A stretch of DNA of 64,000 bases from contig URIZ01000002.1 in assembly GCA_900548005.1 (NCBI GenBank), positions 13,488 through 77,487 on the forward strand, written 5' to 3'. Both the position numbers and the translations under genes were made by a program. Below, one piece after another: positions 1-64,000 of the stretch. How positions within the stretch are numbered: position 1 is the first letter of the stretch; every line of letters starts with the position of its first letter. A model generated the notes under the pieces. That model was not told the DNA's origin and ran no database searches. It saw only the letters and a list, made by a program, of their open reading frames with translations. Source of the stretch: an uncultured Eubacteriales bacterium (GTDB lineage: Bacteria > Bacillota > Clostridia > Christensenellales > CAG-917).

Positions 1-1
1 C

Positions 2-550
2 AAGAAAGCGTGCAAATTTTCTGCGGCAAGACTTGCAATCACGCTCCCCATTGACGTGTTGTTCTTTGCGATCGTGGCAAGCATACTCTTTGGGCTTTTC
101 CCGCACGTGGGCTTCTTTGTGATCCCCATATTGCTTGTCATCGGAGTGCTGATTTGCTCGCTTAGATCACTGCTTTTTGCGGGTTGGTTGCCAAGAATGT
201 TGTTCCACCCGGAAGAGAAGGTCTACACAAGTTTCACTCGTTCGCTGACCTATGTAAAATCCAATATGGGTGGTCTTTTCAAGTCCTACGTCGTCACTTA
301 CACAATCGTGTATTTGTTCGGCACTGTGTTTTCAATTCCCACCGGCGGACTTATGCCCATTGTGATGCCCGCGCTCTACTACATCATGCTCCGCGCAATC
401 GAGCTTGTGGGATACTACAAGACGAAAGGTTTGAGTTTCTACACGGACGCAACCAACGTCATCAACACGGTTGAGTTCGGATATAGAACGGAGCAACAAC
501 TTCAAAGCGTTGAAGAATACAATCAAGAAAAAGAAGAAAACGATTTGTGA
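2..550 (+). CDS. hypothetical multi-pass membrane protein (possibly 5'-truncated by the window edge)
   Basis: ORF 56..550 has several hydrophobic segments (FAIVASILFGLF, FFVIPILLVIGVLI, IVYLFGTVFSIP). The same frame has no stop back to position 2. No family recognised. Confidence 0.4.
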   Translation, partial: KKACKFSAARLAITLPIDVLFFAIVASILFGLFPHVGFFVIPILLVIGVLICSLRSLLFAGWLPRMLFHPEEKVYTSFTRSLTYVKSNMGGLFKSYVVTYTIVYLFGTVFSIPTGGLMPIVMPALYYIMLRAIELVGYYKTKGLSFYTDATNVINTVEFGYRTEQQLQSVEEYNQEKEENDL

Positions 551-611
551 GCGTCCGCGTGCTGTCGCAACTGCGATAAGCCGCTTAGAACGCCGAAAAT
601 AAGGTGAATGT

Positions 612-1091
612 ATGAAGATCAGAATGAATTTCGGAGTGGTCAAAACAATTCTTTTGGCAGTCGTCACGCTGGGGGCACTAGCGATTGTCGGGCTTGATAT
701 TGCCATGCTTGCAGGCGCAAACGGCGTGTACACCGACTCTCCTGCAATCGCAATCGTTTCGCTCGTTGCGGCAACGCTCATTGCGCTTGCGGCTTTGCTT
801 GTGCTTTTCAACAGCGCGTACCGCTTCAAAAACGATCGCCTTGTGGCAACACTCGGATTTTTCGTTGACAAAATCAAGTATGATGACGTGATTTGCATCA
901 AGCAAAATTCCGAAACTCGTGAGATATACCTTCTTTGCAACGGACAAAAGGAAAGTGACGGAGAAGTGAGTTTCAAGATCAACGTGTCCACAAAGCGCGT
1001 TGACGATTTCATCAAAGGCATGCGCGAGCATATCGGTGACGTCATCGTTGAAGTGTTCACGCCCGAAAAGAAAGACAAAAAGAAAAAATAA
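612..1091 (+). CDS. hypothetical membrane protein (two N-terminal TM helices, soluble C-terminal domain, KKDKKKK tail)
   Basis: ATG ORF preceded by AAGGTGAA. TM segments are ILLAVVTLGALAIVGL and IAIVSLVAATLIALAALLVLF. No family recognised. Confidence 0.45.
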   Translation: MKIRMNFGVVKTILLAVVTLGALAIVGLDIAMLAGANGVYTDSPAIAIVSLVAATLIALAALLVLFNSAYRFKNDRLVATLGFFVDKIKYDDVICIKQNSETREIYLLCNGQKESDGEVSFKINVSTKRVDDFIKGMREHIGDVIVEVFTPEKKDKKKK

Positions 1092-1144
1092 GTCGCAAAC
1101 AGTCCGCCTGTCGCATATTTTGTAAGGCGCGTGCGAGCGTTCGC

Positions 1145-2179
1145 TTGCAAATCTGCGCTCGGGGGCGGAATATAGAACTGCAAATGGTCGTTGACACCGA
1201 CAGGGTGCGGCGCAACGTTGAAAATATCAAAAGCAAACTGCATGCAAAACTCATGCTTATGGTCAAGGCAAACGCCTACGGACACGGGCTTTTGCAAGTG
1301 GCAGGCGCAACGCAAGATCTTGTGGACGCTTTCGGCGTTGCAACGATCGAAGAAGCCAAGGCTTTGCAAGATAGCGGAGTGACAAAGGATATTCTTGTCC
1401 TTCTTGCTCAACCGAACGAGTTATGCGACGTGTGCAAGCGCGGTTTTTTGCTCTCGCTGCATTGCAAAGAGCAACTTCAAGAGTTGTTGCGGCTTGCAAG
1501 AGTTGGTTTTGTAGATCCCAAAAGCGTGCGATTGCATCTTAAAGTTGACAGCGGTATGCACCGTTTCGGCTTTGAGAAGTGCAAAATCGATGAGATATGC
1601 CGCACGCTCAAAGACTACGGCTTTCACGCCGAAGGCGTGTTTTCGCACCTAAGGGACGGATCGGCATCGCAAAAAGCCTTGTTTGACGAGTGCGTGGAGA
1701 TTGTAAAAAGCAGTTTTCCAAACGTGATAGCTCATCTTGCGTCAAGTCATTCGTTTGAAAAGGACGGCTTGCAATACGATATGGTGCGAGTTGGGCTTTA
1801 CGCGTATAAAGGCGCGATGAGCGTTATATCCGAAGTGGTGGACGCAAGGTTTGTCAGGCGCGGCGAGATTGTCGGCTATGGCGGAAGTCCGCTTGAAAGT
1901 GACACCAACGTTGCGTTCGTTTTTGGCGGATATGCGGACGGAATATGCCGCGAAAGTCCGCACGGAGCGTGGATTGGCGGCAATTATTGCAAGGCTGTCG
2001 GCATAGCGTGTATGGACGTTTTTGCCGTTGATACTCAAGATTATATTGCCAAAATCGGCGAAAAAGTCACGCTTTTTGACGGTGAAACCGCCTTGGTAGC
2101 GGCAAACGAGAGAAAAACCGTCGAATATTGCGTGTACACGGCTTTTTCAAGGTCAAGGAGCGTATGCAAAAAGATATAG
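1145..2179 (+). CDS. alr: alanine racemase
   Basis: PLP-lysine motif VKANAYGHG and overall alanine racemase-like sequence. Start is either TTG 1145 or ATG 1184. The 3' end overlaps the next gene. Confidence 0.85.
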   Translation: MQICARGRNIELQMVVDTDRVRRNVENIKSKLHAKLMLMVKANAYGHGLLQVAGATQDLVDAFGVATIEEAKALQDSGVTKDILVLLAQPNELCDVCKRGFLLSLHCKEQLQELLRLARVGFVDPKSVRLHLKVDSGMHRFGFEKCKIDEICRTLKDYGFHAEGVFSHLRDGSASQKALFDECVEIVKSSFPNVIAHLASSHSFEKDGLQYDMVRVGLYAYKGAMSVISEVVDARFVRRGEIVGYGGSPLESDTNVAFVFGGYADGICRESPHGAWIGGNYCKAVGIACMDVFAVDTQDYIAKIGEKVTLFDGETALVAANERKTVEYCVYTAFSRSRSVCKKI

Positions 2180-2739
2180 CGAGAAAAACCGCAAGAGCGA
2201 GAATAAAAGCTATGCCCGCACAACAAAAAGAGTGGGCAAGCGGAGCAATCGCGGACGCGCTTAGCGGCATAGAAGAATACACTCGCGCGCACAAAGTTTT
2301 TGTGTATCTGGGCACCGAATGCGAGCCGGACACGCAAGAGATCGTGGGGCTTGCGCTTATGCTCGAAAAGGTGGTTTGCGTGCCGAGAGTGCACGGCGAC
2401 ACTATGAAATCGATTGTCATCTCGCCATTTTCGAACTTCAAGACGAACAGGTGGGGTATTCTCGAACCTGTCGGCTCGCACGCAATCGACGATATAGACG
2501 TTGCCATCGTGCCGATGGTCGCTTTTGACGGATTGAAGCGGTTAGGTCACGGAAAAGGGTATTATGACAGATATCTTGCAACTCATCCGTGCTACACCAT
2601 AGGGCTTGCTTTTGACTGTCAAAACGTCAAGGATTTGGAAACGCTCTCCCACGACGTGCCGCTTGACATGATCGTCACCGAAAAGAGAATAATCACTGTT
2701 GACGGAGAAAAAATCAATCCGTTCGGAGAAGAAATATGA
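2164..2739 (+). CDS. 5-formyltetrahydrofolate cyclo-ligase
   Basis: Motif GHGKGYYDRYL and a size of about 190 aa. ATG 2164 lies inside the longer ORF 2128..2739. Overlaps alr upstream and rsmD downstream (ATGA). Confidence 0.8.
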   Translation: MQKDIARKTARARIKAMPAQQKEWASGAIADALSGIEEYTRAHKVFVYLGTECEPDTQEIVGLALMLEKVVCVPRVHGDTMKSIVISPFSNFKTNRWGILEPVGSHAIDDIDVAIVPMVAFDGLKRLGHGKGYYDRYLATHPCYTIGLAFDCQNVKDLETLSHDVPLDMIVTEKRIITVDGEKINPFGEEI

Positions 2740-3749
2740 GAGTTGTTGCGGGAAAATACCGCGGAAAAAATTTGGTCGCGCCCAAGGACGACAGCGTTCG
2801 TCCCACCACCACGCGCATAAAAGAAACGCTTTTCAACGTCTTGCAATGTTGGGTGTCGGGTGCAAGCGTGCTTGACTTGTTTGCAGGGTGCGGATCGCTC
2901 GGCATAGAGTGCATATCGCGCGGAGCAAAAGACGTGACTTTTGTGGACAGAAGCAAGGATTCCGTGTCCTTTGTGTATCAAAATCTCAAGGGAGTGGACG
3001 GCGAGTATAGGGTTGTCAATGCGGATTTTGCATCCGTTCTTCGTTCAAGCTACGTCAGCGGCAAGAAATACGACTTGATTTTTCTCGATCCGCCGTATGC
3101 AACAATGCTCGGCGAGCTTGCAATCGACCTTATCGTCGAGCTCGATTTGCTCAGTGAAGACGGCATAATCGTGTTTGAGCACGGCTCGGAAAAGACGTAT
3201 CGAATGAAAGCGGCGGGCTTTAAGCAACGCACAAAAAAAATGGGCACGATAACCGCCGAGTTTATATCGAGAAAGAGCGTTGCGCTCATGGCTGGCAGTT
3301 TCGATCCGTTCACCAAAGGACACGAAAGCGTGCTTGACGAAGCTCTTGCAAAATACGACGAAGTGTGGGTTGCGTGCCTAGTCAATCCCGACAAAAAGTA
3401 TACGTTCACGCCTGCGCAACGTCTTGCCATCGTCCAAGCGGTGTGCGAGTTCAGAAAGGGCGCGCATGCTCTGTATTCCGAAAAATACTGCGTGGAAGTG
3501 GCAAAAGAAGTGGGCGCGACAGTGCTTGTGCGCGGAGTTCGTGACGCAAAAGACATACCCTATGAAGAAGATATGGCAAGATACAACAAAGACCACGGCG
3601 GTCTTGACACCGAGTTTATCTCGCCCACGGGCTTTGAAGAAATCAGCTCGACGCTTGTGAGAGAGCAGATTGCAAAAGGCGACTATCGCAATATGCCTGC
3701 TTGCGCCGTGGCTCTTCTTCAATCAAAAGAATTTGCCGATTTGAAATAG
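2736..3749 (+). CDS. rsmD-coaD: in-frame fusion of 16S rRNA m2G966 methyltransferase RsmD and phosphopantetheine adenylyltransferase CoaD
   Basis: The N-terminal half has the RsmD motifs DLFAGCGSLGIE and FLDPPY. From about residue 185 come the CoaD motifs GSFDPFTKGH and ISSTLVRE. There is no stop between the halves, and an internal ATG at 3288 precedes the CoaD part. Confidence 0.85.
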   Translation: MRVVAGKYRGKNLVAPKDDSVRPTTTRIKETLFNVLQCWVSGASVLDLFAGCGSLGIECISRGAKDVTFVDRSKDSVSFVYQNLKGVDGEYRVVNADFASVLRSSYVSGKKYDLIFLDPPYATMLGELAIDLIVELDLLSEDGIIVFEHGSEKTYRMKAAGFKQRTKKMGTITAEFISRKSVALMAGSFDPFTKGHESVLDEALAKYDEVWVACLVNPDKKYTFTPAQRLAIVQAVCEFRKGAHALYSEKYCVEVAKEVGATVLVRGVRDAKDIPYEEDMARYNKDHGGLDTEFISPTGFEEISSTLVREQIAKGDYRNMPACAVALLQSKEFADLK

Positions 3750-3821
3750 TCGCACGAATTATAGTCGCAGCGGTTGAAACAGTCGCACTATTTATAGTCG
3801 TACGATTTGAAACAGTAGCAC
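3738..3821. repeat. three tandem ~33-bp repeats (core GRTTTGAAAYAGTMGCAC alternating with TTATAGTCGYA)
   Basis: Cores at 3738-3755, 3772-3788 and 3804-3821. The first overlaps the coaD stop codon. The array lies upstream of the 3880 gene. Confidence 0.8.
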
Positions 3822-3879
3822 AAAAAACAATAGCGCGCACGCGCGTATAACAATAATACTCACAAAAGGGGACGCAAAT

Positions 3880-4326
3880 ATGGAAACAATCGATATGCTC
3901 ATCAACGAAATCGAAAGCGAAGTGCTCAAAGCCAAAAAAGCAGCGTTCAGCAACACCGATATCGTCATCAACAAAGCGGTTTTGCTCGACCTAATTTCAA
4001 GATTCAGAGCAAGCTATCCGCTCGTTTTGCGCGAGGCAACCCAAATCAAGAAGGATAGGGACGACATAATCCAAAAAGCCGAAAATTATGCCAACGAAAC
4101 TATGGACAAGGCCGAAGAACAGGCAAAACAACTCATGACCGAGACCGAAGTTTTCAAGCGCGCAAAAGCCGAGGCAGAGGCGATGCAACACGAGGCGGAA
4201 GAGAACTATCGCAAGATGGACTATGACGCCCGCTCGCTTGCTTTCAACATTCTCGACACGGCAGAGAAATCTCTCAAAGAGAGCCTCAACGTCATCAATT
4301 CCAACAAACGCAAGCTGGTTGAATGA
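3880..4326 (+). CDS. hypothetical coiled-coil protein (charged, alpha-helical)
   Basis: ATG ORF with AAAGGGGA 8 nt upstream. E/K/A-rich heptad-like sequence (KAEEQAKQLMTETEVFKRAKAEAEAMQHEAEE). No enzymatic motif. Confidence 0.55.
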   Translation: METIDMLINEIESEVLKAKKAAFSNTDIVINKAVLLDLISRFRASYPLVLREATQIKKDRDDIIQKAENYANETMDKAEEQAKQLMTETEVFKRAKAEAEAMQHEAEENYRKMDYDARSLAFNILDTAEKSLKESLNVINSNKRKLVE

Positions 4327-4327
4327 T

Positions 4328-5263
4328 ATGAAAATCGTTGTTCTTGACGGATACGCCGCAAAAGGCGAAGATCTTGATTTTGACTTTCTTTCGGCATACG
4401 GCGAAGTGGACTATTTTGACCGCACTTCGCCCGAAGACGTGCTTGACAGAATTGTCGATGCAGACGTTGTCCTTCTCAACAAAGTCGCTCTCACGCGCGA
4501 TATTTTGAGAGAGTGCAAGCGGCTCAAATTGGTGTCCGTTCTTGCAACGGGCTACAACGTCGTGGACGTAAAAGCCGCAAGAGAGCTTGGCATAACCGTG
4601 TGCAACGTGCCCTATTACAGCACGGCAAGCGTTGCTCAGCTCACTTTTGCCTTCATCTTGCATTTTGCGTCAAAAATCTCGCAGCATAATCAATCAGTCC
4701 ACAACGGAGATTGGCAAAATTCGCAAGATTTTTCATACACTGTCGGCACTTTGCACGAGTTGTATGGCAAAACGCTGGGCATAATCGGGTATGGTAGCAT
4801 CGGCAAGAGAGTGGGGCAAATCGCAAAATCGTTTGGCATGAACTTGCTCATACACAATCGCACGCCTTTTGAAGGCAGCGTGTCAAGAGAAGAAGTATTC
4901 AAAAACGCAGATTTTGTCACTTTGCATTGTCCGCTCAACGACCAATCGAAACTTATGATAAACGAGAAGTCTCTTGCGCTTTTCAAGCCGACAGCCTATC
5001 TTATCAACACTGCTCGCGGCGGACTTGTAGACGAAGCCGCGCTTGCTGCCGCCTTGAATGACGGACGTATTGCAGGTGCAGGGCTTGATGTATTGTGTCA
5101 AGAGCCCCCAACGGCAGACAATCCGTTGCTTTCGGCAAAGAATTGCGTCATCACGCCGCATATCGCTTGGGCAAGTTATGAATCGAGAGTGCGACTGTTG
5201 CATGCAACCGACGACAACGTCCGCGCCTATTTGCAAAACAACCCCATAAACGTTGTAAATTAA
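4328..5263 (+). CDS. D-isomer-specific 2-hydroxyacid dehydrogenase (glycerate/hydroxypyruvate reductase-like)
   Basis: NAD fold GIIGYGSIGKRVG. Catalytic context TARGGLVDEAAL and PHIAWAS. The start MKIVVLDG at ATG 4328 is chosen over the longer ORF from 4223, which overlaps the previous gene. Confidence 0.85.
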   Translation: MKIVVLDGYAAKGEDLDFDFLSAYGEVDYFDRTSPEDVLDRIVDADVVLLNKVALTRDILRECKRLKLVSVLATGYNVVDVKAARELGITVCNVPYYSTASVAQLTFAFILHFASKISQHNQSVHNGDWQNSQDFSYTVGTLHELYGKTLGIIGYGSIGKRVGQIAKSFGMNLLIHNRTPFEGSVSREEVFKNADFVTLHCPLNDQSKLMINEKSLALFKPTAYLINTARGGLVDEAALAAALNDGRIAGAGLDVLCQEPPTADNPLLSAKNCVITPHIAWASYESRVRLLHATDDNVRAYLQNNPINVVN

Positions 5264-5286
5264 AAAGCACGCATTGCGTGCTTTTT
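5262..5286 (+). terminator. rho-independent terminator after the dehydrogenase gene
   Basis: AAAAAGCACGC-ATT-GCGTGCTTTTT hairpin plus T-run. Confidence 0.75.
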
Positions 5287-5296
5287 GTAATACAAT

Positions 5297-5328
5297 AAAA
5301 AACACCGCGAGAGTTTTCGCGGTGTTTT
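5297..5328 (-). terminator. terminator for mgtC (bidirectional-looking)
   Basis: AAAAAACACCGCGAGAGTTTTCGCGGTGTTTT: GC-rich stem flanked by A- and T-runs. Confidence 0.7.
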
Positions 5329-5351
5329 GGTATGGTTATAAAATTTGTCAA

Positions 5352-6056
5352 TCAGTCGTCCACACGCTCGATGCTCATAACGTGAGAAGGGAAGGCGCGT
5401 ATCACGTCATTGAGTTTTGCCACGGAAAATTCGTCCGTGGTGGAAACTTCGACGTTTGCAATCATCTTGCCGTCCGCTTGCTTGACTTTGTAGGACGAGA
5501 TCTTCTTTGAGCCGAGTTTGTCGGTGATTTTGTCAAGAATATCGTCCGTTTCAAGCCAAATGAGCATCCTGATCACCGAGATGTGACGTGTGGTGAATGC
5601 TTTGACGGGAAGGTGGAAGACAAGCTGCAACACAACAATGATTGCCGTTGCGCACACGCCCGTGACCACAAATCCTGCGCCGAGAGCCATGCCGATTGCC
5701 GCCGTTGCCCACACGCCTGCCGCGGTGGTGAGCCCGTGCATGACGTCACGTCTGTACATGATGATGCCTGCGCCCAAAAAGCCTATGCCGGTGACAACTT
5801 GCGATGCGATACGCGTTGCGTCTGCGGCAATAGAGCCTTCTTTCAAGTCGGAAAAGAGCGGTTGAGCGAGATATTTTGACAATATCATAAAAAGGCAAGC
5901 GGCAAGACACACGATTGCGTGAGTTCTGATGCCCGCTTCCTTGCTTCGAGATTTTCTTTCCAAACCGATGACGAAACCGCACACTACGGCGATGAGCATC
6001 CTGACAATGAAATGCCACACGTCCGCTGTCCAGTCCACTACAGCCCAAGAGTTCAT
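5352..6056 (-). CDS. mgtC: MgtC/SapB family membrane protein
   Basis: N-terminal multi-TM region with GIRTHAIVCLAACLFMIL and GFLGAGIIM, typical of MgtC, plus a soluble C-terminal ACT-like domain. Confidence 0.8.
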   Translation of the reverse strand: MNSWAVVDWTADVWHFIVRMLIAVVCGFVIGLERKSRSKEAGIRTHAIVCLAACLFMILSKYLAQPLFSDLKEGSIAADATRIASQVVTGIGFLGAGIIMYRRDVMHGLTTAAGVWATAAIGMALGAGFVVTGVCATAIIVVLQLVFHLPVKAFTTRHISVIRMLIWLETDDILDKITDKLGSKKISSYKVKQADGKMIANVEVSTTDEFSVAKLNDVIRAFPSHVMSIERVDD

Positions 6057-6233
6057 AAAAAGTCCTTTTGCACGCGTATACGTACATAAAATATCTTTTA
6101 CTTTATTATATTATACATTATGTCAAATGTCAATGCTAATATTACATGGTTGCTTACGCCGCGTTAGAATATCGAAAAACCTACGTATTTCTCGTGAATT
6201 CGAGCATTTGCGTTTTCAAAAATCCGTATTTGC

Positions 6234-6262
6234 TTGCAATCGCGCAAAGCAAGCGGTATAAT
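6234..6262 (+). promoter_or_regulatory. sigma-A-type promoter for folD
   Basis: TTGCAA, 17-nt spacer, TATAAT, about 28 nt upstream of the folD ATG. Confidence 0.6.
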
Positions 6263-6289
6263 GGTTTTATCAAGATTTCGGAGTTAAAT

Positions 6290-7144
6290 ATGCAAATCAT
6301 TGACGGAAAACTCGTGGCGCAACAAACGCGTGAAAAGATAAAAGCCGAGGCTTTGAAACTTCAACAAGAGACGGGCATGCAAATCGGTTTGGCTGTGATT
6401 TTGGTTGGGGACGATCCCGCATCGCAAGTGTACGTGCGCAACAAAATCAAGGCTTGCGACGAAGTGGGTATCAAGTCGTTTTTGTGCAAATTGCCGCAAA
6501 ACAGCACTTTTGACGAGGTGGCTGGCACGATAAGCTATCTCAACGAAAACATTGACGTAAACGGCATGATTTTGCAGTTGCCGCTTCCAAAACATCTTGA
6601 CGAAACCGCGCTTATCGACCTTATTTGTCCTGAAAAAGACGTGGACGGATGCACTTTCACGCAAAAAGGCAAGTTGTGGACGGGCAGAGATAGCCTTGTG
6701 GCTTGCACTCCGCTTGGCGTGATAAGACTGCTGGAGCATTACGAGATAGATTTGCAAGGCAAAAACGCGGTTGTCATCGGAAGATCAAATCTTGTGGGCA
6801 AACCGCTTGCGCAGCTGTTGCTTGACAAAAATTGCACGGTGACGGTGTGTCACTCTCGCACGCAAAACCTTGCCGAAATCACAAAAAAAGCGGACATTTT
6901 GTGCGTTGCCATAGGCAAAGCGAAGTTTTTGAAGGAAGATATGGTCAAAGACGGCGCAGTGGTGATTGACGTCGGTATGGACAGAGATGAGATGGGAAAA
7001 CTGTGCGGTGACGTTGATTTTGCCGCCGTTTCGCCAAAATGCTCGTATATAACGCCTGTTCCGGGCGGCGTCGGACCTATGACGGTGACGATGCTGATTG
7101 AAAACACGCTCAAAGCGTTCAAGCAGCAAAACGACCTAAAATAA
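6290..7144 (+). CDS. folD: bifunctional methylenetetrahydrofolate dehydrogenase/methenyl-THF cyclohydrolase
   Basis: MQIIDGK start, GRSNLVGKPLA and PVPGGVGPMT motifs. ATG 6290 has GGAG upstream. The longer ORF from 6146 is unlikely. Confidence 0.9.
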   Translation: MQIIDGKLVAQQTREKIKAEALKLQQETGMQIGLAVILVGDDPASQVYVRNKIKACDEVGIKSFLCKLPQNSTFDEVAGTISYLNENIDVNGMILQLPLPKHLDETALIDLICPEKDVDGCTFTQKGKLWTGRDSLVACTPLGVIRLLEHYEIDLQGKNAVVIGRSNLVGKPLAQLLLDKNCTVTVCHSRTQNLAEITKKADILCVAIGKAKFLKEDMVKDGAVVIDVGMDRDEMGKLCGDVDFAAVSPKCSYITPVPGGVGPMTVTMLIENTLKAFKQQNDLK

Positions 7145-7183
7145 GGTGCAATCACAAACACGATTATATCGCGTGTATATCAC

Positions 7184-7213
7184 AAAAATGCGCTCATCAA
7201 CGAGCGTTTTTTT
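7184..7213 (+). terminator. terminator after folD
   Basis: CGCTC-ATCAAC-GAGCG hairpin followed by TTTTTTT. Confidence 0.6.
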
Positions 7214-7450
7214 GTTGTCGAAAACTGACGCGAATTAACTTTTTCTGACATCTAACCCTTTTAATTTGGCAAAAGCAATTTTTCATTTGATTTGAGAATA
7301 TTAAAATCGGTTTTGGAATATATACTATATCGCTTTTGAGTATAAATTATCGTTTGTTTTGCGTGAAAATTGATTCTTGCGCGCGACTAATATGTATGAT
7401 ACAATCTTTTTATACAAAATAGTGCGATTTTTCGCTGTGTACGGAGAATT

Positions 7451-9556
7451 ATGGAATATAAAATGTTGTTTTCGCCTATGAAGATAGGCACGTGTGAAAT
7501 CAAAAACCGCATAGTTATGTCCCCGATGCTGATGGGGTTCGGACAATTTGACGGCTGCGCAACCGAGCAATTGATGGACTATTACGAAGAGCGTGCAAAG
7601 GGCGGCACAGGGCTTATCATCACCGAGATTTGCCGCATAAACGACAAGCACGGAGCGGCGGCTTTTGCTCAACTTGGTATAAGTCATGACTATCAAATAC
7701 CTTCTCTTCGCGAGTTTTGCGAGCGTATACATCGCCACGGCGCAAAGTTGTTTGTGCAGTTGCATCACCCCGGCAGACAAAACGTGGGGCTTGCGATAGG
7801 AACTGTTCCCGTGTGTATCGCAATGACGAGAATGTGCAAATCTTTCCCGAAAACTCTGTTCAAGATTGCGCCGAAAATCGCGCCGTTCATGTCAAAGCAC
7901 AATATTGCGCTTTCATCGGTGTCGGCAAGCAAGTGCGAGCCGAGTTATTTTGCGGGCGGCAGAGTGCGCGCTTTGAGCAAAAGAGAAGTGAAACAAGTCA
8001 TACGTCAATTTGTTGACGGCGCGGTGCGTTGCAAAAAGGCAGGCGTTGACGGCGTGGAGCTTCACGGCACGCACGGGTACCTTATCCAACAGTTTCTTTC
8101 TCCAAACACAAATCATCGCACGGACGAATACGGCGGCAGTTTTGAAAATCGCTTGCGTTTTCTCCGCGAAATCGTTGAAGGCATACACAAAGAATGTGGA
8201 GATTATCCCATCATCGTCAGGCTGACGGTTGACGAGTTCTATGACAAAATCGGCAAAAGCGGCAAAGGCTACGACATGGCAACGGGCGTAAATTACGCAA
8301 AAGCGATCGAGGCTATGGGCGTTGACGCAATCGACGTTTCGAGCGCGGCATACGACACGTTCAACTATTGGCTCGAACCCACGAGTTTCGATCTCGGATG
8401 GAGAAAGTATCTTGCAGCGGCGGTGAAGGAAGAAGTCACAATCCCTGTCATTGCCGCCAATCTTATACGCACTCCCGAGCAGGCAGAAATGCAACTCGAA
8501 GAAGGCACGCAGGACTTTTTGTCGCTTGGAAGACCGCATATTGCAGATCCGCACTGGGCAGAAAAAGCGCAACAAGGCAGAGAAAAAGAAATCAAGCGTT
8601 GTATTTGCTGTCTGTATTGTATTCAAAGCATGCAAGACAACGCATATCACGGAGATCACGGCTATTGCTCTGTCAATCCCACTGTGGGAAGCGAAAGAGA
8701 GTTTGACAATCTCAAATGTGACGGCAACGGCAGAACGGTGGTTGTTGTCGGCGCGGGCGTTGCCGGGCTTACTTGTGCCGAAATGCTCGGTCGCCGCGGA
8801 TTCAAGCCCATCGTGCTTGAAAAAACGGACAAAATCGGCGGACAAATTCAACTTGCCGATAAACCGCCGAAAAAAGAAAAACTCGGCTGGTGCTTTGAAG
8901 ATATGCGCGTAAATGCGGAAAAATTCGGCGCGGAAATCCACCTTAACACCGAAGCGAGCGAAGAAGTCATCAAATCTTTCAATCCGTACGCAGTCGTAAT
9001 CGCAACGGGCGCGCAAGCGGTGAGACCGCGTTCGATAAAAGGCTCCGACCTTGCAAACGTGTATACGACCACGCAGATTTTGAGCGGAGAAGTTGTGCTA
9101 AAAGGCAAGAAAGTCGCTCTTATAGGATCGGGAATGACGGGACTCGAAACCGCAGAAATGCTTGTTGATAAAGACAATAAAGTCACAATCGTGGAGATGG
9201 CGGACACGCTTGCTCCGGGAACGTGGTTTCAACACGTGGACGACGTTGTGCCGAAACTCGATGCAAAAGGCACGAAGTACGTTTTGTCACACAGGCTTGT
9301 GTGCATAGACGAAAAGGGCGTCACAATCGAGCCTGTCAAAGTGAAAAAGAACAAAGTGAAAGCGGTGGGGGATAAAGAGCGTATCGATTGCGATGCGGTG
9401 GTGTTGTCACTCGGCGCAAAATCCGTCAACGATCTTGCAAAATCGCTCGAAGGCAAATTTGACAATCTTTTTGTCATCGGTGACGCAAAGAAAGTCGGCA
9501 GAATCGCAGACGCGACAAGTCAGGCATACGACGTTGCGATTCACAAAATCAAATAA
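7451..9556 (+). CDS. NADH:flavin oxidoreductase of the Old Yellow Enzyme / 2,4-dienoyl-CoA (enoate) reductase family with C-terminal FAD/NAD(P) domain
   Basis: OYE core GVELHGTHGYLIQQFLSPNTNHRTDEYGGSFENRLRF, a Cys cluster (CICCLYC), then a Rossmann motif VVVVGAGVAGLTCA. Confidence 0.8.
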   Translation: MEYKMLFSPMKIGTCEIKNRIVMSPMLMGFGQFDGCATEQLMDYYEERAKGGTGLIITEICRINDKHGAAAFAQLGISHDYQIPSLREFCERIHRHGAKLFVQLHHPGRQNVGLAIGTVPVCIAMTRMCKSFPKTLFKIAPKIAPFMSKHNIALSSVSASKCEPSYFAGGRVRALSKREVKQVIRQFVDGAVRCKKAGVDGVELHGTHGYLIQQFLSPNTNHRTDEYGGSFENRLRFLREIVEGIHKECGDYPIIVRLTVDEFYDKIGKSGKGYDMATGVNYAKAIEAMGVDAIDVSSAAYDTFNYWLEPTSFDLGWRKYLAAAVKEEVTIPVIAANLIRTPEQAEMQLEEGTQDFLSLGRPHIADPHWAEKAQQGREKEIKRCICCLYCIQSMQDNAYHGDHGYCSVNPTVGSEREFDNLKCDGNGRTVVVVGAGVAGLTCAEMLGRRGFKPIVLEKTDKIGGQIQLADKPPKKEKLGWCFEDMRVNAEKFGAEIHLNTEASEEVIKSFNPYAVVIATGAQAVRPRSIKGSDLANVYTTTQILSGEVVLKGKKVALIGSGMTGLETAEMLVDKDNKVTIVEMADTLAPGTWFQHVDDVVPKLDAKGTKYVLSHRLVCIDEKGVTIEPVKVKKNKVKAVGDKERIDCDAVVLSLGAKSVNDLAKSLEGKFDNLFVIGDAKKVGRIADATSQAYDVAIHKIK

Positions 9557-9860
9557 AACGCAACCCATGCACAAATGCGCGATATACGGCATCTAACCGC
9601 GTGTATCGCGCATTTAATATATCGAGCGACAAAAAAACTTAACGTTAAAACGAGCAAAACGCTCGTTTTCTTGCATTTTGCATGGTTTTTTGGATTTTTT
9701 TGAGTAAACAGTGAGAAAAATGCAAAAAAAAATTTTATACAAACGTAAAAATCGGTATTGATATATATCTATCTATATAGTAAAATATAAGAGTGGATGC
9801 GCATACGGCGCGTTTTGAGAAGGATTTTTTTTGACGCATTCATTTGCGTAAAGGGGTATT

Positions 9861-11147
9861 ATGGATTACAAAATGCAACTCACGCCCGAGCAAGTTGACA
9901 TTCTCAACGGCAAGCAGGGCAAAACGAAGGCAATGGTTATGCAAACCTTGGTTATGTTCGGAGACATTTTCGGAGCAAAACGCTTGGTTGAAGTGACTCA
10001 CAAGGAAGGGCATCTCGTCACGAGTTTCGGCATCGGGTTGCTCAAACCGCTCTACAAAACCATGGACAGACTTATTGCGGACGGCATCAAGACGCAAGGC
10101 ACGTTCACGGTTGACCCGCGCCCGCTCGACAGAGCCAACGTCAAGTATTCTCTTCTTGACAGGCTCGTCAACGAAAAGGTTATGTATTCACAGCAAAAAC
10201 GCTATGAAGAGCAGTTGAAAGCGGTGGGGCTCAAAGACGCAAACGCATTCACTTGCGCGTGCTATCTCGACGAAGTCGGCAACGTTCCGAAGAAAGGTGA
10301 CGTTCTTTCTTGGGCGGAATCCAGTGCAGTCGTTTATGCAAACTCCGTTCTCGGTGCACGTTGCAACCGCAACAGCGGCATGCTCGATCTTTTCGGTTCT
10401 ATCATCGGTTACGTTCCCGAATTCGGTCTTCTCACCGACGAAGGCAGAAAAGCGACTTGGATTGTCAAGGTCGAAACGACAAAAATTCCCGAAGCGCAAA
10501 TTCTCGGTAGCGCAATCGGCATGAAAGTCGTTGAATACGTTCCTTACGTTTACGGTCTCGATAAGTGGATCGGCAGTGAACTTAACGACGAAAATAAGGG
10601 ATATCTCAAAGATTTCGGTGCGGCAACCGCATCAAACGGCGCAGTCGGTCTTTATCACATCGACAATCTCACGCCCGAAGCGAAAGAACTCGGCGAAAAA
10701 CTCATCGTCGAAAATCCGAAAGTGTACGTCATCGACGACGCGGAACTCGAAAGAGTGTACAAGAGTTATCCGAATATGTGGAAAAAGCCCGACAGCAAGC
10801 CGACTATGGCGTTTGTAGGCTGTCCGCACCTTACGTTCACCCAACTCAAAGAATGGACGGATATGATTGAAAAGGCACTCAAACAAAACGGCAAAAGGAA
10901 AGTCGCGCTTGAAACAATCGTTTGCTCCGCTCCCGACGTCGTTGAAAAATTCAAAAAAACTCCCGCATACGCAAGACTTATCGCAACGGGTGCGAAACTC
11001 ACGAGCATTTGTCCGCTTATGTACACCAACAATCCGCTCACCAAGGGCAAATCCATTGCGACTTGCTCCAACAAACTCCGCACGTACAGCATTGCAAGAT
11101 ACTATAAGACGGCGGATCTCGTCAATATCATCGCAGGAAAGGAGTGA
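9861..11147 (+). CDS. aconitase X catalytic (large) subunit, DUF521 family
   Basis: About 428 aa. The N-terminus (LTPEQVDILNGKQGKTKA...) and overall sequence fit the AcnX large subunit. It is followed by the small swivel-domain gene with a GTGA/ATG junction. Confidence 0.75.
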   Translation: MDYKMQLTPEQVDILNGKQGKTKAMVMQTLVMFGDIFGAKRLVEVTHKEGHLVTSFGIGLLKPLYKTMDRLIADGIKTQGTFTVDPRPLDRANVKYSLLDRLVNEKVMYSQQKRYEEQLKAVGLKDANAFTCACYLDEVGNVPKKGDVLSWAESSAVVYANSVLGARCNRNSGMLDLFGSIIGYVPEFGLLTDEGRKATWIVKVETTKIPEAQILGSAIGMKVVEYVPYVYGLDKWIGSELNDENKGYLKDFGAATASNGAVGLYHIDNLTPEAKELGEKLIVENPKVYVIDDAELERVYKSYPNMWKKPDSKPTMAFVGCPHLTFTQLKEWTDMIEKALKQNGKRKVALETIVCSAPDVVEKFKKTPAYARLIATGAKLTSICPLMYTNNPLTKGKSIATCSNKLRTYSIARYYKTADLVNIIAGKE

Positions 11148-11152
11148 AGACT

Positions 11153-11593
11153 ATGAAAACTTTTAAGGGTAGAGTTATTGCAGGCGGCGACTTCAAGGGC
11201 GAAGCCGTAGTTTCAAGACAAGGCGTCAACACTCTCGCAACGTTCCAAAAGAGTGCGCTCACCAACGCAAAACAAGTCATCGTCAGCGACCAGAACAACA
11301 AAGACATTTTCGGGCTCAACATTACGGGCAAAGTGCTTTGCTTGCCGCAAACCATAGGTTCGACGACGGGCGGTCTCGTCATTCAAACGGTATGCTCTAT
11401 GGGTATCAATCCTGAGGCGTTCCTTTTTGCCGACCATATCGACTCGCTTGCCGCAAGCGGAATCGTTCTTGCAAAAATTTGGGAAGACAGCAACGTGATT
11501 GCAATCGACCAACTCGGCGACGAATTCCTTAAATCCGTCAACACCGGCGATACCGTGACCATTTCAAAGGACGGCACTGTCACTATCGGCTGA
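11153..11593 (+). CDS. aconitase X swivel (small) subunit, DUF126 family
   Basis: About 146 aa (FKGRVIAGGDFKGEAVV...GSTTGG). AAGGAG lies 8 nt upstream of ATG 11153. An in-frame GTG at 11144 is also possible. Confidence 0.75.
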   Translation: MKTFKGRVIAGGDFKGEAVVSRQGVNTLATFQKSALTNAKQVIVSDQNNKDIFGLNITGKVLCLPQTIGSTTGGLVIQTVCSMGINPEAFLFADHIDSLAASGIVLAKIWEDSNVIAIDQLGDEFLKSVNTGDTVTISKDGTVTIG

Positions 11594-11615
11594 TTTAAGC
11601 GACATAACTATAAGC

Positions 11616-11652
11616 AAAAGCGCGATTTTCGTTTGTAAAATCGCGCTTTTTT
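11616..11652. terminator. bidirectional terminator between acnX and the convergent aminotransferase gene
   Basis: AAAAGCGCGATTTT-CGTTTGT-AAAATCGCGCTTTTTT. Confidence 0.8.
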
Positions 11653-11727
11653 GTCGTGTCGTATTTAACGTTTTAAGTGCAAAACCTTGTGGGTTTAAGT
11701 GCTGTCGCCGGTTTGTAGTTATTGGTT

Positions 11728-12912
11728 TTACTTTTTGTTTTCGTTGACAAATTCTTCGATAAGGTCGAGAGCCTTTTTGATTACGTCAAGCGAGTAGGCA
11801 TAGCTTATGCGGATAAAGTCTTTTCCGCTTTTGCCGAATGCGCCGCCCGGGACAACCGCAACGTTTTTGGCATCGAGCAGAGCGTAGGCAAATTCTTCGC
11901 CGTTCATGCCCGTTGATTTGACGCAAGGGAAGACGTAGAACGCGCCGCGCGGATTGAAGCAGTCAAGCCCCATATCGTTCAAGCGTTTGACAAGATATTT
12001 GCGTCTTTCGTCATAGATGTCCTTCATACATTCCACTTCTTCAAATCCGTCTTTGAATGACGCATTGAGAGCCTCAAGCGCAACGTATTGAGCGGAAGTG
12101 GGCGCGCACATGATCGCAAATTGGTGGATCTTATATATCACGTCAATGATTTCTTTGGGCGCGCAAACGTAGCCGAGTCGCCAGCCCGTCATCGCAAAAT
12201 ATTTTGAAAAACCGCTCACGAGAATGGTGCGCTCTCTCATGCCGTCAAGGGATGCTATGGACGTAAACTTGGCGTCGTCATAGACAAGCTCGCCGTAAAT
12301 CTCGTCGGAGAGCACCAAAAGGTCGTGTTCTTTGATGATTGGGACGAGCTTTTCAAGGTCTTCCTTTTCCATAATCGCACCGGTAGGGTTGTTCGGATAG
12401 GACAAAAGAAGGCATTTTGTTTTTGGAGTAATCGCGCTTTCGAGTTGCTTTGGCGTGAGTTTGAATTCGTTTTCGATTTTGCAATCTATCGGGACGGGGA
12501 TGCCGCCGCAGAGCCTGACAAGCGGCTCATAGCAGACAAAGCACGGCTCGGGGATAAGCACTTCGTCACCGGGGGCAATGATTGCGCGGAAAGATGAGTC
12601 AACGCCTTCGCTTGCGCCGACTGTGATGATGATCTCGCTCTTGGGATCGTATTCGACGCCTATAAAGCTCTTGGTGTAGGTGGAGATTGCCTCTCTAAGC
12701 TCCAAAAGACCGGCGTTTGCGGTGTACTGAGTTTTGCCTGCGTTGATGCTCTTTATGCCCGCTTGCGAAAAGACGGTGGGTGTGGAGAAGTCCGGCTCGC
12801 CCACGCCGAGAGATATGCAGTCTTTTCTCGTTGCGGCTATCCCGAAAAATTCGCGTATGCCCGATGGCTTTAGGTCTCTTGCAATCGGATTGAGTTTTTT
12901 TGTGTATTCCAT
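11728..12912 (-). CDS. class I/II pyridoxal-phosphate aminotransferase (aspartate/aromatic type)
   Basis: PLP-lysine context SGFSKYFAMTGWRLGY and N-terminal PSGIREF. The start MEYTKKLNP at 12912 is chosen over the longer ORF to 13077. Confidence 0.85.
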   Translation of the reverse strand: MEYTKKLNPIARDLKPSGIREFFGIAATRKDCISLGVGEPDFSTPTVFSQAGIKSINAGKTQYTANAGLLELREAISTYTKSFIGVEYDPKSEIIITVGASEGVDSSFRAIIAPGDEVLIPEPCFVCYEPLVRLCGGIPVPIDCKIENEFKLTPKQLESAITPKTKCLLLSYPNNPTGAIMEKEDLEKLVPIIKEHDLLVLSDEIYGELVYDDAKFTSIASLDGMRERTILVSGFSKYFAMTGWRLGYVCAPKEIIDVIYKIHQFAIMCAPTSAQYVALEALNASFKDGFEEVECMKDIYDERRKYLVKRLNDMGLDCFNPRGAFYVFPCVKSTGMNGEEFAYALLDAKNVAVVPGGAFGKSGKDFIRISYAYSLDVIKKALDLIEEFVNENKK

Positions 12913-12988
12913 ATATACCTTAATATTGTGTTTGTTGCTAAATTCTATCACATGATTTGAGAAAATACAACTCAAAAAGTGAAAACCT

Positions 12989-14296
12989 TCAGAATAGCAG
13001 TGAAATTTTAAGCCCTGCAATTGCGCATAGAATGGACGGGATACCGACGAGAAAACCGCGCCATACGAAGTCCACAAATGTGAAACGAACGTTTTGTTTT
13101 TTCAAAATTGCGTTCCACATAATTGCGGCAAGCGCGCCTATGGGAGTCAAAAGCGCACCAAGATTCGAGCCTATGACGGACGCATACAAAGCGGCAGGCA
13201 GGTTTTGAGCGGATACGCTTTCAAGCACTTTCGAGTAAAGAACGGACATCGGTATGTTATTTATAAGGTTTGCAAACAGTGCGCTCGTCGTGCCGAAAGA
13301 AAACGCGCAATCTATTTTTTGCAAAGACGCCGCAATCTTTTCTGTGATTCCGCATTCGCTGAGCGACAAAACGATTACGAACATCGAAAGAAGAAACGGC
13401 ACGAGTTGCCATGGGAGTCTTGCAATCGTTTTTCCTATTGGTTTAAGCGATTTTTTCTCGCATAAAGTGACTATGGAGCATATAAGGAGCACACCGGCGC
13501 ACGCAACGAGACTTACCAGCCACATTTCAACGCCGATATACGAAGAGATTGCAAGCATAACGGTGCAGACAAAAAGACCGACAAGCCCGATGATAAGGCA
13601 GGGTTTATCGTCGATTTTTTCGTCTTGTTCGTGCGGTTTTAGCGGCTCTTTGAGTTTCTTTGCAAAGAGTGCGTACAAAATCGCCAACGAGCAAAGTCCT
13701 GCAAAGATGGTTGGGATTGCCATCATTTTGAGATATTGCGCAAATCCTACGCCGTATGTTGTGGCAAGGTAAATATTGGTCGGATTGCCGATTATAAACA
13801 GCATACTCCAGGTGTTTGCCGCAACGAATTCCGTGACGATGTATGGCACGGGGTCTATCTCGCAATTTTTCGCAAAATAGCAGATAAATGGCGTGAACGT
13901 GAGTATGATAACGTCGTTTGACGTGAAAACGGTGAGAACGGAAGTGACGATGTAGAGCAGAAAAAACAATTTTTTCTGACTTGCGCCTGCTTTTTTTAGT
14001 GTTGCGTTTGCGAGCCATCTGAAAAATCCGATTTCGTCAAGATAGACGGAAAGCCCCGTCATTGAAAGGAAAAGCACGAGAATTTTGAGCGGATTCATGG
14101 CGTCTTTTGAAGTAAACTGCGTCCATACCGCGCTTGCGTCCACACCTTTTGCCAATAGCAAAATCACCGCTATGACAAGCGGTATGACCCAGTATAGTCC
14201 GATTTTGACTTTGCCGAGTTTTACGTTCAAATCGAACAGAGTGGAGATTAATATTCCTATGCTTGCAAGAACAAACATGGATATTGAAAGTGCCAT
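12989..14296 (-). CDS. ArsB/NhaD (CitMHS-like) permease superfamily transporter
   Basis: About 435 aa, roughly 10-12 hydrophobic helices, internal duplication-like layout. Family assignment is by general resemblance only. Start MALSISMF at 14296. Confidence 0.6.
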   Translation of the reverse strand: MALSISMFVLASIGILISTLFDLNVKLGKVKIGLYWVIPLVIAVILLLAKGVDASAVWTQFTSKDAMNPLKILVLFLSMTGLSVYLDEIGFFRWLANATLKKAGASQKKLFFLLYIVTSVLTVFTSNDVIILTFTPFICYFAKNCEIDPVPYIVTEFVAANTWSMLFIIGNPTNIYLATTYGVGFAQYLKMMAIPTIFAGLCSLAILYALFAKKLKEPLKPHEQDEKIDDKPCLIIGLVGLFVCTVMLAISSYIGVEMWLVSLVACAGVLLICSIVTLCEKKSLKPIGKTIARLPWQLVPFLLSMFVIVLSLSECGITEKIAASLQKIDCAFSFGTTSALFANLINNIPMSVLYSKVLESVSAQNLPAALYASVIGSNLGALLTPIGALAAIMWNAILKKQNVRFTFVDFVWRGFLVGIPSILCAIAGLKISLLF

Positions 14297-14491
14297 AGAG
14301 TTTCCCTTTCCTTTTGCGCATATTATGCTCTCAACGGAGCAAAAACGCAAGCGAATGACGGCTTTTGCAATCGACAAAAAACGCAAAATCGCCGCAGGGG
14401 GATTTTTATATTTACAAAAGCGCGCGTATATGATAAAATATCAAATATAGATTTTATCTATAAGATTAAAAATCTTGAAACGGAGCATTTT

Positions 14492-15358
14492 ATGTTTGAA
14501 ATAGTTACGGACAACACCGCAGACCTTTACGAAGGCTATTATGAGCAAAATCCCGCTCGCAGACTTCCGTTTTCCTTCACGTTGGAAGACAGATTTTATG
14601 AGCGTGACGATGAATATCCAATCGAGCTTTTCTATGAAAAACTCAAAGCAGGCAAACTTGTCAGAACATCGCAAATCAATCCGCACGATGCCGAAGTCGA
14701 GTTTGAAAAAGTGCTGCAAGAAGGCAAAGACGTGCTGTACATCGGCTTTTCGTCAGGTATGTCGGGCAGCTTTGACAACATTTCATACATCGCAAAAGGG
14801 TTGAGAATCAAGTATCCCGAGCGCAAAATCATCGTGGTGGACACGCTCTCGGGCGCAGGCGGCGAAGGTTTGCTTTTCTACTATGCAAGAAAGATGCAAC
14901 AAGAAGGCAAGAGCATGGAAGAAATCGCCGAATGGGTGGAAAACAACAAGCTCAACACACACCATTGCTTTATCGTCAGCGACCTTATCAACTTGCGCAA
15001 CAGCGGCCGTATCTCAACGCTCGCCGCGCTTTTTGGCATGATCGTGCATATAAACCCGGTGCTCGAACTCACAAGAGAAGGCAAGATCGGTATCGTCACG
15101 AAGTCTATCGGCAGAAAGAAATCCATTGCCGAAATGGTGAAGTTCTTCAAGCAAAACTATATCCCGAGCGACAACGATTTTATCCTTGTCGGTCACACCA
15201 ATTGCCCCGAAGAGGCGCACGCATTCGGTGCGCAAATCGAGCAAATCTCGGGCGGCGTTCCCGTCAAATACGGATATATCAACCGTCTTGTTTCGGGCTG
15301 TGCAGGCTACAACGCGCTTGCCGTGTTCTTTATGGGACAACCGAGAAAAGACAGATAA
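14492..15358 (+). CDS. DegV family fatty-acid-binding protein
   Basis: MFEIVTDNTADL start, SQINPHD and FSSGMSGSF motifs, typical DegV length. Confidence 0.85.
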   Translation: MFEIVTDNTADLYEGYYEQNPARRLPFSFTLEDRFYERDDEYPIELFYEKLKAGKLVRTSQINPHDAEVEFEKVLQEGKDVLYIGFSSGMSGSFDNISYIAKGLRIKYPERKIIVVDTLSGAGGEGLLFYYARKMQQEGKSMEEIAEWVENNKLNTHHCFIVSDLINLRNSGRISTLAALFGMIVHINPVLELTREGKIGIVTKSIGRKKSIAEMVKFFKQNYIPSDNDFILVGHTNCPEEAHAFGAQIEQISGGVPVKYGYINRLVSGCAGYNALAVFFMGQPRKDR

Positions 15359-15448
15359 TCGGACAAAAGCGTTTTGCCGATTTTGTAAAACGCATTTATA
15401 AATGCCATTCACAAATAATCAACTCACAAACAATCAAAATAAATCATC

Positions 15449-15481
15449 AAAAAAGCACCGAAATAGCGGTGCTTTTTTTTT
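15449..15481. terminator. bidirectional terminator (degV / convergent surface-protein gene)
   Basis: AAAAAAGCACCG-AAATAG-CGGTGCTTTTTTTTT. Confidence 0.8.
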
Positions 15482-15523
15482 GCGTCTATTAGAAATTCAA
15501 AGTTGTTTTGTTTTGTTTTGTTC

Positions 15524-17926
15524 TCAAAAGCGTTTTTGGTCTTGCTCTTTCTTCTTTGCGTCGGCGTTCTTTCTTGTCAGATGCACGGACGCAAAGATTG
15601 CAGCACCGGCGATTGCGACGATGATTGAAAGCACGATTGCCACGATTTGTACGGTGGTGAGAGTGCCGATTTTTAGTTGTGATTTTTGGATGTAGCCGAG
15701 CTTTCCGTCATAGGACACGAGATAGAAACCGTCAAGAGTTTCAAGCACTTCCACTTTGCTGCCGTCAACGATTTGAGCAACGACTTCGCTGTCGGTGGAT
15801 TGATCGGCGTACATATTGACAAGACCGCCCACTCTGTCGGCATTTGCTTTGCCGTATACTTTGTCTTTTTCTTCCACAATCTCAACGTATTCGGCAATGT
15901 CCGAGCGTTTGACGAAATACTCTTGTCCTTGATAGGTTGCAATCACCCAAACGGAAGAATCATACTCGGCGGTGTCCGATTTCAGAGTTAGCCGAACGCC
16001 CGAGCCGAGCGCGATTTTGCCGTCTTCGACATAGGGGAGAGCAAAGAGCGAAGTTGCGCCTTTTGTGACGTAATCGCCGCTTAATGCGCCGCATTCAACA
16101 CTATCAAACTGCGATTTGTCGATTGAGATGAGCTTTTCGCCAACTCTCGCAAGCGTTTTTCCGTCCTTGGTGGTGTCATCGTAGACGATGATCGTTTCGT
16201 TTGTTGCAAGGGACACGTTTTCTATGCGCCCGTAAATCGAGAAGAACATTGCGCCGTCTTTTGCTTTGGCAAAGTGGTGTGCGCCTTTTGTTATCTCGGG
16301 AGCGGTGAAAGCGTAGTTTTGCTTGGTTGCGGCTTGTACGTCCAGTGCGCCGACAAAACATTCGCTTGCGGTGAAGAAGACTGTCGTGCCGTCAAGGCAT
16401 ACGCTTGTCGGAATTGCTTTGAGAGAAGGATTGGAAAGCGTATACGAACCGCTCTCTTCACCCAAAACGTAATCGATGCGGTTTGCGTATGCAATGAAGG
16501 CTTTGCCTTGATAGTCAACGGCAAAGTCGATTGCGTCTTTGAAATCGCCGCTTGCAAGGCTCAAAAGACGTTGCCCCGAGAGGTTGATTGCAACAATCTC
16601 GCTCTCGGTCAACACATACACGTTCGTTCCGTCGTTTGCGGCGGTGATACGCTTTGCGTTGTCAACGTCGAAAATCTTGACGGCATTGCCTGCAAGGTTG
16701 ACGTACACGCCGTCTTTTTTGAGAATGTATAGGCTTGAAAGATACGTCACGTCCACAACGTCTTCAACGTCGATGGTGCTTGTTATAGTCTTGTCCTTGA
16801 TTTGCAAAATCTTGCTTTTTGTGACGGCATACACAGAGTCGCCCGAGCAAAGTGCAAGGGGAGTTTCGTCAAGTTGAAGAGCGGTCATAACGCCTGTTTG
16901 AGATATGAAAGCAATGCGATTGTTGCCGCTGTCAGCAACCACGGTTTCGTTTTGGAAACGAGTGACGTCCGTGGGGTTGCTTAGGTGTCGCAAATCGTTG
17001 CCCGACATGGTGATCGTTTGCGTTTTTGTGAGCGCGGTGTGCTCGTCATTGAGCGCGTACACGGTCACTCCGCCGTCTTGAATGGTGAAAAGTCTGTTGC
17101 CGAAAGCAAAGAATTTGTCGGGATTTATATCCGTTGCAAACAGCAAATCGCCGCTTGTCTTGTCTATGCACACAATGCGTTTTTGCGCGCCCGATGCGGA
17201 GGATTGTTGGATGATTTCAAGCGCGTACACAACGTCGCCCACGTACGCTTCGCCGATATGGTGTGTGATGCCTTTTATGGTTTTCGCCTTGGTTGTCGCG
17301 TCATAGGTGATGAACACGGGGGACGCGTATTCTGTGGAGAATACGATAAGGTTTGCCCCTTCGCCCGCCACCACGATCTTGCCTGCGAGTGTGTCGGGAT
17401 CGTAGAGATTGTCGATGCCAAGAGCCACTTGCAAGTCTTTGTCATAGACGGTGAGCCTGCCTGCCGCCGAGTGTGCGTACAGATACGTGCCGTCACTGTT
17501 GAAGAATGTCACGTCCGCGGGGCTCGGAAGAGTGCGCTCCCTAGCGGTTGCCGCCTTGTCTGTCAAGTCGAGAGTGAAATATTTGTTGTCGGCATGCAAA
17601 AACACAACGTTTTCCACAACGAATATGCCGCTCACGCTCTCAAAATCGAGAGTGTAAGTCCATTCTTCTTCCGCTCTGACAAAAAGGGTTTTGCTCAAAT
17701 CGTCGTAGATGACAAGATAGTTTCTGTTTGCGCCCACAAGGGACGGGGACGATGATTGAAAATAGTTGCCGGTGGGAAAAAGCACCCGATAGGTCGCATC
17801 GGCTGCGCTTGCAACGTTTTGACAGGAAACGGGCAGCAAAACCAAAATTGCCGCAAGCAAAATCATTGCTACGGCGAGAAGTGTTTTTATGTGGAAAAAT
17901 GGTTGTTTTTGCATATATGGTTTCAT
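15524..17926 (-). CDS. large secreted protein: signal peptide, repeated beta-propeller-like region, two SH3b-like domains, C-terminal TM anchor with basic tail
   Basis: N-terminal hydrophobic leader (TLLAVAMILLAAILVLLPVSC). Repetitive beta-strand-rich body. C-terminus has SH3-like segments (WVIATYQGQEYFVKRSDI; FYLVSYDGKLGYIQKSQL), then VQIVAIVLSIIVAIAGAAIFASV and RKNADAKKKEQDQKRF. Start is 17926 or 17914. Confidence 0.55.
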   Translation of the reverse strand: MKPYMQKQPFFHIKTLLAVAMILLAAILVLLPVSCQNVASAADATYRVLFPTGNYFQSSSPSLVGANRNYLVIYDDLSKTLFVRAEEEWTYTLDFESVSGIFVVENVVFLHADNKYFTLDLTDKAATARERTLPSPADVTFFNSDGTYLYAHSAAGRLTVYDKDLQVALGIDNLYDPDTLAGKIVVAGEGANLIVFSTEYASPVFITYDATTKAKTIKGITHHIGEAYVGDVVYALEIIQQSSASGAQKRIVCIDKTSGDLLFATDINPDKFFAFGNRLFTIQDGGVTVYALNDEHTALTKTQTITMSGNDLRHLSNPTDVTRFQNETVVADSGNNRIAFISQTGVMTALQLDETPLALCSGDSVYAVTKSKILQIKDKTITSTIDVEDVVDVTYLSSLYILKKDGVYVNLAGNAVKIFDVDNAKRITAANDGTNVYVLTESEIVAINLSGQRLLSLASGDFKDAIDFAVDYQGKAFIAYANRIDYVLGEESGSYTLSNPSLKAIPTSVCLDGTTVFFTASECFVGALDVQAATKQNYAFTAPEITKGAHHFAKAKDGAMFFSIYGRIENVSLATNETIIVYDDTTKDGKTLARVGEKLISIDKSQFDSVECGALSGDYVTKGATSLFALPYVEDGKIALGSGVRLTLKSDTAEYDSSVWVIATYQGQEYFVKRSDIAEYVEIVEEKDKVYGKANADRVGGLVNMYADQSTDSEVVAQIVDGSKVEVLETLDGFYLVSYDGKLGYIQKSQLKIGTLTTVQIVAIVLSIIVAIAGAAIFASVHLTRKNADAKKKEQDQKRF

Positions 17927-18033
17927 AAATATAAGTATAAACAAATTAAAACTTTAAGTCAAGATAAGATTATAATATCTTTAATGCTTGAAATATTCGC
18001 GCGCGTGTGGTAATATCATAGAAAAGGATATTT

Positions 18034-18993
18034 ATGGCAAACAACAACAAAAAACATTATTATTATAAAAATCGCCCCCGCAAACAAACGCCTGATGGGG
18101 CGCAAGAGCAACAAATCGCGCTTTTTTCTTCCGAGCAACTCCAAAAATCTCTATCCGATCTCGGCATAAGCGAAACAACCTGCGCTTTGCTTGAAAAAAA
18201 TCGTATTCAGACGGCGGCAGACCTTGTCAAACGCACCGAAAAGGACATGTACAAGGTGCAAGGGCTCAACAAGAAGATACTTTTTGAAGTCAAAGACGCA
18301 CTCAAAGCCAACGATATGTTTTTGAGAGCGGAAAGCGCACAGCAAAAACAAAAACCGCAAAAGCAAGACGCTCCAAAGACGGACAACAAGCAAAAATCCG
18401 ATTGCTTGACGGACGAGCGAGCAGAAAAGCAAAACTCGCAAAAGCCGCAAAAGAGTGAAGGAGTCACGCACTCAAAGTTCGGTCTTGCCGAAAGAGCGAC
18501 AAGCGGCAAAACTCAACAGCCCAAGTTGCAACAAAAATCTCAACAACAGCCGCAACAAGGCAAGGCGCAAAACAAAAACCAACGCCCCGAAAAGTTGACC
18601 GAGCCGCTCAAAGCAGGAGAGTGGCGCAAGGTGCTAAAAGGCGGCAAGTGGGGATATTCGGACGGATTTAAGATTGTCATTCCCACAATGTACGATGAGA
18701 TTTTCGCTTTCAAAGAAGGGCTTGCATCTGTGGAGCTCGACGAAAAGTGCGGCTATATCGATGAGCAAAACAACGTCGTAATTCCGCTCGAATACGACAC
18801 CGCAATGAGTTTTTCCGAAGGTTACGCAATGGTCGTAAAGGGCGAAAAATGCGGTTATATCAACAAAAACAACGAGATCGTCATTCCGTTTGAATACGAT
18901 GCCGCGACTCCGTTTGAAAACGGCGAAGCAAAGGTCAAAAAAGACGGCAAATGGGGGACGCTGACGCTCGACGGCAAGGTCGCTTGGATTTGA
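18034..18993 (+). CDS. hypothetical protein: N-terminal RpoA-CTD-like helix-hairpin-helix, Q/K-rich low-complexity linker, C-terminal WG (KWG-type) repeats
   Basis: LSDLGISETTCALLEKNRIQTAADLVKRTEKDMYKVQGLNKKILFEVKDAL resembles the RNA polymerase alpha CTD HhH. The C-terminus has repeated GKWGY / KCGYI...IPxEYD units. Confidence 0.55.
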   Translation: MANNNKKHYYYKNRPRKQTPDGAQEQQIALFSSEQLQKSLSDLGISETTCALLEKNRIQTAADLVKRTEKDMYKVQGLNKKILFEVKDALKANDMFLRAESAQQKQKPQKQDAPKTDNKQKSDCLTDERAEKQNSQKPQKSEGVTHSKFGLAERATSGKTQQPKLQQKSQQQPQQGKAQNKNQRPEKLTEPLKAGEWRKVLKGGKWGYSDGFKIVIPTMYDEIFAFKEGLASVELDEKCGYIDEQNNVVIPLEYDTAMSFSEGYAMVVKGEKCGYINKNNEIVIPFEYDAATPFENGEAKVKKDGKWGTLTLDGKVAWI

Positions 18994-19018
18994 TTTTCCG
19001 TTGTCGCTCGGCGCGCGT

Positions 19019-20920
19019 ATGAACAAATTCAAAAATTCTACAATTCGTTTTTCAAGGACGTATGCAATTGGTGTTTTGACCGTTGCACTCGTCCTTGTTT
19101 GCGTTTTTGCGAGTTTTTGCGGCATTTTCGGCGTTGCGGACGCTGTAAGCCCCGACGGCTATTTGCAGGACGTTGCCGACAAATCGCTCGATTGGTATAT
19201 GGCAAAAGACTATCTCGACCTTGCCACGCTCAAAAAAATCGTTGCGGGTTGGTTTTCGTCTTCGCAGTATGACTTTTCAAGTGTGAAACCCGTTGTGGTT
19301 GCCGTCATCGACTCGGGCATAAACTACAATCACGAGCAGTTTTGCGGCAAATACGATGAAAACGGCGTTGCCGTGAGCGGTGACGGAATCGGAGAATACG
19401 ACGTTCTATATCGTGATGAGAGCGGCAATATTATCGGCAAAAACACCGTGCTTCCCACCGACAAAAACTACGTTTCGTCGGGATATAGCGTGCTCGACGA
19501 CGCGCCAGATAGGCACGGCACGCACGTTGCGGGCATTCTTGCCACTTTTATACACGAACTCAATCTTGAAAAATATATAAAAATCATGCCGGTGAAAGCG
19601 GCGTATCCCACGGGGAGCACATCGACTTTTTCAAGCACGGCTTTCAATGACGGAGTGAAGTTTGCTCTCTCAAGCGGAGCAGATGTTGTTAATATGTCCC
19701 TTGCCTCCGACAGCGAGAATTTTTCTATTTCTTCTGCGAATTCAAAGAGAGCGGTGTTTGTTGCCGCGGCAGGTAACGGTGAAAAATCATTGTTTGGAAC
19801 AACAACACCTGTATCCTCCGACAAGAAAAAATACTATCCGGCGGCATGTGACGGCGTGATCGGCGTGATGAACTACACAAAAGACGCGTCCGGCAACAAA
19901 ATTCTCTCGTCCACGTCAAACTACGGCTCGAAGTATGATCTATGCGCACCCGGCACGGACTATATGAGCGCGGACGGCAAGACGAATGACGGATACAAAA
20001 AACTCGGCGGCACGAGCATGGCTTGCCCGGTTGTGTCCTTTGGCGCGGCACTTGCGATACTTCAAGATAGGGCAAAAGCGGCGGCAAGCGGCGAAACCTT
20101 GATGACATACGAGCAAATCGCAAAGAAAGTGAAAACTTCTCTTGGCTCGAAGATACAGCAATACGGCAGCAGTTTCAGCGTGTTCGATCTTTGCGAGCTT
20201 GCAAACGACAGTGTGCGCGTGCAAATCAAGTGCGACAGCGACAATCTCACCCAAGATTTGTTCGACGTCAAGGACGTGACGCTCTCCTTAGTGGTTTCGC
20301 CCTTCAAGTTTGACAATCTCGGCAAGGTGGAATGGTTTGAAAAAAATCAGGACGGCAGCGAAACTCGCATTGCGTTTTCAACGTTCAAGATAGACTATTC
20401 GCTTGAAAAAAGAGTGTTTTCCACGACTATTTACGCCAAATGGACGTATGAAACGGAAAAAGAATCGTACAAGGCGCAAAGCGAGCCTGTCACAATATCC
20501 GTAAATTATGTCGAGTATTCGCCCGAGCAAATCTCAAAGCTGAAAATCTCTGCTCTTGACGGCAACGGCAGTGAAGTGTCGCGCGTGGTGTGTCAGGCAG
20601 GGGAAGAGTACACTTTCAAGATAAACGACTTCATGACCGACTACGTGTCGCCAACGCTTGACGTGCAATGGTACGTCAACGGCGTGCTGAAAGCTCGCGG
20701 CACGGAGTTTGTCTTTGTCCCGTCCAATCTCGGCACTTACACCGTGACGGCAAAGATCGACGGACACTACACAAGCGGCGTTGAGATCAATGTGGGCATC
20801 ATCAGCGAGCAGACGGCAGACGTTCTAAAAATCTTCACGATCGTTGCATCGGCGGCGATTGCGGCGGCATTTGCCGTGACAATGTGCGTGATCGTTGCAA
20901 GAAAGCGCAAGTCAAAGTGA
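19019..20920 (+). CDS. S8 family (subtilisin-like) serine peptidase with signal anchor and C-terminal TM anchor
   Basis: Catalytic triad contexts VAVIDSGI (Asp), HGTHVAGIL (His) and GGTSMACPVV (Ser). C-terminal IFTIVASAAIAAAFAVTMCVIVA followed by RKRKSK. Confidence 0.8.
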   Translation: MNKFKNSTIRFSRTYAIGVLTVALVLVCVFASFCGIFGVADAVSPDGYLQDVADKSLDWYMAKDYLDLATLKKIVAGWFSSSQYDFSSVKPVVVAVIDSGINYNHEQFCGKYDENGVAVSGDGIGEYDVLYRDESGNIIGKNTVLPTDKNYVSSGYSVLDDAPDRHGTHVAGILATFIHELNLEKYIKIMPVKAAYPTGSTSTFSSTAFNDGVKFALSSGADVVNMSLASDSENFSISSANSKRAVFVAAAGNGEKSLFGTTTPVSSDKKKYYPAACDGVIGVMNYTKDASGNKILSSTSNYGSKYDLCAPGTDYMSADGKTNDGYKKLGGTSMACPVVSFGAALAILQDRAKAAASGETLMTYEQIAKKVKTSLGSKIQQYGSSFSVFDLCELANDSVRVQIKCDSDNLTQDLFDVKDVTLSLVVSPFKFDNLGKVEWFEKNQDGSETRIAFSTFKIDYSLEKRVFSTTIYAKWTYETEKESYKAQSEPVTISVNYVEYSPEQISKLKISALDGNGSEVSRVVCQAGEEYTFKINDFMTDYVSPTLDVQWYVNGVLKARGTEFVFVPSNLGTYTVTAKIDGHYTSGVEINVGIISEQTADVLKIFTIVASAAIAAAFAVTMCVIVARKRKSK

Positions 20921-20957
20921 AAGAGCGGTGCGCGCTCATATTTTGACGTAAACAATT

Positions 20958-21041
20958 TTTTGCGAATTTCAATAACTATATATTTTGCGAATTTTGAATT
21001 GTAGATTTTGCAAATTTCAGAAAAGTTAGATTTCACAAATT
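20958..21041. repeat. four tandem ~24-bp T-rich repeats (TTTTGCGAATTT core)
   Basis: Cores at 20958, 20983, 21006 and (degenerate) 21031, in the gap between the S8 peptidase gene and rpsT. Confidence 0.7.
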
Positions 21042-21104
21042 GCGGCTATAGGCAAGCATAAAAAACATCGAATTTTCCGACAAAATCACAAAACGTGTTC
21101 AACG

Positions 21105-21134
21105 AAAAAAAGACTGCTTGAAGAGCAGTCTTTC
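21105..21134 (-). terminator. terminator for rpsT
   Basis: AAAAAAAGACTGCT-TGAAG-AGCAGTCTTTC, with the T-run on the minus strand. Confidence 0.8.
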
Positions 21135-21162
21135 AAAAGACAAGTTTTCTTGTTGTTATACT

Positions 21163-21429
21163 TTATGCTTTGATAGCGTCAAGAGCGCGGCAAAGAGTGG
21201 ATTTCTTTCTTGCAACCGTGTTCTTTTTGTAGATGCCGTCTTTGAATGCGCAGTCGATAACAGAAATTGTCTCGGGGAGAAGTTTCTCTGCAAGAGCAAC
21301 GTCTTTTGCTTCGATAGCCGCATTGTATTTTTTGATAGCGGTTCTAACACGCGCTTTCTTTGCGGTGTTGATTTCGTTTCTCTTTTCAGAAGTGATAACT
21401 CTCTTTTTTGCTGACTTAATATTTGGCAT
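21163..21429 (-). CDS. rpsT: 30S ribosomal protein S20
   Basis: MPNIKSAKKRVITSEKRNEINTAKKARVRTAIKK is a canonical S20 N-terminus. Confidence 0.92.
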   Translation of the reverse strand: MPNIKSAKKRVITSEKRNEINTAKKARVRTAIKKYNAAIEAKDVALAEKLLPETISVIDCAFKDGIYKKNTVARKKSTLCRALDAIKA

Positions 21430-21540
21430 ATTTTACTCCTTGTACTTTTGTACCGATAAATATCTTTGATATATTAGCATAAACGCAAAAATCTTGCAAC
21501 CGTTTTGCATTGTTTTTTCACACAATCTCACAATAATATT

Positions 21541-22407
21541 ATGATTTACGGACATATAGTCACGGATTTGGCGGTGGAAGGAGCAATGGAGAACGGTTTT
21601 GGCTCGCTCGTGGACAAAAAGTCGCTCTCGCACGGGCTTGAAAAACGCTCGCTGTGGATCAAAACAGCAGAGCAGGCGCACAAAATCGGTCGGGACATGG
21701 GCAAATACGTCACGTTTGACGCAAAAGAGAACGTGTATTCCGACAGCGCGGCGCAAAATTACCTTGCAACGCAAATCGCCACGTCTTTGAAAAACCTCAT
21801 CGGCGCGACAAAACGATCTTCTGCCGTGCTTGTGGCAGGGCTTGGCAACAGACTTATCGTATCCGACTCGCTCGGCTCTCGCACGGTTGAAAAATTGCGT
21901 GTGACAAGGGATTTGAATTCGTCCGCTCTTCAAAGCGTATGCGCGCTTGCAACGGGAGTGTCGGCCATGACGGGCATGCAGTCAGCCGAGATTATCGGGG
22001 GAGTCGCAAACAAAATCAAACCTTGCGCGGTCATCGTCATCGACAGCCTTGCAACATCAAGCGTAAAGAGATTGGGGCGTTCTTTTCAAATCTCCACCAC
22101 GGGCATTTCTCCCGGCAGCGGCGTGGGGCTTGACAAAGAGCGTATCGACAAATCGACGCTCGGTGTGCCAACGCTTTCCATCGGTGTGCCTATGATGCTT
22201 GCGCTTAAAACGGCGATATACAATTTTGTCAAAGATTTTGCAACCGGCGACGGAAAAACCATAGACGAATTTGCCCTTCGAGAGAGTATGAAACAAGAAA
22301 ATTTGTCAAGCCTTGTCGTAGCTCCCAAAGACATAGATTTTCTCGTCGAAAAAGCGTCAAGTATTATCTCGCAATCTATCGAAATCGCGCTAAATATAAA
22401 CGTATAA
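21541..22407 (+). CDS. gpr: GPR endopeptidase (spore germination protease, peptidase A25)
   Basis: TDLAVE near the N-terminus, VAGLGNRLIVSDSLG, and a conserved C-terminal half. Divergent from rpsT as in Bacillus/Clostridium. Start is ATG 21541, with TTG 21505 as an alternative. Confidence 0.8.
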   Translation: MIYGHIVTDLAVEGAMENGFGSLVDKKSLSHGLEKRSLWIKTAEQAHKIGRDMGKYVTFDAKENVYSDSAAQNYLATQIATSLKNLIGATKRSSAVLVAGLGNRLIVSDSLGSRTVEKLRVTRDLNSSALQSVCALATGVSAMTGMQSAEIIGGVANKIKPCAVIVIDSLATSSVKRLGRSFQISTTGISPGSGVGLDKERIDKSTLGVPTLSIGVPMMLALKTAIYNFVKDFATGDGKTIDEFALRESMKQENLSSLVVAPKDIDFLVEKASSIISQSIEIALNINV

Positions 22408-22683
22408 AAATCGAAAACCACGATCAAAAAGGCTTGTAATTAAAGCTAAAACCATCAGGATAAACCATATAAAAAAACGGAAAATTTCGCATGATAAAAA
22501 GTGTATAAAACAAATCGACACGGCGATTTGATTTTTTCATTGAAACTATTGTATTTTCAACATTCTAACGACATAAAATGCCGTTTTTCATTGAATTTGA
22601 AAAGTGTGTAAATCTTGCTTTTTTTTGTCTGTAATTTGGTTGTGTTCTATCAGTCTATTTTCTGTTTTCGTTTTACTATTCAA

Positions 22684-23421
22684 TCAAATCTCCCTGCCGC
22701 TCAAAAGGGTTGTGAGAATACGTCTGTATTTTTGCGTTTCGTCCTGTCCGCTGAACACAAATTTTACGTTGTTTAGGTCAAAATTTTGCGCTTTTTTATT
22801 AGCAAAATTTGCATATCCGTGACGTGCAAGCTCGGCTTTTAGATTGTGCAACACAAGGTCGTTTCCGTCAAAAAACGTGACGTTGCCAAGCACGCGCTTT
22901 ATCGTTTTTTTGCAATACGGATAGTGCGAGCAACCGAGAATAACGTTGTCAACGCCATAGAATTTGCCTATACGTTTTTTAAGGTAGGGCAACAGCTCGC
23001 TCATATCCAGCGTATCTTTGTTTATTTCGGCTTGTATTTCAATCATGGTTGCAAGCTCTGACGTGTCTGCGATTTTGCCGCAATCGGGTCGGAGATTTTC
23101 AAGCGTTCTTGTGGTTGCCATAAGCAACGTTTTGTCGGGAATCGACTTGCAAAGACAGTCGGGAGGCAAGAGTTTCACCACATCGTCGCTTTTGTATGCG
23201 GTGGACGCCGTGTTGCACGCAAGCACTTGGACGTCGCTGTTGTTTTTGAGTTTCAAAACGGCGTGATTTACGATGTTTTCAATCTCTTTTTCGCTCTTGT
23301 TGCCGTATGGGTGGTGAAGGTTGTCCGCATAGTAAAAGAATTCGCAATCGGGGTATAACCGTGCGATTTTTTCAAGTGTAGTGAGCCCGCCGATGCCGCT
23401 GTCAAGAATTCCGATAATCAT
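22684..23421 (-). CDS. murI: glutamate racemase
   Basis: DSGIGGLT, ACNTAS and GCSHYP motifs (both catalytic Cys contexts). Confidence 0.88.
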   Translation of the reverse strand: MIIGILDSGIGGLTTLEKIARLYPDCEFFYYADNLHHPYGNKSEKEIENIVNHAVLKLKNNSDVQVLACNTASTAYKSDDVVKLLPPDCLCKSIPDKTLLMATTRTLENLRPDCGKIADTSELATMIEIQAEINKDTLDMSELLPYLKKRIGKFYGVDNVILGCSHYPYCKKTIKRVLGNVTFFDGNDLVLHNLKAELARHGYANFANKKAQNFDLNNVKFVFSGQDETQKYRRILTTLLSGREI

Positions 23422-23668
23422 ACTCTTTTGTATGCAGAATGTCGATATTTTGTTATAAAGGCGATTTTTGCAAGTTTTGGTTTTTTCTTACAAATCTTGC
23501 AATCGAACGTTCGTTTGATAATTTTGTTGTGTAAAAACCGATATTCTAATCAGGTGTTTTGAGATAAGCGACAAAAGGTGCGAGAATTGTGCGAATTTTT
23601 TTTCCGCTATCTAACAAGTTGTATCGCGCCATACGCTTTCAAATGGCTTTTGCGAGCAAAATTTGCTC

Positions 23669-23697
23669 TTGAAAATGTGGTTTTTTTATTATATAAT
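23669..23697 (+). promoter_or_regulatory. sigma-A-type promoter for the EF-G paralogue
   Basis: TTGAAA, 17-nt spacer, TATAAT, about 30 nt upstream of the ATG. GAGG RBS. Confidence 0.65.
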
Positions 23698-23726
23698 GTA
23701 GCTATCCACTTGAAAAGAGGTAAATT

Positions 23727-25790
23727 ATGAAGATTTTTGATACAGACTCAATCCGCAACGTTTCGCTCATCGGCCACTCAGGCGAGGGCAAAACATCCCT
23801 CGCTGAAGCAATGATGTTTGAAGCAAAGACCATCGATCGTCTCGGCAAAGTCGATGACGGCTCTTCCACGATGGACTATGACGATGAAGAAATAAAACGT
23901 AAAATATCAATTTCTTTGTCGCTCGGCTATGCAATTTATCGCAACACCAAGATAAACATCCTTGACGCTCCCGGATTTTTTGACTTCGAAGGCGAGATGA
24001 TCGCTGCTTTGCACGCGGCAGACAGCGCAGTTGTCGTCACAAGCGCGACAGGCTCTGTCACGGTCGGCACTGAAAAAGCTCTCGAACTTTGCCAAGAGAA
24101 GAGAGTCTCGGCTCTTATTTTCGTCAACGCCGTTGACAAAGACAACAGTGACTTTATGGGCACTGCAAGAGCTATCATGGCAAAATACAAGAGCGTTGTC
24201 CCCATCGAGCTTCCCATCATGGAAGGCGGCAAAATGGTCGGCGTGGTTGACGTGCTCACCGGCAAGGCGTTTGACCTTTCCGATAAAGAAATCCCCACGC
24301 CCGCATCTATGAAGGCTGATGTTGACGAGTTCAACGGCAAACTTATGGAAATGATCGCCGAGACCGACGAAGAGCTTATGATGAAGTTCTTTGAAGGCGA
24401 AGCGTTCACCGAAGAAGAGATCCAAAAAGGATTGCACGTTGCAATCGCAGACGACATTTTCGTGCCGCTTGTTGCAGGCAATGCGCAGACCTCCAAGGGC
24501 GTGAAACGTCTTATGGACAAACTTGTCGATCTCATGCCGCATCCGCAAAGAGCGCATAAGATCAAAGCCATCAAGAACGGTGAAGAAATCGAAGTCGGCG
24601 TTGATCCGTTCGCTCCGTTCTGCGCGCAAGTCATCAAATCGGTTGTCGACCCGTACGTCGGAAAACTTCTTATCTTCAAAGTTCTCGGCGGCAAACTTTC
24701 AAGCGGCGACACTGTCTACAACGTCAGCGTTGACAAAACTGAAAAAATCGGCACGCTCTACGTGCTTAAAGGCAAAAAACAAGAACCTGTCGATTGCTTG
24801 AACGCAGGCGACATCGGCGCAGTTGCAAAACTTGTGTACACCAACACCAACGACACTCTCGCAACCCCCGACAACAAGATCCAATTTGAGAAAATCGAGT
24901 TCCCGAGCCCCGTCATTTCCTATGCGGTCAAGGCTCTCAAAGACGAAGAAAAAGCCATCCAAGGTCTTATCAAGATGCAAGAAGAAGACGCGACCTTCAA
25001 GGTGGAAAAGAACGTTGAAACCGGTGACGTGCTTATCAGCGGTTTGGGCGAGGCGCAACTTGACATCATGTGCAAGCGCGTCAAAGCAAAACTTGGCATC
25101 GACATCACGTGGCAAGAGCCCAGAGTCGCATATCGCGAAACCATCCGCAAGACTGCGTCCGCAGAAGGCAAACACAAGAAACAATCGGGCGGCGCAGGTC
25201 AATACGGTGACGTCTTCATCAAGTTTGAGCCGGGCGCGGCTGACGGCGAATTTGAGTTTGTCGACGCAGTTGTCGGCGGCGCAGTTCCTCGTCAATTTAT
25301 CCCCGCAGTCGAAAAGGGCTTGCGCGAGGCAATCAAACACGGCGTTCTTGCAGGATATCCGATGGTCAACCTCAAAGCTACGCTTTATGACGGCAAATAT
25401 CACCCCGTAGACTCCAAGGAAATCGCATTCGTCACCGCGGCGAAACTCTCCTATGCAGACGGCATTGCGGCGGCAGGTCCGTGCTTCCTTGAACCTATCG
25501 TTGAGGCAAGAGTGGTTGTGCCCGATGAGTATCTCGGAGACATTCTCGGCGACATGAACAAGCGTCGCGGTCGTATTCTCGGCACGGATATGGCAAACGG
25601 CAAACAAATCATCACCGCAGAAGTTCCGCAAGCCGAAATGTTCCGCTATGCAACCGATCTTCGCTCCATGACGCAGGGTCGTGGCAAGTTTGACATGCAC
25701 GTCGTCCGCTATGAAGAAGTGCCTGCAATGAACAACGACAAGATTATTGCGGATGCGAAGAAGCGTGAAGAAGAGGCCGCCAAAAAATAA
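23727..25790 (+). CDS. elongation factor G-like translational GTPase (divergent paralogue)
   Basis: Five-domain EF-G length and order. G1 is GHSGEGKTS. G3 reads DAPGFFDF (no His after DxPG) and G4 reads NAVD instead of NKxD. Not located in an str operon. Confidence 0.85.
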   Translation: MKIFDTDSIRNVSLIGHSGEGKTSLAEAMMFEAKTIDRLGKVDDGSSTMDYDDEEIKRKISISLSLGYAIYRNTKINILDAPGFFDFEGEMIAALHAADSAVVVTSATGSVTVGTEKALELCQEKRVSALIFVNAVDKDNSDFMGTARAIMAKYKSVVPIELPIMEGGKMVGVVDVLTGKAFDLSDKEIPTPASMKADVDEFNGKLMEMIAETDEELMMKFFEGEAFTEEEIQKGLHVAIADDIFVPLVAGNAQTSKGVKRLMDKLVDLMPHPQRAHKIKAIKNGEEIEVGVDPFAPFCAQVIKSVVDPYVGKLLIFKVLGGKLSSGDTVYNVSVDKTEKIGTLYVLKGKKQEPVDCLNAGDIGAVAKLVYTNTNDTLATPDNKIQFEKIEFPSPVISYAVKALKDEEKAIQGLIKMQEEDATFKVEKNVETGDVLISGLGEAQLDIMCKRVKAKLGIDITWQEPRVAYRETIRKTASAEGKHKKQSGGAGQYGDVFIKFEPGAADGEFEFVDAVVGGAVPRQFIPAVEKGLREAIKHGVLAGYPMVNLKATLYDGKYHPVDSKEIAFVTAAKLSYADGIAAAGPCFLEPIVEARVVVPDEYLGDILGDMNKRRGRILGTDMANGKQIITAEVPQAEMFRYATDLRSMTQGRGKFDMHVVRYEEVPAMNNDKIIADAKKREEEAAKK

Positions 25791-25799
25791 TCGTTCTAT

Positions 25800-26232
25800 T
25801 TAGCGAATAACTACGGCAGAGCCACGCTCCCGTCAACTCATGTACGCTCAGTACATTAGGGTTGCCGTTAGCGTGGCTCTTTCTTGTTCTTCATCTAAAT
25901 ATAACGATTATTTCACTTAATATTTATTGACTGCCGCAAAAAAACAACTCATGTACCAAATGTACACTAGGGTTGTTGCCCAAGGGGCTTTTCCTTGCTC
26001 TACATCTAAATATCAGCCTTATTTACTAGTTTTTTTATTAGCGAATAACTTCGGCAGAGCCACGCTCCCGTCAACTCATGTGCCAAATGTATATTAGGGT
26101 TGCCGATAGCGTGGCTCTTTCTTGTTCTTCATCTAAATATAACGATTATTTCACTTAATATTTATTGACTGCCGCAAAAAAAACAACTCATGTATCAAAC
26201 TTACACTAGGGTTGTTGCCCAAGGGGCTTTTC
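25800..26232. repeat. tandem array of four ~118-bp units (X1-Y1-X2-Y2; 238-bp super-period), each carrying a conserved bulged hairpin
   Basis: X1 25800-25917, Y1 25918-26037, X2 26038-26155, Y2 26156-26232 (truncated). Shared core is CAACTCATGTRY-loop-RTRYAYTAGGGTTG. X units add an outer stem AGAGCCACGCT/AGCGTGGCTCT (25818-25880, 26056-26118). Confidence 0.9.
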
Positions 26233-26252
26233 CGAACAAAAGCCGTCATTGC

Positions 26253-26394
26253 GGCAACGGCATCGCTTGCGTGCAAGCAACGCCGAGAGCCGCATTAGGC
26301 TTGTTGTTCTGCTAACCGCGCCGAAAATCTTTGCTATCAGTCTGGTCACGGACAAAAACTCCTGCCGCAATTTCGCAAGATTGTCGGCTTGGTG
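26253..26394. repeat. dispersed repeat, P+Q modules (copy 1 of 4)
   Basis: GGCAACGGCATCGCTTGC..GCAAGCAAYGCCGAGAGCC hairpin followed by TCTGCTAACCGCG...AAAAACTCC..CCGCARTTTCGC.ARATTRTCKGCTTGGTG. Other copies are at 46323-46510, 46511-46658 and 56733-56820. Confidence 0.85.
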
Positions 26395-26423
26395 TTTTAA
26401 GCGGTAAAATTCAAATATTCCGT

Positions 26424-26651
26424 GTCATCCTGAGCTTGTCGAAGGATCTCGTGGAAACGAAACGTCACTATATACACGTCATTTTACATCATTCCGCTAC
26501 CGCGAGATTGCCACGCTTACGCTACTCGCAACTGCTATGCTTGCGCATAGAAACCTGCGGTTTTGCCTTTTTCAAAGGCGTTGCTACGTGAATACATACG
26601 CTACGCAACCCTTGCAAGCAAGTTGCTCCGCTTTGCATTGACAACATGACA
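26424..26651. repeat. dispersed repeat, R module (copy 1 of 2)
   Basis: About 228 bp, highly similar to 46697-46924, except that 26435-26522 is the reverse complement of 46708-46795. Contains several short hairpins (CTATGC-TTGC-GCATAG, the CTTGCAAG palindrome). Confidence 0.9.
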
Positions 26652-26706
26652 GTTGGGTGGGATACCCACACCCGAATACAGCTCTAAAAATCACGCAAAA
26701 TTGTTG

Positions 26707-26735
26707 TTGCAAAAATCGGCGGTTGATGATATAAT
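26707..26735 (+). promoter_or_regulatory. extended -10 promoter for the SRP RNA gene
   Basis: TTGCAA (26707-26712), 17-nt spacer, TGATATAAT (26727-26735). Predicted start is near 26742. Confidence 0.65.
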
Positions 26736-26741
26736 CATACT

Positions 26742-27010
26742 GCTGTGCTAGACGGGGAGCTTGCGGTGCCCTGTAAACTGCAATCCGCAATAGCAGTGTC
26801 GAACACCATCCTAGGTCTTCATCATGGTTGGCTGCACGGCGCAAGGAGTGTCGATATCAAGGTCCTGTGCAATGTCATACTGTGAACCGTGTCAGAGCTT
26901 GACCGCAGCAGCACTAAGCAGGCGTTGGCGTGTGCCACAGGGAAACTTTGAAGGAGCCACCTACGTCGTTTCCGCTTCGGTGATGATTATCGAAGATGGC
27001 GCACAGTTTT
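26742..27010 (+). ncRNA. ffs: signal recognition particle RNA, large Bacillus/Clostridium type with Alu domain
   Basis: The 5' GTGCTAGACGGGGAGCTTGCGGTGCCCTGTAAACTGCAATCCGC matches the Alu-domain pattern of Gram-positive SRP RNAs. GGTCCTGTGCAATG...TGAACCGTGTCAG..GC AGCAGCACTAAGCAGG matches the domain IV pattern. The 5' CTGTGC pairs with the 3' GCACAG. Ends are approximate. Confidence 0.75.
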
Positions 27011-27044
27011 TTTGTATGAAGTCGCAAATCGACGTTTGCGTATG

Positions 27045-27072
27045 AAAAAAGTCCGCAAAAGCGGACTTTTTT
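27045..27072 (+). terminator. rho-independent terminator downstream of the SRP RNA
   Basis: AAAAAAGTCCGC-AAAA-GCGGACTTTTTT. Confidence 0.8.
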
Positions 27073-27075
27073 GAT

Positions 27076-27207
27076 GTTTTTTGAGTTGCGTTATTGTTTT
27101 TTAAGTTCGTTATGTTTTTCAAACTTTGTTTTTAAGCTCATATTGCTTTTCAAACTTTGTTTTTAAGCTCGTATTGCCTTTCAAACTCTGTTTTCAAACC
27201 GCTTTGT
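27076..27207. repeat. T-rich tandem repeats (~32-bp unit TTTTCAAACTTTGTTTTTAAGCTCRTATTGC, 2.5 copies, preceded by related 16-18-bp units)
   Basis: Units at 27116-27147 and 27148-27179, partial at 27180-27207. Related TTTTTTGAGTTGCGTTATTG / TTTTTTAAGTTCGTTATG lie upstream. Confidence 0.8.
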
Positions 27208-27317
27208 TTTTCCTACAAGCGTTTTTCCGAACGGTTTTTGATTCTATAATCGGTTTTAGGCTCGTTTTATGTGTTGTAAGCAATCGGCTTTATAGCTAGC
27301 TTTCAAATGGCAAATTG

Positions 27318-28166
27318 TCACTTGATGTCGCGTTTTGCAAAGGTGAAATAGCCGATAAGCGTTGAGATGGCAGTGTAGACGATCGGCATAACCGTCACGG
27401 CGACTGTTTGCATTTTTGTGAGTTTGCCCACCGTGGATGCGATTGTCATTTGTTGTAAGGGTAGGAAGTTTGCCCATGTGTCCGAGTGTTCATTGCCGTC
27501 AATATTTGTGATCATTGTGATCAGACTTATGATTATGCCCAGCACCACGTATATGCCGATGTTGGTGGCAAGAGCTGCGCCGCTGCTCCTTGTCAAAAAC
27601 GCTATCATCGTGAATATGGATATCGACGCTATGCCGCAGAGCAGTTGCAAAAAGAAGTTGCGCATAAGCATTGCAAATTCCGCTTTGCCAAACGCTCCGA
27701 GTCTGCCGTCAAACGAGCTGAATATGCCGCTGAAAATAAGCATTATGCACGCATACGCGACAAAAAGCGTTATGAGCGAGAACAGCTTTGAGAAGTAAGT
27801 TTGCGCTCTCTTTGTTCCGCGAGCGGTGTAGATTGCGGTTGCGCCGCAAGAGAAGTCCTTGCCGATGAATATGCACGCGATGATTGCCACAAACAGCTCG
27901 ATGCGTACGGTCGAAGTCGAGCCGTATAGCATTGATTTGCGAATCATGTTGAGATATGCAATCGTCTGGTCCTTGATTATATCCGCTTCGGGATCGGCGG
28001 GGTTTACGGGGCGTGATTCGACAACTTTGATGCCCACCCAATAGGCGCAATACCCCAAAAGCAAGAGCAGGAACATCACGATAAGCCCGATCCACACACT
28101 TTTGAGTTTTTTGAGCTTGTAGTAGTCGGCAAGCATCACGTTGGACATAGAATTATTTTTCGTCAT
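27318..28166 (-). CDS. ABC-2 type transporter permease
   Basis: About 280 aa with six hydrophobic helices. Overlaps the stop of the upstream ATPase gene. Start is 28166, with 28148 as an alternative. Confidence 0.7.
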   Translation of the reverse strand: MTKNNSMSNVMLADYYKLKKLKSVWIGLIVMFLLLLLGYCAYWVGIKVVESRPVNPADPEADIIKDQTIAYLNMIRKSMLYGSTSTVRIELFVAIIACIFIGKDFSCGATAIYTARGTKRAQTYFSKLFSLITLFVAYACIMLIFSGIFSSFDGRLGAFGKAEFAMLMRNFFLQLLCGIASISIFTMIAFLTRSSGAALATNIGIYVVLGIIISLITMITNIDGNEHSDTWANFLPLQQMTIASTVGKLTKMQTVAVTVMPIVYTAISTLIGYFTFAKRDIK

Positions 28167-29076
28167 CGTGCAAACCTCCCATAAGAGCAATAAAAGTTGA
28201 TTCCAAATCGCCTTGGCACATCGTGACGTTCATGATAGGCACGTTTGCGTCTGTGAAGAGCTTGACAACTTCGGGGATTTCCTTTGACAAGTCGTAGATG
28301 GCGAGTGTGTTGTAGGGCAGAATCTCAAAATCGTGCGCGTGGTAGTGCTCCACGATGACGTTGAGAGCGGTTTTCAGATCGCCAACAACCAGCTTGATAT
28401 ACGGACGGCACATTTCTTCAAGGTCGCTGCCGCGCATTTCCTTGACGATTTTGCCGTCATCCATTATGCCGTAGGATGTTGCAAGTTTTGCAAGTTCGCT
28501 CAAAATGTGCGATGAGATGATGATCGTGATCTTTTCTTCGCGGTTGAGATATTGAAGGATTTCTCTCACTTCAAAGATGCCGGCAGGATCGAGACCGTTG
28601 ACAGGTTCGTCAAGCACGAGTATGCTCGGATTTGCGATGAGCGAAACGGCGATTGCAAGCCTTTGCTTCATTCCCAAAGAATAATTCTTTACCTTTGTGG
28701 GATTTTCGGGATCGAGACCGACTTTTCTCATAAGGTTTTTGAGCGTGTTTTCGTCCTTCTCGCCAAGTTCGTATCCGAAAGCCTTCATATTTTCCATTGC
28801 CGTAAGATGAAGGAACAGGGAAGGGGAGTCCACGATAGCTCCGACTTTGCGTCTTTCATACGCCAAAGCGTCTTTTGAGCTTGAACCGTTGATCCTGATT
28901 TCTCCGTCGGTTGGAGCTGTGAGCCCAAGCAAAATTCTCATAAGGGTTGTTTTGCCTGCGCCGTTTTTGCCTATTAGACCGTAGATTTCACCCTCTCTGA
29001 CGGTGAGATTGACGCCTTTCAGCACAGCCTTCTTTCCGTAGGATTTTTTCAGATGTGATGTTTCAAAAACGTTCAT
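28153..29076 (-). CDS. ABC transporter ATP-binding protein (ABC-2/bacitracin-type exporter)
   Basis: Walker A GKNGAGKTT, signature YSLGMKQRLAIA, Walker B LVLDEPVNGLD. Start MNVFETSHLKKSYG at 29076 with AGGAGA upstream. Confidence 0.88.
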   Translation of the reverse strand: MNVFETSHLKKSYGKKAVLKGVNLTVREGEIYGLIGKNGAGKTTLMRILLGLTAPTDGEIRINGSSSKDALAYERRKVGAIVDSPSLFLHLTAMENMKAFGYELGEKDENTLKNLMRKVGLDPENPTKVKNYSLGMKQRLAIAVSLIANPSILVLDEPVNGLDPAGIFEVREILQYLNREEKITIIISSHILSELAKLATSYGIMDDGKIVKEMRGSDLEEMCRPYIKLVVGDLKTALNVIVEHYHAHDFEILPYNTLAIYDLSKEIPEVVKLFTDANVPIMNVTMCQGDLESTFIALMGGLHDDEK

Positions 29077-29214
29077 ATTTTCTCCTGCGCATACGCGCTG
29101 TATGATAGGTATATTATAGCACTTTTTACACAAATGTCCATATATTTTGCTCTATGCGTCATTTATGAAAGAGTTTTTAACAAACGTAAGATTTTTGTGT
29201 TTTCAACACGATTC

Positions 29215-29380
29215 ACACGATTTGTGTTTTGTGACTTTGCGATTTTACACAACACATATCGTGTACTATTACCAAATATAGATACACGATAGGTGTTGCA
29301 AAGTTGCGTATTTATGGATGATATTGCCCGAAAATCGTCAAAATCGCCGTATTTTGATATAAATGCAACACGATAAGTGT
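29215..29380. promoter_or_regulatory. cluster of four ACAC-N5-GTGT palindromes (candidate operators) upstream of the ABC operon
   Basis: ACACGATTTGTGT 29215-29227, ACACATATCGTGT 29252-29264, ACACGATAGGTGT 29284-29296, ACACGATAAGTGT 29368-29380, plus an extra ACACGAT half-site at 29206. Confidence 0.5.
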
Positions 29381-29460
29381 ATTATATGTTTTATTCTCTG
29401 TGATAAAATTTTGAAGTTGTTTTGACAAGAATTGCCACGTTGAAGACGTCGTTTGACATA

Positions 29461-29491
29461 AAAAAATCCGCAAATTCGATTTGCGGATTTT
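29461..29491 (-). terminator. terminator for tRNA-Gly
   Basis: Minus strand reads AAAATCCGCAAA-TCGAA-TTTGCGGATTTTTT. Confidence 0.8.
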
Positions 29492-29498
29492 CAATAAA

Positions 29499-29572
29499 TG
29501 GAGCGGGCGATGAGAATCGAACTCACGACTAAAGCTTGGGAAGCTTTCGTTTTGCCATTAAACTACGCCCGC
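29499..29572 (-). tRNA. tRNA-Gly (anticodon CCC), CCA encoded
   Basis: The minus strand GCGGGCGTAGTTTAATGGCAAAACGAAAGCTTCCCAAGCTTTAGTCGTGAGTTCGATTCTCATCGCCCGCTCCA folds as a cloverleaf: acceptor GCGGGCG/CGCCCGC, D stem GTTT/AAAC, anticodon stem AAAGC/GCTTT with loop TTCCCAA, T arm GTGAG-TTCGATT-CTCAT. Confidence 0.92.
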
Positions 29573-29840
29573 AAAATTGATTGCTATTTGATTGTATCAC
29601 GACTTTTTGAAATGTCAAACAAAATCGTTTTGTTGAAAGCAAATGTTTTTTTGTTGCTTTACGTTTTTGATTGCAAATTTTGTGATGTGGCTTTTTGAGC
29701 TGCTGTATTTGCTTTTTGACGTTTTGGCGATTTCGAGCACAAGACTTTGTGTTTTTGCATTATTGTCAATGTGATTTTGCGAGATTTGGCAATCCGTATG
29801 CAAAAACTTGGCTATATGTTGCGATTTCAAGGTCAAACGC

Positions 29841-29869
29841 TTGCGTTTTGCCGTTTATTGTTTTATAAT
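29841..29869 (+). promoter_or_regulatory. sigma-A-type promoter for ileS (short leader)
   Basis: TTGCGT, 17-nt spacer, TATAAT. Only about 35 nt to the ATG. AGGAG RBS. Confidence 0.55.
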
Positions 29870-29904
29870 CAATAAATCTTATATTATGATTTTTAGGAGT
29901 CAGG

Positions 29905-32900
29905 ATGTACAAACCAGTTGAAACCAATCTCGATTTCGTAGGACGCGAAATGGAAGTCCTTGAATTCTGGAAGCAAGAGCATATCTTTGAAAAGAGCGTT
30001 GCCAAGAACGAAGGCAACCCCGAATTCAGTTTTTACGACGGCCCGCCGACTGCAAACGGCAAGCCGCATATCGGGCATATTCTCACCCGCGTGATGAAGG
30101 ATATCATTCCGCGCTACAAGACGATGAAAGGCTATCACGTTCTTCGCAAAGCGGGCTGGGACACTCACGGTCTTCCCGTCGAACTCGAAGTGGAAAAAAT
30201 GCTCGGAATCGACGGAAAACAAGAGATTGAAAAATACGGTATCGAACCGTTCATCAAGAAGTGCAAAGAGTCCGTGTGGAAGTATACGGACGAGTGGCGC
30301 AAGATGTCCGACCGCATCGGCTATTGGGCGGATATGGACAACCCGTACATCACCTATGACAACAACTATATCGAGTCTGTGTGGTGGGCTCTCAAGCAAA
30401 TGGCTGACAAGGGGCTTATCTACAAAGGCTACAAAATCGTGCCGTACTGCCCCCGTTGCGGGACTGCGCTTTCTTCTCACGAAGTGGCACAAGGCTACAA
30501 GGACGTGGAAGAAACGTCAGTGTTTGTCAAATTCAAGGTGAAAGGCGAGCAAAACGTCTATTTCCTTGCTTGGACGACAACTCCTTGGACTCTTCCGAGC
30601 AACGTTGCGCTTTGCATGAACGGCAAAGAGGACTATACAAAAATCAAAGTGAACGACGAGTATTTCATTCTCGCCGACGCGCTTATACCCACGCTTTTCA
30701 AGGACGTTGACTTTGTCAAAGTGGACACGAGAAAGGGCAGCGAGTATGAGTTTGTGGAGTACGAGCCGCTCTTTGACTACGACACCGGCGCAAAAGAAAA
30801 AGCATATTATATCACCAACGATTCGTACGTCACGCTCACAGACGGCACGGGCATCGTTCACATCGCGCCCGCTTTCGGTGAAGACGACTCAAAAGTCGGC
30901 AAGAAATACGGACTCCCGTTTGTGCAAATGGTGGATGATCGCGGCAGATTCCGTGACGCCGTCTACGATTTCAAGGGTTTGTTCTGCAAAGACGCAGACA
31001 AATACATCATCGAAAAGCTCAAAAACGAAGGCAAACTTTTCAAGACGTTGCGCTTTACGCACTCCTATCCGTTCTGCTGGCGTTGCGACACTCCGCTTTT
31101 GTACTATGCTCGCTCGAGCTGGTTTGTCAAAATGACGGAAGTGAAAGAAAAGTTGCTTGTGTCCAACGATTCTGTCAATTGGATGCCCGAAACCATCAAA
31201 ACGGGACGTATGGGCAACTTCCTTGAAAACGTCATCGACTGGGGCATTTCTCGTGAAAGATATTGGGGCACTCCGTTGCCCATTTGGGTGTGCAACAAGT
31301 GCGGAAAAATCCACGTCATCGGCTCTAAGGCGGAACTTCGCGAAAAGGCGCATCTCGATCACGACGTTGAGTTGCACCGTCCGTACATTGACGACGTCAA
31401 GTGGGAATGCGAGTGCGGCGGCGAGATGATCCGCACGCCCGAAGTGCTTGACTGCTGGTTTGACTCCGGCTCTATGCCCTTTGCGCAATGGCACTATCCG
31501 TTTGAAAACAAGGAAACCTTTGAGAAAGTGTTCCCGGCGGACTTCATCTCGGAGGCGGTGGATCAGACGAGAGGCTGGTTCTACACCTTGCTTGCGGTCA
31601 ACACGGTGCTGTTTGACAAAGCTCCTTTCAAAAACTGCATAGTGCTCGGACACGTCAACGACAAGGACGGCGTCAAGATGTCCAAACACAAGGGCAACGT
31701 TGTCGATCCGTGGACCGTTCTTGATAAACAAGGCGCAGACGCTACGAGATGGTATTTCTACACAACGAGCGCGCCGTGGTTGCCGTCAAGATTCCACGCG
31801 GACGCGGTGAGCGAAACGCAAAGAAAGTTTATGGGTACGCTTTGGAACACCTATGCTTTTTTCGTGCTATACGCCGAGATCGACAAATTCAATCCGCTCG
31901 AACACAACTTGAAAGACCAAAAACTCACCATTATGGACAAATGGATTTTGTCGGGGCTCAACACGCTCATCAAGACGGTGGACGAAGGTCTTGCGGAATA
32001 CAAAATCACCGAAACCGCTCGCGCAATCGGCGACTTCGTGGACGAGCTTTCCAACTGGTACGTCAGACGCAGCAGAGAGCGTTTCTGGGGCAGCGATATG
32101 ACCAAGAACAAGGAAGCGGCTTACACCACGCTTTATACGGTGCTTGCAACGCTGAGCAAAATCCTTGCTCCGTTTACACCGTTCCTTGCCGAAGAGATGT
32201 ATCAAAATCTCGTGCGCAACTTTGACGAGAACGCACCCGAAAGCGTGCATCTTTGCTCCTTCCCGACAGCAGACGAGAGCATGATCGATCCCCGCCTTGA
32301 AGAAGGCATGGCCAACGTGCTCAAACTTGTCGTGCTCGGCAGAGCAGCAAGAAACGGCTCGAACCTCAAAAACAGACAACCGCTTTCAAGGCTCTTCTAC
32401 AACGGAAGATACGAGCTGTCAAACGACCTTAAAGAACTTGTCGAAGACGAGCTCAACGTCAAGAGTGTTGAACACTCGCAAGACAGCAACGTCTTTGTCA
32501 GCTATGATTTGAAACCGCAATTGCGCACGCTCGGTCCGAAATACGGCTCGTTGCTCGGAAAGATCAGACAGCTTTTGCAAGAGAGAGCGGAAGAGATCGT
32601 TGCGGCGGTGAAGAGCGGCAATTTGTTCAAATACGACATTGACGGCAAGCTTGTCGAGCTTGCAAAAGAAGACCTTCTCATCAATATGAAGAACAAGGAA
32701 GGATTCTCAAGCGAAAGCGACGGCGAAACCACCGTTGTGCTTGACACCGAGCTCACTCCCGAACTCATTGACGAAGGCATCGAAAGAGAGATTGTATCAA
32801 AGATACAAAACATGCGCAAGGAAGCAGGCTTCGAAGTGACCGATCACATCGTTGTCGGCTACAAGGCTACGGGCAACGCAAAGAAGATTTTCGATCGCGC

Positions 32901-33012
32901 GGACTTCCTTAAAGACGTGCTTGCAGACAGCATCTCCACAACCATTGACGGTTTTGCAAAAGATTGCGACATCAACGGCGAAACCGTGACGATTTCTGTG
33001 AAAAGAGTATGA
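29905..33012 (+). CDS. ileS: isoleucine--tRNA ligase (long, type 2-like form)
   Basis: HIGH motif PTANGKPHIGH, KMSKS motif KMSKHKGN, editing-domain insertion, 1035 aa. Confidence 0.93.
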   Translation: MYKPVETNLDFVGREMEVLEFWKQEHIFEKSVAKNEGNPEFSFYDGPPTANGKPHIGHILTRVMKDIIPRYKTMKGYHVLRKAGWDTHGLPVELEVEKMLGIDGKQEIEKYGIEPFIKKCKESVWKYTDEWRKMSDRIGYWADMDNPYITYDNNYIESVWWALKQMADKGLIYKGYKIVPYCPRCGTALSSHEVAQGYKDVEETSVFVKFKVKGEQNVYFLAWTTTPWTLPSNVALCMNGKEDYTKIKVNDEYFILADALIPTLFKDVDFVKVDTRKGSEYEFVEYEPLFDYDTGAKEKAYYITNDSYVTLTDGTGIVHIAPAFGEDDSKVGKKYGLPFVQMVDDRGRFRDAVYDFKGLFCKDADKYIIEKLKNEGKLFKTLRFTHSYPFCWRCDTPLLYYARSSWFVKMTEVKEKLLVSNDSVNWMPETIKTGRMGNFLENVIDWGISRERYWGTPLPIWVCNKCGKIHVIGSKAELREKAHLDHDVELHRPYIDDVKWECECGGEMIRTPEVLDCWFDSGSMPFAQWHYPFENKETFEKVFPADFISEAVDQTRGWFYTLLAVNTVLFDKAPFKNCIVLGHVNDKDGVKMSKHKGNVVDPWTVLDKQGADATRWYFYTTSAPWLPSRFHADAVSETQRKFMGTLWNTYAFFVLYAEIDKFNPLEHNLKDQKLTIMDKWILSGLNTLIKTVDEGLAEYKITETARAIGDFVDELSNWYVRRSRERFWGSDMTKNKEAAYTTLYTVLATLSKILAPFTPFLAEEMYQNLVRNFDENAPESVHLCSFPTADESMIDPRLEEGMANVLKLVVLGRAARNGSNLKNRQPLSRLFYNGRYELSNDLKELVEDELNVKSVEHSQDSNVFVSYDLKPQLRTLGPKYGSLLGKIRQLLQERAEEIVAAVKSGNLFKYDIDGKLVELAKEDLLINMKNKEGFSSESDGETTVVLDTELTPELIDEGIEREIVSKIQNMRKEAGFEVTDHIVVGYKATGNAKKIFDRADFLKDVLADSISTTIDGFAKDCDINGETVTISVKRV

Positions 33013-33869
33013 AAATCGCACCTGATTGGAAACAATATTCCGTCATAGCGACGGGCGACGGCGAAAAGTTGGAGAAGTGGGGCGATCTCACTCTCCTTCG
33101 TCCCGATCCGCAAGTCATTTGGCACGCAAAAAAGCCGCTTAGAACCTATGAAAACATTGACGCGGTCTACGAGCGTTCGCAAACGGGCGGTGGAATGTGG
33201 AAGTATCGCCGTCAAGTCCCGAGCGAGTTTACGATCGGTTGGCGCGACTTGAAATTCTCGTTGAAACTGATGGGATTCAAGCACACCGGGCTTTTCCCCG
33301 AACAAGCGGTCAACTGGGATAGAATGATGAAACTCATTGAGGGTGCAGGTCGCAAAATCAGCGTGCTCAACCTTTTTGGATACACGGGCGCGGCGAGCGT
33401 TGCTTGCTTGAAGGCGGGCGCAAACGTTTGCCATGTGGACAGCGCAAAAGCCATGGTGGAGCGCGCGGGAGAGAATGTCAAACTCTCGGGACTTGACAAC
33501 AGCGGCATGAGATACATCATTGACGATTGTTTCAAGTTTTGTCAAAGAGAGATTCGCAGGGGACACAAATATGACGCTATAATTCTCGATCCGCCGTCTT
33601 TCGGGCGTGGACCGAACGGCGAAAAATGGAAGATAGAAGAAGGCATATCCGAGCTTGTGGAGCTTGTGGCAAACTTGCTCAGCGACGATCCGTTGTTTGT
33701 GTGCCTAAACAGCTACACGACGGGCTTGCAACCGACGGTTATGGCAAACATTTTGAAACTTGCCCTGCCTCAGAACGCCGAAATCGATGCGGACGAGATC
33801 GGGATTGCAACGCAAGAAGGGCTTGTTCTTCCGCAAGGTTGCACAGCTTTTGCAACTTTCACAAAATAG
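33009..33869 (+). CDS. class I SAM-dependent RNA methyltransferase (RlmI/RlmK-like)
   Basis: SAM-binding VLNLFGYTGAASVA and IILDPPSFG motifs. The ATG overlaps the ileS stop (ATGA). Confidence 0.78.
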   Translation: MKIAPDWKQYSVIATGDGEKLEKWGDLTLLRPDPQVIWHAKKPLRTYENIDAVYERSQTGGGMWKYRRQVPSEFTIGWRDLKFSLKLMGFKHTGLFPEQAVNWDRMMKLIEGAGRKISVLNLFGYTGAASVACLKAGANVCHVDSAKAMVERAGENVKLSGLDNSGMRYIIDDCFKFCQREIRRGHKYDAIILDPPSFGRGPNGEKWKIEEGISELVELVANLLSDDPLFVCLNSYTTGLQPTVMANILKLALPQNAEIDADEIGIATQEGLVLPQGCTAFATFTK

Positions 33870-33986
33870 AGAAATATCGATGTTCTAATCGGCTTAAAAG
33901 CGTATTTTTGAAAGAAAAACGCCGATTTGAAAATCGCAAAACGATACACGCAACAAAGAAAATAACGGACAAACGGAATATACAAA

Positions 33987-34697
33987 ATGACTTACAAAGA
34001 CTTGAAAATCGTATACGAAGACAATCACTTGCTTGTGGTTGTCAAACCTTATGACGTGCCTGTGCAAGCCGACGAAAGCGGCGATCCCGACATGCTGAGC
34101 ATGCTCAAACAATACCTTGTTGACACCTACAACAAGCCCGGTGAAGCCTATCTCGGTCTTGTGCATCGCCTTGACAGACCCACGGGCGGAGTTATGGTGT
34201 TTGCAAAAACGTCAAAAGCCGCCGCTAGACTTTGTCAACAAATAAGAGACGGCGAAGTGGAGAAGAGATACCTTGCGGTTGTGGAAGGTGCGCCGAGATA
34301 CAAGGCGGACAAGCTCACTTGCTATCTCAAAAAATTCCCAGATACAAACACGGTTAGAGTTGTTCCTGCGCTCAGCGAAGGCGCAAAATATGCCGAGCTC
34401 GACTACAAAGTGCTTTGCCAAAAGACGGATTGCTCTCTTCTTATGGTCAATCTTGTCACGGGGCGCGGACATCAGATCAGAGTGCAACTCTCCAACATGG
34501 GCAACCCCATTGTCGGCGACAAGAAGTACGGCGCAAAGACCAATGCGCACTTGTCCTTGTGGGCAACTGAACTTCGCTTTGCGCACCCGATAAGCAACAA
34601 GGAGATGACTTTCAGAGTCTATCCGCCCGAAGTTGCGCCTTGGACGTTGTTTGACCTTGACGCATATCTTTCCGTCACGATCAAGAACTGCTACTAA
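33987..34697 (+). CDS. RluA family pseudouridine synthase
   Basis: Catalytic motif HRLDRPTGGVMVFAKT and RGHQIRVQL. Confidence 0.88.
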   Translation: MTYKDLKIVYEDNHLLVVVKPYDVPVQADESGDPDMLSMLKQYLVDTYNKPGEAYLGLVHRLDRPTGGVMVFAKTSKAAARLCQQIRDGEVEKRYLAVVEGAPRYKADKLTCYLKKFPDTNTVRVVPALSEGAKYAELDYKVLCQKTDCSLLMVNLVTGRGHQIRVQLSNMGNPIVGDKKYGAKTNAHLSLWATELRFAHPISNKEMTFRVYPPEVAPWTLFDLDAYLSVTIKNCY

Positions 34698-34713
34698 AAA
34701 GCAAAACAATAAG

Positions 34714-34741
34714 AAAATCGGCTCAAATGAGCCGATTTTTT
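34714..34741 (+). terminator. terminator after the pseudouridine synthase gene
   Basis: AAAATCGGCTC-AAAT-GAGCCGATTTTTT. Confidence 0.8.
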
Positions 34742-34887
34742 ATATGGTGAAAAGTGCATGCAAATGTTTTGAAACTTGCGTTTTTGCGGATAATGCCACA
34801 TTTTGCCCCTTGGTTTTTGAAAAATAGCAACACTAAAATAACCGCTGAGGCAGTTGCTTGCAATTTTTCACTTTTTATTTGTGGATC

Positions 34888-35376
34888 TTATAAATTCTTT
34901 GCGACGAAGTATTTGTCCTGTTTTATTCTGTCGTGTATCGGGGCGATGTATTTGTCCGAGCCGTATTCTTTCTCAAACCAATCTTCCGTGTATCCGCACC
35001 GTCGCAGGTTGTTGGCAAAGTCTTCTTCGGCATTTGCTATCCGCCTAAACGCCGTGCGCAGTGCGATGTTGTGGCTGTCGGCGATCTCTTGAAAGGTCTT
35101 TTTGTTGACAATTCTTTCAACAAGAATCTCTTTGTCGGCGTCTATCATTTTGTCAAGAGCCTTCTTTACGATGAATCTTAGGTTGACGATTTTTCGTTTT
35201 TCTTCGGTCAAATCAAGGATTTCACCAATTAATTGCTCGGTGCTGACTCCGATTTTCAGGTGTCGGCTCTGAAAACTCGATTTTACGCGGTTTTCCACAC
35301 CCGTATTGAGCTCTTTTGCGATTTTTGGCAAAAGCGAATAAGCAACAAGTGCCGTGTTGCTCCAATTTTTGTTCAT
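34888..35376 (-). CDS. small sigma-70 region-4-like helix-turn-helix protein (function unknown)
   Basis: A 162-aa ORF with GGAGATAG RBS. The segment KKTFQEIADSHNIALRTAFRRIANAEEDF resembles a sigma region 4 / ArpU-like HTH. No region 2. Confidence 0.55.
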   Translation of the reverse strand: MNKNWSNTALVAYSLLPKIAKELNTGVENRVKSSFQSRHLKIGVSTEQLIGEILDLTEEKRKIVNLRFIVKKALDKMIDADKEILVERIVNKKTFQEIADSHNIALRTAFRRIANAEEDFANNLRRCGYTEDWFEKEYGSDKYIAPIHDRIKQDKYFVAKNL

Positions 35377-35493
35377 AACTATCTCCTATCATGTTGGAAT
35401 CGGGTGAAATTTGTCACCCCCATGCCTACACAATAATGTACTATGGCGCAAAAAGTCAAACTATTATGTCACACTTTTTCACTTTTTTCTCGA

Positions 35494-36516
35494 TTAAAGT
35501 GAAAAACCGATGATATACGCCAAAAGAGCGGAGATTATGCACTGCGTGATTTTGCGCAAGATCATCTCAAAAAATCCCACGCCCGCTTTTGATAGGAAAG
35601 TGTAGTTTTGAAGTGTGACGGACAGTCCGCCAAGCGACACTATGCCGCAAACAACGCTTGTTGCAAGTTGCAAATTGTCGATTTTCGCGCACGCGATGCC
35701 CCCGCGCGTCATTTCTATAAGCCCGTATGCCAACGCTTCCATCGTTTGCGCAAGAGTTGACGGTAGGGCGGCGAGCGCATTGTCGAAGCCGACAAGTGTG
35801 AGCGTGTCCACGAGCATGCCGCATATCACGATATATCCGCCCACGTAAAGCATATTGACGGTGGCTTTTGCAACCACTTTGGACAATATACCGTCAACGT
35901 TGTTAGCGGCAAGCGTGTGTACCGTTGGTTGTGCGTCGGCTTTCTTGCGATAGAGCAGTCCGTTTACAATCGCGCCGAGATAGTGTGAGCATAGCACGAT
36001 CCAGCCCACTCTCGTGTCGTGAAATATCGCGCCGCCAATCGTGCCGATCATAAATATCGGTCCTGAAGTGGAACAAAACGCGCACGCTTTCTTTGCGTCA
36101 CGAGAAGTTATGACTCCGCCTTCATACAGTTCGCTTATCGTGCTTGCGCCGACAGGGTAGCCGCACAGCATGCTCAAAAACAGAGCGTAGGCGCACTCTT
36201 TGGGAGCGTTGTACATAAGTTTTACAGGCTTTTCGCCGAGCTTGGATATTGCGCCCACCGCGCCCGAATAGGTGAGCAGCAGCGAGCAAAAGTAGAAGGG
36301 AAACAAGGACGGCAAAACGCTTGTGGCAAACAGCGCAAGTCCTTTTCTTGCCGAGTCAAGATAATATTCGGGTTTTGCAAGCATAAAAGCCATAAATGCA
36401 AGCGTAAACACGCAACTTACCATTTTGGGAGCGTGTCTTTTAAGCGTGTTTGCGGCGCGGCAAGCGAAATCGCCGCTCGGGTATACTTTGCTGGCGTGAC
36501 GTGTTGTTGTCTTCAC
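35494..36516 (-). CDS. ylbJ: sporulation integral membrane protein YlbJ-like (nucleoside-recognition/Gate domain)
   Basis: Multi-TM protein with SVLPSLFPFYF and repeated Gate-like halves. The neighbour is tmcAL (ylbM), as in Bacillus. The start is uncertain, with 36423 as an alternative. Confidence 0.65.
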   Translation of the reverse strand: MKTTTRHASKVYPSGDFACRAANTLKRHAPKMVSCVFTLAFMAFMLAKPEYYLDSARKGLALFATSVLPSLFPFYFCSLLLTYSGAVGAISKLGEKPVKLMYNAPKECAYALFLSMLCGYPVGASTISELYEGGVITSRDAKKACAFCSTSGPIFMIGTIGGAIFHDTRVGWIVLCSHYLGAIVNGLLYRKKADAQPTVHTLAANNVDGILSKVVAKATVNMLYVGGYIVICGMLVDTLTLVGFDNALAALPSTLAQTMEALAYGLIEMTRGGIACAKIDNLQLATSVVCGIVSLGGLSVTLQNYTFLSKAGVGFFEMILRKITQCIISALLAYIIGFSL

Positions 36517-36658
36517 GCTTTATAATACTTGCTTTTGAAAACAAATATGAGCGCACAATCTTGCGCGCTCACGTGTTTTTTTGTATCTTGAATTTGTTTT
36601 GTTTTGATTTTTGTCGTTTAGAATGTCGGTTTTTGCCGTTTAGAATGTCGGTTTTTGC

Positions 36659-37753
36659 TTAGAAACACAGGTTGAGAATCTTTGCCGCCTTTTCGTCAAG
36701 GTCGATAAGCGGTCGGACGGGGGACGATTTGTCGCAGTCGCTCGGCTTGAAGTAGAAATAGCCGTCGCTTTGGGCAAGCAATGCGAACATAGCCTTTTTC
36801 TTGGACGGTTTGCAAGCAAGCACGGTGCAGTAGGGCTTTTCTTGTTTTGCAAGCTCGATAAGCTCTTTTTTGAGCCCTATCGTTGCGCATGCGGCAATAC
36901 GCTTGATTGTGGAGCGAGTGTATCTCTTGCTTGTGAGCGTAAGATATTCGTCCATATTGGTGAACGGGGCTTGGCTTATGCGATTTTCCATGCCTTCGCT
37001 GATATTTGCGATGTCTTTAAGCTCGGACGCGGTCATGGCTTTCATTGCGTAGGTGGAGATCATGTTGTATTTGTCAACGCTCGTGACGGTTTTTAGATCC
37101 ACAAACGGCGGAATGAACGCAGATACGTCGGCATTTTGACGCATCAAATCGCGAATTTTTGTTGACGAGAGAAACTTTTTGCCGTCGTCGGGCTTGCGCT
37201 CAACGGAGTGATATTGCACTTTGCCGCCGTACGCCGCGCCTGCTTTCATATATTCGACCGCCAAAATGTTGTTGGGCGATTGCAGCATATTTGATATGTC
37301 GGGGCGGATTTTGTCAAGCGCGAGAGTGCGTGATTTTGCCACAGAATAGCCTTCCGACAAAAAGCCTTTGAGAAGATTGGACACGTCTTTTGACTCGCTT
37401 GCCATAAACTCGGCAGCCATGTTCAAGTCTTCGAGCTCGTCCGTTTCCGTGCCGAAAGAGAGCGTAAACTCGCCAAGCATTGACAGTGTTTTCAGCGCGC
37501 CTTCGGCAAAGCCTTTTGCGGTGGAGAGAGAGTAGACGGTGGGCAGTTCCAGCACCAAGTCCGCTCCTGCCTGCAAAGCCCAGTTTGCGCGAGCGTATTT
37601 GTCCAAGACGCACAAATCGCCGTGCTGAGTGAACGAGCCGCTCATCACAACCACAAGCACGTCCGCGCCCGTTTCGCGCTTTGCTTTTTTGAGTTGTTTG
37701 AGATGTCCGTTGTGAAACGGGTTATATTCTGCTATGACGGCGGTTATTTTCAA
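36659..37753 (-). CDS. tmcAL: tRNA(Met) cytidine acetate ligase (UPF0348/YlbM nucleotidyltransferase)
   Basis: N-terminal AVIAEYNPFHNGH motif and about 364 aa, characteristic of YlbM/TmcAL. Confidence 0.8.
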   Translation of the reverse strand: MKITAVIAEYNPFHNGHLKQLKKAKRETGADVLVVVMSGSFTQHGDLCVLDKYARANWALQAGADLVLELPTVYSLSTAKGFAEGALKTLSMLGEFTLSFGTETDELEDLNMAAEFMASESKDVSNLLKGFLSEGYSVAKSRTLALDKIRPDISNMLQSPNNILAVEYMKAGAAYGGKVQYHSVERKPDDGKKFLSSTKIRDLMRQNADVSAFIPPFVDLKTVTSVDKYNMISTYAMKAMTASELKDIANISEGMENRISQAPFTNMDEYLTLTSKRYTRSTIKRIAACATIGLKKELIELAKQEKPYCTVLACKPSKKKAMFALLAQSDGYFYFKPSDCDKSSPVRPLIDLDEKAAKILNLCF

Positions 37754-37820
37754 AATACTGCTCCATTTTGTTTGCTTTTTATTTTTTAAGTACTTATAAT
37801 TATAACTGAAAATAAAACAA

Positions 37821-37836
37821 TTGCAATCAATTGCAA
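37821..37836. promoter_or_regulatory. 16-bp palindrome TTGCAATCAATTGCAA just upstream of the pta RBS (candidate operator, loosely cre-like)
   Basis: Perfect 7-bp arms TTGCAAT/ATTGCAA with a 2-nt spacer, ending 18 nt before the pta ATG. Confidence 0.4.
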
Positions 37837-37853
37837 CGTATTAGGAGTTTTAT

Positions 37854-38855
37854 ATGACGCAATTTGTCGAAAACCTGATGAACAGAGCAAGCAAACTCAA
37901 CAAAACTATCGCTCTTGCCGAAGGCACTGACGTTCGTGCTGCAAAAGCGGCGGAAATTTTGACCAAGAAGGGCGTGTGCAAGGTCGTTCTCATCGGCAAC
38001 GAAGACGAGATCAAGGCAAAATTCCCCGAAATCGATTTCACGGGCGTGTCCTTTGACGATCCCAAGACCAGCGATCACAGAGCGGACTATGCAAACACTC
38101 TCTTTGAACTTCGCAAAGCAAAAGGCATGACCGAAGAACAAGCACTCAATATCGTCACCACCAACAATATGTTCTATGCGTGCGTAGCGTTGAAGCGCGG
38201 CGACGTGGACGGCGTTGTGGGCGGCGCGGTGTTCAGCTCTGCAGACGTTTCGAGAGCGGCATTCCAAGTCATCAAGGCAGCACCCGGCATCAGCTCGGTG
38301 TCAAGTTGCTTTGTCATGGTTCCGCCCGAAGATTTCAAATATAAGAAATATCCCGCATACATATTCTCCGATTGCGCGGTTATTCCGTATCCCACGAGCG
38401 ACCAACTCTCCGACATCGTGGTTGCGGCGGCAGACAGCGCAAAGAAAATTTGCGAAATGGAACCGAAAATCGCAATGCTTTCTTTCTCTACAAAAGGAAG
38501 TGCAAAACACGAGGCAATCGACAAAGTGCGCGCGGCATACGAAAAAGTCAAAGCCGAACATCCCGAAATCAAGGTGGACGGCGAGCTTCAACTCGACGCG
38601 TCATTGGTTGACAGCGTAGCGGCGCAAAAAGCACCGGGCAGTGAAGTTGCAGGTCAAGCAAACGTGCTTGTGTTCCCCAACCTTGACGCAGGCAACATCG
38701 GTTACAAGATTGCTCAACGTTTCGGCAACTGCATGGCAATAGGACCGATCATGCAAGGTCTTGCGCTCCCCGTCAACGATCTCAGCCGCGGTTGCGTGGC
38801 AGAAGACATCGCGGCGGTTGCGGCAATCACCGCATTGCAATCCGTCAAGGAATAA
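37854..38855 (+). CDS. pta: phosphate acetyltransferase
   Basis: Pta-length (333 aa) with typical IALAEG, DGVVGGA and SRGCS-like segments. Followed by ackA. Confidence 0.9.
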   Translation: MTQFVENLMNRASKLNKTIALAEGTDVRAAKAAEILTKKGVCKVVLIGNEDEIKAKFPEIDFTGVSFDDPKTSDHRADYANTLFELRKAKGMTEEQALNIVTTNNMFYACVALKRGDVDGVVGGAVFSSADVSRAAFQVIKAAPGISSVSSCFVMVPPEDFKYKKYPAYIFSDCAVIPYPTSDQLSDIVVAAADSAKKICEMEPKIAMLSFSTKGSAKHEAIDKVRAAYEKVKAEHPEIKVDGELQLDASLVDSVAAQKAPGSEVAGQANVLVFPNLDAGNIGYKIAQRFGNCMAIGPIMQGLALPVNDLSRGCVAEDIAAVAAITALQSVKE

Positions 38856-38866
38856 GGAGTGTGACC

Positions 38867-40060
38867 ATGAAAATTCTCGTTATCAACGCAGGCAGCTCGT
38901 CTTTGAAATATCAGCTTATCGACATGCAAAACGAAGAAGTGCTTTGCAAAGGCATTTGCGAGCGCATCACTTTTGCAGGCGGCGAACTTACGCAAAAAAC
39001 GGCTGACGGCAGAAAGCTCAACATCAAACAAGACATGAAAAATCACACCGACGCTATCGAGCTTGTGCTCAAAGCAATGGTGGACGAAAAATACGGCGCA
39101 ATCAAGTCTATATCCGAAATCGGCGCGGTGGGACACAGAGTGCTCCACAGCGGTGAAGACTTCAACTCGTCCGTTGTCATCGACGACGAAGTCATCCGCA
39201 TTTGCGAAAAGAATGCCGAACTCGGACCGCTCCACATGCCCGGCAACATCGCGTGCATAAAGAGCTGCAGAGAAGTTATGCCCGGCGTGCCTATGGTGGC
39301 GGTGTTTGACACCACTTTCCACAGCACGATGCCCGCAAAGGCGTATATGTACGGCATTCCCTATTCAGTATACGAGCAATACAAGGTGAGAAAGTACGGT
39401 TTCCACGGCACTTCTCACAAATTCGTGAGCGAAGAGACAATCAAACTTCTCGGCAAGAAAGAAAGCAAGATTATCGTCTGCCACCTCGGCAACGGCTCGT
39501 CTATCTCGGCGGTCAAGGACGGCAAATGCCTTGACACGTCAATGGGCTTCACTCCGCTCGAAGGTCTTGTGATGGGCACTCGCTCGGGCGACATCGATCC
39601 TGCGGCAAGCGAATATATCCGTGCAAAACTCAACATGACGCCCGAAGATCTCGTGCAATATCTCAACAAGAAATGCGGCATGATGGGCATAAGCGAGCTC
39701 AGCTCCGACATGCGCGATCTCGAGGCGGCAATCGATGAAGGCAACCAAAAGGCAAAACTTGCGGTGGAAGTTGCCGCATACCGCATCAAGAAATATATAG
39801 GATCGTACGCTGCGGTGCTCAACGGCGTTGACGCAATCGTGTTTACGGGCGGCATCGGCGAACATAGCGACCTTATGCGCGCGCTTGTGATGAGCGATAT
39901 GGAATATCTCGGCGTTGATTTCGATTTCGAGGCAAACAAGGGACGCGGCGACGGCATCAGAGAGATTTCAAAGCCTAACAGCAAAGTCAAAGTGCTTATC
40001 CTTCCCACCAACGAAGAATTGTCAATCGCAAGAGAGACGTTGCATTTGACTCAAAACTGA
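38867..40060 (+). CDS. ackA: acetate kinase
   Basis: MKILVINAGSSSLKYQL N-terminus, HRVLHSG, GFHGTSH. ATG 38867 is chosen over the overlapping longer ORF from 38792. Confidence 0.93.
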   Translation: MKILVINAGSSSLKYQLIDMQNEEVLCKGICERITFAGGELTQKTADGRKLNIKQDMKNHTDAIELVLKAMVDEKYGAIKSISEIGAVGHRVLHSGEDFNSSVVIDDEVIRICEKNAELGPLHMPGNIACIKSCREVMPGVPMVAVFDTTFHSTMPAKAYMYGIPYSVYEQYKVRKYGFHGTSHKFVSEETIKLLGKKESKIIVCHLGNGSSISAVKDGKCLDTSMGFTPLEGLVMGTRSGDIDPAASEYIRAKLNMTPEDLVQYLNKKCGMMGISELSSDMRDLEAAIDEGNQKAKLAVEVAAYRIKKYIGSYAAVLNGVDAIVFTGGIGEHSDLMRALVMSDMEYLGVDFDFEANKGRGDGIREISKPNSKVKVLILPTNEELSIARETLHLTQN

Positions 40061-40174
40061 GATAGCAAAAACCGAAATATAAGCAAAATGACGGACGGTT
40101 TGAACAAAAAAACTGTCAAATCGTCCGAAAATGCAAAAATTATGCATAATTATCGCCAACTTTTCAAAAAGCGT

Positions 40175-40203
40175 TTGACATATTTATGTATATTTTATAT
40201 AAT
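40175..40203 (+). promoter_or_regulatory. consensus sigma-A promoter for rpmF
   Basis: TTGACA, 17-nt spacer, TATAAT. Confidence 0.7.
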
Positions 40204-40250
40204 CAAAAAGCTGTGTAAAAGCAACAGTTGTACAAATTGGAGGTAAGAAG

Positions 40251-40436
40251 ATGGCAGTACCTAAAAATAAAGTTTCGAAATCAAAAACGAATTCCCGTTT
40301 TGCAAACTGGAAACTCAAAACTCCGGGCCTTGTTGAATGCCCGCAATGCCACGAACTTAAAAAGAGCCACCAAGTATGCCCGAAGTGCGGATACTATGAT
40401 GGTGAACAAGTCGTTCAAAAAAAGAGCGAGAAGTAA
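40251..40436 (+). CDS. rpmF: 50S ribosomal protein L32 (zinc-ribbon form)
   Basis: MAVPKNKVSKSKTNSR N-terminus. CPQC...CPKC zinc ribbon. Confidence 0.92.
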   Translation: MAVPKNKVSKSKTNSRFANWKLKTPGLVECPQCHELKKSHQVCPKCGYYDGEQVVQKKSEK

Positions 40437-40458
40437 TCTAGAATCGTTGCAAGTGATA

Positions 40459-40488
40459 GGCGGTATGCAAATGCATATCGCCTTTTTT
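40459..40488 (+). terminator. terminator after rpmF
   Basis: GGCGGTATGCA-AA-TGCATATCGCC followed by TTTTTT. Confidence 0.75.
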
Positions 40489-40489
40489 C

Positions 40490-40518
40490 TTGATATATTG
40501 ATTATTGTTTGATATAAT
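40490..40518 (+). promoter_or_regulatory. sigma-A-type promoter for plsX
   Basis: TTGATA, 17-nt spacer, TATAAT. Confidence 0.6.
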
Positions 40519-40565
40519 AATCAATAGAAATAAACATCGCGCGCTCGTGCGCGCTTGGGTGGTAT

Positions 40566-41591
40566 ATGAAAATTATCGTTGACGCAATGGGCGGCGACAA
40601 CGCTCCCGAGCAAATTGTCATCGGAGCTATTGACGCCGTCAAGGCGGACGAAGACTTGTCCGTCGTTTTGGTTGGCAAAAAGAACGATATAGACGCAGTC
40701 CTTGCAGAAACTGACGGCAATTTCGACAAAAACCGCGTGGAAATCGTGGACGCGCAAGACGTCATCACAAATGACGAATCTCCCACAATGGCGATAAAGA
40801 CAAAGAAGGAAAGCTCGCTTGTCAAATCGTTTGATTTGCTCATGAGCGATGAAAACGCTGGCGGTTTTGTGTCGGCAGGCTCAACGGGCGCAGTGCTTGT
40901 GGGCGCGTTTATGAAAGTGGGCAGAATAAAGGGCGTTTCTCGTCCTGCGCTTGCTCCCGTTCTTCCCACGCTCAAAGGCAACGGAGTGGTGCTTTGCGAT
41001 TGCGGCGCAAACGTTGATTGCAAGCCTATCAACCTTCAACATTTTGCGATTATGGCAAGCGCATACGCAGAGGCTATGCTCGGTGTGAAGAGAGCAAGGG
41101 TAGGTTTGCTCAACAACGGCGCAGAGGCGCACAAGGGCAACGAACTCACGCAAGAGACCTACAAATTGCTCTCAGAGACGGAAGGCATAAACTTTGTGGG
41201 CAATTGTGAGGCTCGTTACATTCTTTCGGGTGATTATGACGTGGTGGTTGCCGACGGTTTCAACGGCAACGTCGCTCTCAAATCGGCAGAAGGCACGGCA
41301 AAAACCATGCTTTCACTCATCAAAGAAGGCGTGTACGGCGGTGGATTGCGCTCCAAAATCGGCGCATTGCTGCTCAAACCCGTGTTCAAGAGCGTGCAAA
41401 AGAAGATGGACTACAACGCTCACGGCGGAGCATGTTTCCTTGGCGTGAACAAAGTGGTGGTGAAGTCGCACGGTTCGAGCAAGGCAAAGTCTATCACTGC
41501 AAGCATCTTGCAAGCCAAATCTTTGGCGGAACGCAACGTGCCAAAAACAATCAAATTGGGCATTGACGCACTTAAAGGCTCTGAAGAATAA
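40566..41591 (+). CDS. plsX: phosphate acyltransferase PlsX
   Basis: MKIIVDAMGGDNAP N-terminus and full-length PlsX-like sequence. Confidence 0.92.
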   Translation: MKIIVDAMGGDNAPEQIVIGAIDAVKADEDLSVVLVGKKNDIDAVLAETDGNFDKNRVEIVDAQDVITNDESPTMAIKTKKESSLVKSFDLLMSDENAGGFVSAGSTGAVLVGAFMKVGRIKGVSRPALAPVLPTLKGNGVVLCDCGANVDCKPINLQHFAIMASAYAEAMLGVKRARVGLLNNGAEAHKGNELTQETYKLLSETEGINFVGNCEARYILSGDYDVVVADGFNGNVALKSAEGTAKTMLSLIKEGVYGGGLRSKIGALLLKPVFKSVQKKMDYNAHGGACFLGVNKVVVKSHGSSKAKSITASILQAKSLAERNVPKTIKLGIDALKGSEE

Positions 41592-41594
41592 GCT

Positions 41595-42503
41595 ATGAAA
41601 AAAGAAACGATTGGCGTGCAAAAAGGCGGCGAAAGCAATCAAAAATCCGCAAGAAAGGACTTTGACAAGCCCGCAAAATCAAAGCGCGATAAAAAGCCGA
41701 ATTTCAAATCTCAACCGACAAAAAAGGTCGCATTAAGCGGTGCGGTGAAATATCCGCGTGAAAAGGCGCAAGACAAATCCGAGCGTTTAGATGCTCAAAA
41801 AAACGTGATCGAATGTGAAACTTTTGACAATGCGACCGTTGAGAGAATCCAGCAAATCGTCGGCTACAAATTCTTGGACAGACGCTTGCTTGAAAGAGCG
41901 TTCACTCACGGATCGAAAGATCAAAGCGCGACAAAGAACTATCAATCGCTCGAATTTTTGGGGGATAGCATCCTTGATTTTATCGTGGCAAAGCGACTTA
42001 TGGAGATCAATCCCGACGCACACGAAGGCGCGCTCACTCGATTGCGCGCGCAAATTGTGTCAAAAGAGCCGCTTGCAGAAGAAGTGGGCAAACTCGGTCT
42101 TGAAAAATATCTCATAGTCGGCAAGGGCGAAAACGCAAAGGCGATAAGCAACGGACAAAAGACGATGTCGGATATTTTTGAGGCGGTGATTGCCGCAATA
42201 TATCTTGACAGCAAGAGCATTGACGTTGCAGAGAGTTTTATCCTTTCAAAACTTGCCGATTTGTTCAACGGCAAGGGCAAACACGTGGGCGTTGACGACT
42301 ACAAGAGCAAACTCAACGAATTTGCATCTCGCAACGACGTTGCGGTTTCGTATGAAGAGCTTAGACGCACTGGACCTGCGCACAATCCGACTTTTGTTGT
42401 TGAAGTGAAGGTCAACACCTTTGTTGCGGGCGTCGGAGAAGGAAAAACGAAACGAGAAGCCGAGCAAATTGCCGCAAAACAAGCCCTTGAAAAGATAAAA
42501 TAG
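41595..42503 (+). CDS. rnc: ribonuclease III with ~75-aa lysine-rich N-terminal extension
   Basis: RNase III signature LEFLGDSILD and a C-terminal dsRBD (GPAHNPTFVVEV...GEGKTKREAEQIAAKQALE). The first ~75 aa are basic and low-complexity. Confidence 0.88.
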   Translation: MKKETIGVQKGGESNQKSARKDFDKPAKSKRDKKPNFKSQPTKKVALSGAVKYPREKAQDKSERLDAQKNVIECETFDNATVERIQQIVGYKFLDRRLLERAFTHGSKDQSATKNYQSLEFLGDSILDFIVAKRLMEINPDAHEGALTRLRAQIVSKEPLAEEVGKLGLEKYLIVGKGENAKAISNGQKTMSDIFEAVIAAIYLDSKSIDVAESFILSKLADLFNGKGKHVGVDDYKSKLNEFASRNDVAVSYEELRRTGPAHNPTFVVEVKVNTFVAGVGEGKTKREAEQIAAKQALEKIK

Positions 42504-42536
42504 TCATTTTTGCAAAAAATCATATTAGTGCGTAAA

Positions 42537-42649
42537 ATGTTTCACAAAACCGCGATTTCAAATTATCGCGGTTTTTCTGTATTCTAAACCTATATTTTTC
42601 AATCTATTAGCGAATGTTTCACGGCGCGTGTGAAACAAGTGTGAAACAT
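42537..42649. promoter_or_regulatory. four copies of ATGTTTCAC / GTGAAACAT in the rnc-smc spacer (candidate operator)
   Basis: ATGTTTCAC at 42537 and 42614. GTGAAACA at 42629. GTGAAACAT at 42641. The segment 42615-42636 is a perfect 8-bp inverted repeat with a 6-nt spacer. Confidence 0.4.
42546..42576 (+). terminator. terminator after rnc
   Basis: AAAACCGCGAT-TTCAAATT-ATCGCGGTTTTT. Confidence 0.8.
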
Positions 42650-42722
42650 CTTAAAAACCGCTTGAAAAATGCCGCTTGTTATGTTAAAATTATTTAGATT
42701 TATTATAAGGCGGTGTAGCATA

Positions 42723-45700
42723 TTGTTAAATTTCGTCAAAATCGAAGCAAGGGGTTTCAAATCCTTTGCTGACAAAATCGAAATTCCGTTTCAGGAAGGC
42801 GTAACGGCGATTATCGGACCGAACGGGTGCGGCAAATCCAACGTTGCGGACGCTATCCGTTGGACGCTGGGCGAGCAAAGCGCAAAATCTCTGCGCGGCA
42901 AAAACATGCAAGACGTCATTTTTGCCGGCACGGAAAAGCGCAAGAGCATGTCTTATTGCGAAGTGTCGCTCACATTCAACAACTCGAATCAGCACATTTT
43001 CCCCACGATGCCTTTCGACGAAGTGGTCATCACGAGAAAACTTGATCGCAGCGGACTTTCCGAATACTACATAAACCACAATCGCGTTCGTATGCGTGAC
43101 GTCATTTCCCTTTTCCACGACACGGGCATCGGCAAGGAGGGCTATTCCATCATCGGACAGGGCAGAGTTGCCGAAATCATGTCCGCAAAGCCGGGGGATC
43201 GCCGTCAGATATTCGAAGAAGCGGCAGGCATTTCAAAATTCCGCGCGCAACGCACCGAGGCGGAAAGAAAACTTGAAAAAACCGCCGTCAATCTCGACAC
43301 GGCAAATCAGCTCATCGAAGAAATTCAAAAGCAAATCAATCCTTTGCGCCGCCAAGCAGAGACCGCGCAAAAGTATTTTGAACTCAAAGCCGAGCTGAAA
43401 AAGAACGAAGTCAATCTCTACATCTACAACTACGAGAACAACCAAGGCATAAAAGAGAAGATCAACGCCAAGATCGATAAGGCGGTGACCGAGCTTAGAA
43501 TCCGCGAGATGCAACTTGCAGAGTGCGTCAAAAAATACGATGACAGCATGCGAGAGCTTGCCGGCATTGACAGAGTGTATGACGATGCCAACGGCGAGTT
43601 GTTGTCGCTAAAAGTCGACGCGGCGAAAATCGAAGGTCAAGCGGGCATTCTCAAAGAGCGTATCAACCACATTCAAGGCGAGATCACAAGACTTAACAGC
43701 GAGTTGCAATCTATTGACAATCAGCTCATCGTCAGCGGCAATCTCATTCAAAAGGCGGAAGAGAAGAAGGAAAGCGAGTTTCAAGCGTTCTTGCTTGCAA
43801 AACAGGAAGCGGACGCATTGGAAGCCAAGTATTCTTCGCTCACTCGTACGCTTGCGGGCTCGGAGACCGATCTTGAGGCTCGCAACACTGAGTACGTCCG
43901 CGCAATCGAAGAATTGGGCGCATTGAAGACCAATCTTTCAAGTATTGTTGCCGAAAAAGGTATCAACGAAGAGCGCGCCAAAAACTTGAACGCACTTGTC
44001 AATCAGCAAAAAGCGCGCCTTGACGAAGAACTCACCAATCTGTCAATATACGATGCAAACGTCAAATCCACAAAAGAGCGTATGCGTCAGCTTATGACGG
44101 AGTACAACGAGACGCTTTCCACAAAAATGGAGTGTCAAGAGGCGATAAAGAGTTATGCCGACGACGTGATTTCGCTCAACCAAAAGCTTGCGATCGTGCT
44201 GAGCAATCTCAACCTTGCAACGTCCATAAAGAACGACTATGCAGGCTATCAAGAGGCGGTCAAACGTCTTATGCAGGACTCAAAACACGATCCGGTGCTC
44301 GAGAGCAAAATCATGGGCGTTATGGCGGAAGTCATCACCGTTCCGAGCGATTTTGAGGCGGCAATCGAATACGCGCTCGGCGGAGCAATGCAAAACGTGC
44401 TTGTCGAGAACGAAAACGACGCAAAAGACCTTATCAACTATTTGAAACAAAAAGGCTATGGTCGTATTACGTTCCGTCCGCTATCTTCTTGCCGTCCGCG
44501 CCCCATACCTGCCGAACATCGCGGCATTTTGTCCGAGCCGGGCTGCTACGGGCTTGCGAGCGATCTTATCAAATACGACAAGCGGTTTGACGGATTTGTG
44601 CAGACGTTGCTTGGCTCGACCGTGGTTGTCAACAACATCGACAACGCAGTCAGAATATTCAAAAAATACAATCAAGCGGTGAAGATTGTCACTCTTGACG
44701 GCGAAATTTTCTCTCGCGGCGGCGAAATCACGGGTGGTTCGAGAAGATCTCAAACCAACGGTTTGCTTGCGCAAGAGAAGAAGATCGAACAATATCAAGC
44801 GAGTCTTGAAAAGATCAAGAGCAACATCGCGCTTTTGGACAAGCAAAAGCAAGAGCGCGAGCAAGAACTCAAAGATTGTGAAGAGCGCATCGAGAGTTTG
44901 AATAAGGAAATCGGCGAGTTGCGCATAGACAATGGGCTCAACGAAGACAAGGCAAAACAAGCCTTTGAAGTGACCGAGGCTCTCAAGGGCGAAATCTCCG
45001 AAAAGGCGAAGGAATACGAGATTGTCAAGTCGCGTATAAAGGAATTGGACGAAAAAGTCAGCTCCATTGACGAGCTTGAAAAGATTGTCAACGAGAGAAA
45101 GACGGAATACACCACCTTGCTTGAAAGCTCCAAGAGCACAAGCTCCGAGCAAAAGAGCGAGCGTGAAACCATGATGACGCAAGTCACCGAAATGCGAGTC
45201 AAACTTGCGGGATACAAGGCAAATCTTGACGCTATCGACCAAGAGCTCAACCGCTACAACCGCGAAAAGCAATCGCTTGAAGAAGACAAGATGGATTGCA
45301 TTGCCGACCTAAAACGCGAAGAGCAAAATCTTGCCAACATCGAAAACGCGCCTGAAAAAACCGTGTTCTCAAAGGAAGACGAAGAACGTATTGCGGCTCT
45401 TGAAAAGCAAATTACGGAATTTTCCGAACGCAAGCAAATTCTCACCGAAAGCATCAAATCGCTTGACGCGGAGAAGACTCGTCTTACGGAAGAAAAGAGC
45501 AAGCTCGGCGAAGACAAGGTGCGCGCGGAAGGTATGTTGCAACAAGTGGACATTGAGATCCGCAATCAACAACAACACATTCTCGAAGAGTACGATTTGA
45601 CGTATTCGAGCTGTCTTGAATTCAAAGATCCCGAGTTCAAGGCGTACGGCGCGCTGACCGTCATATCCGACCTTAAAAAGTCCATCAACAGGCTCGGCGA

Positions 45701-46313
45701 CGTCAACCCGCTCGCTTTGCAGACCTTGCAAGAGACCGAAGAAAGACTTCAAGAGCAAGTGACCTATCGCGACGACATCCAAAAAGCGTATGATGACATC
45801 GTCACAATCATCAACGAGCTTACGGGCGAGATGCAAACCAAGTTTACGGACGCTTTTGCCCAAATCAGCGAAAACTTCAAGGAAGTGTTCCAACAACTCT
45901 TCGGCGGTGGCAAGGGCGAGCTGCGTCTAAACATGCAAGACACGGACGATCCGCTTGAAGCGGGTATCGACATCTACGCTCAGCCCCCGGGAAAGAAATT
46001 GCAAAACATCTCGCTTTTGAGCGGCGGAGAGCAAGCACTCACGGCAATATCCATATTGTTTGCAATCCTCAAGCTCAAACCGATGCCGTTCTGCGTGCTT
46101 GACGAAATCGAAGCGGCTCTTGACGATGCAAACGTCAACTTGTTTGCCGAATTCTTGAAGAAATTCAGCGACTACACGCAATTCATCGTCATCACGCACA
46201 GAAAACCGACCATGCGCCACGCAGACACGATTTTCGGTGTTACGATGGAAGAAAAGGGCGTCACCAAGATCGTTTCAATCGAATTTGAAGATGCGGTAAA
46301 ACACGCAAAATGA
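42723..46313 (+). CDS. smc: chromosome partition protein Smc
   Basis: Walker A GPNGCGKSN, long coiled coils, hinge, signature LSGGEQALTAI, Walker B FCVLDEIEAALD. The TTG 42723 start (AAGGCGGTG RBS) gives the canonical M-LNFVKIEARGFKSF N-terminus. The ORF is open from 42669. Confidence 0.9.
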   Translation: MLNFVKIEARGFKSFADKIEIPFQEGVTAIIGPNGCGKSNVADAIRWTLGEQSAKSLRGKNMQDVIFAGTEKRKSMSYCEVSLTFNNSNQHIFPTMPFDEVVITRKLDRSGLSEYYINHNRVRMRDVISLFHDTGIGKEGYSIIGQGRVAEIMSAKPGDRRQIFEEAAGISKFRAQRTEAERKLEKTAVNLDTANQLIEEIQKQINPLRRQAETAQKYFELKAELKKNEVNLYIYNYENNQGIKEKINAKIDKAVTELRIREMQLAECVKKYDDSMRELAGIDRVYDDANGELLSLKVDAAKIEGQAGILKERINHIQGEITRLNSELQSIDNQLIVSGNLIQKAEEKKESEFQAFLLAKQEADALEAKYSSLTRTLAGSETDLEARNTEYVRAIEELGALKTNLSSIVAEKGINEERAKNLNALVNQQKARLDEELTNLSIYDANVKSTKERMRQLMTEYNETLSTKMECQEAIKSYADDVISLNQKLAIVLSNLNLATSIKNDYAGYQEAVKRLMQDSKHDPVLESKIMGVMAEVITVPSDFEAAIEYALGGAMQNVLVENENDAKDLINYLKQKGYGRITFRPLSSCRPRPIPAEHRGILSEPGCYGLASDLIKYDKRFDGFVQTLLGSTVVVNNIDNAVRIFKKYNQAVKIVTLDGEIFSRGGEITGGSRRSQTNGLLAQEKKIEQYQASLEKIKSNIALLDKQKQEREQELKDCEERIESLNKEIGELRIDNGLNEDKAKQAFEVTEALKGEISEKAKEYEIVKSRIKELDEKVSSIDELEKIVNERKTEYTTLLESSKSTSSEQKSERETMMTQVTEMRVKLAGYKANLDAIDQELNRYNREKQSLEEDKMDCIADLKREEQNLANIENAPEKTVFSKEDEERIAALEKQITEFSERKQILTESIKSLDAEKTRLTEEKSKLGEDKVRAEGMLQQVDIEIRNQQQHILEEYDLTYSSCLEFKDPEFKAYGALTVISDLKKSINRLGDVNPLALQTLQETEERLQEQVTYRDDIQKAYDDIVTIINELTGEMQTKFTDAFAQISENFKEVFQQLFGGGKGELRLNMQDTDDPLEAGIDIYAQPPGKKLQNISLLSGGEQALTAISILFAILKLKPMPFCVLDEIEAALDDANVNLFAEFLKKFSDYTQFIVITHRKPTMRHADTIFGVTMEEKGVTKIVSIEFEDAVKHAK

Positions 46314-46322
46314 GCAAAAACC

Positions 46323-46510
46323 GTCGCATAGGCAACGGCATCGCTTGCAAGCAAGCAATGCCGAGAGCCTGGCTAGGTTTATTGCTCTGCTAACCGCGCA
46401 GAGAATTTGCGCTCTCAGTTCAAGCAGGGGCAAAAACTCCTGTTGCAGTTTCGCCAAATTATCTGCTTGGTATGTTCGAAAGGGCGGGACACCCGCACCC
46501 GAATAAAAAT
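46323..46510. repeat. dispersed repeat, P+Q modules plus GGGCGGG hairpin (copy 2a)
   Basis: Direct tandem partner of 46511-46658. Starts 10 nt after the smc stop. Confidence 0.9.
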
Positions 46511-46658
46511 GTCGCATAGGCAACGGCATCGCTTGCAAGCAAGCAATGCCGAGAGCCTGGCTAGGTTTATTGCTCTGCTAACCGCGCAGAGAATTTGTGA
46601 CAGTTCAAGCAGGGGCAAAAACTCCGACCGCAGTTTCGCCAAATTATCTGCTTGGTGG
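46511..46658. repeat. dispersed repeat, P+Q modules (copy 2b)
   Basis: Near-identical to 46323-46471 over the P hairpin and the TCTGCTAACCGCGCAGAGAATTTG...CTGCTTGGT core. Confidence 0.9.
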
Positions 46659-46696
46659 CTCGCTCCGCTAGCGGTTTGTCGCAAAAGCCCCCTGTT

Positions 46697-46924
46697 GTCA
46701 TTGCGAGCGCAAGCGTGGCAATCTCGCGGGAGCGGAATGATGTGAAATGACGTGCATATAGTGCCGTTTCGTTTCCACGAGATCCTTCGACAAGCTACTC
46801 GCAACAGCTATGCTTACGCATAGAACCTGCGGTTTTGCCTTTTTCAAAGGCGTTGCTACGTGAATACATATGCTACGCAACCCTTGCAAGCAAGTTGCTC
46901 CGCTTTGCATTGACAGGATGACAA
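46697..46924. repeat. dispersed repeat, R module (copy 2 of 2)
   Basis: Matches 26424-26651, with the central 88 bp (46708-46795) inverted. Ends 70 nt before the ftsY ATG. Confidence 0.9.
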
Positions 46925-46993
46925 TAAGGGCGGCTCGTTGGAATATCGCCATTTGAATGGCAAGTACAATAAAATCTTATAAAGGATGACAAT

Positions 46994-47887
46994 ATGGGAT
47001 TTTTTCAAAAAATCAAAGAAGGTATAAAAAAGACCAAAGACGCTTTCTCAAAAAAGCTGTTTTTTGCATTTTCCGCACGTGAACTCAACGATGAGTTTTA
47101 TGAAAATCTCGAAGAAGCGTTGCTGACCGCCGACGTTGGCATAACCGCAACCGAAAACTTGCTTGAAGAGCTTAAAAACGAGATTTTCAAGCGCAAAATC
47201 AAGAAACCCGAAGATGCCAAATCCGTGCTTGCCGAGCTTATGGTGCAAGACATCGATTATGATGTGCCGGAGTATGAATATCCGCTCGTGATTTTGCTTT
47301 CGGGCGTCAACGGCGTTGGCAAAACGACTGCGATCGGCAAACTTGCGCACAGATTCAAAGAAGAAGGCAAGTCGGTTGTGGTTGCGGCGGCAGATACGTT
47401 CAGAGCGGCGGCAAGCGAGCAACTCGAAGTGTGGGGGCAGCGTGCAGGCGTGCGTGTGATTCGCCACAGCGAAGGCGCAGATCCTGCAGCAGTCGTGTTT
47501 GACGCGATTTCGTCCGCAAAGGCAAAAGGCAATGACGTTGTGCTTATCGACACGGCAGGCAGACTTCACAACAAGAAGAATCTCATGGCGGAATTGCAAA
47601 AGATTTGCCGTGTGGTGGATATAGAACTTCCCGAGGCGGACTTCCGCAAATATCTCGTGCTTGACGCAACGACTGGACAAAACGCGGTTTCTCAGGCGCA
47701 AATTTTCAGTGAAGACATCGACACTGACGGCATCATTCTCACAAAACTTGACGGAACGGCAAAGGGCGGTGTCGTGCTTGCAATCAGCGATGAAATCGGA
47801 CTTCCCGTCGTATATGTAGGTGTTGGCGAACAAATCGACGATTTGATCCCCTTCAACGCAAAGGAATTTATCGACGCATTGCTGTAA
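46994..47887 (+). CDS. ftsY: signal recognition particle receptor FtsY (short form)
   Basis: NG domain with GVNGVGKTTAIGKLA, DTAGRLHNK, TKLDGTAKGG. Confidence 0.92.
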   Translation: MGFFQKIKEGIKKTKDAFSKKLFFAFSARELNDEFYENLEEALLTADVGITATENLLEELKNEIFKRKIKKPEDAKSVLAELMVQDIDYDVPEYEYPLVILLSGVNGVGKTTAIGKLAHRFKEEGKSVVVAAADTFRAAASEQLEVWGQRAGVRVIRHSEGADPAAVVFDAISSAKAKGNDVVLIDTAGRLHNKKNLMAELQKICRVVDIELPEADFRKYLVLDATTGQNAVSQAQIFSEDIDTDGIILTKLDGTAKGGVVLAISDEIGLPVVYVGVGEQIDDLIPFNAKEFIDALL

Positions 47888-47915
47888 AACAGTGGTTTAG
47901 ATTATCAAAAAATGC

Positions 47916-47943
47916 AAAAGCGAGGCTGAAAAGTCTCGCTTTT
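47916..47943 (+). terminator. terminator after ftsY
   Basis: AAAAGCGAG-GCTGAAAAGT-CTCGCTTTTG. Confidence 0.7.
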
Positions 47944-48142
47944 GAAATTTCTTGAACGTTGAGTTTTGATATAACACTACGTTGCATTTTACGCTATATT
48001 ACATTGATTTTTAATAAAGTAATATATTGGTTTTTTTTTGCATTGTATTTCGTTTGTGAGTCGGACTGTTTTGCGGTTTGGTGATAATATATGTTTTTAG
48101 TTAAAATAATACAAAATATGTCCGTATGTAATGTAAATTTGC

Positions 48143-48171
48143 TTGACACCCTTTTTAATTCGGAGTATTAT
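48143..48171 (+). promoter_or_regulatory. sigma-A-type promoter for ylxM-ffh
   Basis: TTGACA, 17-nt spacer, TATTAT. Confidence 0.6.
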
Positions 48172-48203
48172 AGTGTCAAGCAATTGTGTTTGACAGGTGC
48201 AAT

Positions 48204-48527
48204 ATGGACAGATTTGAAATTTCATTGCTCAGGAACTACTATGGTGCGCTCCTGACTCAAAGACAAAACGAGATGCTTGTTATGCATTATGACGAAGATT
48301 TGTCTTTTGGTGAAATCGCGTCCATTTGCGGCGTATCACGTCAAGCCGTTCTCGACGGAATCAACAAGGGCGAAAAGCATCTTGTAGAATTTGAAGAGAA
48401 GTTGCATTGGGTTGAAAAAGACAAGCGTATCAATAGTCTACTTGACGATTTGACCCTTGCCATCGGCAAGGATGAGACCAAACAAGCGGCTTGCGTGGCC
48501 GAGATCAAGCGTATATTGGTGGAATAA
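48204..48527 (+). CDS. ylxM: UPF0122 helix-turn-helix protein YlxM
   Basis: About 107 aa, sigma-region-4-like HTH (LSFGEIASICGVSRQAVLDGINKG). Lies immediately upstream of ffh with a TAATG overlap, the conserved Firmicute arrangement. Confidence 0.85.
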   Translation: MDRFEISLLRNYYGALLTQRQNEMLVMHYDEDLSFGEIASICGVSRQAVLDGINKGEKHLVEFEEKLHWVEKDKRINSLLDDLTLAIGKDETKQAACVAEIKRILVE

Positions 48528-49861
48528 TGGCATTATTTGAAAGTCTTTCTGACAGAATGAATCACATATTCTCGAAACTGCGCAACAAGGGCAGATTGAC
48601 GGAACTTGAAATAAAGCAAGCGATGCGCGAGATTCGCGTTGCGCTTTTGGAGGCGGACGTAAACTACAACGTCGTGAAGGACTTCACGGCAAAGGTTAGC
48701 GAAAAGGCATTAGGAGAAGACATTCTCAAGTCTTTGACGCCTGCGCAACAAATCGTGAAGATCGTCAACGAAGAGCTTTGCGCGCTCATGGGCAGCACTC
48801 ATCAAAAACTTGCCGTCAGCGACAAACAACCCACGATTTATATGATGTGCGGTTTGCAAGGCGCGGGCAAAACCACGATGTGCGGCAAACTTGCAACCTA
48901 TCTCAAAAAGCAAAACAAAAAAGTGCTGCTCGTTGCAGGGGATATATACAGACCTGCCGCAATACAACAACTCAAAGTCGTTGCGGGCAAAGCGGGCACA
49001 GAATGTTTCGAGATGGGGCAAATCGATCCCGTCAAGATTGCAAAAGCCGGCGTTGAGTATGCCATCAAAAACGGCTACGACACGATGATAATCGACACGG
49101 CAGGTCGTTTGCATATCGACGAGGCTCTTATGGACGAGCTTGTCAACGTCAAAAAAGCGGTCAATCCCACAGAGATTTTGCTTGTGGTGGACAGCATGAC
49201 GGGACAAGACGCAGTCACAGTTGCGGATACGTTCAACAAAAAACTCGATATAACCGGCGTCATCATGACGAAACTTGACGGCGACACTCGCGGCGGCGCG
49301 GCGTTGTCCATAAAAGCGGTGACGGGCAAGCCTATCAAATTCAACGGCACGGGCGAGAAGATGGAAGATCTCGAACCTTTCCATCCCGAACGCATGGCAT
49401 CGAGAATACTCGGCATGGGTGACGTGCTTACGCTCATAGAAAAGGCAGAGCAGGCTATATCCCAAGACGAAGCTCTCAAACTGCAAAAGAAACTGAAAGA
49501 GAATTCTTTCAATCTCGAAGACTATCTCACTCAGCTTGAAAGCATGAAGAAGATGGGCAACCTTCAAGATATGATGTCCATGATCCCTGGCATGTCCGGC
49601 AAGCTCAAGCAAGGTGCGCAAATCGACGAAAAGCAAATTGCAAAAACCAAGGCGATCATTCAATCTATGACTCCCAAGGAAAGACGCAACCCCGAGATCA
49701 TCAAAGCCTCTCAAAGAAAGCGCATTGCAAAGGGTAGCGGGACGAGCATCCAAGAAGTCAATCAACTGCTCAAACAGTTTGAAATGACCAAAGATATGAT
49801 GGCTCGCATGCAAAAGGGCGGTTTGAAAGGATTGCGCGGCTTGAAAGGTCTTTTCGGCTGA
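48527..49861 (+). CDS. ffh: signal recognition particle protein Ffh
   Basis: MALFESLSDR N-terminus, GLQGAGKTT, DTAGRLHID, TKLDGDTRGG, Met-rich M domain. Confidence 0.95.
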   Translation: MALFESLSDRMNHIFSKLRNKGRLTELEIKQAMREIRVALLEADVNYNVVKDFTAKVSEKALGEDILKSLTPAQQIVKIVNEELCALMGSTHQKLAVSDKQPTIYMMCGLQGAGKTTMCGKLATYLKKQNKKVLLVAGDIYRPAAIQQLKVVAGKAGTECFEMGQIDPVKIAKAGVEYAIKNGYDTMIIDTAGRLHIDEALMDELVNVKKAVNPTEILLVVDSMTGQDAVTVADTFNKKLDITGVIMTKLDGDTRGGAALSIKAVTGKPIKFNGTGEKMEDLEPFHPERMASRILGMGDVLTLIEKAEQAISQDEALKLQKKLKENSFNLEDYLTQLESMKKMGNLQDMMSMIPGMSGKLKQGAQIDEKQIAKTKAIIQSMTPKERRNPEIIKASQRKRIAKGSGTSIQEVNQLLKQFEMTKDMMARMQKGGLKGLRGLKGLFG

Positions 49862-49979
49862 TAAGCTGCAAAAATCGGCAAGACTATTCCAAAACTCGCC
49901 GAAAAATAGAAATATATAACACAAAATATATATAAAAACAACAAAAAAAACAATTTTTCACACAAGGAGAATCAACACT

Positions 49980-50228
49980 ATGGTTAAACTTAGACTCACC
50001 AGAATGGGCGCAACCAAAGCACCTTTCTATCGCATCGTCGCAATGGACTCTCGCAAGGCAAGAGACGGCAAATACATTGACCAAATCGGCATCTACAACC
50101 CCGTTTCCGAACCCAAGCAAATCGTTATCGACGCCGACAAAGCAAAAGAATGGCTCGCAAAAGGCGCACAACCCACCGACACCGTTATGGGTCTTCTCGT
50201 TTCTCAAGGTATCGTCGAGAAAAAGTAA
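49980..50228 (+). CDS. rpsP: 30S ribosomal protein S16
   Basis: [21 protein letters not shown] is a canonical S16 N-terminus. Confidence 0.93.
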
Positions 50229-50241
50229 TTGGTGATTTCAA

Positions 50242-50481
50242 ATGATTGAATTGGTCGAATATCTCGTCTCATCGCTCGTTCCCGACGGCGATTACACCGT
50301 CGAGATGATAGAAGGCGCCAATGCAAACGACATCATTGTCACGATTGCAAAAAAGGACATCGGAAAAGTCATCGGCAAGCAGGGCAGAATTGCAAAAGCA
50401 ATCCGCACTCTCGTCAAATCCGCAAGTGCAAAAAGCAACGTGAAATACAATGTCGTCATTGAAGAGAAAAATGAAATCTGA
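50242..50481 (+). CDS. KH-domain RNA-binding protein (UPF0109, YlqC-like)
   Basis: GKVIGKQGRIAKAIRTL KH motif. Conserved position between rpsP and rimM. Confidence 0.85.
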   Translation: MIELVEYLVSSLVPDGDYTVEMIEGANANDIIVTIAKKDIGKVIGKQGRIAKAIRTLVKSASAKSNVKYNVVIEEKNEI

Positions 50482-50974
50482 GTTGACTATCGGAAAGGTT
50501 TTGAAACCGCGCGGACTCAAAGGAGAATTGAAGTTTGAGACTTATTCTTCCGATCCCGCACGGTTTTCTTGCCTGAAAAAACTCGGTATCGACAATACGG
50601 AATACGCCGTTGAGCGTATCAGCGTGGAAGGCAACGTGGCTTATTGCGTGCTTTTTGGCGTTGACAGCGTGGAAAAGGCGGAAAGTTTGCGCGGAAAACT
50701 TGTCACTTGTGACAGGAACGATTTGCCCGCGCTTGAAGAAGGAGAGCATTATATCGTGGACATGATCGGTCTTGCCGTGGTCGTAAACGGCGAAACGAAA
50801 GGCAGAATCAGCGACATTTTGCAATATGGATCTGCCGACGTGTACGTTGTCAAAAACGGCGACGTTCAGTTCAGTTTCCCTGCGATAAAAGGCGTTGTCA
50901 AACAGGTTGACATCGATGGCGGAAAGATTGTCGTTGATGATTTTCTATTTGACAGAGTGGTTGTCTACAATTGA
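50471..50974 (+). CDS. rimM: ribosome maturation factor RimM
   Basis: IGKVLKPRGLKGELKF N-terminus and a PRC-barrel C-terminus. ATG 50471 overlaps the KH gene end. Confidence 0.88.
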   Translation: MKSELTIGKVLKPRGLKGELKFETYSSDPARFSCLKKLGIDNTEYAVERISVEGNVAYCVLFGVDSVEKAESLRGKLVTCDRNDLPALEEGEHYIVDMIGLAVVVNGETKGRISDILQYGSADVYVVKNGDVQFSFPAIKGVVKQVDIDGGKIVVDDFLFDRVVVYN

Positions 50975-50984
50975 TGCTTTCAAC

Positions 50985-51014
50985 AAATTCGGCGCATTAG
51001 ATAGCCGAATTTTT
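50985..51014 (+). terminator. terminator-like hairpin between rimM and trmD
   Basis: AAATTCGGC-GCATTAGATA-GCCGAATTTTTG. Confidence 0.55.
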
Positions 51015-51123
51015 GTTGTATAGAACGATATATTACTTCGTTTGGCAAATCGAGAAGATATATCTTTTTATATAAGGAATTTCAAAAACCGTCGGTCTTG
51101 TCCGCGGTATGAAAGGTGAAAAA

Positions 51124-51843
51124 ATGAGATTTGACGTTCTTACGATATTTCCCGAATATTTTGACGTGCTGCGTCTTAGCCTTCTCGGAAAGGCGATAGA
51201 CGGCGGCAAATTTGACGTTCAAGTCACAAATATCCGCGATTTTTCAAAGGACAAGCATCTCAAAACCGACGATACGCCTTACGGTGGCGGCGCAGGAATG
51301 GTGATGACTCCCGATCCCATCGTGAGCGCAATCGAAACGCTCGATCCCAATCACGAGGCATGGAGAGTGTATATGTCTCCGCGCGGCAAGCGGCTCGGCC
51401 AAAAGAAAGTGGAAAGCCTTGCAAAAGAGAAGAGAATACTCATCCTTTGCGGCGACTACGAAGGTGTGGATCAAAGAGCCATCGACATTGCAATAGACGA
51501 AGAGTTGTCAATCGGCGATTATGTGCTTACGGGCGGCGAATTGCCTGCTCTTGTGACCATAAACGCCGTGGCAAGATACGTTGACGGAGTGCTTGGCAGT
51601 GACGAATCCACCAAGGAAGAGAGCTTTTCCAACGGACTTTTGGAATACCCGCAATACACGCGCCCCGAAAACTATCGCGGCTACAAAGTGCCCGAAGTGC
51701 TGCAATGCGGCAATCACAAGGACATCGAGAAGTGGCGACTTGAAAAATCGCTTGAAATAACGATGAAAAATCGTCCTGATTTGTTCAGAGAGTTGGATTT
51801 GAAAGAGTTTTTGCCGACCAAGAAGTCGAAACGTCGCAGATAA
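51124..51843 (+). CDS. trmD: tRNA (guanine37-N1)-methyltransferase
   Basis: MRFDVLTIFPEYF N-terminus, YGGGAGMVM, GDYVLTGGELPA. Confidence 0.93.
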   Translation: MRFDVLTIFPEYFDVLRLSLLGKAIDGGKFDVQVTNIRDFSKDKHLKTDDTPYGGGAGMVMTPDPIVSAIETLDPNHEAWRVYMSPRGKRLGQKKVESLAKEKRILILCGDYEGVDQRAIDIAIDEELSIGDYVLTGGELPALVTINAVARYVDGVLGSDESTKEESFSNGLLEYPQYTRPENYRGYKVPEVLQCGNHKDIEKWRLEKSLEITMKNRPDLFRELDLKEFLPTKKSKRRR

Positions 51844-51920
51844 CCGAACAAATTGCTCGCACGCCGTATCGCAGTTTTCAATGCGATACGCGCAGTTTCA
51901 CGTTTAATAATAAAAGGAGA

Positions 51921-52787
51921 ATGACAGTGAATATACAATGGTTTCCCGGTCATATGACGAAAGCAATTCGCATGATGGAAGACAATCTTCGTCTTGTGGA
52001 CGCGCTTATATACGTTATTGACGCAAGAGCGGTGTATTCTTGCGACAATCCCCTTTTCAACAAACTTTTGCAAGGCAAAAAAGTCCTTTACGTCTTCAAC
52101 AAATGCGACCTGGTGGACAAAAACGACCTTGCGCTTTGGTGCGATGAGTTCAAGCGACAGGGCAAACCTTTCGTCAAGGCGATAGGCACGTCCGGCGACT
52201 GCTCGCAAATCGTTGCGGGGCTCAAACAAGTCGTTTCCGACAAAATCGAAAAATACGCCGCAAAAGGCGCGAATATATCTGTCAGAGCAATGGTTGTGGG
52301 CGTGCCAAACAGCGGAAAATCCACAATCATCAACGCTATGGTCAAAAAGGCGAAAGCGGTGACGGGGGACAGACCCGGAGTCACGCGCGGAAAGCAATGG
52401 CTGTCCATTGACAACGTAGACTTTTTGGACACTCCCGGCACGCTGTGGGGCAAGTTTGAAGATCAAAAAGTCGCGCATCATCTTGCTTATATCGGCTCGA
52501 TAAGAGAAGACATCCTCGATGAGTGTGAGCTTGCGTTCGACTTTCTTGACGAGATAAAAAAACTTTATCCGCAAAACCTTGCGGATCGTTACAATTTGAG
52601 CGGCGAAAACGATGATACGCTTGCGATTTTTGAAGAAATCGCATCGACAAGAGGGTTCAAGCTCAAAGGCAATCAGCCCGACTACGAGCGCACGGCAAAG
52701 ATGATAATCGACGAGTTCAGGAAGGGCAAACTTGGCAAAATCATGCTTGAAAAACCCAAAGCGAAACTTGTTCTCAAAGAAAATTAA
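51921..52787 (+). CDS. rbgA: ribosome biogenesis GTPase A (YlqF/RbgA)
   Basis: IQWFPGHMTKA, circularly permuted GTPase order (NKCDL before GVPNSGKST, DTPG). Confidence 0.9.
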   Translation: MTVNIQWFPGHMTKAIRMMEDNLRLVDALIYVIDARAVYSCDNPLFNKLLQGKKVLYVFNKCDLVDKNDLALWCDEFKRQGKPFVKAIGTSGDCSQIVAGLKQVVSDKIEKYAAKGANISVRAMVVGVPNSGKSTIINAMVKKAKAVTGDRPGVTRGKQWLSIDNVDFLDTPGTLWGKFEDQKVAHHLAYIGSIREDILDECELAFDFLDEIKKLYPQNLADRYNLSGENDDTLAIFEEIASTRGFKLKGNQPDYERTAKMIIDEFRKGKLGKIMLEKPKAKLVLKEN

Positions 52788-52878
52788 AAACAAAGAAATA
52801 TCCGACAATATCGATATTCTAAACACATAAAATCGGTTTTTTGACCAATTTATAAAACGCAAAACCAAGGATAAAATT

Positions 52879-53487
52879 ATGGTTAGACCCGAAGATCTGA
52901 TGACGTATGAAAATCAATTGCGCGAAAAAGGTTATCGCTACATTTGCGGCGTTGACGAAGTGGGGCGCGGTCCGCTTGCAGGACCTGTGACTTGCAGCGC
53001 GGTGATTATGGATCTTGACGATTTGATTGTCGGTGTGAACGACAGCAAAAAAGTGTCCAAAAACAAGCGTGAAAAGCTCTTTGACGTGATTTTGTCAAAG
53101 GCGGTTGCGGTGTCCACGGTGTCTTATCCGCCCGAAAAGATCGACGAGATGAACATTCTCAACGCAACAAAGGCGTGTATGAAGGACGCAATTATGTCCC
53201 TTGACGTCACGCCCGATATCGTCATCGTTGACGCGTTGGAGCTGGATATTCCGTACAAGACGTTCGGCATCGTGCACGGAGATGCATTGTCCTATTCGAT
53301 CGGCGCGGCTTCTATCGTTGCAAAGGTGACAAGGGACAGATACATGGAAGACATGGCAAAAGTCTATCCGCAATACGACTTCGATCACAACATGGGCTAC
53401 GGCACGGCAAAGCACATCGCGGCTCTCAAAGAGTTTGGCGCAACGCCCATACACAGAAAATCGTTTATAGGACACTTTGTCAAATGA
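52879..53487 (+). CDS. rnhB: ribonuclease HII
   Basis: GVDEVGRGPLAGPV and DSKK motifs. Confidence 0.9.
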   Translation: MVRPEDLMTYENQLREKGYRYICGVDEVGRGPLAGPVTCSAVIMDLDDLIVGVNDSKKVSKNKREKLFDVILSKAVAVSTVSYPPEKIDEMNILNATKACMKDAIMSLDVTPDIVIVDALELDIPYKTFGIVHGDALSYSIGAASIVAKVTRDRYMEDMAKVYPQYDFDHNMGYGTAKHIAALKEFGATPIHRKSFIGHFVK

Positions 53488-53969
53488 ATACGAAAAAAAT
53501 CGGTGAAGTCGGCGAGAGTCTTGCTCGCAACGTGTATGAAGAAAATGGGTATACCGTCCTTGAAACCAACGCAAAATACGCAGGGTGCGAGGCGGATCTG
53601 ATTTGCGAGTGCTACGTCGATGAAAACGGCAACGTGCAAAAGCGCAAAAAGAAAAGCTCGTTTGTGAAACTTTTTCACAAATTGCTTGGCATAGAGCCGC
53701 TTGAGAAGGGCGAACGCACGATAGTTTTTGTTGAAGTCAAGACGAGATCTTCATCGGATATGGGCGCGCCGCAAGAGGCGGTGACGCCGTACAAGGCGGG
53801 CAGATACGTGACGCTTGCAAAGGCGTATCTTGTCGAGCATCGCCTTCAAAACGTGAACGTGCGATTTGACATTTTCGCCGTTGACGACACGGGCTATGAG
53901 CTTATCCAAAACGCATTCACGGAGAATGACGCAAAGTACCCTAAAAACCGAGTGAGTTTCAGAAAATAA
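53484..53969 (+). CDS. yraN: YraN family (UPF0102) endonuclease-like protein with an internal ~35-aa insertion
   Basis: GEVGESLARNVYEENGYTVLETN...EADLI...IVFVEVKTRSS...EAVTPYK pattern. Overlaps the rnhB stop. The insertion is CYVDENGNVQKRKKKSSFVKLFHKLLGIEPLEKGERT. Confidence 0.75.
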   Translation: MNTKKIGEVGESLARNVYEENGYTVLETNAKYAGCEADLICECYVDENGNVQKRKKKSSFVKLFHKLLGIEPLEKGERTIVFVEVKTRSSSDMGAPQEAVTPYKAGRYVTLAKAYLVEHRLQNVNVRFDIFAVDDTGYELIQNAFTENDAKYPKNRVSFRK

Positions 53970-54041
53970 CGCTTATCCGCTCGATTTTGCGTCAGAAATG
54001 CAAAAAAATCATTAAAAAGTCAGATTTTATTGTTTATTCGC

Positions 54042-54070
54042 TTGTTAATAAACTTTATTTATGATAATAT
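54042..54070 (+). promoter_or_regulatory. sigma-A-type promoter for rplS with ~70-nt leader
   Basis: TTGTTA, 17-nt spacer, TAATAT. The leader 54077-54145 could be an L19 autoregulatory leader, but I could not verify a fold. Confidence 0.45.
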
Positions 54071-54145
54071 AACACGCGTGACTCGGATGTTCCGCTGGCA
54101 AGAGACGCTTGTGAAAGAACATTTGGAAAATACAGGAGGTCCAAT

Positions 54146-54484
54146 ATGAACATTATCGACACTATCGAAAGAGAAGGCATGAAACAAAACTTGCCTGCAA
54201 TCGCAATCGGTGACCAAGTTAAGGTCAACGTCAAGGTTGTTGAAGGTACGAGAGAACGTATCCAAACCTACGAAGGAACCGTCATCGCAAAGAAAAACGG
54301 CGGCATCCGCGAGACCATCGTCGTGCGTCGCGTGACGTTTGGCGTCGGCGTTGAAAGAACGTTCCCCATCCATTCACCGAAGATCGACAGCATTCAAGTT
54401 GTGCGTCACGGCAAAGTGCGCCGCGCTAAACTCTATTACTTGAAGAACAGAACCGGTAAGGCTGCAAAACTCAAAGAAGTCTAA
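54146..54484 (+). CDS. rplS: 50S ribosomal protein L19
   Basis: [10 protein letters not shown]...[32 protein letters not shown] is canonical L19. Confidence 0.93.
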
Positions 54485-54506
54485 TACCGTTTTCGGAGAG
54501 AATTTT

Positions 54507-56654
54507 ATGAAAAAAAGAATTGTTTTCATAAGTGCAATTGTGCTAGTCTGTGTGCTAGCACTTTTCGCATTTACCGCTTGCAACACGGCAAGCAGTGAAG
54601 TTGGCGAAGAACTTGTCAAAAACGGCGATTTTTCTTCATTCAACACCACCACCAAGAAGTTCGACGGTTGGACAACGTCTTCATCGAGCGTGATTTTTTA
54701 TCGTTCGCTCGTGTCGGACGACGAGACCAACAACTACGCATTGTCAATCGACAACACGTCTGCAGGTTACAACTATTTGCAACAGTCCATCAAAGTGGAC
54801 AACGGCAAGATCTACAAGGTCAGCGTTGAGTTCAAGATCGAAAGCGACCTTTCCAACAAGACCGGCGCATACGTGACTTTCCTTGAAAACGTCGATTACA
54901 AATTCGTGTCGCACTCAACCAAGACCAACGGTTTTGTCACCAGCACGTTCTACGTTCGTCCCAAGAACACCGACTATCTCACGCTCGCGCTCTGCATCGG
55001 CTCAAAAGACAATGCTTGCAAGGGCAAAGTGTACTTTGACAACGTGTCCGTTCAACGCGTAGAAAAAGTGGCGGAAGGTTATTCCGTTGTCAACTTCAAG
55101 AAAGCCAAGACCGTCATGACCAATGCGGACGCAAACGGCATTTGCTTTATCGTGCTTATGACTCTGTTCGGAGTGGTGGCACTTTGCGGCGCATACATCC
55201 TTGTAAGACGCGTGTACGCAAGAAAAGACGCTTTTGTCGATTTCGGCGCAAGCGTTGCATACGAAAAGAAAGCACCCAAGGCGCAATCCAAGTGGTACAA
55301 CAACAATTGGTTTATCGCATCGATGATTATGATCGGCGCTGCGCTTTTGAGACTTATCTTCTTGCTCACCATGTACGGCATGGGCGGTGAAATGACCGGC
55401 ACTATCAAAGTGGCAAAAGAGTATCTCGGCGTCAACAACGGCGTGTTCAACTTCTTTGAGAAGATGTCCGCGCTCAACACCACAAGCACCTATTCGCCGG
55501 GCGCGCTCTACATCCTTGCCGTTCTCGGTTTCACAACCAAGGGGCTTGACGCAATGTCAACTTCAATCGTGTTCCGTCTTATCAACTTGATTGCGGACGT
55601 TGCGGTTGTTGGCATGATCTATTTCTACGGTCAAAAACGCGTGGGCAACAAAATTGCGACAATTTACGCTTGTTTGTACGCACTTCTTCCGCTCTCGCTT
55701 GTCATGAGCGGCATCAACGGCACGTTTGAGTGCTTGCTCATCGCGCTTGTGATCGCATCTCTCATCCTTATGATAGAGAAGAAGTATCTTGCAACCTACT
55801 TTGTCATGACGCTTGCAGCAGTGCTCGACATCCGCGCTCTCGCTGTTGCGCCCATCATCGTCGCATACTTTGTGTATATGTACATCAAGGACGACGAAAA
55901 CGCAAAGAAATTTACGTCCAACCGCGCAAAGATCGTCTTTGGTCTTGTTGCGTCATTCGTGCTTGCATACTTGCTCACGATCCCTTGCTCTATCCACCAA
56001 ATCCAAGGCGGCGACGCTTTCTTCGGATTCAAAGTCATGGTGCAAGAGATGACCAACACCAAGTTCTTTGTCAAGGATGCGTTCAACCTTTACGGTATGG
56101 TCGCAATGAATGGCAAGACTTCGCAACAAAGCGTCAACATTCTCAACCTTATCTTCATCCTTGTGCTTGAAGCATACGTCATCTCGCTGTACTTCAAGAA
56201 CCGCAACAAACAAGAGCTTCTCCTTCTTGCGTCCTTCACGCTGGCAGTGATTGCAGTGTTCACAATCAAAGTGACCTACACCTACTTGTTCTTGTCCTTG
56301 GCTCTTGCGCTCATCTACACGATGATCAGCGGCGACAGAAGAATGTACTTTGTCACAAGCGGCATCGCAACGCTCGGATTTATCAACTTCGCGCAACTTA
56401 TGAACCAAAGCGGTTTTGTCAAGAGCGGCGTCATCAACAGCTCTCTCACGAGCTTTGAAACAACCGGTCCGTTCTACATCGTGTTCAGCGTGCTCGCAGT
56501 GCTCCTTGTCGGCTACTACGCATACGTGACCTACTCGATCACCAACAACACCAAGATCGTTGACATCAAGGCTATGCCCGATTCTCTTGCAACCACCATC
56601 AAATTCGGCATCAAGAATTTGAAAGCAAAGTTTGCAAAGAACGACGAAGAGTAA
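54507..56654 (+). CDS. membrane protein: lipoprotein-like signal, extracytoplasmic CBM4/9-like beta-sandwich, then multi-pass GT-C-like (ArnT/PMT-type) domain
   Basis: Leader MKKRIVFISAIVLVCVLALFAFTAC. A ~170-aa beta-rich module (NGDFS...GW...YKVSVEFKIE...VYFDNVSVQRV). Then about 12 hydrophobic helices resembling glycosyltransferase family 39/83 proteins. Assignment is tentative. Confidence 0.55.
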   Translation: MKKRIVFISAIVLVCVLALFAFTACNTASSEVGEELVKNGDFSSFNTTTKKFDGWTTSSSSVIFYRSLVSDDETNNYALSIDNTSAGYNYLQQSIKVDNGKIYKVSVEFKIESDLSNKTGAYVTFLENVDYKFVSHSTKTNGFVTSTFYVRPKNTDYLTLALCIGSKDNACKGKVYFDNVSVQRVEKVAEGYSVVNFKKAKTVMTNADANGICFIVLMTLFGVVALCGAYILVRRVYARKDAFVDFGASVAYEKKAPKAQSKWYNNNWFIASMIMIGAALLRLIFLLTMYGMGGEMTGTIKVAKEYLGVNNGVFNFFEKMSALNTTSTYSPGALYILAVLGFTTKGLDAMSTSIVFRLINLIADVAVVGMIYFYGQKRVGNKIATIYACLYALLPLSLVMSGINGTFECLLIALVIASLILMIEKKYLATYFVMTLAAVLDIRALAVAPIIVAYFVYMYIKDDENAKKFTSNRAKIVFGLVASFVLAYLLTIPCSIHQIQGGDAFFGFKVMVQEMTNTKFFVKDAFNLYGMVAMNGKTSQQSVNILNLIFILVLEAYVISLYFKNRNKQELLLLASFTLAVIAVFTIKVTYTYLFLSLALALIYTMISGDRRMYFVTSGIATLGFINFAQLMNQSGFVKSGVINSSLTSFETTGPFYIVFSVLAVLLVGYYAYVTYSITNNTKIVDIKAMPDSLATTIKFGIKNLKAKFAKNDEE

Positions 56655-56684
56655 TACTAGACTAAAAATCATCGCGTATTTACG

Positions 56685-56715
56685 AAATGCCCGCAATTTT
56701 GCGGGCATTTCTTTT
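56685..56715 (+). terminator. terminator after the CBM/GT-C gene
   Basis: AAATGCCCGC-AATTTT-GCGGGCATTT followed by CTTTT. Nested inside a longer inverted repeat TAGACTAAAAATCA / TGATTTTTAGTCT. Confidence 0.75.
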
Positions 56716-56732
56716 GTTCGCTTGATTTTTAG

Positions 56733-56820
56733 TCTGCTAACCGCGCAGAAAATCTCAGTTATCATATCATACATGGTTAAAAGTTCCAACCGCAATTTCA
56801 CGAGATTGTCTGCTTGGTGG
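56733..56820. repeat. dispersed repeat, Q module (copy 3)
   Basis: TCTGCTAACCGCGCAGAAAATC ... CCGCAATTTCACGAGATTGTCTGCTTGGTGG, the same ends and spacing as 26308-26394 and the 46.4/46.6-kb copies. The interior is more diverged. Confidence 0.75.
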
Positions 56821-56901
56821 ATGCGCCGTTGGCGCAAGCGGATATTTTTCATTTCGTTTGTAGCATGTAGCGATAATAAAAAGCACTCTTTCGAGTGCTT
56901 T

Positions 56902-57147
56902 TCAATCCAAATCTATGTTGTTTGCGTCAAACGACGGGGAATTGAGAAACTCGCTCACCGATACTCCCAAACCGTTTGCAAGCATAATCACGGTTTTCAA
57001 AGTAATGTTTTTGGTGCGTCGTTGCATAATGCTTTTTATCGTCGCAAAAGGAATTCCGCTCAATATTGCAAGTCGGTATTGAGTGATATTTTTCTCTTCA
57101 AGATATTGACATAGCCTGTCAACTACGACGTCGTTCAATGTTTTCAT
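56902..57147 (-). CDS. XRE family helix-turn-helix transcriptional regulator
   Basis: 81 aa. ITQYRLAILSGIPFATIKSIMQRR...TLKTVIMLANGLGVSVSEFL is a typical Cro/C1 HTH. Confidence 0.85.
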   Translation of the reverse strand: MKTLNDVVVDRLCQYLEEKNITQYRLAILSGIPFATIKSIMQRRTKNITLKTVIMLANGLGVSVSEFLNSPSFDANNIDLD

Positions 57148-57179
57148 AACTCTATTTTATAGTACTTCGCAAAAAATAT

Positions 57180-57231
57180 AGGATGATACATCATTCTTTT
57201 GGTTGACGTATCATCCTAAAATTAGTATAAT
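57180..57231 (+). promoter_or_regulatory. 10-bp perfect inverted repeat overlapping a consensus-like promoter (candidate XRE operator)
   Basis: AGGATGATAC (57180-57189) and GTATCATCCT (57208-57217). TTGACG 57203-57208, 17-nt spacer, TATAAT 57226-57231, directed at the 57299 gene. Confidence 0.6.
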
Positions 57232-57298
57232 AATGTTATAAAATCAATTTTTCTATGCAATTATGAACTACAAAACGATAATGCATATTTGAGTGTAT

Positions 57299-57712
57299 AT
57301 GAAAGCGATTGAAAATAAAAATTATAGCAAGTATGAAAACATACGTGAGATATTATCTTATGCGCTGGTTATTGTTTTAACAGTGCCTATTATTATAATT
57401 GCTATAATATATACTCCTAAAGTTAATTCATATACTTATCGTAAAATTGATTATGGGATGGATATGAGTGAAGTGATTGACATTTTGGGAAAAAAATATG
57501 AGCTTGTAGAATCTTTTACTTTTTTAGATAATAATTGCGTTGTCCTTAGATGGATAAATTTAGTAGAAACGAAATATATAGCAGTTTCTTTTGTTAACGA
57601 CAAAGTTGTTGCAAAAGCAAAAGGCAGTTTGAAGAACAAAAGCACTCGTGAGAGTGCTTTTGTTGCTTTTTTTTGTAATTTTCAATATTTTTTCACAGCG
57701 GAATTTTTGTAG
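57299..57712 (+). CDS. small membrane-anchored hypothetical protein (BamE/DUF3862-like fold suspected)
   Basis: N-terminal TM YALVIVLTVPIIIIAIIY, then GMDMSEVIDILGKKYELVES...LRWIN...YIAVSFVNDKVV. AT-rich codon usage. The last ~25 codons run through a terminator hairpin and into the 3' end of folA, so the true C-terminus is doubtful. Confidence 0.5.
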   Translation: MKAIENKNYSKYENIREILSYALVIVLTVPIIIIAIIYTPKVNSYTYRKIDYGMDMSEVIDILGKKYELVESFTFLDNNCVVLRWINLVETKYIAVSFVNDKVVAKAKGSLKNKSTRESAFVAFFCNFQYFFTAEFL

Positions 57713-58194
57713 GTGCAAAAGCGGATGGTGTAGCCGTTGTCGTCTATGGGATCGCTTTGCTCTGTGCAATGCCAGTTGGCAAGTTGGTCGAGATTGTCGT
57801 GGAAGACTTCCGCGCCGCCGTCCGCGTCCACTTTTGTGACGTATGCCGTTTCGCAGTAGGGCAGGAGCGTGTGATACATCATTGCGCCGCCCACAACGTA
57901 GACGTTGTCTTGGTCGTATTGCTTGATTGCGGCAAACAGCTCGTCAAGAGAGCGCACAAGGATATAACCCTTTGTGGTGGCGTCTTCGTCCGTGCCGTTT
58001 GGGTTGAGCACGATGTTTACGCGGTTTTTGAGTGGCATGCCGCCCGGGAAAGACAAAAGGGTGTTGCTGCCCATAACCACGACTTTGCCGCGCGTATGTT
58101 CGACAAAATGGCGCATATCGGCTTTGAGATTGAACAGCAAGTCGTTTTTCTTGCCCAATCCCCATTTGTTGTCAACTGCAAATATTGTTTTCAT
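57682..58194 (-). CDS. folA: dihydrofolate reductase
   Basis: MKTIFAVDNKWGLGKKNDL...VVMGSNTLLSFP...VVGGAMMY. The start overlaps the thyA stop by 1 nt (TGATG). Confidence 0.9.
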   Translation of the reverse strand: MKTIFAVDNKWGLGKKNDLLFNLKADMRHFVEHTRGKVVVMGSNTLLSFPGGMPLKNRVNIVLNPNGTDEDATTKGYILVRSLDELFAAIKQYDQDNVYVVGGAMMYHTLLPYCETAYVTKVDADGGAEVFHDNLDQLANWHCTEQSDPIDDNGYTIRFCTYKNSAVKKY

Positions 58195-59024
58195 CAGATA
58201 GCCACTTCGATTTTTTTGTCGAGTTTTGTGTAGTTGTAGTCCACAAGCTCGAAGTCGTCCACGGTGAAGTCGTAGAAGTTTTTCACGTCCTTGTTCATTT
58301 TGAATGTTGGGGCGGGATATTGCGGATTTTTCAAAATCTCTTCCACGATAGGCACGTGTCTGTCATAGATGTGCGCGTCGCTTATCACGTGCACAAATTC
58401 GCCAACTTCCAGACCGCTCACTTGCGCGAACATGTGAAGAAGCACTGCATATTGCACCACGTTCCAGTTGTTTGCGGTGAGAGTGTCCTGACTGCGCTGA
58501 TTGAGAATGCCGTTGAGCTTGTTGCCCGTGACGTTGAAGGTCATGGAATAGGCGCAAGGGTAGAGATGCATCTCGTGCAAGTCTTGGAAGTTGTAGATGT
58601 TGGTGAGAATACGGCGGGAACTCGGATTGTTTTTCAAGTCGAAAAGAACCCTGTCCACTTGGTCGAATTCGCCTTCGGGGTATACGCTCTTGACGCCGAG
58701 CTGATAGCCGTACGCTTTGCCGATCGAGCCTGTTTCGTCCGCCCAACTGTCCCAGATGTGAGAGTTGAGATCGTGCACGTTGTTGCTCTTTTTTTGCCAA
58801 ATCCACAAAATCTCGTCTATTGCCGACTTGAAAGCGGTGCGGCGAAGGGTGATTATGGGAAATTCTTTTGACAAATCGTAGCGATTGACGATGCAAAACT
58901 TCTTTACGGTGTGCGCGGGAGTGCCGTCAAGCCAATGCGGACGGACGGGGAGATCTTGGTCGCTTATGCCGTTGTCGAGAATATCTCGGCAAGTGTTGAT
59001 GAAAATTTGGTCTGCTATGCTCAT
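58194..59024 (-). CDS. thyA: thymidylate synthase (ThyA)
   Basis: ThyA-length. Catalytic Cys context LYPCAYSMTFNV, RRILTNIYN, SQDTLTANNWNVVQYAVL. Confidence 0.9.
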   Translation of the reverse strand: MSIADQIFINTCRDILDNGISDQDLPVRPHWLDGTPAHTVKKFCIVNRYDLSKEFPIITLRRTAFKSAIDEILWIWQKKSNNVHDLNSHIWDSWADETGSIGKAYGYQLGVKSVYPEGEFDQVDRVLFDLKNNPSSRRILTNIYNFQDLHEMHLYPCAYSMTFNVTGNKLNGILNQRSQDTLTANNWNVVQYAVLLHMFAQVSGLEVGEFVHVISDAHIYDRHVPIVEEILKNPQYPAPTFKMNKDVKNFYDFTVDDFELVDYNYTKLDKKIEVAI

Positions 59025-59074
59025 TTGCGTTTTCTATTGTTTCATTCGGCTTGATCTGCCGAAAGTGATGTGTG

Positions 59075-60835
59075 TTAGTCTTTGATGACAAGTTGCGCGT
59101 TGATCTTTCGCATAAGGTCGATAGGCACTTTGATGACGCGTCTGTCGTAGGTGACAAGCCCGTTCATCTCTTGCTCGACGTCGCTGACTTCGGTGTATAC
59201 GGTTGCCGAAAGACCTTTGTCGATCTTTGGCACGATTGTCTTCATATACAGCCTTTCGATTGCTCTTGCAATCTTTTCGGGCTTTCTGTAAATGCGGTAT
59301 CCGAATTGATTGTCGGGGGAGTACATGTGACCTTCCGTCTTGATTGCGTATCCGCCGAATTCGCTCAAAATGTAGCATCTATCGTCATTTCTCGGCACGA
59401 ACAAGGGCTTGAAGTAGATGTGCAAGCTCTTTGTATCCGACGTGCCTTTGCCTTGATCGTTCCAGCCGCTGACCGAGTCGATAAGGCGAGTGGGGTCGAT
59501 CTTTTTCATCTCTTTTGTGATGCGCACGGAGTCGAATTGTCCCCAGCCTTCGTTGAAAGGCACCCAAACGGCGAGCGATACCACGTTTTTGAGATGGTTC
59601 ATCGTCACTTTAAGCTCTCTTTCAAACTCATCTCTGCCTTCCTTGTCGGCGCGAGCGAGCTTTTTGTAGCCTGCCTCGTTGTCGTCTTTGATGTGGTATT
59701 CAAACACTGTGGCGAGAAGTCCTATGTAGAAAAGATTGTATTTGCTGCCGCCGCTGACCATATCTTGCCACACGAGAATGCCTTCTTTGTCGCAATGGTA
59801 GTACCAACGCAAAGGCTCGATCTTGATATGCTTGCGAAGCATATTGAAGCCCATGGATTTGACCATCTTCACGTCCCATTCGAGAGCGGCGTTGGATGGC
59901 GGAGTGAGCATGCCGTCCGACCAATAACCTTGATCGAGAAGACCGGTGTGGAAGTAGGGTTTGTTGTTGAGCCCCATACGCTTGAAGCCCTTGGAGTCCG
60001 TCACCCAACTGAACTTGCGCATGCCGAAGTAGGAGCGGACGATGTCGTTGCCCACTTTGAAAGCCACGTCGTAGAGTTTTGGATTTTCGGGAGACCAAAG
60101 CTCGTAGTTTTCAAGTTTGACAGAAGCGGTATCACCTGCAAATTGACCTGCAAACAGTGTGTTTTCGCCATCGAGAATGATGACGTCGACGGGGACGTTT
60201 GCGGATTTTTCAAACTTGAAATTGATTGTATCGTCGTCGATATTCGGGACTATAGTGACGTCTTTGAGATAGACTTCGTCCATGCTTTCAAGCCACACGC
60301 TTTGCCAAATGCCCGATTGCGGAGTGTACCAAATGCCGCCCGGCTTGGACGATTGTTTTGCGTGGGTGTGATAGGAAGTGTCGCAAGGGTCTGTCACAAC
60401 AAGCTCTATGACGTTTTCGCCCGCTTTTGCGATGCCCGATACGTCAAATTCAAAGGGGACGTAGCCGCCGATATGCTCGCCGATTGACACGCCGTTGAGC
60501 TTGACGGAGCAGATCATATCTACAGCGTCAAAGTGTATCACCGTGTGCGCTTTCACAAAATCGGGCGCAAGATTGAACGAGCGGTGATAGTACAAAACGT
60601 CGTCAGGAGTCACTCTCGTGCCTTCGGGAAGCCCCGACAAAAGAGATTCGGGAGAGAAGGGGACGAGAATTTTGCCTTGATATTGTCCGTCAAAAGCCTC
60701 GCTCTTGCGAAGGATTGCATAATCCCATTCGCCGTTGAGCGTGACATAGCTGTTTCTTGCAAATTGCGGACGCGGATATTCGCTGAGCGGAATCGCGCCG
60801 ACTTCAAAAGGTGTGCGAAGTCTTACTGTTTTCAT
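59075..60835 (-). CDS. glycoside hydrolase family 2 protein (beta-galactosidase/beta-glucuronidase-like)
   Basis: GH2 sugar-binding N-domain, WSPENPKLY, TIM-barrel with acid/base VPFNEGWGQ. Confidence 0.82.
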   Translation of the reverse strand: MKTVRLRTPFEVGAIPLSEYPRPQFARNSYVTLNGEWDYAILRKSEAFDGQYQGKILVPFSPESLLSGLPEGTRVTPDDVLYYHRSFNLAPDFVKAHTVIHFDAVDMICSVKLNGVSIGEHIGGYVPFEFDVSGIAKAGENVIELVVTDPCDTSYHTHAKQSSKPGGIWYTPQSGIWQSVWLESMDEVYLKDVTIVPNIDDDTINFKFEKSANVPVDVIILDGENTLFAGQFAGDTASVKLENYELWSPENPKLYDVAFKVGNDIVRSYFGMRKFSWVTDSKGFKRMGLNNKPYFHTGLLDQGYWSDGMLTPPSNAALEWDVKMVKSMGFNMLRKHIKIEPLRWYYHCDKEGILVWQDMVSGGSKYNLFYIGLLATVFEYHIKDDNEAGYKKLARADKEGRDEFERELKVTMNHLKNVVSLAVWVPFNEGWGQFDSVRITKEMKKIDPTRLIDSVSGWNDQGKGTSDTKSLHIYFKPLFVPRNDDRCYILSEFGGYAIKTEGHMYSPDNQFGYRIYRKPEKIARAIERLYMKTIVPKIDKGLSATVYTEVSDVEQEMNGLVTYDRRVIKVPIDLMRKINAQLVIKD

Positions 60836-61043
60836 AGTCTACTCCTTTATAATTTATATAAGTATATCACAATAACCGACACTCCACAATACCAAAACGC
60901 AAAAAGTATTGTGAGATTTTCAAAATCGCAAGATATAATCCACTTTGTTTTTTTTTATTGAGAAAAATTCGTATGTTCGCAATATTTTTTGACTAAATTT
61001 GTCTTGCGTGCTATACTGAAAGCACAAAAAAGGAGACACGATT

Positions 61044-61601
61044 ATGCGAATTTACGTTGGCTCGGACTCTCACGGTTCAAGTCCCGATATAGACAAGTTT
61101 TTCTCGATTGTCGATGAGTATAGGCTCACTCATCCCGACACCAAAGCGGTGCTTTTGGGCGATATATACAATCATGGTCCGCGCAATCCGCTGCCCAACG
61201 GATACGCACCCATGAAAGTTGCCGAGCGACTCAACGCCGAAAAGGACTATATCACCGTCATACAAGGCAATTGTGACAGTGAAGTCGATCAAATGATAAG
61301 CGATTTTGAGATAAAACACGACTTTTTCATGCAATGGGGCGCACGAAGACTGTATTTCACGCACGGACACAAATGCAATCCCGATTTGCCGCTCAAAGAC
61401 GCAACAAAGGGCGACATCGTTTTCTACGGCCATTTTCACAGAGCCGCCGTTGAAGAAGTTGACGGCGTGATATACGTTTGCGTGGGCGCACTAGGCATGC
61501 CAAAGCCCGACACCGTCCGCTCCTATGCAATCGTTGACGAGCATGAAGTGACGATAAAAGCACTCGAAACAGGCGATATTATTTTCCGCTTCGACATCTG
61601 A
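61044..61601 (+). CDS. YfcE-like metallophosphoesterase (MJ0936 family phosphodiesterase)
   Basis: Metal-ligand motifs GSDSHG, GDIYNHGP, GNCD, THGH, GHFH. Confidence 0.82.
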   Translation: MRIYVGSDSHGSSPDIDKFFSIVDEYRLTHPDTKAVLLGDIYNHGPRNPLPNGYAPMKVAERLNAEKDYITVIQGNCDSEVDQMISDFEIKHDFFMQWGARRLYFTHGHKCNPDLPLKDATKGDIVFYGHFHRAAVEEVDGVIYVCVGALGMPKPDTVRSYAIVDEHEVTIKALETGDIIFRFDI

Positions 61602-61702
61602 TTTTTGCATGGTTCAAGCAAAATGCGGTGGTTGAAATTGCAATAATAGCCGAGTTTTGCCACCCCGGTCGCAATTTTGAAAAAAATCAATTAAGCAGAT
61701 TA

Positions 61703-61737
61703 GAACACCGAAAAAAACGCGGTGTTCTTTCTTTTTC
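61703..61737 (+). terminator. terminator after the phosphoesterase gene
   Basis: GAACACCG-AAAAAAACG-CGGTGTTC followed by a T-rich tract. Confidence 0.65.
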
Positions 61738-61801
61738 TCGTTACTGTTTTTTACAGAGTATTTTTAAAAAAAATTTACGATTGCGGTTTCCGTTTAGAAA
61801 C

Positions 61802-61829
61802 GAAAACCCCGAAAAAATTCGGGGTTTTC
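61802..61829 (-). terminator. terminator for pmbA
   Basis: GAAAACCCCGAA-AAAA-TTCGGGGTTTTC. Confidence 0.75.
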
Positions 61830-61855
61830 TGAAAGTGTTTTTTTGCAAATTCAAG

Positions 61856-63133
61856 TCATTCGACGCCCGCTACGCTGACGTTTTCAAATTTTGCCGCATA
61901 AGGTCCTTCATAGCCTGCGGATACGTATCTGTCTTGTGAGAAGACGACGTTTTGTTGCGCTTCTATGAGATTACCGTTGACCGAGCCGCCGGTAACCGGG
62001 GTGATTTTGCCGTCTTTGACGAGATATGCAAGTCTTATTTCGCCGCCGAAATGTCCCGACATTGCGTCCGTTTGGAAATCGGAGAACGTAACTGCAACAA
62101 GACAAGGTTTCTTTTTCATATCTTCAAACGATTCGCTTCCTTGATTGTCGCATCTGGTCTTTGAAAAGTTGCCCGTAGGTTTTAGACCGAGATAGCGGCA
62201 AAACGGCGTGCTTCCGTGAATCGCGGTGAGTTTGCCGTCTTTTATGATTTGCAAATCTTTCATTCTGATGCCGTCAGAGTTGAACGGGGCTGTTGCAACG
62301 AGCGTCAAATCCACTTTGTCTTTCTTTGCGTCGTTTTGTACGTCGTCGCCGATGTTCCAAGACGAATAATGCGGATAAATCATATCCGCCGCCGATTTTT
62401 CGGTGTAATACGTCATTATTTCGGCAAGATTGTCCGCACAAATAACAACGTCGTATTTTCCGCTCTTCAACGTCTTTTTAGCGCGCGCTCTGTCGTATGC
62501 GTAATCGAGATATTGCTTCACGCCTTCCTTTATCGCGTCAACGTTTACGTCGTCGTATTGATATTGATTGATAAGTTCGACGTCTTCGGGCTCTTTGCAT
62601 TGAACGACATAGTCGCCTTTGCACACTGCATCGGTGAATGACACGTCCGTGCCGTTTGAAGACACCACACGCTTGAAGTATCTGTGGCAGAACACTTCGG
62701 TTGAATTGATATACGCGTGCTCGTTTGTGTCGGCAGAGAAGATTGCCGCCGCCATTTTGCCGGCACTTTCCGCAAGCGGTTTTTCGGTGAGTTCGTTCTT
62801 TTTGCAAACACATTCGGACGTTTCCTTTTCGGGATCGTCGTAGTCGGGATTCATAGCAAATTGCGCGGCGTAGTACGCGCTTTCTATTTCCGCCTTTATT
62901 TCTTGTTCGGTCATAGACGCAATGACGTTTGCGCCCATACTGCCAGAGAGTTTTTTGCCGTCTTTTTCGCTTTCGCGTACGACGGTCACGACAAATTTGT
63001 GCGTGTCTTTTATTCTTCTCGTGTCAAGTTGATGCTTGACGAAGAAAAGTTCGGCGGATTCTTCTTTTACTTCGTTTATTCTCCAACGGTTTATACCGCA
63101 TTCGGAGAGAATTTTCTTTATTTTTTCAATCAT
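61856..63133 (-). CDS. pmbA: PmbA/TldE-type metallopeptidase modulator (TldD/PmbA family)
   Basis: 425 aa, TldD/PmbA family architecture without an HExxxH motif. Immediately downstream of tldD. Confidence 0.78.
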   Translation of the reverse strand: MIEKIKKILSECGINRWRINEVKEESAELFFVKHQLDTRRIKDTHKFVVTVVRESEKDGKKLSGSMGANVIASMTEQEIKAEIESAYYAAQFAMNPDYDDPEKETSECVCKKNELTEKPLAESAGKMAAAIFSADTNEHAYINSTEVFCHRYFKRVVSSNGTDVSFTDAVCKGDYVVQCKEPEDVELINQYQYDDVNVDAIKEGVKQYLDYAYDRARAKKTLKSGKYDVVICADNLAEIMTYYTEKSAADMIYPHYSSWNIGDDVQNDAKKDKVDLTLVATAPFNSDGIRMKDLQIIKDGKLTAIHGSTPFCRYLGLKPTGNFSKTRCDNQGSESFEDMKKKPCLVAVTFSDFQTDAMSGHFGGEIRLAYLVKDGKITPVTGGSVNGNLIEAQQNVVFSQDRYVSAGYEGPYAAKFENVSVAGVE

Positions 63134-63144
63134 ATCAGTGCTCC

Positions 63145-64000
63145 TTATCCAAGTCTTATGCGAGCCTTCATATACGGGCCGCCGTCAGAGACTTTCACCC
63201 ATTCTTTGTAGCCTTTTCCGCAATAGCCGCCGCCGCAGGTGACGAGTTGTCCGCTCATCATTGACACCGATTTGAGAAGGTCGGGAACGTATCCCGTGAG
63301 AACGATAGGTGAGAAGATTTTTCCTGTGAGTTTGCCGTCTTTTATTTCTCTTGCCGTGGTTACCATGCATTGAATACCCCAGTTTTTCGGGTCTTCCATG
63401 CCGCTTGACGGAGATTCGAGCAGGAAGCCGTATTTGATTGACGCAATCATTTCGTTAAGAGTGACGTTTTGTGCCGCGCCTTCGAAATACGTGTTGGTCA
63501 TTCTCGTATACACTTTGCGCTCGTAACTTTCACGTCTGCCGTTGCCCGTCGGTTTTACGCCGAGTCTTGCAGCGGAGAGTGCGTCGCACATACCTTTTTT
63601 GAGAATACCGCCGTTTATAACGACCGTGTCGCTCGTTAGCGTTCCTTCGTCGTCGAACCACATCGTTGCAGAGTCGTCAACCGCGTTGCCGTCGTGCATA
63701 GTCACAAGATCGCTTGCGACTCTTTCATCGATAAAGGACGCGGCAAGTGCTCTGTCTTTGACGAACATATCCATTTCCACGCCGTGCCCGAACGCTTCGT
63801 GAACAATCATACCCGTGGTGTCGGGATCGCAAATGCAGTCGTATTCGCCGGGGATCATCTGTTCGCTAGAAAGAAGTTCGATAGCCTTGTTTGCGACTTC
63901 GGTTGCAAATTCTTCCATTCTGTCGAGAATTTCCGCTCCGCCGAGTTGAGAGAACCCTTTATACGCGTCTTTGACTTCTTCGCCGCGAAGCGCAAGCGCA
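63145..64000 (-). CDS. tldD: TldD metallopeptidase (C-terminal part; the gene continues beyond the right window edge)
   Basis: HEAFGHGVEMD (HExxxH) and a conserved C-terminal GGYCGKG segment. The frame stays open upstream of the first in-window Met at 63918. Confidence 0.82.
   Translation of the reverse strand, partial: ALALRGEEVKDAYKGFSQLGGAEILDRMEEFATEVANKAIELLSSEQMIPGEYDCICDPDTTGMIVHEAFGHGVEMDMFVKDRALAASFIDERVASDLVTMHDGNAVDDSATMWFDDEGTLTSDTVVINGGILKKGMCDALSAARLGVKPTGNGRRESYERKVYTRMTNTYFEGAAQNVTLNEMIASIKYGFLLESPSSGMEDPKNWGIQCMVTTAREIKDGKLTGKIFSPIVLTGYVPDLLKSVSMMSGQLVTCGGGYCGKGYKEWVKVSDGGPYMKARIRLG

Follow-up and report, generated by a model that had tools for sequence, protein, structure and literature searches.

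REP, BOX, ERIC and SPRITE repeats have been known for decades. Another class of small, non-coding, high-copy, intergenic and hairpin-forming repeats is represented by the MITEs, including RUP of the pneumococcus and the Correia/NEMIS elements of Neisseria, in which the terminal inverted repeats are fixed and correspond to a parent IS and insertion produces target-site duplications. Terminal inverted repeats and target-site duplications are also described for the BOX elements of Streptococcus pneumoniae (boxA-boxB-boxC; Croucher et al. 2011, PMC3049150). Each BOX module folds largely on its own, and modules are found singly or in varying number and build arrays, while the family as a whole is intergenic, confined to one species group, comprises more than 100 modules at genome scale, is predicted to form extensive RNA structure if co-transcribed, turns over slowly and has no transposase of its own. 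The pneumococcal SPRITE repeats (PMC3049150) consist of a simple 18-bp duplex, longer than that of an ordinary terminator, which is located at gene ends and has A-rich and T-rich outer ends and a U-rich 3′ side. CGTC-tagged REPs, which lack a dedicated transposase (Di Nocera et al. 2013, PMC3733652), are simple palindromes of 20-40 bp, extragenic and downstream of coding regions, mostly in co-directional or convergent gaps, and are plausibly transcribed, with compensated stems and mosaic arrangements.

The element described here, P+Q, was found in a 64,000-nucleotide stretch (hereafter the window; positions 13488-77487 of contig C2) of an uncultured Eubacteriales bacterium, the assembly of which comprises 1.57 Mb in 26 contigs, with ~48% G+C and 98.7% completeness. 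The SMC protein of this genome shares 95% identity with that of the complete MAG CP091723.1 ('Christensenella sp.'); many uncultured gut Clostridia, among them 'Firmicutes bacterium CAG:475', have an SMC protein that is ~80% identical to it. The unit consists of two structured modules, P and Q. It shares with BOX the modular folding and arrays, the intergenic location in a single species group, the family size, the predicted RNA structure, the slow turnover and the lack of a transposase of its own; with SPRITE the long duplex at gene ends and the base composition of its arms, empty sites and target duplications being likewise not establishable; with REP/BIME and CGTC REPs the palindromic character, the position behind coding regions, the compensated stems, the plausible transcription, the mosaics and, in P, a CGTC-like motif; and with MITEs the general properties of size, copy number, location and hairpin formation. 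It is, however, set apart from BOX, SPRITE and CGTC REPs by the defining features testable here. There is no sequence similarity to BOX, and P+Q lacks terminal inverted repeats and target-site duplications, while Q contains a conserved 40-nt loop and P is anchored at stop codons. Unlike the SPRITE duplex, P folds as a hairpin of three helices whose internal loops are conserved, its outer arm can mirror the end of the host gene, and it is normally coupled to Q. P and Q, at 75-85 nt with conserved loops, furthermore exceed the REP palindromes in size and complexity, and, in contrast to REPIN-RAYT systems, the presence of Q is not linked to that of RAYT (Y1) genes. Unlike MITEs, P+Q has no matching parent IS among the families searched (DDE_Tnp_1, rve and IS110) and no target duplication. 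We suggest that P+Q represents a new, genus-specific family of modular, structured, non-coding interspersed repeats which behaves like BOX, SPRITE and REP, a reading to which we give about an even chance of being correct.

The Q module is ~80 nt in length and comprises a 17-pair interrupted stem around the 40-nt loop. A sequence-only reading of the window had pointed to a conserved AAAAACTCC box, together with CCGCARTTTCRC and ATTRTCTGCTTGGTG, and the conservation of all three is confirmed. The same reading had proposed a local hairpin, CTCTGC-TAACCGC-GCAGAG (or TCTGC/GCAGA), which does not hold up, as its arms are paired in 56.7% of cases vs 56.1% in shuffles and are broken in most copies, which read GCCGA. 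The true partner of GCAGARAATYT is ARATTRTCTGC, located 60 nt downstream, and across copies and species 5′ GC[C/A/G]GARAATYT pairs with 3′ ARATTRTC[G/T/C]GC. The supposed pattern of conserved ends and a variable interior is in fact the inverse of what is seen, in that the ends are the arms of the single 17-pair stem, which vary, and the interior loop is conserved. Arms of wholly different sequence, still complementary to one another, occur in other species, for example ACAATCGTGCGTGTGC/GCACGCACGATTGT and GCAAAGAATTTTTGC/GCAAAATTCTTTGC. Within the stem, a G.U pair is kept in every one of 95 unique copies, with a fixed C.U beside it and, deeper in the stem, an A.G alternating with G.A. The conserved loop sequence (GCTATCAG..CACGGAYAAAAACTCC.GCCGCARTTTCGC) showed no pairing internally or with the flanks by mutual information, and a search of the genome for a complementary target returned chance-level k-mers only. 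No CGTC- or GTAG-type tag is found in Q. A coding role on the minus strand, where a GGAG-N9-GTG start precedes a 56-codon frame, was considered and rejected, as the frame is shifted by a 1-nt indel in other species and the stem changes are compensatory rather than synonymous. Q is usually followed by a short GC hairpin.

The P module spans ~75 nt and folds into three stacked helices of 11, 7 and 11 pairs, with conserved internal loops (CGTCGC, GGCAA-CGGC, GCCG-AGA-GCC and GCTAG). P had been read as an imperfect hairpin of 10-12 bp, which is retained as the apical third of the 29-pair compound hairpin and is abandoned as a description of the whole, the module starting ~19 nt earlier (at 26234 and 46312 for the first two copies). 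The CGTC-like motif lies at the foot of the inner hairpin (columns 11-14 of the alignment) in about two-thirds of the non-redundant copies, the hairpin here being compound and 49-75 nt long. In a second class, P2, to which the fourth window copy belongs, a classic terminator apex is located inside an outer helix of 12-18 bp. Terminator character is otherwise limited in the P1 class to a U-rich 3′ arm (UUGUUGUUC), for which weak terminator flags are raised on both strands, and which is unflagged in locus L013. On either strand, the whole P+Q unit folds as two adjacent hairpins (z-scores of -3.6 and -4.4).

Four copies, all on the plus strand, had been reported for the window, and a covariance model of Q (R1) recovers exactly four (E-values of 1e-20 to 1e-24), with no further match below E=0.07. 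All of these are intergenic and lie behind a gene end, as originally stated. The P module of the first copy (26234-26309, plus strand; fold and covariation) is built from an outer helix GAACAAAAGCC/GGCTTGTTGTTC, a middle helix TGCGGC/GCCGCA and an apical helix CGGCATCGCTTGC/GCAAGCAACGCCG; its Q module (26310-26394, plus strand; R1 103.6 bits, E=1.6e-24) begins with the linker TGCTA, which is followed by the 17-pair interrupted stem ACCGCGCCGAAAATCTTTGC/GCAAGATTGTCGGCTTGGT around the conserved loop at 26336-26376. In the second copy, P (46312-46387, plus strand; sequence, nhmmer census and fold) has a 5′ arm, GAGCAAAAACC, which starts within the smc stop codon (TGA, 46311-46313), and Q (46388-46472, plus strand; R1 97.1 bits) carries the subfamily stem GCAGAGAATTTGCGC/GCCAAATTATCTGC, which differs from that of the first copy by compensatory changes. 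The unit is closed by a short GC hairpin, GGGCGGGACACCCGCACCC (46482-46500, plus strand), which an alignment of 66 units identifies as one of several tail types found behind Q. A third, tandem unit follows directly, with a P module (46501-46575, plus strand) in which the outer 5′ arm has decayed and a Q module (46576-46657, plus strand; R1 89.1 bits) with a 3-nt deletion in the loop. The fourth copy had been described as Q only. It is in fact preceded by its own P-type hairpin at 56660-56734 (plus strand), which was recognized by a terminator scan and by alignment with other P2 copies and begins 6 nt past the stop codon that terminates the 54507-56654 gene. Its outer helix, GACTAAAAATCA/TGATTTTTAGTC, surrounds a classic terminator, GAAATGCCCGCA...TGCGGGCATTTC (stem 56684-56711), followed by TTTTGTT. 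The corresponding Q module (56735-56819, plus strand; R1 94.6 bits) has an ortholog with 89% identity in a relative with a complete genome (G042), and a further short GC hairpin, GCGCCGTTGGCGC (56823-56835, plus strand), is evident from the sequence behind it, part of which is flagged as terminator-like.

Covariation, which had been proposed as a means of checking the element, lies far above shuffled and slid controls in both modules. Among 47 diverse copies, 95.9% of the Q stem positions are paired, vs 85.1% when shuffled and at most 43% in slid registers, with changes on both sides at 11 of the 17 pairs. For P, the figures for 31 non-redundant copies are 90.2% paired, vs 71.9% shuffled and at most 38% slid, with both-sided changes at 26 of the 29 pairs. 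While none of 500 shuffles reaches the observed score for either Q or P, this count is not to be read as a probability, as the copies are related sequences; the slid controls support the register of both stems. Of the two options initially offered, a MITE-like element or a small structured RNA, the structured character is thereby borne out by covariation in both modules, whereas the MITE option is disfavored by the lack of target-site duplications, of fixed terminal inverted repeats and of a transposase among the families searched.

The 5′ arm of P begins at a stop codon (inside it or at most a few bases away) or immediately behind another repeat module, as illustrated by the junctions TGA-GCAAAAACC at smc, TAA-CAAAAGCC and CAG-TAA-AAATCA. 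Between co-directional genes, 13 copies are oriented with the genes and three against them. When tested against replication strand, 24 of 36 copies are on the G-rich strand, compared with 72% of genes, and as the two proportions correspond, a replication-strand bias is inseparable from gene orientation. The host genes of the copies have nothing in common. The end of smc reads ...CAC GCA AAA TAA TCG in nearly all species of the genus, and the P 3′ arm at this site, GATTATTTTGC, is its exact complement. As outgroups without the element (L045, L033 and L040) have an identical smc gene end, the P 5′ arm is native here, and it is the 3′ arm that has been adapted to it. The same mirror effect is seen at the 3′ end of a tRNA gene (CCACGAAAAT/ATTTTCGTGG) and at the CAG-TAA gene end, and the locus-specific mirror arm of P is most easily explained by a templated process.

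The tRNA locus (L090) lies outside the window, at C2:179460-179650 of the same genome (G000), and has Q located behind a tRNA gene, past the terminator of that gene. Read as an inverted complement, the 10 nt immediately before Q (ATTTTCGTGG) match the 3′ end of the tRNA and the next bases (CCACGAAAAT), and the locus is 99% identical in the relative G042.

The complementarity of the P mirror arm to the native smc and tRNA 3′ ends might arise if the hairpins were DNA palindromes without selected structure, their compensatory changes being produced by quasi-palindrome correction through intramolecular template switching and the units representing neutral debris at gene ends. The variable mismatches of the Q stem, which show no strand bias at the RNA level (9 G.U vs 13 A.C), are also consistent with such an origin. 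Correction of this kind should, however, erase mismatches, yet the G.U, C.U and A.G of Q and a C.A of P are fixed across species, and sequence conservation extends to the internal loops and to the 40-nt loop. Fixed non-canonical pairs and conserved loops argue for selection on the structure rather than mere palindrome correction, and we consider the neutral palindrome explanation improbable.

Further copies had been anticipated, and many are present in the genome and in 39 related species. A profile (nhmmer) census of the genome identified 42 Q and 33 P modules, on both strands and all intergenic. BLASTN with the first copy gave 48 places in the genome, ~22 of which are full-length (~165 nt, 88-98% identical), the remainder being P-only or Q-only pieces, again on both strands, with several ending at contig ends; subfamilies are 90-98% identical. 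The Q model matches 40 of the 52 genomes of the genus, one of uncultured gut Clostridia, with 3-69 matches per genome and ~980 in total, and gave no match in the other 12. Beyond the genus, Q was found in a single one of 150 further genomes of the order, as two weak copies in a genome of the sister genus (G173), which retain the ACCGC, GCUA, ACUC, UUUCGC and UUGGUG motifs. The neighbors of both these copies are ordinary genes, and the idea of a parent element in the sister genus was discarded. The element had not been recognized as any named RNA family, and the Rfam search matched no family to P or Q: at gathering thresholds, only the SRP RNA and one tRNA are identified in the whole window, and at E<=10 no match over 25800-26760 overlaps the P and Q modules at 26234-26394, the nearest weak chance matches being located at 25951-26124 and 26541-26619. 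No P+Q match was found in phage records and viral contigs, nor in the 200 of 408 supplementary files of a microbiome RNA-motif catalogue that were searched.

Copies in this family multiply, line up in tandem, exchange modules and decay. P occurs without Q, while Q can be found behind P1, P2 or other hairpins (three kinds), and tandem P-Q-hairpin arrays of one to four units are present. This independence of modules, with variable number and arrays, is the BOX-type feature, shared in behavior only and without sequence homology to BOX. In comparison with G042, in which the flanking genes are 87% identical and third codon positions 74% identical, ~13-17 loci are common to the two genomes and about as many are not shared, and the tandem copy number differs. 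Truncated copies are common, and microhomology deletions and nested insertions also occur. A clean empty site was not found among 26 G042 loci and one locus in five relatives; no clean insertion boundary can be read, as the differing loci hold other repeat mosaics, one of them containing P and GCTAACCGC but no Q. For Q copies of unique sequence, identity between orthologs is 89-99%. Purifying selection specific to P+Q is not supported, as P and Q in long syntenic alignments are as conserved (89.9%) as the remaining alignable intergenic DNA (88.6%), and well above third codon positions (74%).

These data bear on the alternative that Q, alone or together with P, serves the host as a structured RNA, either a cis element of 3′ untranslated and intercistronic regions or a processed small RNA, with a loop that binds a dedicated protein, and that the copies are selected regulatory sites rather than parasitic repeats. 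The covarying stems, a loop sequence conserved in 40 species and the sister genus, the persistence of the G.U, C.U and A.G positions, the retention of the copy between smc and ftsY in nearly every species of the genus, and the high identity of orthologous unique copies relative to third codon positions would all be expected of such an RNA. The frequency of truncated and decayed copies, the turnover of approximately half of the loci relative to a species with 87% identical genes, a level of conservation not above that of other alignable intergenic DNA, the lack of a common theme among host genes and the 12 genomes of the genus without a Q match argue against it, and we regard a host-functional RNA as possible but doubtful.

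Several routes of mobility were evaluated. A cognate HUH (RAYT-like) or other transposase, which had been put forward as a candidate partner, is not found: searches for six Pfam families (Y1, PF01797; TnpB; RT; DDE_Tnp_1; rve; IS110) gave no match in the 98.7%-complete draft assembly, and the presence of Y1 in the genus is unrelated to Q. Y1 transposase genes are present in 12 of the 52 genomes, uncorrelated with Q, being absent from the Q-richest genomes (G012, G009, G034, G040 and G042) and present in others that lack Q (G037, G054, G055 and G007). Target-site duplications at copy borders, which had likewise been raised, are not supported, with a mean shared flank of 0.85 nt for 20 full units vs 0.94 nt for shuffled pairings. 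No fixed terminal inverted repeats exist in the composite P+Q; the arms of Q are inverted but vary, with compensation, between subfamilies and species. Sequences 5′ of P are heterogeneous, and no IS200/IS605-type target tetranucleotide is conserved there.

Two asymmetric sub-terminal hairpins in fixed orientation, without target duplication, together with the partly unpaired CGTC motif at the foot of the P inner hairpin and the occurrence of Y1 genes in the genus, would suit a non-autonomous single-stranded DNA element that is moved in trans by an HUH transposase (Y1/RAYT-type, IS200/IS605-like), with P and Q as its left and right end hairpins. Y1 and TnpB are, however, absent from the genome in question, Y1 is missing from the Q-richest genomes and found in some that lack Q, no conserved target tetranucleotide precedes P, and the wobble positions of P favor the strand that would be the leading-strand template, all of which render mobilization by an HUH enzyme very improbable.

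In outgroups, ftsY starts 10-30 nt behind smc, a spacing which indicates that the two genes form an operon, while within the genus P+Q arrays of 184-842 nt occupy the gap in nearly all species. This comparison includes 46314-46993 of the window and loci L016, L019, L021, L023-L026, L053 and L076. To judge from the sequence, P+Q behind smc is probably co-transcribed on the plus strand in the smc-ftsY message, since some species leave no room for a promoter. The gap of L013 contains P, Q, a small hairpin and 20 nt and nothing more, and in L004, L008 and L014 Q lies 50-60 nt upstream of the ribosome-binding site; in neither L013 nor L004 did a consensus scan detect a plus-strand promoter-like site in the stretch from P to ftsY. 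At this locus we infer that P is at most a partial terminator. Two further observations concern the end of smc. A promoter-like sequence, TTGAAG/TTGAGG-18-AATAAT, is located in the conserved last smc codons of L013 and L004 (5075-5104), with the stop codon inside the -10 hexamer, and could drive P+Q and ftsY or be due to chance. In one species (L011, 5100-5225), P behind smc is reduced to the outer helix and a 12-nt loop (GCAAAATAATCG-TCGCCAAGGCAA-CGATTATTTTGC) and Q is absent, representing a natural deletion variant.

The two modules give different indications as to the strand on which they act. P is more stable on the antisense strand in 68 of 72 copies (14 of 17 non-redundant), as two fixed plus-strand A.C/C.A positions become G.U on the minus strand, while the fixed G.U of Q lies on the plus strand and the variable mismatches of its stem show no strand bias. 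No single strand explains both signals, and the greater minus-strand stability of P weighs against the plus-strand reading favored here. The stability of P, and the hairpins with T-runs that a terminator scan finds inside P on the minus strand (26261-26242 and 46339-46320), would be in keeping with an opposite-strand small RNA, composed of Q′ then P′, in which P′ plus UUUUGUUC serves as an intrinsic terminator convergent with the upstream gene. Such a product is hardly credible, given that no consistent minus-strand promoter occurs downstream of Q, the invariant G.U of Q is on the plus strand, the minus-strand reading frame is not conserved and the element is situated within an ancestral operon.

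Taken on the strand of the upstream gene, each unit consists of two independent hairpins, the outermost 5′ arm of P coinciding with or abutting the stop codon of that gene. Under the favored reading of a BOX-, SPRITE- or REP-like repeat family, the units, which are situated in 3′ untranslated and intercistronic gaps, would be co-transcribed with the upstream gene and may form stable 3′-end RNA hairpins comparable to those of REP/BIME, BOX and SPRITE, acting as a partial terminator or exonuclease block, which the host may tolerate or use. The conserved Q loop could be a site read by a putative factor. Spread without a transposase of its own would most likely proceed by recombination or by polymerase template switching at hairpins, a route that would likewise produce the locus-specific mirror arm of P. 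A more specific proposal is that Q is a ligand, as RNA or extruded single-stranded DNA, with a loop read by a dedicated factor, that P+Q units are domesticated 3′-end and intercistronic control modules inserted in the smc-ftsY operon, and that the outer arm of P is written by templated fold-back from the last codons of the host gene. We consider this combination unlikely, and put it forward tentatively; if true, the templated fold-back arm would constitute a junction-forming mechanism that is not known from bacterial repeats.

P+Q provides a test case for how transposase-less repeats spread and whether they serve the host, with ~1000 copies in 40 species with small genomes (1.3-1.9 Mb), clean covariation and fixed non-canonical pairs. 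The conserved Q loop calls for a reader, and the dated insertion into the essential-gene operon smc-ftsY makes effects on expression measurable. Furthermore, P+Q repeats break contigs and create spurious ORFs in gut metagenome assemblies, in which the covariance model allows them to be annotated and masked.

P+Q is one of several repeat families in these intergenic regions. At 26000-26700, the gap separating an EF-G paralogue from the SRP RNA gene is a mosaic to which at least five repeat families contribute. Repeats account for 2.2% of the genome and for 18% of its intergenic DNA. Among the other families in this gap, a repeat of ~100 nt at 26036-26140 has ~30 copies in the genome. Several high-copy families are present in a genome in which none of the six mobile-element protein families is found. 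At L097 (G042) and at C15:12900-13200 of G000, a 48-nt direct repeat of the local terminator (ATCGCATATTTATAAGCGACACGC...TTTTTTGTTT) flanks Q on both sides, which looks as if an insertion had duplicated the whole terminator. Another repeat module (...GTCATTCAGAGCGAAGCGTGGGGATCC...) is located inside the Q 5′ arm or inside P in two loci (L004, 5160-5310; L027, 5139-5290), a nested insertion which indicates that other repeat families also move.

Follow-up and report, generated by a model that had tools for sequence, protein, structure and literature searches.

The window examined here, a single stretch of DNA of 64 kb, contains ffs, the gene for a bacterial large SRP RNA (26743-27006, forward strand; Rfam RF01854, 163 bits), ftsY, which encodes the SRP receptor (46994-47887, forward strand), and ffh (48491-49861). 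An initial annotation, made from the letters of the sequence, reported that the same non-coding element of ~228 bp lies upstream of both ffs and ftsY, with its central part inverted between the two copies. Both downstream genes were borne out, the former by Rfam and the latter by its SRP54 and SRP54_N domains, and the near-identity of segments 26424-26651 and 46697-46924 was confirmed by direct reading and by a repeat search. The genes upstream of the two copies encode an EF-G-like GTPase on the ffs side and smc on the ftsY side. The window corresponds to CABRUH010000001.1:36524-100523 in assembly GCA_902474055.1.

The intergenic region between the EF-G-like gene and ffs measures 952 nt and consists of tandem repeats, a unit termed U, a head-flank module, the element and a module termed H. 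Downstream of the EF-G-like gene lies IG1rep (25800-26233, forward strand), a tandem, sub-repeated intergenic module of two ~238-nt units, the copy number of which differs among strains. It is followed on the same strand by unit U (26234-26398), a non-coding repeat of 165 nt containing a 12-bp hairpin (GGCATCGCTTGC..GCAAGCAACGCC), and by the head-flank module (26399-26423; ..AAGCGGTAAAATTCAAATATTCCG), which is found before hairpin heads at many other loci. The element itself begins with an intact hairpin, P1, of the form GTC-ATCCT-GAGCTTGTCGA-AGGAT-CTC (26424-26450, forward strand), with a TGTC tag at 26423-26426. A 53-nt spacer (26451-26503, forward strand), whose ends GTGG...CCGC prolong the inverted repeat of the arms, leads to the 3' half and loop of a second hairpin, Q (26504-26523, reverse strand, reading AGCGTAAGCGTGGCAATCTC). 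The Q arm is broken by a nested element of 118 nt, mod3 (26524-26641, forward strand; ACTCGCAAC...GCATTGA), on the far side of which stands a hairpin head of M type, CAACATGAC (26642-26650; GTCATGTTG on the reverse strand, on which it is read), which is mismatched to the Q half across mod3. Module H, a dispersed module with a GGGTGGGATACCCACACCCGAATA stem-loop, occupies 26652-26682 (forward strand), and the SRP RNA promoter, TTGCAA-17-TATAAT with TG, is located at 26707-26735 (forward strand), downstream of the repeat. The element ends 91 nt before the SRP RNA gene.

The 680 nt between smc and ftsY comprise U-H-U, a linker and the element. The first copy of U in this region (46312-46476) starts at the smc stop codon and is followed by module H (46477-46508) and by a second copy of U (46505-46656), all on the forward strand; depending on the strain, this [U-H] array holds 1-4 copies of U. 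Here the intact hairpin is Q, of the form GTC-ATTGC-GAGCGCAAGCGTG-GCAAT-CTC (46697-46725, forward strand), with its TGTC tag at 46696-46699. The 53-nt spacer (46726-46778) is the reverse complement of that at ffs, the broken arm is that of P1, with its 3' half and loop at 46779-46796 (reverse strand, AGCTTGTCGAAGGATCTC), and mod3, here 117 nt long (46797-46913, forward strand), is nested in this arm. The hairpin head beyond it, CAGGATGAC (46914-46922; GTCATCCTG on the reverse strand, on which it is read), constitutes the 5' half of the broken P1 hairpin and matches the half across mod3. From the end of the element to ftsY the distance is 69 nt.

A partial fourth copy of U was located downstream of a gene for a 715-aa protein (56726-56834, forward strand). 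The possibility that U is a gene was considered, as substitutions look synonymous when its minus strand is read (HQADNLAKLRQEF...), and was rejected: the ORF ends are inconsistent, some ORFs are frameshifted, Pfam domains are absent, and a protein search with U recovered only ORFs of 41-86 aa in very small clusters, mostly with a single member sequence. In L059, U itself harbours a true MITE, flanked by a duplication of 5 bp (CTAAC).

Matches between the two copies of the element gave E-values ≤ 1e-31 in a self-BLAST of the window. The unit is real at both places, but the similarity extends beyond the ~228 bp originally delimited, with 26234-26651 and 46505-46923 being collinear over ~400 bp because the 165-nt unit U precedes both copies. 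The reported flip of the central 88 bp likewise stood in part: 26433-26523 and 46706-46796 form an inverted match of 91 nt with 95% complementarity (repeat search; blastn E = 8e-32), but the copies are not exact flips of each other, as the left half-stem is ATCCT at ffs and ATTGC at ftsY, and the 3' end is ACATGAC at ffs and GGATGAC at ftsY. The remainder, 26552-26651 against 46824-46923, is a direct match of 97% identity (repeat search). The two hairpin modules, as well as the short inverted repeat TTGCGAG...CTCGCAA of the 46.7-kb copy, are present as first described. Rfam was searched at gathering thresholds across the whole window and at E ≤ 5 within the two intergenic regions; only the SRP RNA and a tRNA were returned, and the element was left unmatched.

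The hairpins share the form (C/T)GTC-AT-NNN-GAG..loop..N'N'N'-AT-CTC, in which five Watson-Crick pairs enclose an interior of 11-13 nt and the tail is CTC or CTA. The stem types are P (CCT or TCT), M (GTT) and Q (TGC), each with its own 3' extension; the stem of P1 is thus ATCCT/AGGAT and that of Q is ATTGC/GCAAT, and the stem opening AT-NNN...N'N'N'-AT occurs in every type (CCT, TCT, GTT, TGC). The (C/T)GTC tag is present in all 33 intact hairpins collected, by a search pattern which itself required the tag. Only two intact hairpins occur in the window, and the ~0.7 Mb of loci fetched from elsewhere are an ascertainment-biased sample as regards copy number. P1 and Q form a tail-to-tail heterodimer, with the GTCAT heads facing outward and the 53-nt spacer conserved, and a second kind of pair, P2/M, has spacers of 30-50 nt. 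Two inverted hairpins and their spacer recur as an intact unit, as a Q/P pair at locus L007 (3421-3535) and as P2/M pairs at L053, L014 and L021. The arms of the hairpin pair are imperfect inverted repeats and no duplication is evident at the pair ends.

Hairpins of this class are also found in viral sequences, since the Q form GTCATTGCGAG-N6-14-GCAATCTC matches at the least more than 120 IMG/VR viral contigs, the commonest loop among the matches listed being CGAAGCGAA. BLAST against phages gave a sole match, of 41 nt to the Q hairpin, in a fecal phage, and BLAST of the element against plasmids gave none; scans of viral contigs for a 22-mer of mod3 and for the P1 extension were also negative. 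A full-text literature search with the hairpin sequences and with typical spurious peptides retrieved irrelevant primer matches only.

The nested element mod3 is 117-118 nt in length and is bounded each time by the two halves of one hairpin, in an orientation that is constant relative to the host hairpin. Its junctions, ..GCT|ACTCGCAAC....GCATTGA|CA-NNN-ATGAC, do not differ among 36 distinct units, most of which have ..GCT on the left, and neither terminal inverted repeats nor a target-site duplication were found. RNAalifold analysis of 24 units predicted four small hairpins within mod3, the first (h1) lying 14 nt from the left end and the last (h4) a few nt from the right end; in one of the hairpins, CTATGC/GCATAG, the stem is almost invariant and the loop hypervariable. 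The same alignment shows CG/GC/UA covariation in a stem that closes across mod3. Of 23 distinct alleles, 16 have complementary 3-nt half-stems on either side of mod3, compared with a mean of 6.3 on shuffling (P ~1e-5). Subtypes of the mod3 sequence correlate in part with the type of the host stem, and duplication of the whole hairpin with mod3, followed by compensatory change, could explain part of this matching of half-stems.

The relationship between the two copies becomes simple when the loci are aligned on the hairpin pair instead of on mod3. The core then runs collinearly through four sequences, namely the intact pair of L007, the ftsY copy and, as reverse complements, the ffs copy and L016, and mod3 lies in the P1 arm at ftsY and in the Q arm at ffs and L016. 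As the hairpin pair is a quasi-palindrome, aligning the loci on mod3 makes the rest of the pair look inverted; the apparent inversion is therefore attributable to nesting of mod3 in opposite arms. The P2/M pair was found in the equivalent states, intact at three loci (L053, L014, L021), with mod3 in the M arm at three (L039, L040, L042) and with mod3 in the P2 arm at two (L027, L036), with boundaries that are the same to the nucleotide and with target duplication absent. On such alignments, neither an inversion event nor a switch would be needed to produce the two arrangements. Orthologous sites that differ only by mod3 were not found among the loci compared, and we infer its insertion from paralogous filled and empty hairpins.

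An inverton-like switch was the first possibility raised by the initial annotation, and such a reading would have the 88-91-nt core flipped by a site-specific recombinase encoded elsewhere, with SRP RNA and FtsY being phase-variable as a result. Like the invertons of gut bacteria, the segment occurs in two orientations, has short inverted repeats and lies upstream of genes: the core is found either way round with respect to mod3 within one genome, and in the ftsY copy it has short inverted repeats on its flanks. Promoter-like matches in the segment, which make use of TCGACA in the P1 loop, are weak (9 of 12 consensus positions). To compare the orientations among strains, exact look-ups of ribosomal proteins S20 and S16 were used to assemble panels of ten assemblies per locus. 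At ffs the element is present in 8 of 10 assemblies and at ftsY in 6 of 10 and additionally in L011 and L019; these being consensus assemblies, in which a minority orientation within a population would not show, all eight carriers at ffs have orientation A (98-100% identity) and all eight at ftsY, two other species included, have orientation B. Unlike the situation in invertons, the two orientations thus belong to different loci and never to one locus. Inverton repeats are also longer, ~10-30 bp, whereas the flanking repeats here are of 4-7 bp, with 7 bp at ftsY (TTGCGAG/CTCGCAA) and only an AGCT palindrome at ffs, and the left half-stem and the 3' head differ between the copies. The earlier remark that the window lacks a recombinase gene also held, since Pfam scans of the ORFs and Pfam hits of the called genes gave housekeeping families only, with no recombinase or transposase domain among the ORFs of the 64 kb and no invertase nearby. 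Moreover, the same two arrangements exist in the unrelated P2/M pair at other loci, the flip vanishes on alignment of the pair, the element is dispensable at both loci and an independent strong promoter lies downstream of it at ffs. We therefore regard a switch as extremely improbable.

The strain panels also speak to the suggestion that the element is a regulatory or leader element shared by the SRP pathway. At the ffs locus, one assembly (L052) is without U, the element and H, and another (L053) is without the core and mod3 and has in their place an intact P2/M pair, followed by the same module H. Both of these have an SRP RNA of 99.6-100% identity, and their 60-nt promoter stretch (26683-26742) shows 100% identity over the 57-58 nt that align; across all ten ffs assemblies the identity of the SRP RNA is 99.2-100%. 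At ftsY, the element is missing from L061, a member of the same species, and from three relatives. The element was further rejected as a leader of ffs because the ffs promoter (26707-26735) lies downstream of it. With copies absent from L052, L053 and L061 and the promoter so placed, the shared-regulator suggestion was not upheld; judged from these natural strains, the element is dispensable, and evidence for a switch or a shared regulator of SRP genes was not obtained.

Searches in other genomes point to a wider distribution. The 22-mer from mod3 recovered 9 real copies in two other genomes as well as 31 human-gut metagenome contigs, and clustering of the flanks resolved the mod3 loci into ~24 distinct genomic contexts, in human-gut metagenomes and in a MAG labelled Christensenella sp. 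The neighbouring genes include dnaA, two genes of the alpha-amylase family (one glgB-like), recR, an ABC transporter, a DHH phosphoesterase, IMPDH, MreB, an MFS transporter and a subtilase, with mod3 in mixed orientation relative to them; among the collected loci, the only ftsY orthologues are those of L011 and L019. Elsewhere, mod3, the core, U, H and the tandem-repeat module are combined variously and in differing orientations. A single fixed orientation at each locus and many copies beside unrelated genes had both been named at the outset as observations that would speak against a regulatory switch, and both were found, the former at 8 of 8 carriers for each locus and the latter in the ~24 contexts. 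The last of the initial possibilities, a REP/BIME-like mosaic that landed twice, is supported by these copies beside many unrelated genes.

We consider it highly probable that each of the two intergenic regions is a mosaic made up of dispersed non-coding modules, REP/REPIN/BIME-like in character and typical of a gut Clostridia lineage (Christensenellales-like), in which nesting mimics inversion. Hairpin-directed insertion and homologous recombination or gene conversion between copies, alone or in combination, may account for the spread and reshuffling of the modules. These would be passengers, selfish or neutral, in long intergenic regions that tolerate them, and probably play no specific part in SRP expression. 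Under uniform placement, two copies beside SRP components would be unlikely; that they adjoin two SRP genes separated by 20 kb may instead reflect local copying of the composite architecture of U and hairpin pair rather than co-regulation. The ffs copy is a recombinant, because its M-type head mismatches the Q half across mod3, and recombination between copies explains this chimera. In mod3 it shows 100% identity with copies from M-type hairpins of other genomes (L007, L012) and only 95% identity with the ftsY copy. The 228-bp unit was also considered as a single MITE with TGTCAT...ATGACA ends, and this was rejected, since its two ends are parts of different hairpins and its modules are also found apart.

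Several of these observations bear on another possible history, in which the 228-bp unit was duplicated and the core of one copy flipped once, by template switching or by recombination between the quasi-palindromic arms, with no ongoing switching. Inverted repeats of hairpins are known substrates of template-switch inversions, and the inverted segment is 95% complementary. However, a flip from loop to loop would leave chimeric hairpins on both sides, whereas the distal hairpins are in fact perfect ones, P1 at ffs and Q at ftsY. To the left of the hairpin pair the two loci have unrelated sequences, mod3 exists independently in Q hairpins with matching halves (L016, L022), and the alternative arrangements recur in the P2/M pair. 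Together with the closer identity of the ffs mod3 to copies elsewhere than to that at ftsY, these points make a single inversion very unlikely.

A co-opted functional element was weighed as well. In this case the hairpin pair, mod3 or both would act in cis on their neighbours, ffs and ftsY included, by terminating or insulating against transcription that runs on from the EF-G-like gene and smc, through RNA stability, by binding a protein or as a small RNA. Species whose ftsY genes share ~90% identity have hairpin pairs that are 99% identical, which hints at constraint or at recent exchange and is not explained by a purely neutral view. The stems of mod3 are invariant while its loops are hypervariable, its closing stem covaries, and one copy of the element (E-B) folds better than shuffled sequence (z = -3.2); REPs are, moreover, known to influence termination and mRNA stability (PMC3733652). 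On the other hand, presence of the element is polymorphic within species at both loci with the flanking promoter and genes unchanged, its orientation relative to neighbouring genes is mixed, an Rfam match and T-run terminators within the element are absent, and the other copy (E-A) is only marginally better folded than shuffles (z = -1.6). Overall, such co-option seems distinctly unlikely.

Turning to mod3, it may tentatively be pictured as active though non-autonomous, specific for (C/T)GTC-tagged REP-like hairpins, at whose 5' shoulder it would insert one-way, with no target duplication, perhaps by means of an HUH/Y1-type single-strand enzyme or a guide-RNA-directed enzyme encoded elsewhere, although we hold this proposal to be rather doubtful. 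Palindrome-associated elements (PATEs), which derive from IS200/IS605, have no terminal inverted repeats, cause no duplication, carry subterminal hairpins and insert in one orientation by a short fixed sequence. These traits are shared by mod3, with its constant junctions in 36 units and ..GCT| in most, and the likeness may serve as a working analogy; no transposase, including any of the Y1 (HUH) type, is present in the annotations of the fetched loci. The lack of terminal inverted repeats and of a target-site duplication sets mod3 apart from a classical MITE. Insertion sequences that target REP hairpins are known in IS1397 and ISKpn1, and mod3 resembles them in its site- and orientation-specific insertion inside a REP-type palindrome; unlike them, it is a non-coding, non-autonomous element of 118 nt, and no related full-length IS was seen. 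A further insertion sequence, ISPpu9, is described as targeting REP (PMC12288879).

For the hairpins, the closest published match is the superfamily of CGTC/TGTC-tagged REPs described by Di Nocera, De Gregorio and Rocco in 2013 (PMC3733652), which have an 8-9-bp stem, a 4-5-nt loop and a CCA tail, and which pair as dimers or heterodimers, mostly head-to-head, with spacers of 20-100 bp. Common to both are an unpaired (C/T)GTC tag, a stem that opens with A-T and T-A pairs, a short unpaired tail, opposed heterodimers, spacers with complementary ends, mosaic clusters with other repeats, and the lack of a known dedicated transposase. The present hairpins differ in that five Watson-Crick pairs close an 11-13-nt GAG...(C/G)(G/T)(A/G) interior, the tail is CTC and not CCA, the pairs are tail-to-tail with a conserved spacer, the copy number is low (the two intact hairpins of the 64-kb window) and the host is a gut Clostridia lineage. 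As the stem and loop dimensions and the CCA tail are not shared, the hairpins would be said to work like this superfamily and not to be members of it. The organisation also recalls REPINs (Bertels and Rainey; PMC3337134) and the BIMEs of E. coli, in that two inverted REP-type hairpins and their spacer act as one unit and that mosaics with other motifs fill intergenic regions and differ between strains. REPINs are nevertheless built from GTAG-type REPs tied to the RAYT transposase (PMC3337134), whereas the tag here is (C/T)GTC, and BIMEs have no counterpart of the nested 118-nt element.

The finding is ordinary in kind, with the nested insertion of mod3 as its modestly novel feature. It documents, in an uncultured Clostridia lineage of the human gut, a modular REP/REPIN-like repeat system with a 118-nt element that nests in either arm of a hairpin pair. 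Regions of this sort are variable among strains, and short-read assemblies break at them: in one genome, three of six matches lie at contig ends. Because such nesting mimics inversion, caution is advisable for inverton-detection pipelines that compare paralogous repeats. As this hairpin class is extremely widespread and no enzyme is known to mobilise it, mod3, if it does prove to be a hairpin-specific parasite, would offer an experimental route to the recognition and propagation of such hairpins.

The hairpin pair, in which P1 and Q hairpins oppose each other across a 53-nt spacer, is better conserved than the sequence flanking it. When the copy upstream of ftsY (46697-46796) was compared with the ftsY orthologous loci of other species (L011 and L019), identity reached 99%, while in the same comparison the ftsY gene was about 90% and the repeat units U about 86-88% identical. 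The first inner hairpin of mod3, the 117-118-nt element nested in one arm of the pair, has the form CTATGC-NNNN-GCATAG (26537-26552 and 46810-46825; columns 39-54 of the mod3 alignment A1). Over 24 copies its stem is nearly invariant, with one G-U change, and its 4-nt loop occurs in at least 10 different sequences.

The surrounding repeats differ among strains. In the smc-ftsY gap (46312-46656), the tandem array of U and the stem-loop module H holds 1 to 4 copies of U depending on the strain (L055-L064), and the intergenic length therefore ranges from 217 to 1057 nt. At the ffs locus (L045-L054), a tandem repeat of about 238 nt lying 3' of the EF-G-like gene (25800-26233) is strain-dependent in both copy number and composition, and the interval from EF-G to the ABC permease spans 756 to 1528 nt. 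Downstream of the SRP RNA terminator, a region of 31-nt tandem repeats, TTTTTAAG.TCGTATTG.TTTTCAAACTTTG (27079-27190), shows 75-88% identity with indels between strains; the SRP RNA itself is 99-100% identical. The interval between ftsY and ylxM is a second strain-variable spot within the SRP gene cluster, as additional genes are present there in some strains: one for a 220-aa T5orf172/MUG113-domain protein (L056, 3455-4117; L061, 3454-4116), or those for a 219-aa protein and a separate small HTH regulator (L063, 3150-4121).

A coding role was considered for the minus strand of U (26301-26398, 46379-46476, 46564-46656 and 56726-56834), where all subfamily differences within the first 36 nt are synonymous in one frame (HQADNLAKLRQE). 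This possibility was rejected, as database ORFs spanning U are short, fall into very small clusters, have inconsistent ends and include frameshifts; U is therefore most likely non-coding and the synonymous pattern a coincidence. In one strain of the ftsY panel (L059), U is interrupted about 75-210 nt past the smc stop codon by a 134-nt element that carries the REP-like hairpin CATTCAGAGCGAAGCGTGGGAATC and is accompanied by an apparent 5-bp target duplication, CTAAC. The insertion is of the classical MITE type, unlike mod3.

Viral contigs in IMG/VR, from many environments, commonly contain the generic hairpin GTCATTGCGAG-N6-14-GCAATCTC (L065-L144, among the matches listed). Within those matches its density reaches 8 copies in 10 kb (L114), and the commonest interior is CGAAGCGAA, containing GCGAAGC, a very stable DNA mini-hairpin.

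Many mod3 copies lie no more than about 100 nt from contig ends in short-read assemblies (L003, L005, L008, L015, L025, L032 and L034). These repeats break assemblies, and under-counting of mod3 in MAGs is to be expected.

Follow-up and report, generated by a model that had tools for sequence, protein, structure and literature searches.

In Bacillus subtilis, smc and ftsY (srb) are adjacent genes of the rnc-smc-ftsY operon. Intercistronic hairpin repeats within operons are known from Enterobacteria, where the REP/BIME elements act as transcript stabilisers and attenuators. The ERIC/IRU and Correia elements, imperfect palindromes of ~100–150 nt, are also transcribed within operons and, depending on their orientation, affect cleavage of the mRNA by RNase E or RNase III (PMC3049150). 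Streptococcus pneumoniae carries the small interspersed repeats SPRITE, BOX and RUP (Croucher et al., 2011; PMC3049150). Repeats of this sort are usually dismissed as tolerated parasites.

The window analyzed here is a stretch of 64,000 nucleotides from an uncultured gut Christensenella-like bacterium, whose genome (G000) comprises 1.57 Mb on 26 contigs and is 98.7% complete. Its local gene order, plsX-rnc-smc-ftsY-ylxM-ffh-rpsP, agrees with that of B. subtilis, but 680 nt separate smc from ftsY, which are not adjacent here: smc (42669–46313, + strand, 1214 aa in the ORF list, with the Pfam domains SMC_N and SMC_hinge) ends at 46313, while ftsY (46994–47887, + strand, 297 aa, SRP54 and SRP54_N) starts at 46994. 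The gap of 46314–46993 is a stack of three kinds of small non-coding repeat. An earlier note on this DNA had described it as a gene-free repeat mosaic that splits the smc-ftsY pair, and this description is borne out by the comparison with 25 relatives, in which the spacer was measured: it amounts to 0–27 nt in distant members of the genus and in most other families aligned. The absence of a credible ORF was likewise confirmed, as element A (see below) contains no conserved reading frame and no frame remains open throughout 80 of its copies. A 17-codon bottom-strand ORF with an AGGAG motif in A was rejected, since its start is not conserved. Two stop-free frames run through the repeats, one of 112 codons at 46407–46745 (+ strand) and one of 129 codons at 46415–46804 (− strand), and gene callers will probably report them as hypothetical proteins.

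When the gap was compared by BLAST with its own 1.57-Mb genome, 116 matching pieces were obtained, far above chance. Three repeat families were resolved: A (~160 nt, present twice), B (an imperfect palindrome of ~100 nt) and C (~130 nt). BLAST coverage corresponds to ~30–40 genome copies across the first A core (46314–46472) and likewise across the second A (46504–46657), to ~20 copies for the tail hairpin (to 46503), ~5 for a low-copy tail (to 46693), ~25 for B (46694–46793) and 8 for C (46794–46923), and 46924–46993 is single copy. Iterated nhmmer searches of the genome returned 50 matches for A (27–28 of them near full length), 69 on both strands for B (~12 full copies and many half copies) and 8 for C. 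The statement that the gap is built entirely from repeat modules thus holds for nearly all of it, the exception being the ~70 native bases before ftsY.

The core of the first A copy (46312–46472, + strand) is matched by the covariance model with 172 bits. It comprises domain 1 (46312–46387), a long hairpin whose basal stem begins within the smc stop codon, the foot of the stem being formed by the last smc codons GCA AAA and the stop codon, and domain 2 (46393–46472), a second helix stack. A type-1 tail follows (46473–46503, + strand), which is found after ~14 of the 27 full copies in the genome and contains the GGGCGGG hairpin that had been noticed before (GGGCGGG-ACA-CCCGCACCC, 46482–46500). 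The second A copy lies in tandem (46501–46657, + strand) and was recognized both as a direct repeat and by the covariance model. The two direct units that had been proposed are real, with 98% identity between 46317–46409 and 46505–46597 and 93% between 46416–46471 and 46601–46656, but their boundaries differ slightly, the first A extending with its tail to 46503 and the second one spanning 46501–46657. It is followed by a third type of tail (GCTCGCTCCGCTAGCG..., 46658–46693, + strand) of low copy number (BLAST coverage 5–6 copies); tails resembling it also occur 3' of two other old A copies.

Repeat B (46694–46793), found by nhmmer on both strands, has TGTCAT-tagged ends, and its right end is truncated at the start of C (46794–46923, + strand), which ends in ...TTGACAGGATGACA. 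These two had been taken for a single "R unit"; it is indeed dispersed repeat, but it consists of two separate families. In a second mosaic of the window, B is inverted relative to C. The remaining ~70 nt (46924–46993, + strand) form a native ftsY-proximal leader, which is common to the related genomes G001 and G050 and contains the ftsY ribosome-binding site AAAGGA at 46981–46986. The end hairpin of B (TGTCATTGCGAGCG...GGCAATCTCG, 46694–46725) has exact matches in 15 viral-contig stretches (L296–L310) from unrelated metagenomes, with a chance expectation estimated at ~0.01, so that this short motif is far more widespread than the genus-specific repeats around it.

A 16-nt near-repeat occurs at 46915–46930 and 46983–46998. 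Within it, AGGATGACAATA is present twice, as the earlier note had stated, at 46915–46926 and 46983–46994, 1–2 nt away from the coordinates given there. As a meaningful repeat it does not hold up: eight of its bases belong to the 3' terminus of the C consensus, and the copy at the ribosome-binding site is native, since it is also found in the relative G050, which lacks C. For the same reason, we rejected the idea that the two copies are a target-site duplication. The ribosome-binding region of ftsY (46981–46994) reads AAAGGATGACAAT within the clade, which is the reverse complement of the B-type end TGTCATCCT, and TTAAGGTGGACT outside the clade; the match within the clade raises the possibility that the Shine-Dalgarno sequence may derive from a repeat terminus.

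Repeats of these families are also found elsewhere in the window. The second mosaic (26234–26651, + strand), consisting of A, inverted B and C, is located 90 nt upstream of the SRP RNA gene, and its B copy (26420–26520) is the one inverted relative to C. Both copies of C in the window hence lie just upstream of signal-recognition components, the SRP RNA gene and ftsY, which may be coincidence given the 8 genome copies of C. Directly before the A at 26234, the segment 25790–26233 is occupied by another repeat family with units of ~110–240 nt and GTAC-containing hairpins (CAACTCATGTAC...), represented by 136 BLAST pieces in the genome. A third, diverged A copy (56660–56819, + strand; covariance-model match) lies 3' of a gene end; it has the basal stem AGACTAAAAATCA/TGATTTTTAGTCT and an inner hairpin that forms a canonical terminator (GAAATGCCCGC-AATT-TTGCGGGCATTTC-TTTTG).

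To survey the range of A, a covariance model was built and applied to the genus and the order. Of 52 genus members, 40 contain A, with a maximum of 54 matches in one genome; 150 further genomes of the order, five of which represent other genera of the same family, gave no match. Exact-pattern matches come from human-gut MAGs labelled Christensenella sp., uncultured Clostridia or Firmicutes bacterium CAG:238; the few exact-match bins under other labels are taken to be mislabelled. B and C were detected by BLAST in the closest relatives only. An Rfam check, which had been proposed previously, yielded no RNA family for the insert: Rfam 15 matches in the window are confined to the SRP RNA and a tRNA, both elsewhere, with none at the gathering threshold in the gap, and a search of 46200–47100 with E values up to 10 returned chance-level matches only. 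A literature search on repeats in Christensenellales found no papers. Several contigs end inside A or B copies (C3:17-463, C24:129-463, C10:64989-65089 and C18:1-68), indicating that the repeats break the assembly and that copy numbers in MAGs are underestimates. Many copies are located at contig ends, and the repeats also create false ORFs of 100–130 codons; annotating A, B and C would improve gene calls for this group of bacteria.

The history of the junction was reconstructed from the relatives, as the earlier note had suggested. Spacers range from 0 to 682 nt. They measure 125–135 nt and lack A in four members of the genus and one genome of another family, and 212–682 nt in eight species, in all of which A begins at the second base after the smc stop. 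As G050 and G043 also carry A on the smc stop, the element is present there in at least 10 species. In G000, G001, G050, G016, G003 and G043 the junction contains two A copies. The second one retains the smc-mirroring arm and thus arose from the first by tandem duplication. The first domains of the two copies are 98% identical in G000 and distinct in G001 and G050, so they were homogenized later in G000. B and C are present at the junction in G000 and G001 and absent from G050, whose second A lacks its 3' part. G050 could be taken for the state before insertion of B and C; a deletion is more likely, because the second A is truncated and G001, which has B and C, is closer to G050 (0.19 at fourfold sites) than to G000 (0.31).

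We then compared the rate of change of A with that of the flanking genes. Between the four clades with the smc copy in common, divergence at fourfold sites of smc/ftsY amounts to 0.40–0.50, while the A core differs by 0.20–0.36 with 76 of 152 columns invariant, and the sequence directly 3' of the core differs by 0.5–0.8, which makes it effectively unalignable. Between G000 and G050, identity is 94% for two other old A copies and 91–92% for two consensus-type copies, at a fourfold-site difference of 0.30 at smc/ftsY. Each smc copy is most closely related to smc copies from other species or to its own tandem partner, indicating descent by locus. Orthologous A copies thus change several-fold more slowly than synonymous sites and are therefore under selection in place. 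Freely drifting sequence had been named as the observation that would speak against a structured insert; the insert is not of this kind, because the A core is conserved with compensatory changes in orthologues, whereas the adjacent sequence cannot be aligned. Judged by these comparisons, the element on the smc stop codon is an old, folded one that selection has preserved.

These data also bear on the idea that the whole insert is selfish or neutral junk, placed where it is least harmful, and that its fold reflects nothing beyond the needs of mobility. The distribution of the repeats is patchy and their copy number variable within one genus, young A copies are nearly identical, composite blocks present in one species are missing in the next, the folds of B and C are no better than those of shuffled sequences, and the pneumococcal repeats, which likewise favour positions 3' of genes, have been interpreted as tolerated there (PMC3049150). 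However, old orthologous copies retain 94% identity against a fourfold-site difference of 30%, the core on the smc stop can be aligned, with compensatory changes, across clades close to synonymous saturation, and the smc copies descend by locus and were not re-copied from a master. Since such conservation in place is not explicable by a need for mobility, we consider this interpretation unlikely.

RNAalifold, applied to 25 copies of the source genome, predicted a two-domain fold of A in which 23 of 47 pairs show compensatory changes. In an alignment of 77 distinct copies from many genomes, which was fitted to the covariance model and is thus biased toward structure, double-sided changes occur at 45 of the 47 pairs, 94.3% of the paired cells can pair in A compared with 78.0% in shuffles and 33–39% with slid partners, and the covariation score is 0.445 compared with 0.168 and 0.04–0.08, respectively. 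Compensatory changes are also plain in a MAFFT alignment of the orthologous smc copies, for example CGGCAACACGCA/TGCGTATTGCCG vs CAATATTGCGCG/CGCGCAACATTG vs CGACATCGCACC/GGTGCAACGTCG. A therefore shows the compensatory changes that characterize a structured RNA or a single-strand element under selection. Near-invariant unpaired stretches are GGCAAC, GAGAGCC, CUAACCGC, GCUAUCA and GCAGUUUCGC.

Domain 2 contains the invariant unpaired stretches CUAACCGC, GCUAUCAG, AAAAACUCC and GCA(A/G)UUUCGC, flanked by covarying helices, and this arrangement could be that of a ligand- or protein-sensing cis-regulator, similar to a riboswitch or attenuator, specific to ftsY. Such a role is extremely improbable in view of the dozens of A copies at unrelated loci, the mere 5 of 23 copies in G050 that have a co-oriented gene downstream, and the lack of an Rfam match even at E values up to 10.

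Which strand of A carries the fold was assessed by comparing the two. The bottom strand folds better in the alignment (alifold energies of −47.0 vs −36.3 for 80 copies), and of 25 copies, 23 reach a lower minimum free energy on this strand. Among 80 copies, the top strand has A.C or C.A at pair 29-48 in 43 and at pair 31-46 in 64; these read as G.U on the bottom strand. On the other hand, one 4-bp helix is rich in top-strand G.U pairs, and one pair is G.U in 72 of 77 rows. Domain 1 of the smc copy shows no strand preference, reaching −39.0 and −40.2 kcal/mol on the two strands, with z = −5.4 for each. Apparent UNCG tetraloops in the tail hairpins of relatives were discarded, as they are actually triloops and hence no evidence for RNA.

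The bottom strand could accordingly encode a small RNA, with domain 2 as its body and domain 1 as its own terminator, so that its end would abut the stop codon of the facing gene; at smc-ftsY it would be an antisense RNA. The better fold of this strand points in that direction, as do pairs 29-48 and 31-46, which are canonical only there in 78 and 73 of 80 copies, the location of the whole element upstream of a hairpin and U-tract when read from the bottom strand, and the facing gene on the tail side of 17 of 23 copies in G050. We nevertheless regard a bottom-strand RNA gene as quite unlikely: no conserved promoter lies at a fixed distance from the 5' end on this strand, the two common tail types sharing no −10/−35 pair; the short helix and the invariant G.U pair favour the top strand; the loops are not conserved as RNA tetraloops; and the element is anchored on the stop codon of the upstream gene, not on the gene at the tail side.

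Read along the top strand, every basal stem of A carries A's in its 5' arm and U's in its 3' arm, with GCC/GGC beside the tract, and domain 1, composed of an A-tract, a hairpin and a U-tract, resembles a two-way intrinsic terminator. The earlier statement that there is no obvious terminator after smc consequently needs qualifying, since the first 76 nt of A place these three parts on the stop codon. The hairpin of the smc copy is ~55 nt long and has internal loops, its U-tract is interrupted (GGUUUAUUGCUC), and domain 1 of this copy was not called on the top strand by a consensus terminator scan. ftsY is followed by a canonical terminator (GCGAGGC...GTCTCGC-TTTTG; 47888–48185 inspected), downstream of which lies the textbook ylxM-ffh promoter TTGACA-17-TATTAT. 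Recognizable transcription signals are thus in use in this genome.

An internal promoter for ftsY had been suggested as well. No canonical promoter was found before ftsY, the best match in the gap reaching 9/12, and a promoter in C or in the tails was dismissed, as nothing convincing was detected there. The native leader contains a weak promoter-like sequence, TCGCCA-18-TAAAAT, located 18 nt before the ATG. That the insert brings a separate promoter for ftsY, within C or the native 70 nt, and so uncouples this gene from smc after the insertion of a terminator is in our opinion very unlikely. C does end in TTGACA, both of its copies in the window lie upstream of SRP components, and the weak leader sequence is conserved in G000, G001 and G050; but no −10 box is found 16–18 nt past the TTGACA of C in either window copy, the SRP RNA gene has a clear promoter of its own downstream of C, the other copies of C do not consistently precede a gene start, and six species with A at the junction show no promoter-like match near ftsY. 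Given the lack of a canonical promoter before ftsY, we infer read-through with attenuation and not a new RNA gene: ftsY would still be read from the smc promoter, and A would here be at most a partial terminator or a stability element.

Per genome, A occupies 30–50 unrelated loci, most of them 3' of a gene and many flanked by convergent genes. Based on crude longest-ORF gene calls, 21 of 28 near-full copies in G000 are co-oriented with the gene on their 5' side, and of 23 copies in the closed genome G050 (CP091723.1), 17 share the direction of the upstream gene and 17 face a convergent one. With the origin of G050 placed near 830 kb by cumulative GC skew, 15 of the 23 copies (65%) point in the leading-strand direction, compared with 67% of the genes, and 6 of the 8 lagging-oriented copies come after a lagging-strand gene. 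The orientation of A thus tracks the neighbouring gene and not replication, and a replication-linked orientation, as in single-strand transposition of the IS200/IS605 type, was rejected on these figures.

The link to the upstream gene extends to its stop codon. In 22 of 98 unique A copies, an ORF of 90 codons or more has its stop codon inside the basal stem, and in 10 more the stop lies within 36 nt. The outer stem pairs vary by locus, with GAGC/GCTC after T-GA, AAGC/GCTT after T-AA and AAATGGT/ACCATTT at C7:43772. The latter site is empty in G050 (AAATGG-TGA-GCGCGC) and filled in G000 (AAATGG-TAAACC...[A]...GAT-TGAGAGCGCGC), from which it follows that A sits between the last sense codon and the old stop and supplies a new stop. 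The 3' arm of this A contains a 7-nt inverted copy of the host codons that is absent from the empty site; the two alleles differ by the element and an ambiguous 2 nt (GA or AG), with no clear target-site duplication. At smc, the basal stem consists of GCAAAATAATC paired with GATTATTTTGC in the species with A at the junction, G000 and G001 having a 7-nt variant (TGA-GCAAAAACC). Its 5' arm, which combines the stop codon of smc with the two codons before it and two further bases, was already there in species without A.

DNA-polymerase template switching is known to correct quasi-palindromes (Ripley; Dutra and Lovett). This process would explain the outer 3' arm as an inverted coding flank (AAATGGT/ACCATTT; GCAAAATAATC/GATTATTTTGC), the mirrored arm having the same length as the consensus arm that it would have replaced; no intermediate states were observed.

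To find out how A might be mobilized, we searched the source genome for three families, the Y1 transposase, TnpB and the reverse transcriptase, and found none of them. A Y1 transposase is present in 12 of 52 genomes of the genus, several of them with few or no A copies, and does not track A; it is absent from G000, G001, G050, G012 and G009, which carry 32–54 A copies each. In these five genomes, A is thus not accompanied by the RAYT gene found in carriers of REP/REPIN repeats. Nor does it have the terminal inverted repeats of a MITE, as it starts with GAACAAAAGCC and ends with GGCTTGGTG, which are not inverted; B, by comparison, has inverted ends of ~30 nt. No cognate full-length insertion sequence with matching ends emerged from the search for the same three families. 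Larger blocks of A, tail and B units are present or absent as composites beside existing B units, which suggests recombination between repeats as well as single insertions.

Taken together, our results suggest a gene-free pile-up of three genus-specific repeat families in which A serves as a 3'-end module that is read through, an explanation that as a whole we hold with slightly more than even confidence. The nucleus of the pile-up is an old, vertically inherited A whose basal stem takes in the smc stop codon and whose 3' arm mirrors the last smc codons. As the comparison with relatives shows, tandem duplication and homogenization of A, the addition of B and C in the G000/G001 lineage and a probable deletion in G050 followed. 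As a 3'-end module, A would use domain 1 as a two-way, terminator-like or exonuclease-blocking hairpin; at smc it would be co-transcribed with the gene and would only attenuate or shape the smc-ftsY transcript, so that ftsY would remain dependent on read-through from smc. Damping or shaping of transcripts is probably the role of the old A on the smc stop. The element would spread by a route that lands on stop codons, with its outer stem probably completed by DNA-polymerase template switching. Among the points against this proposal, efficient termination at domain 1 would keep transcripts of the upstream gene from reaching domain 2 and leave the strong conservation of domain 2 unexplained.

A further reading, possible in our view though doubtful, is that A forms a new class of structured nucleic acid under host selection, one written onto stop codons, with its basal stem completed from the last codons of the gene and its domain 2 binding a genus-specific factor. 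If the role proposed for A is true, the old copies would set the 3' end, the stability or the coupling of the transcripts that they close, and A would be either an unrecognized 3'-end RNA module or an unrecognized way for DNA to spread. At an operon junction that is essential and normally tight, an A copy has stayed on the stop codon, preserving its fold through compensatory change, until synonymous sites came close to saturation. The choice between junk and function thereby becomes a testable question in an abundant, poorly known lineage of the human gut.

Similar to the REP/BIME elements, the repeats at smc-ftsY are intercistronic and would be co-transcribed and alter the expression ratio of the flanking genes, and they form clusters of several unit types in both orientations. 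However, REP elements are 20–40 nt long and tied to RAYT (Y1) transposases, a gene that the source genome lacks, whereas A is four to five times longer and is no simple palindrome. B most resembles ERIC/IRU and Correia, although target-site duplications are not seen here and the host group differs.

The pneumococcal repeats (PMC3049150) offer the broadest parallel. Like the repeats described here, they are shorter than 200 nt, non-coding and present in dozens of copies within one species group; boxA-B-C and the gap are both modular mosaics that reach ~600 nt; and both the pneumococcal repeats and A are enriched behind genes and between convergent genes, with a strand preference that mirrors coding bias. 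SPRITE in particular shares with A the AAAA/TTTT ends, the long stem, the U-rich tract and the location near 3' gene ends (PMC3049150), a likeness of kind only and without a sequence relationship, as hosts and composition differ. Unlike the pneumococcal repeats, A has no terminal inverted repeats beyond the A/U tract. It further differs from them by a second conserved domain with invariant loops, by a basal stem that holds the host stop codon and mirrors host codons, and by old copies that are orthologous across species and change more slowly than synonymous sites.
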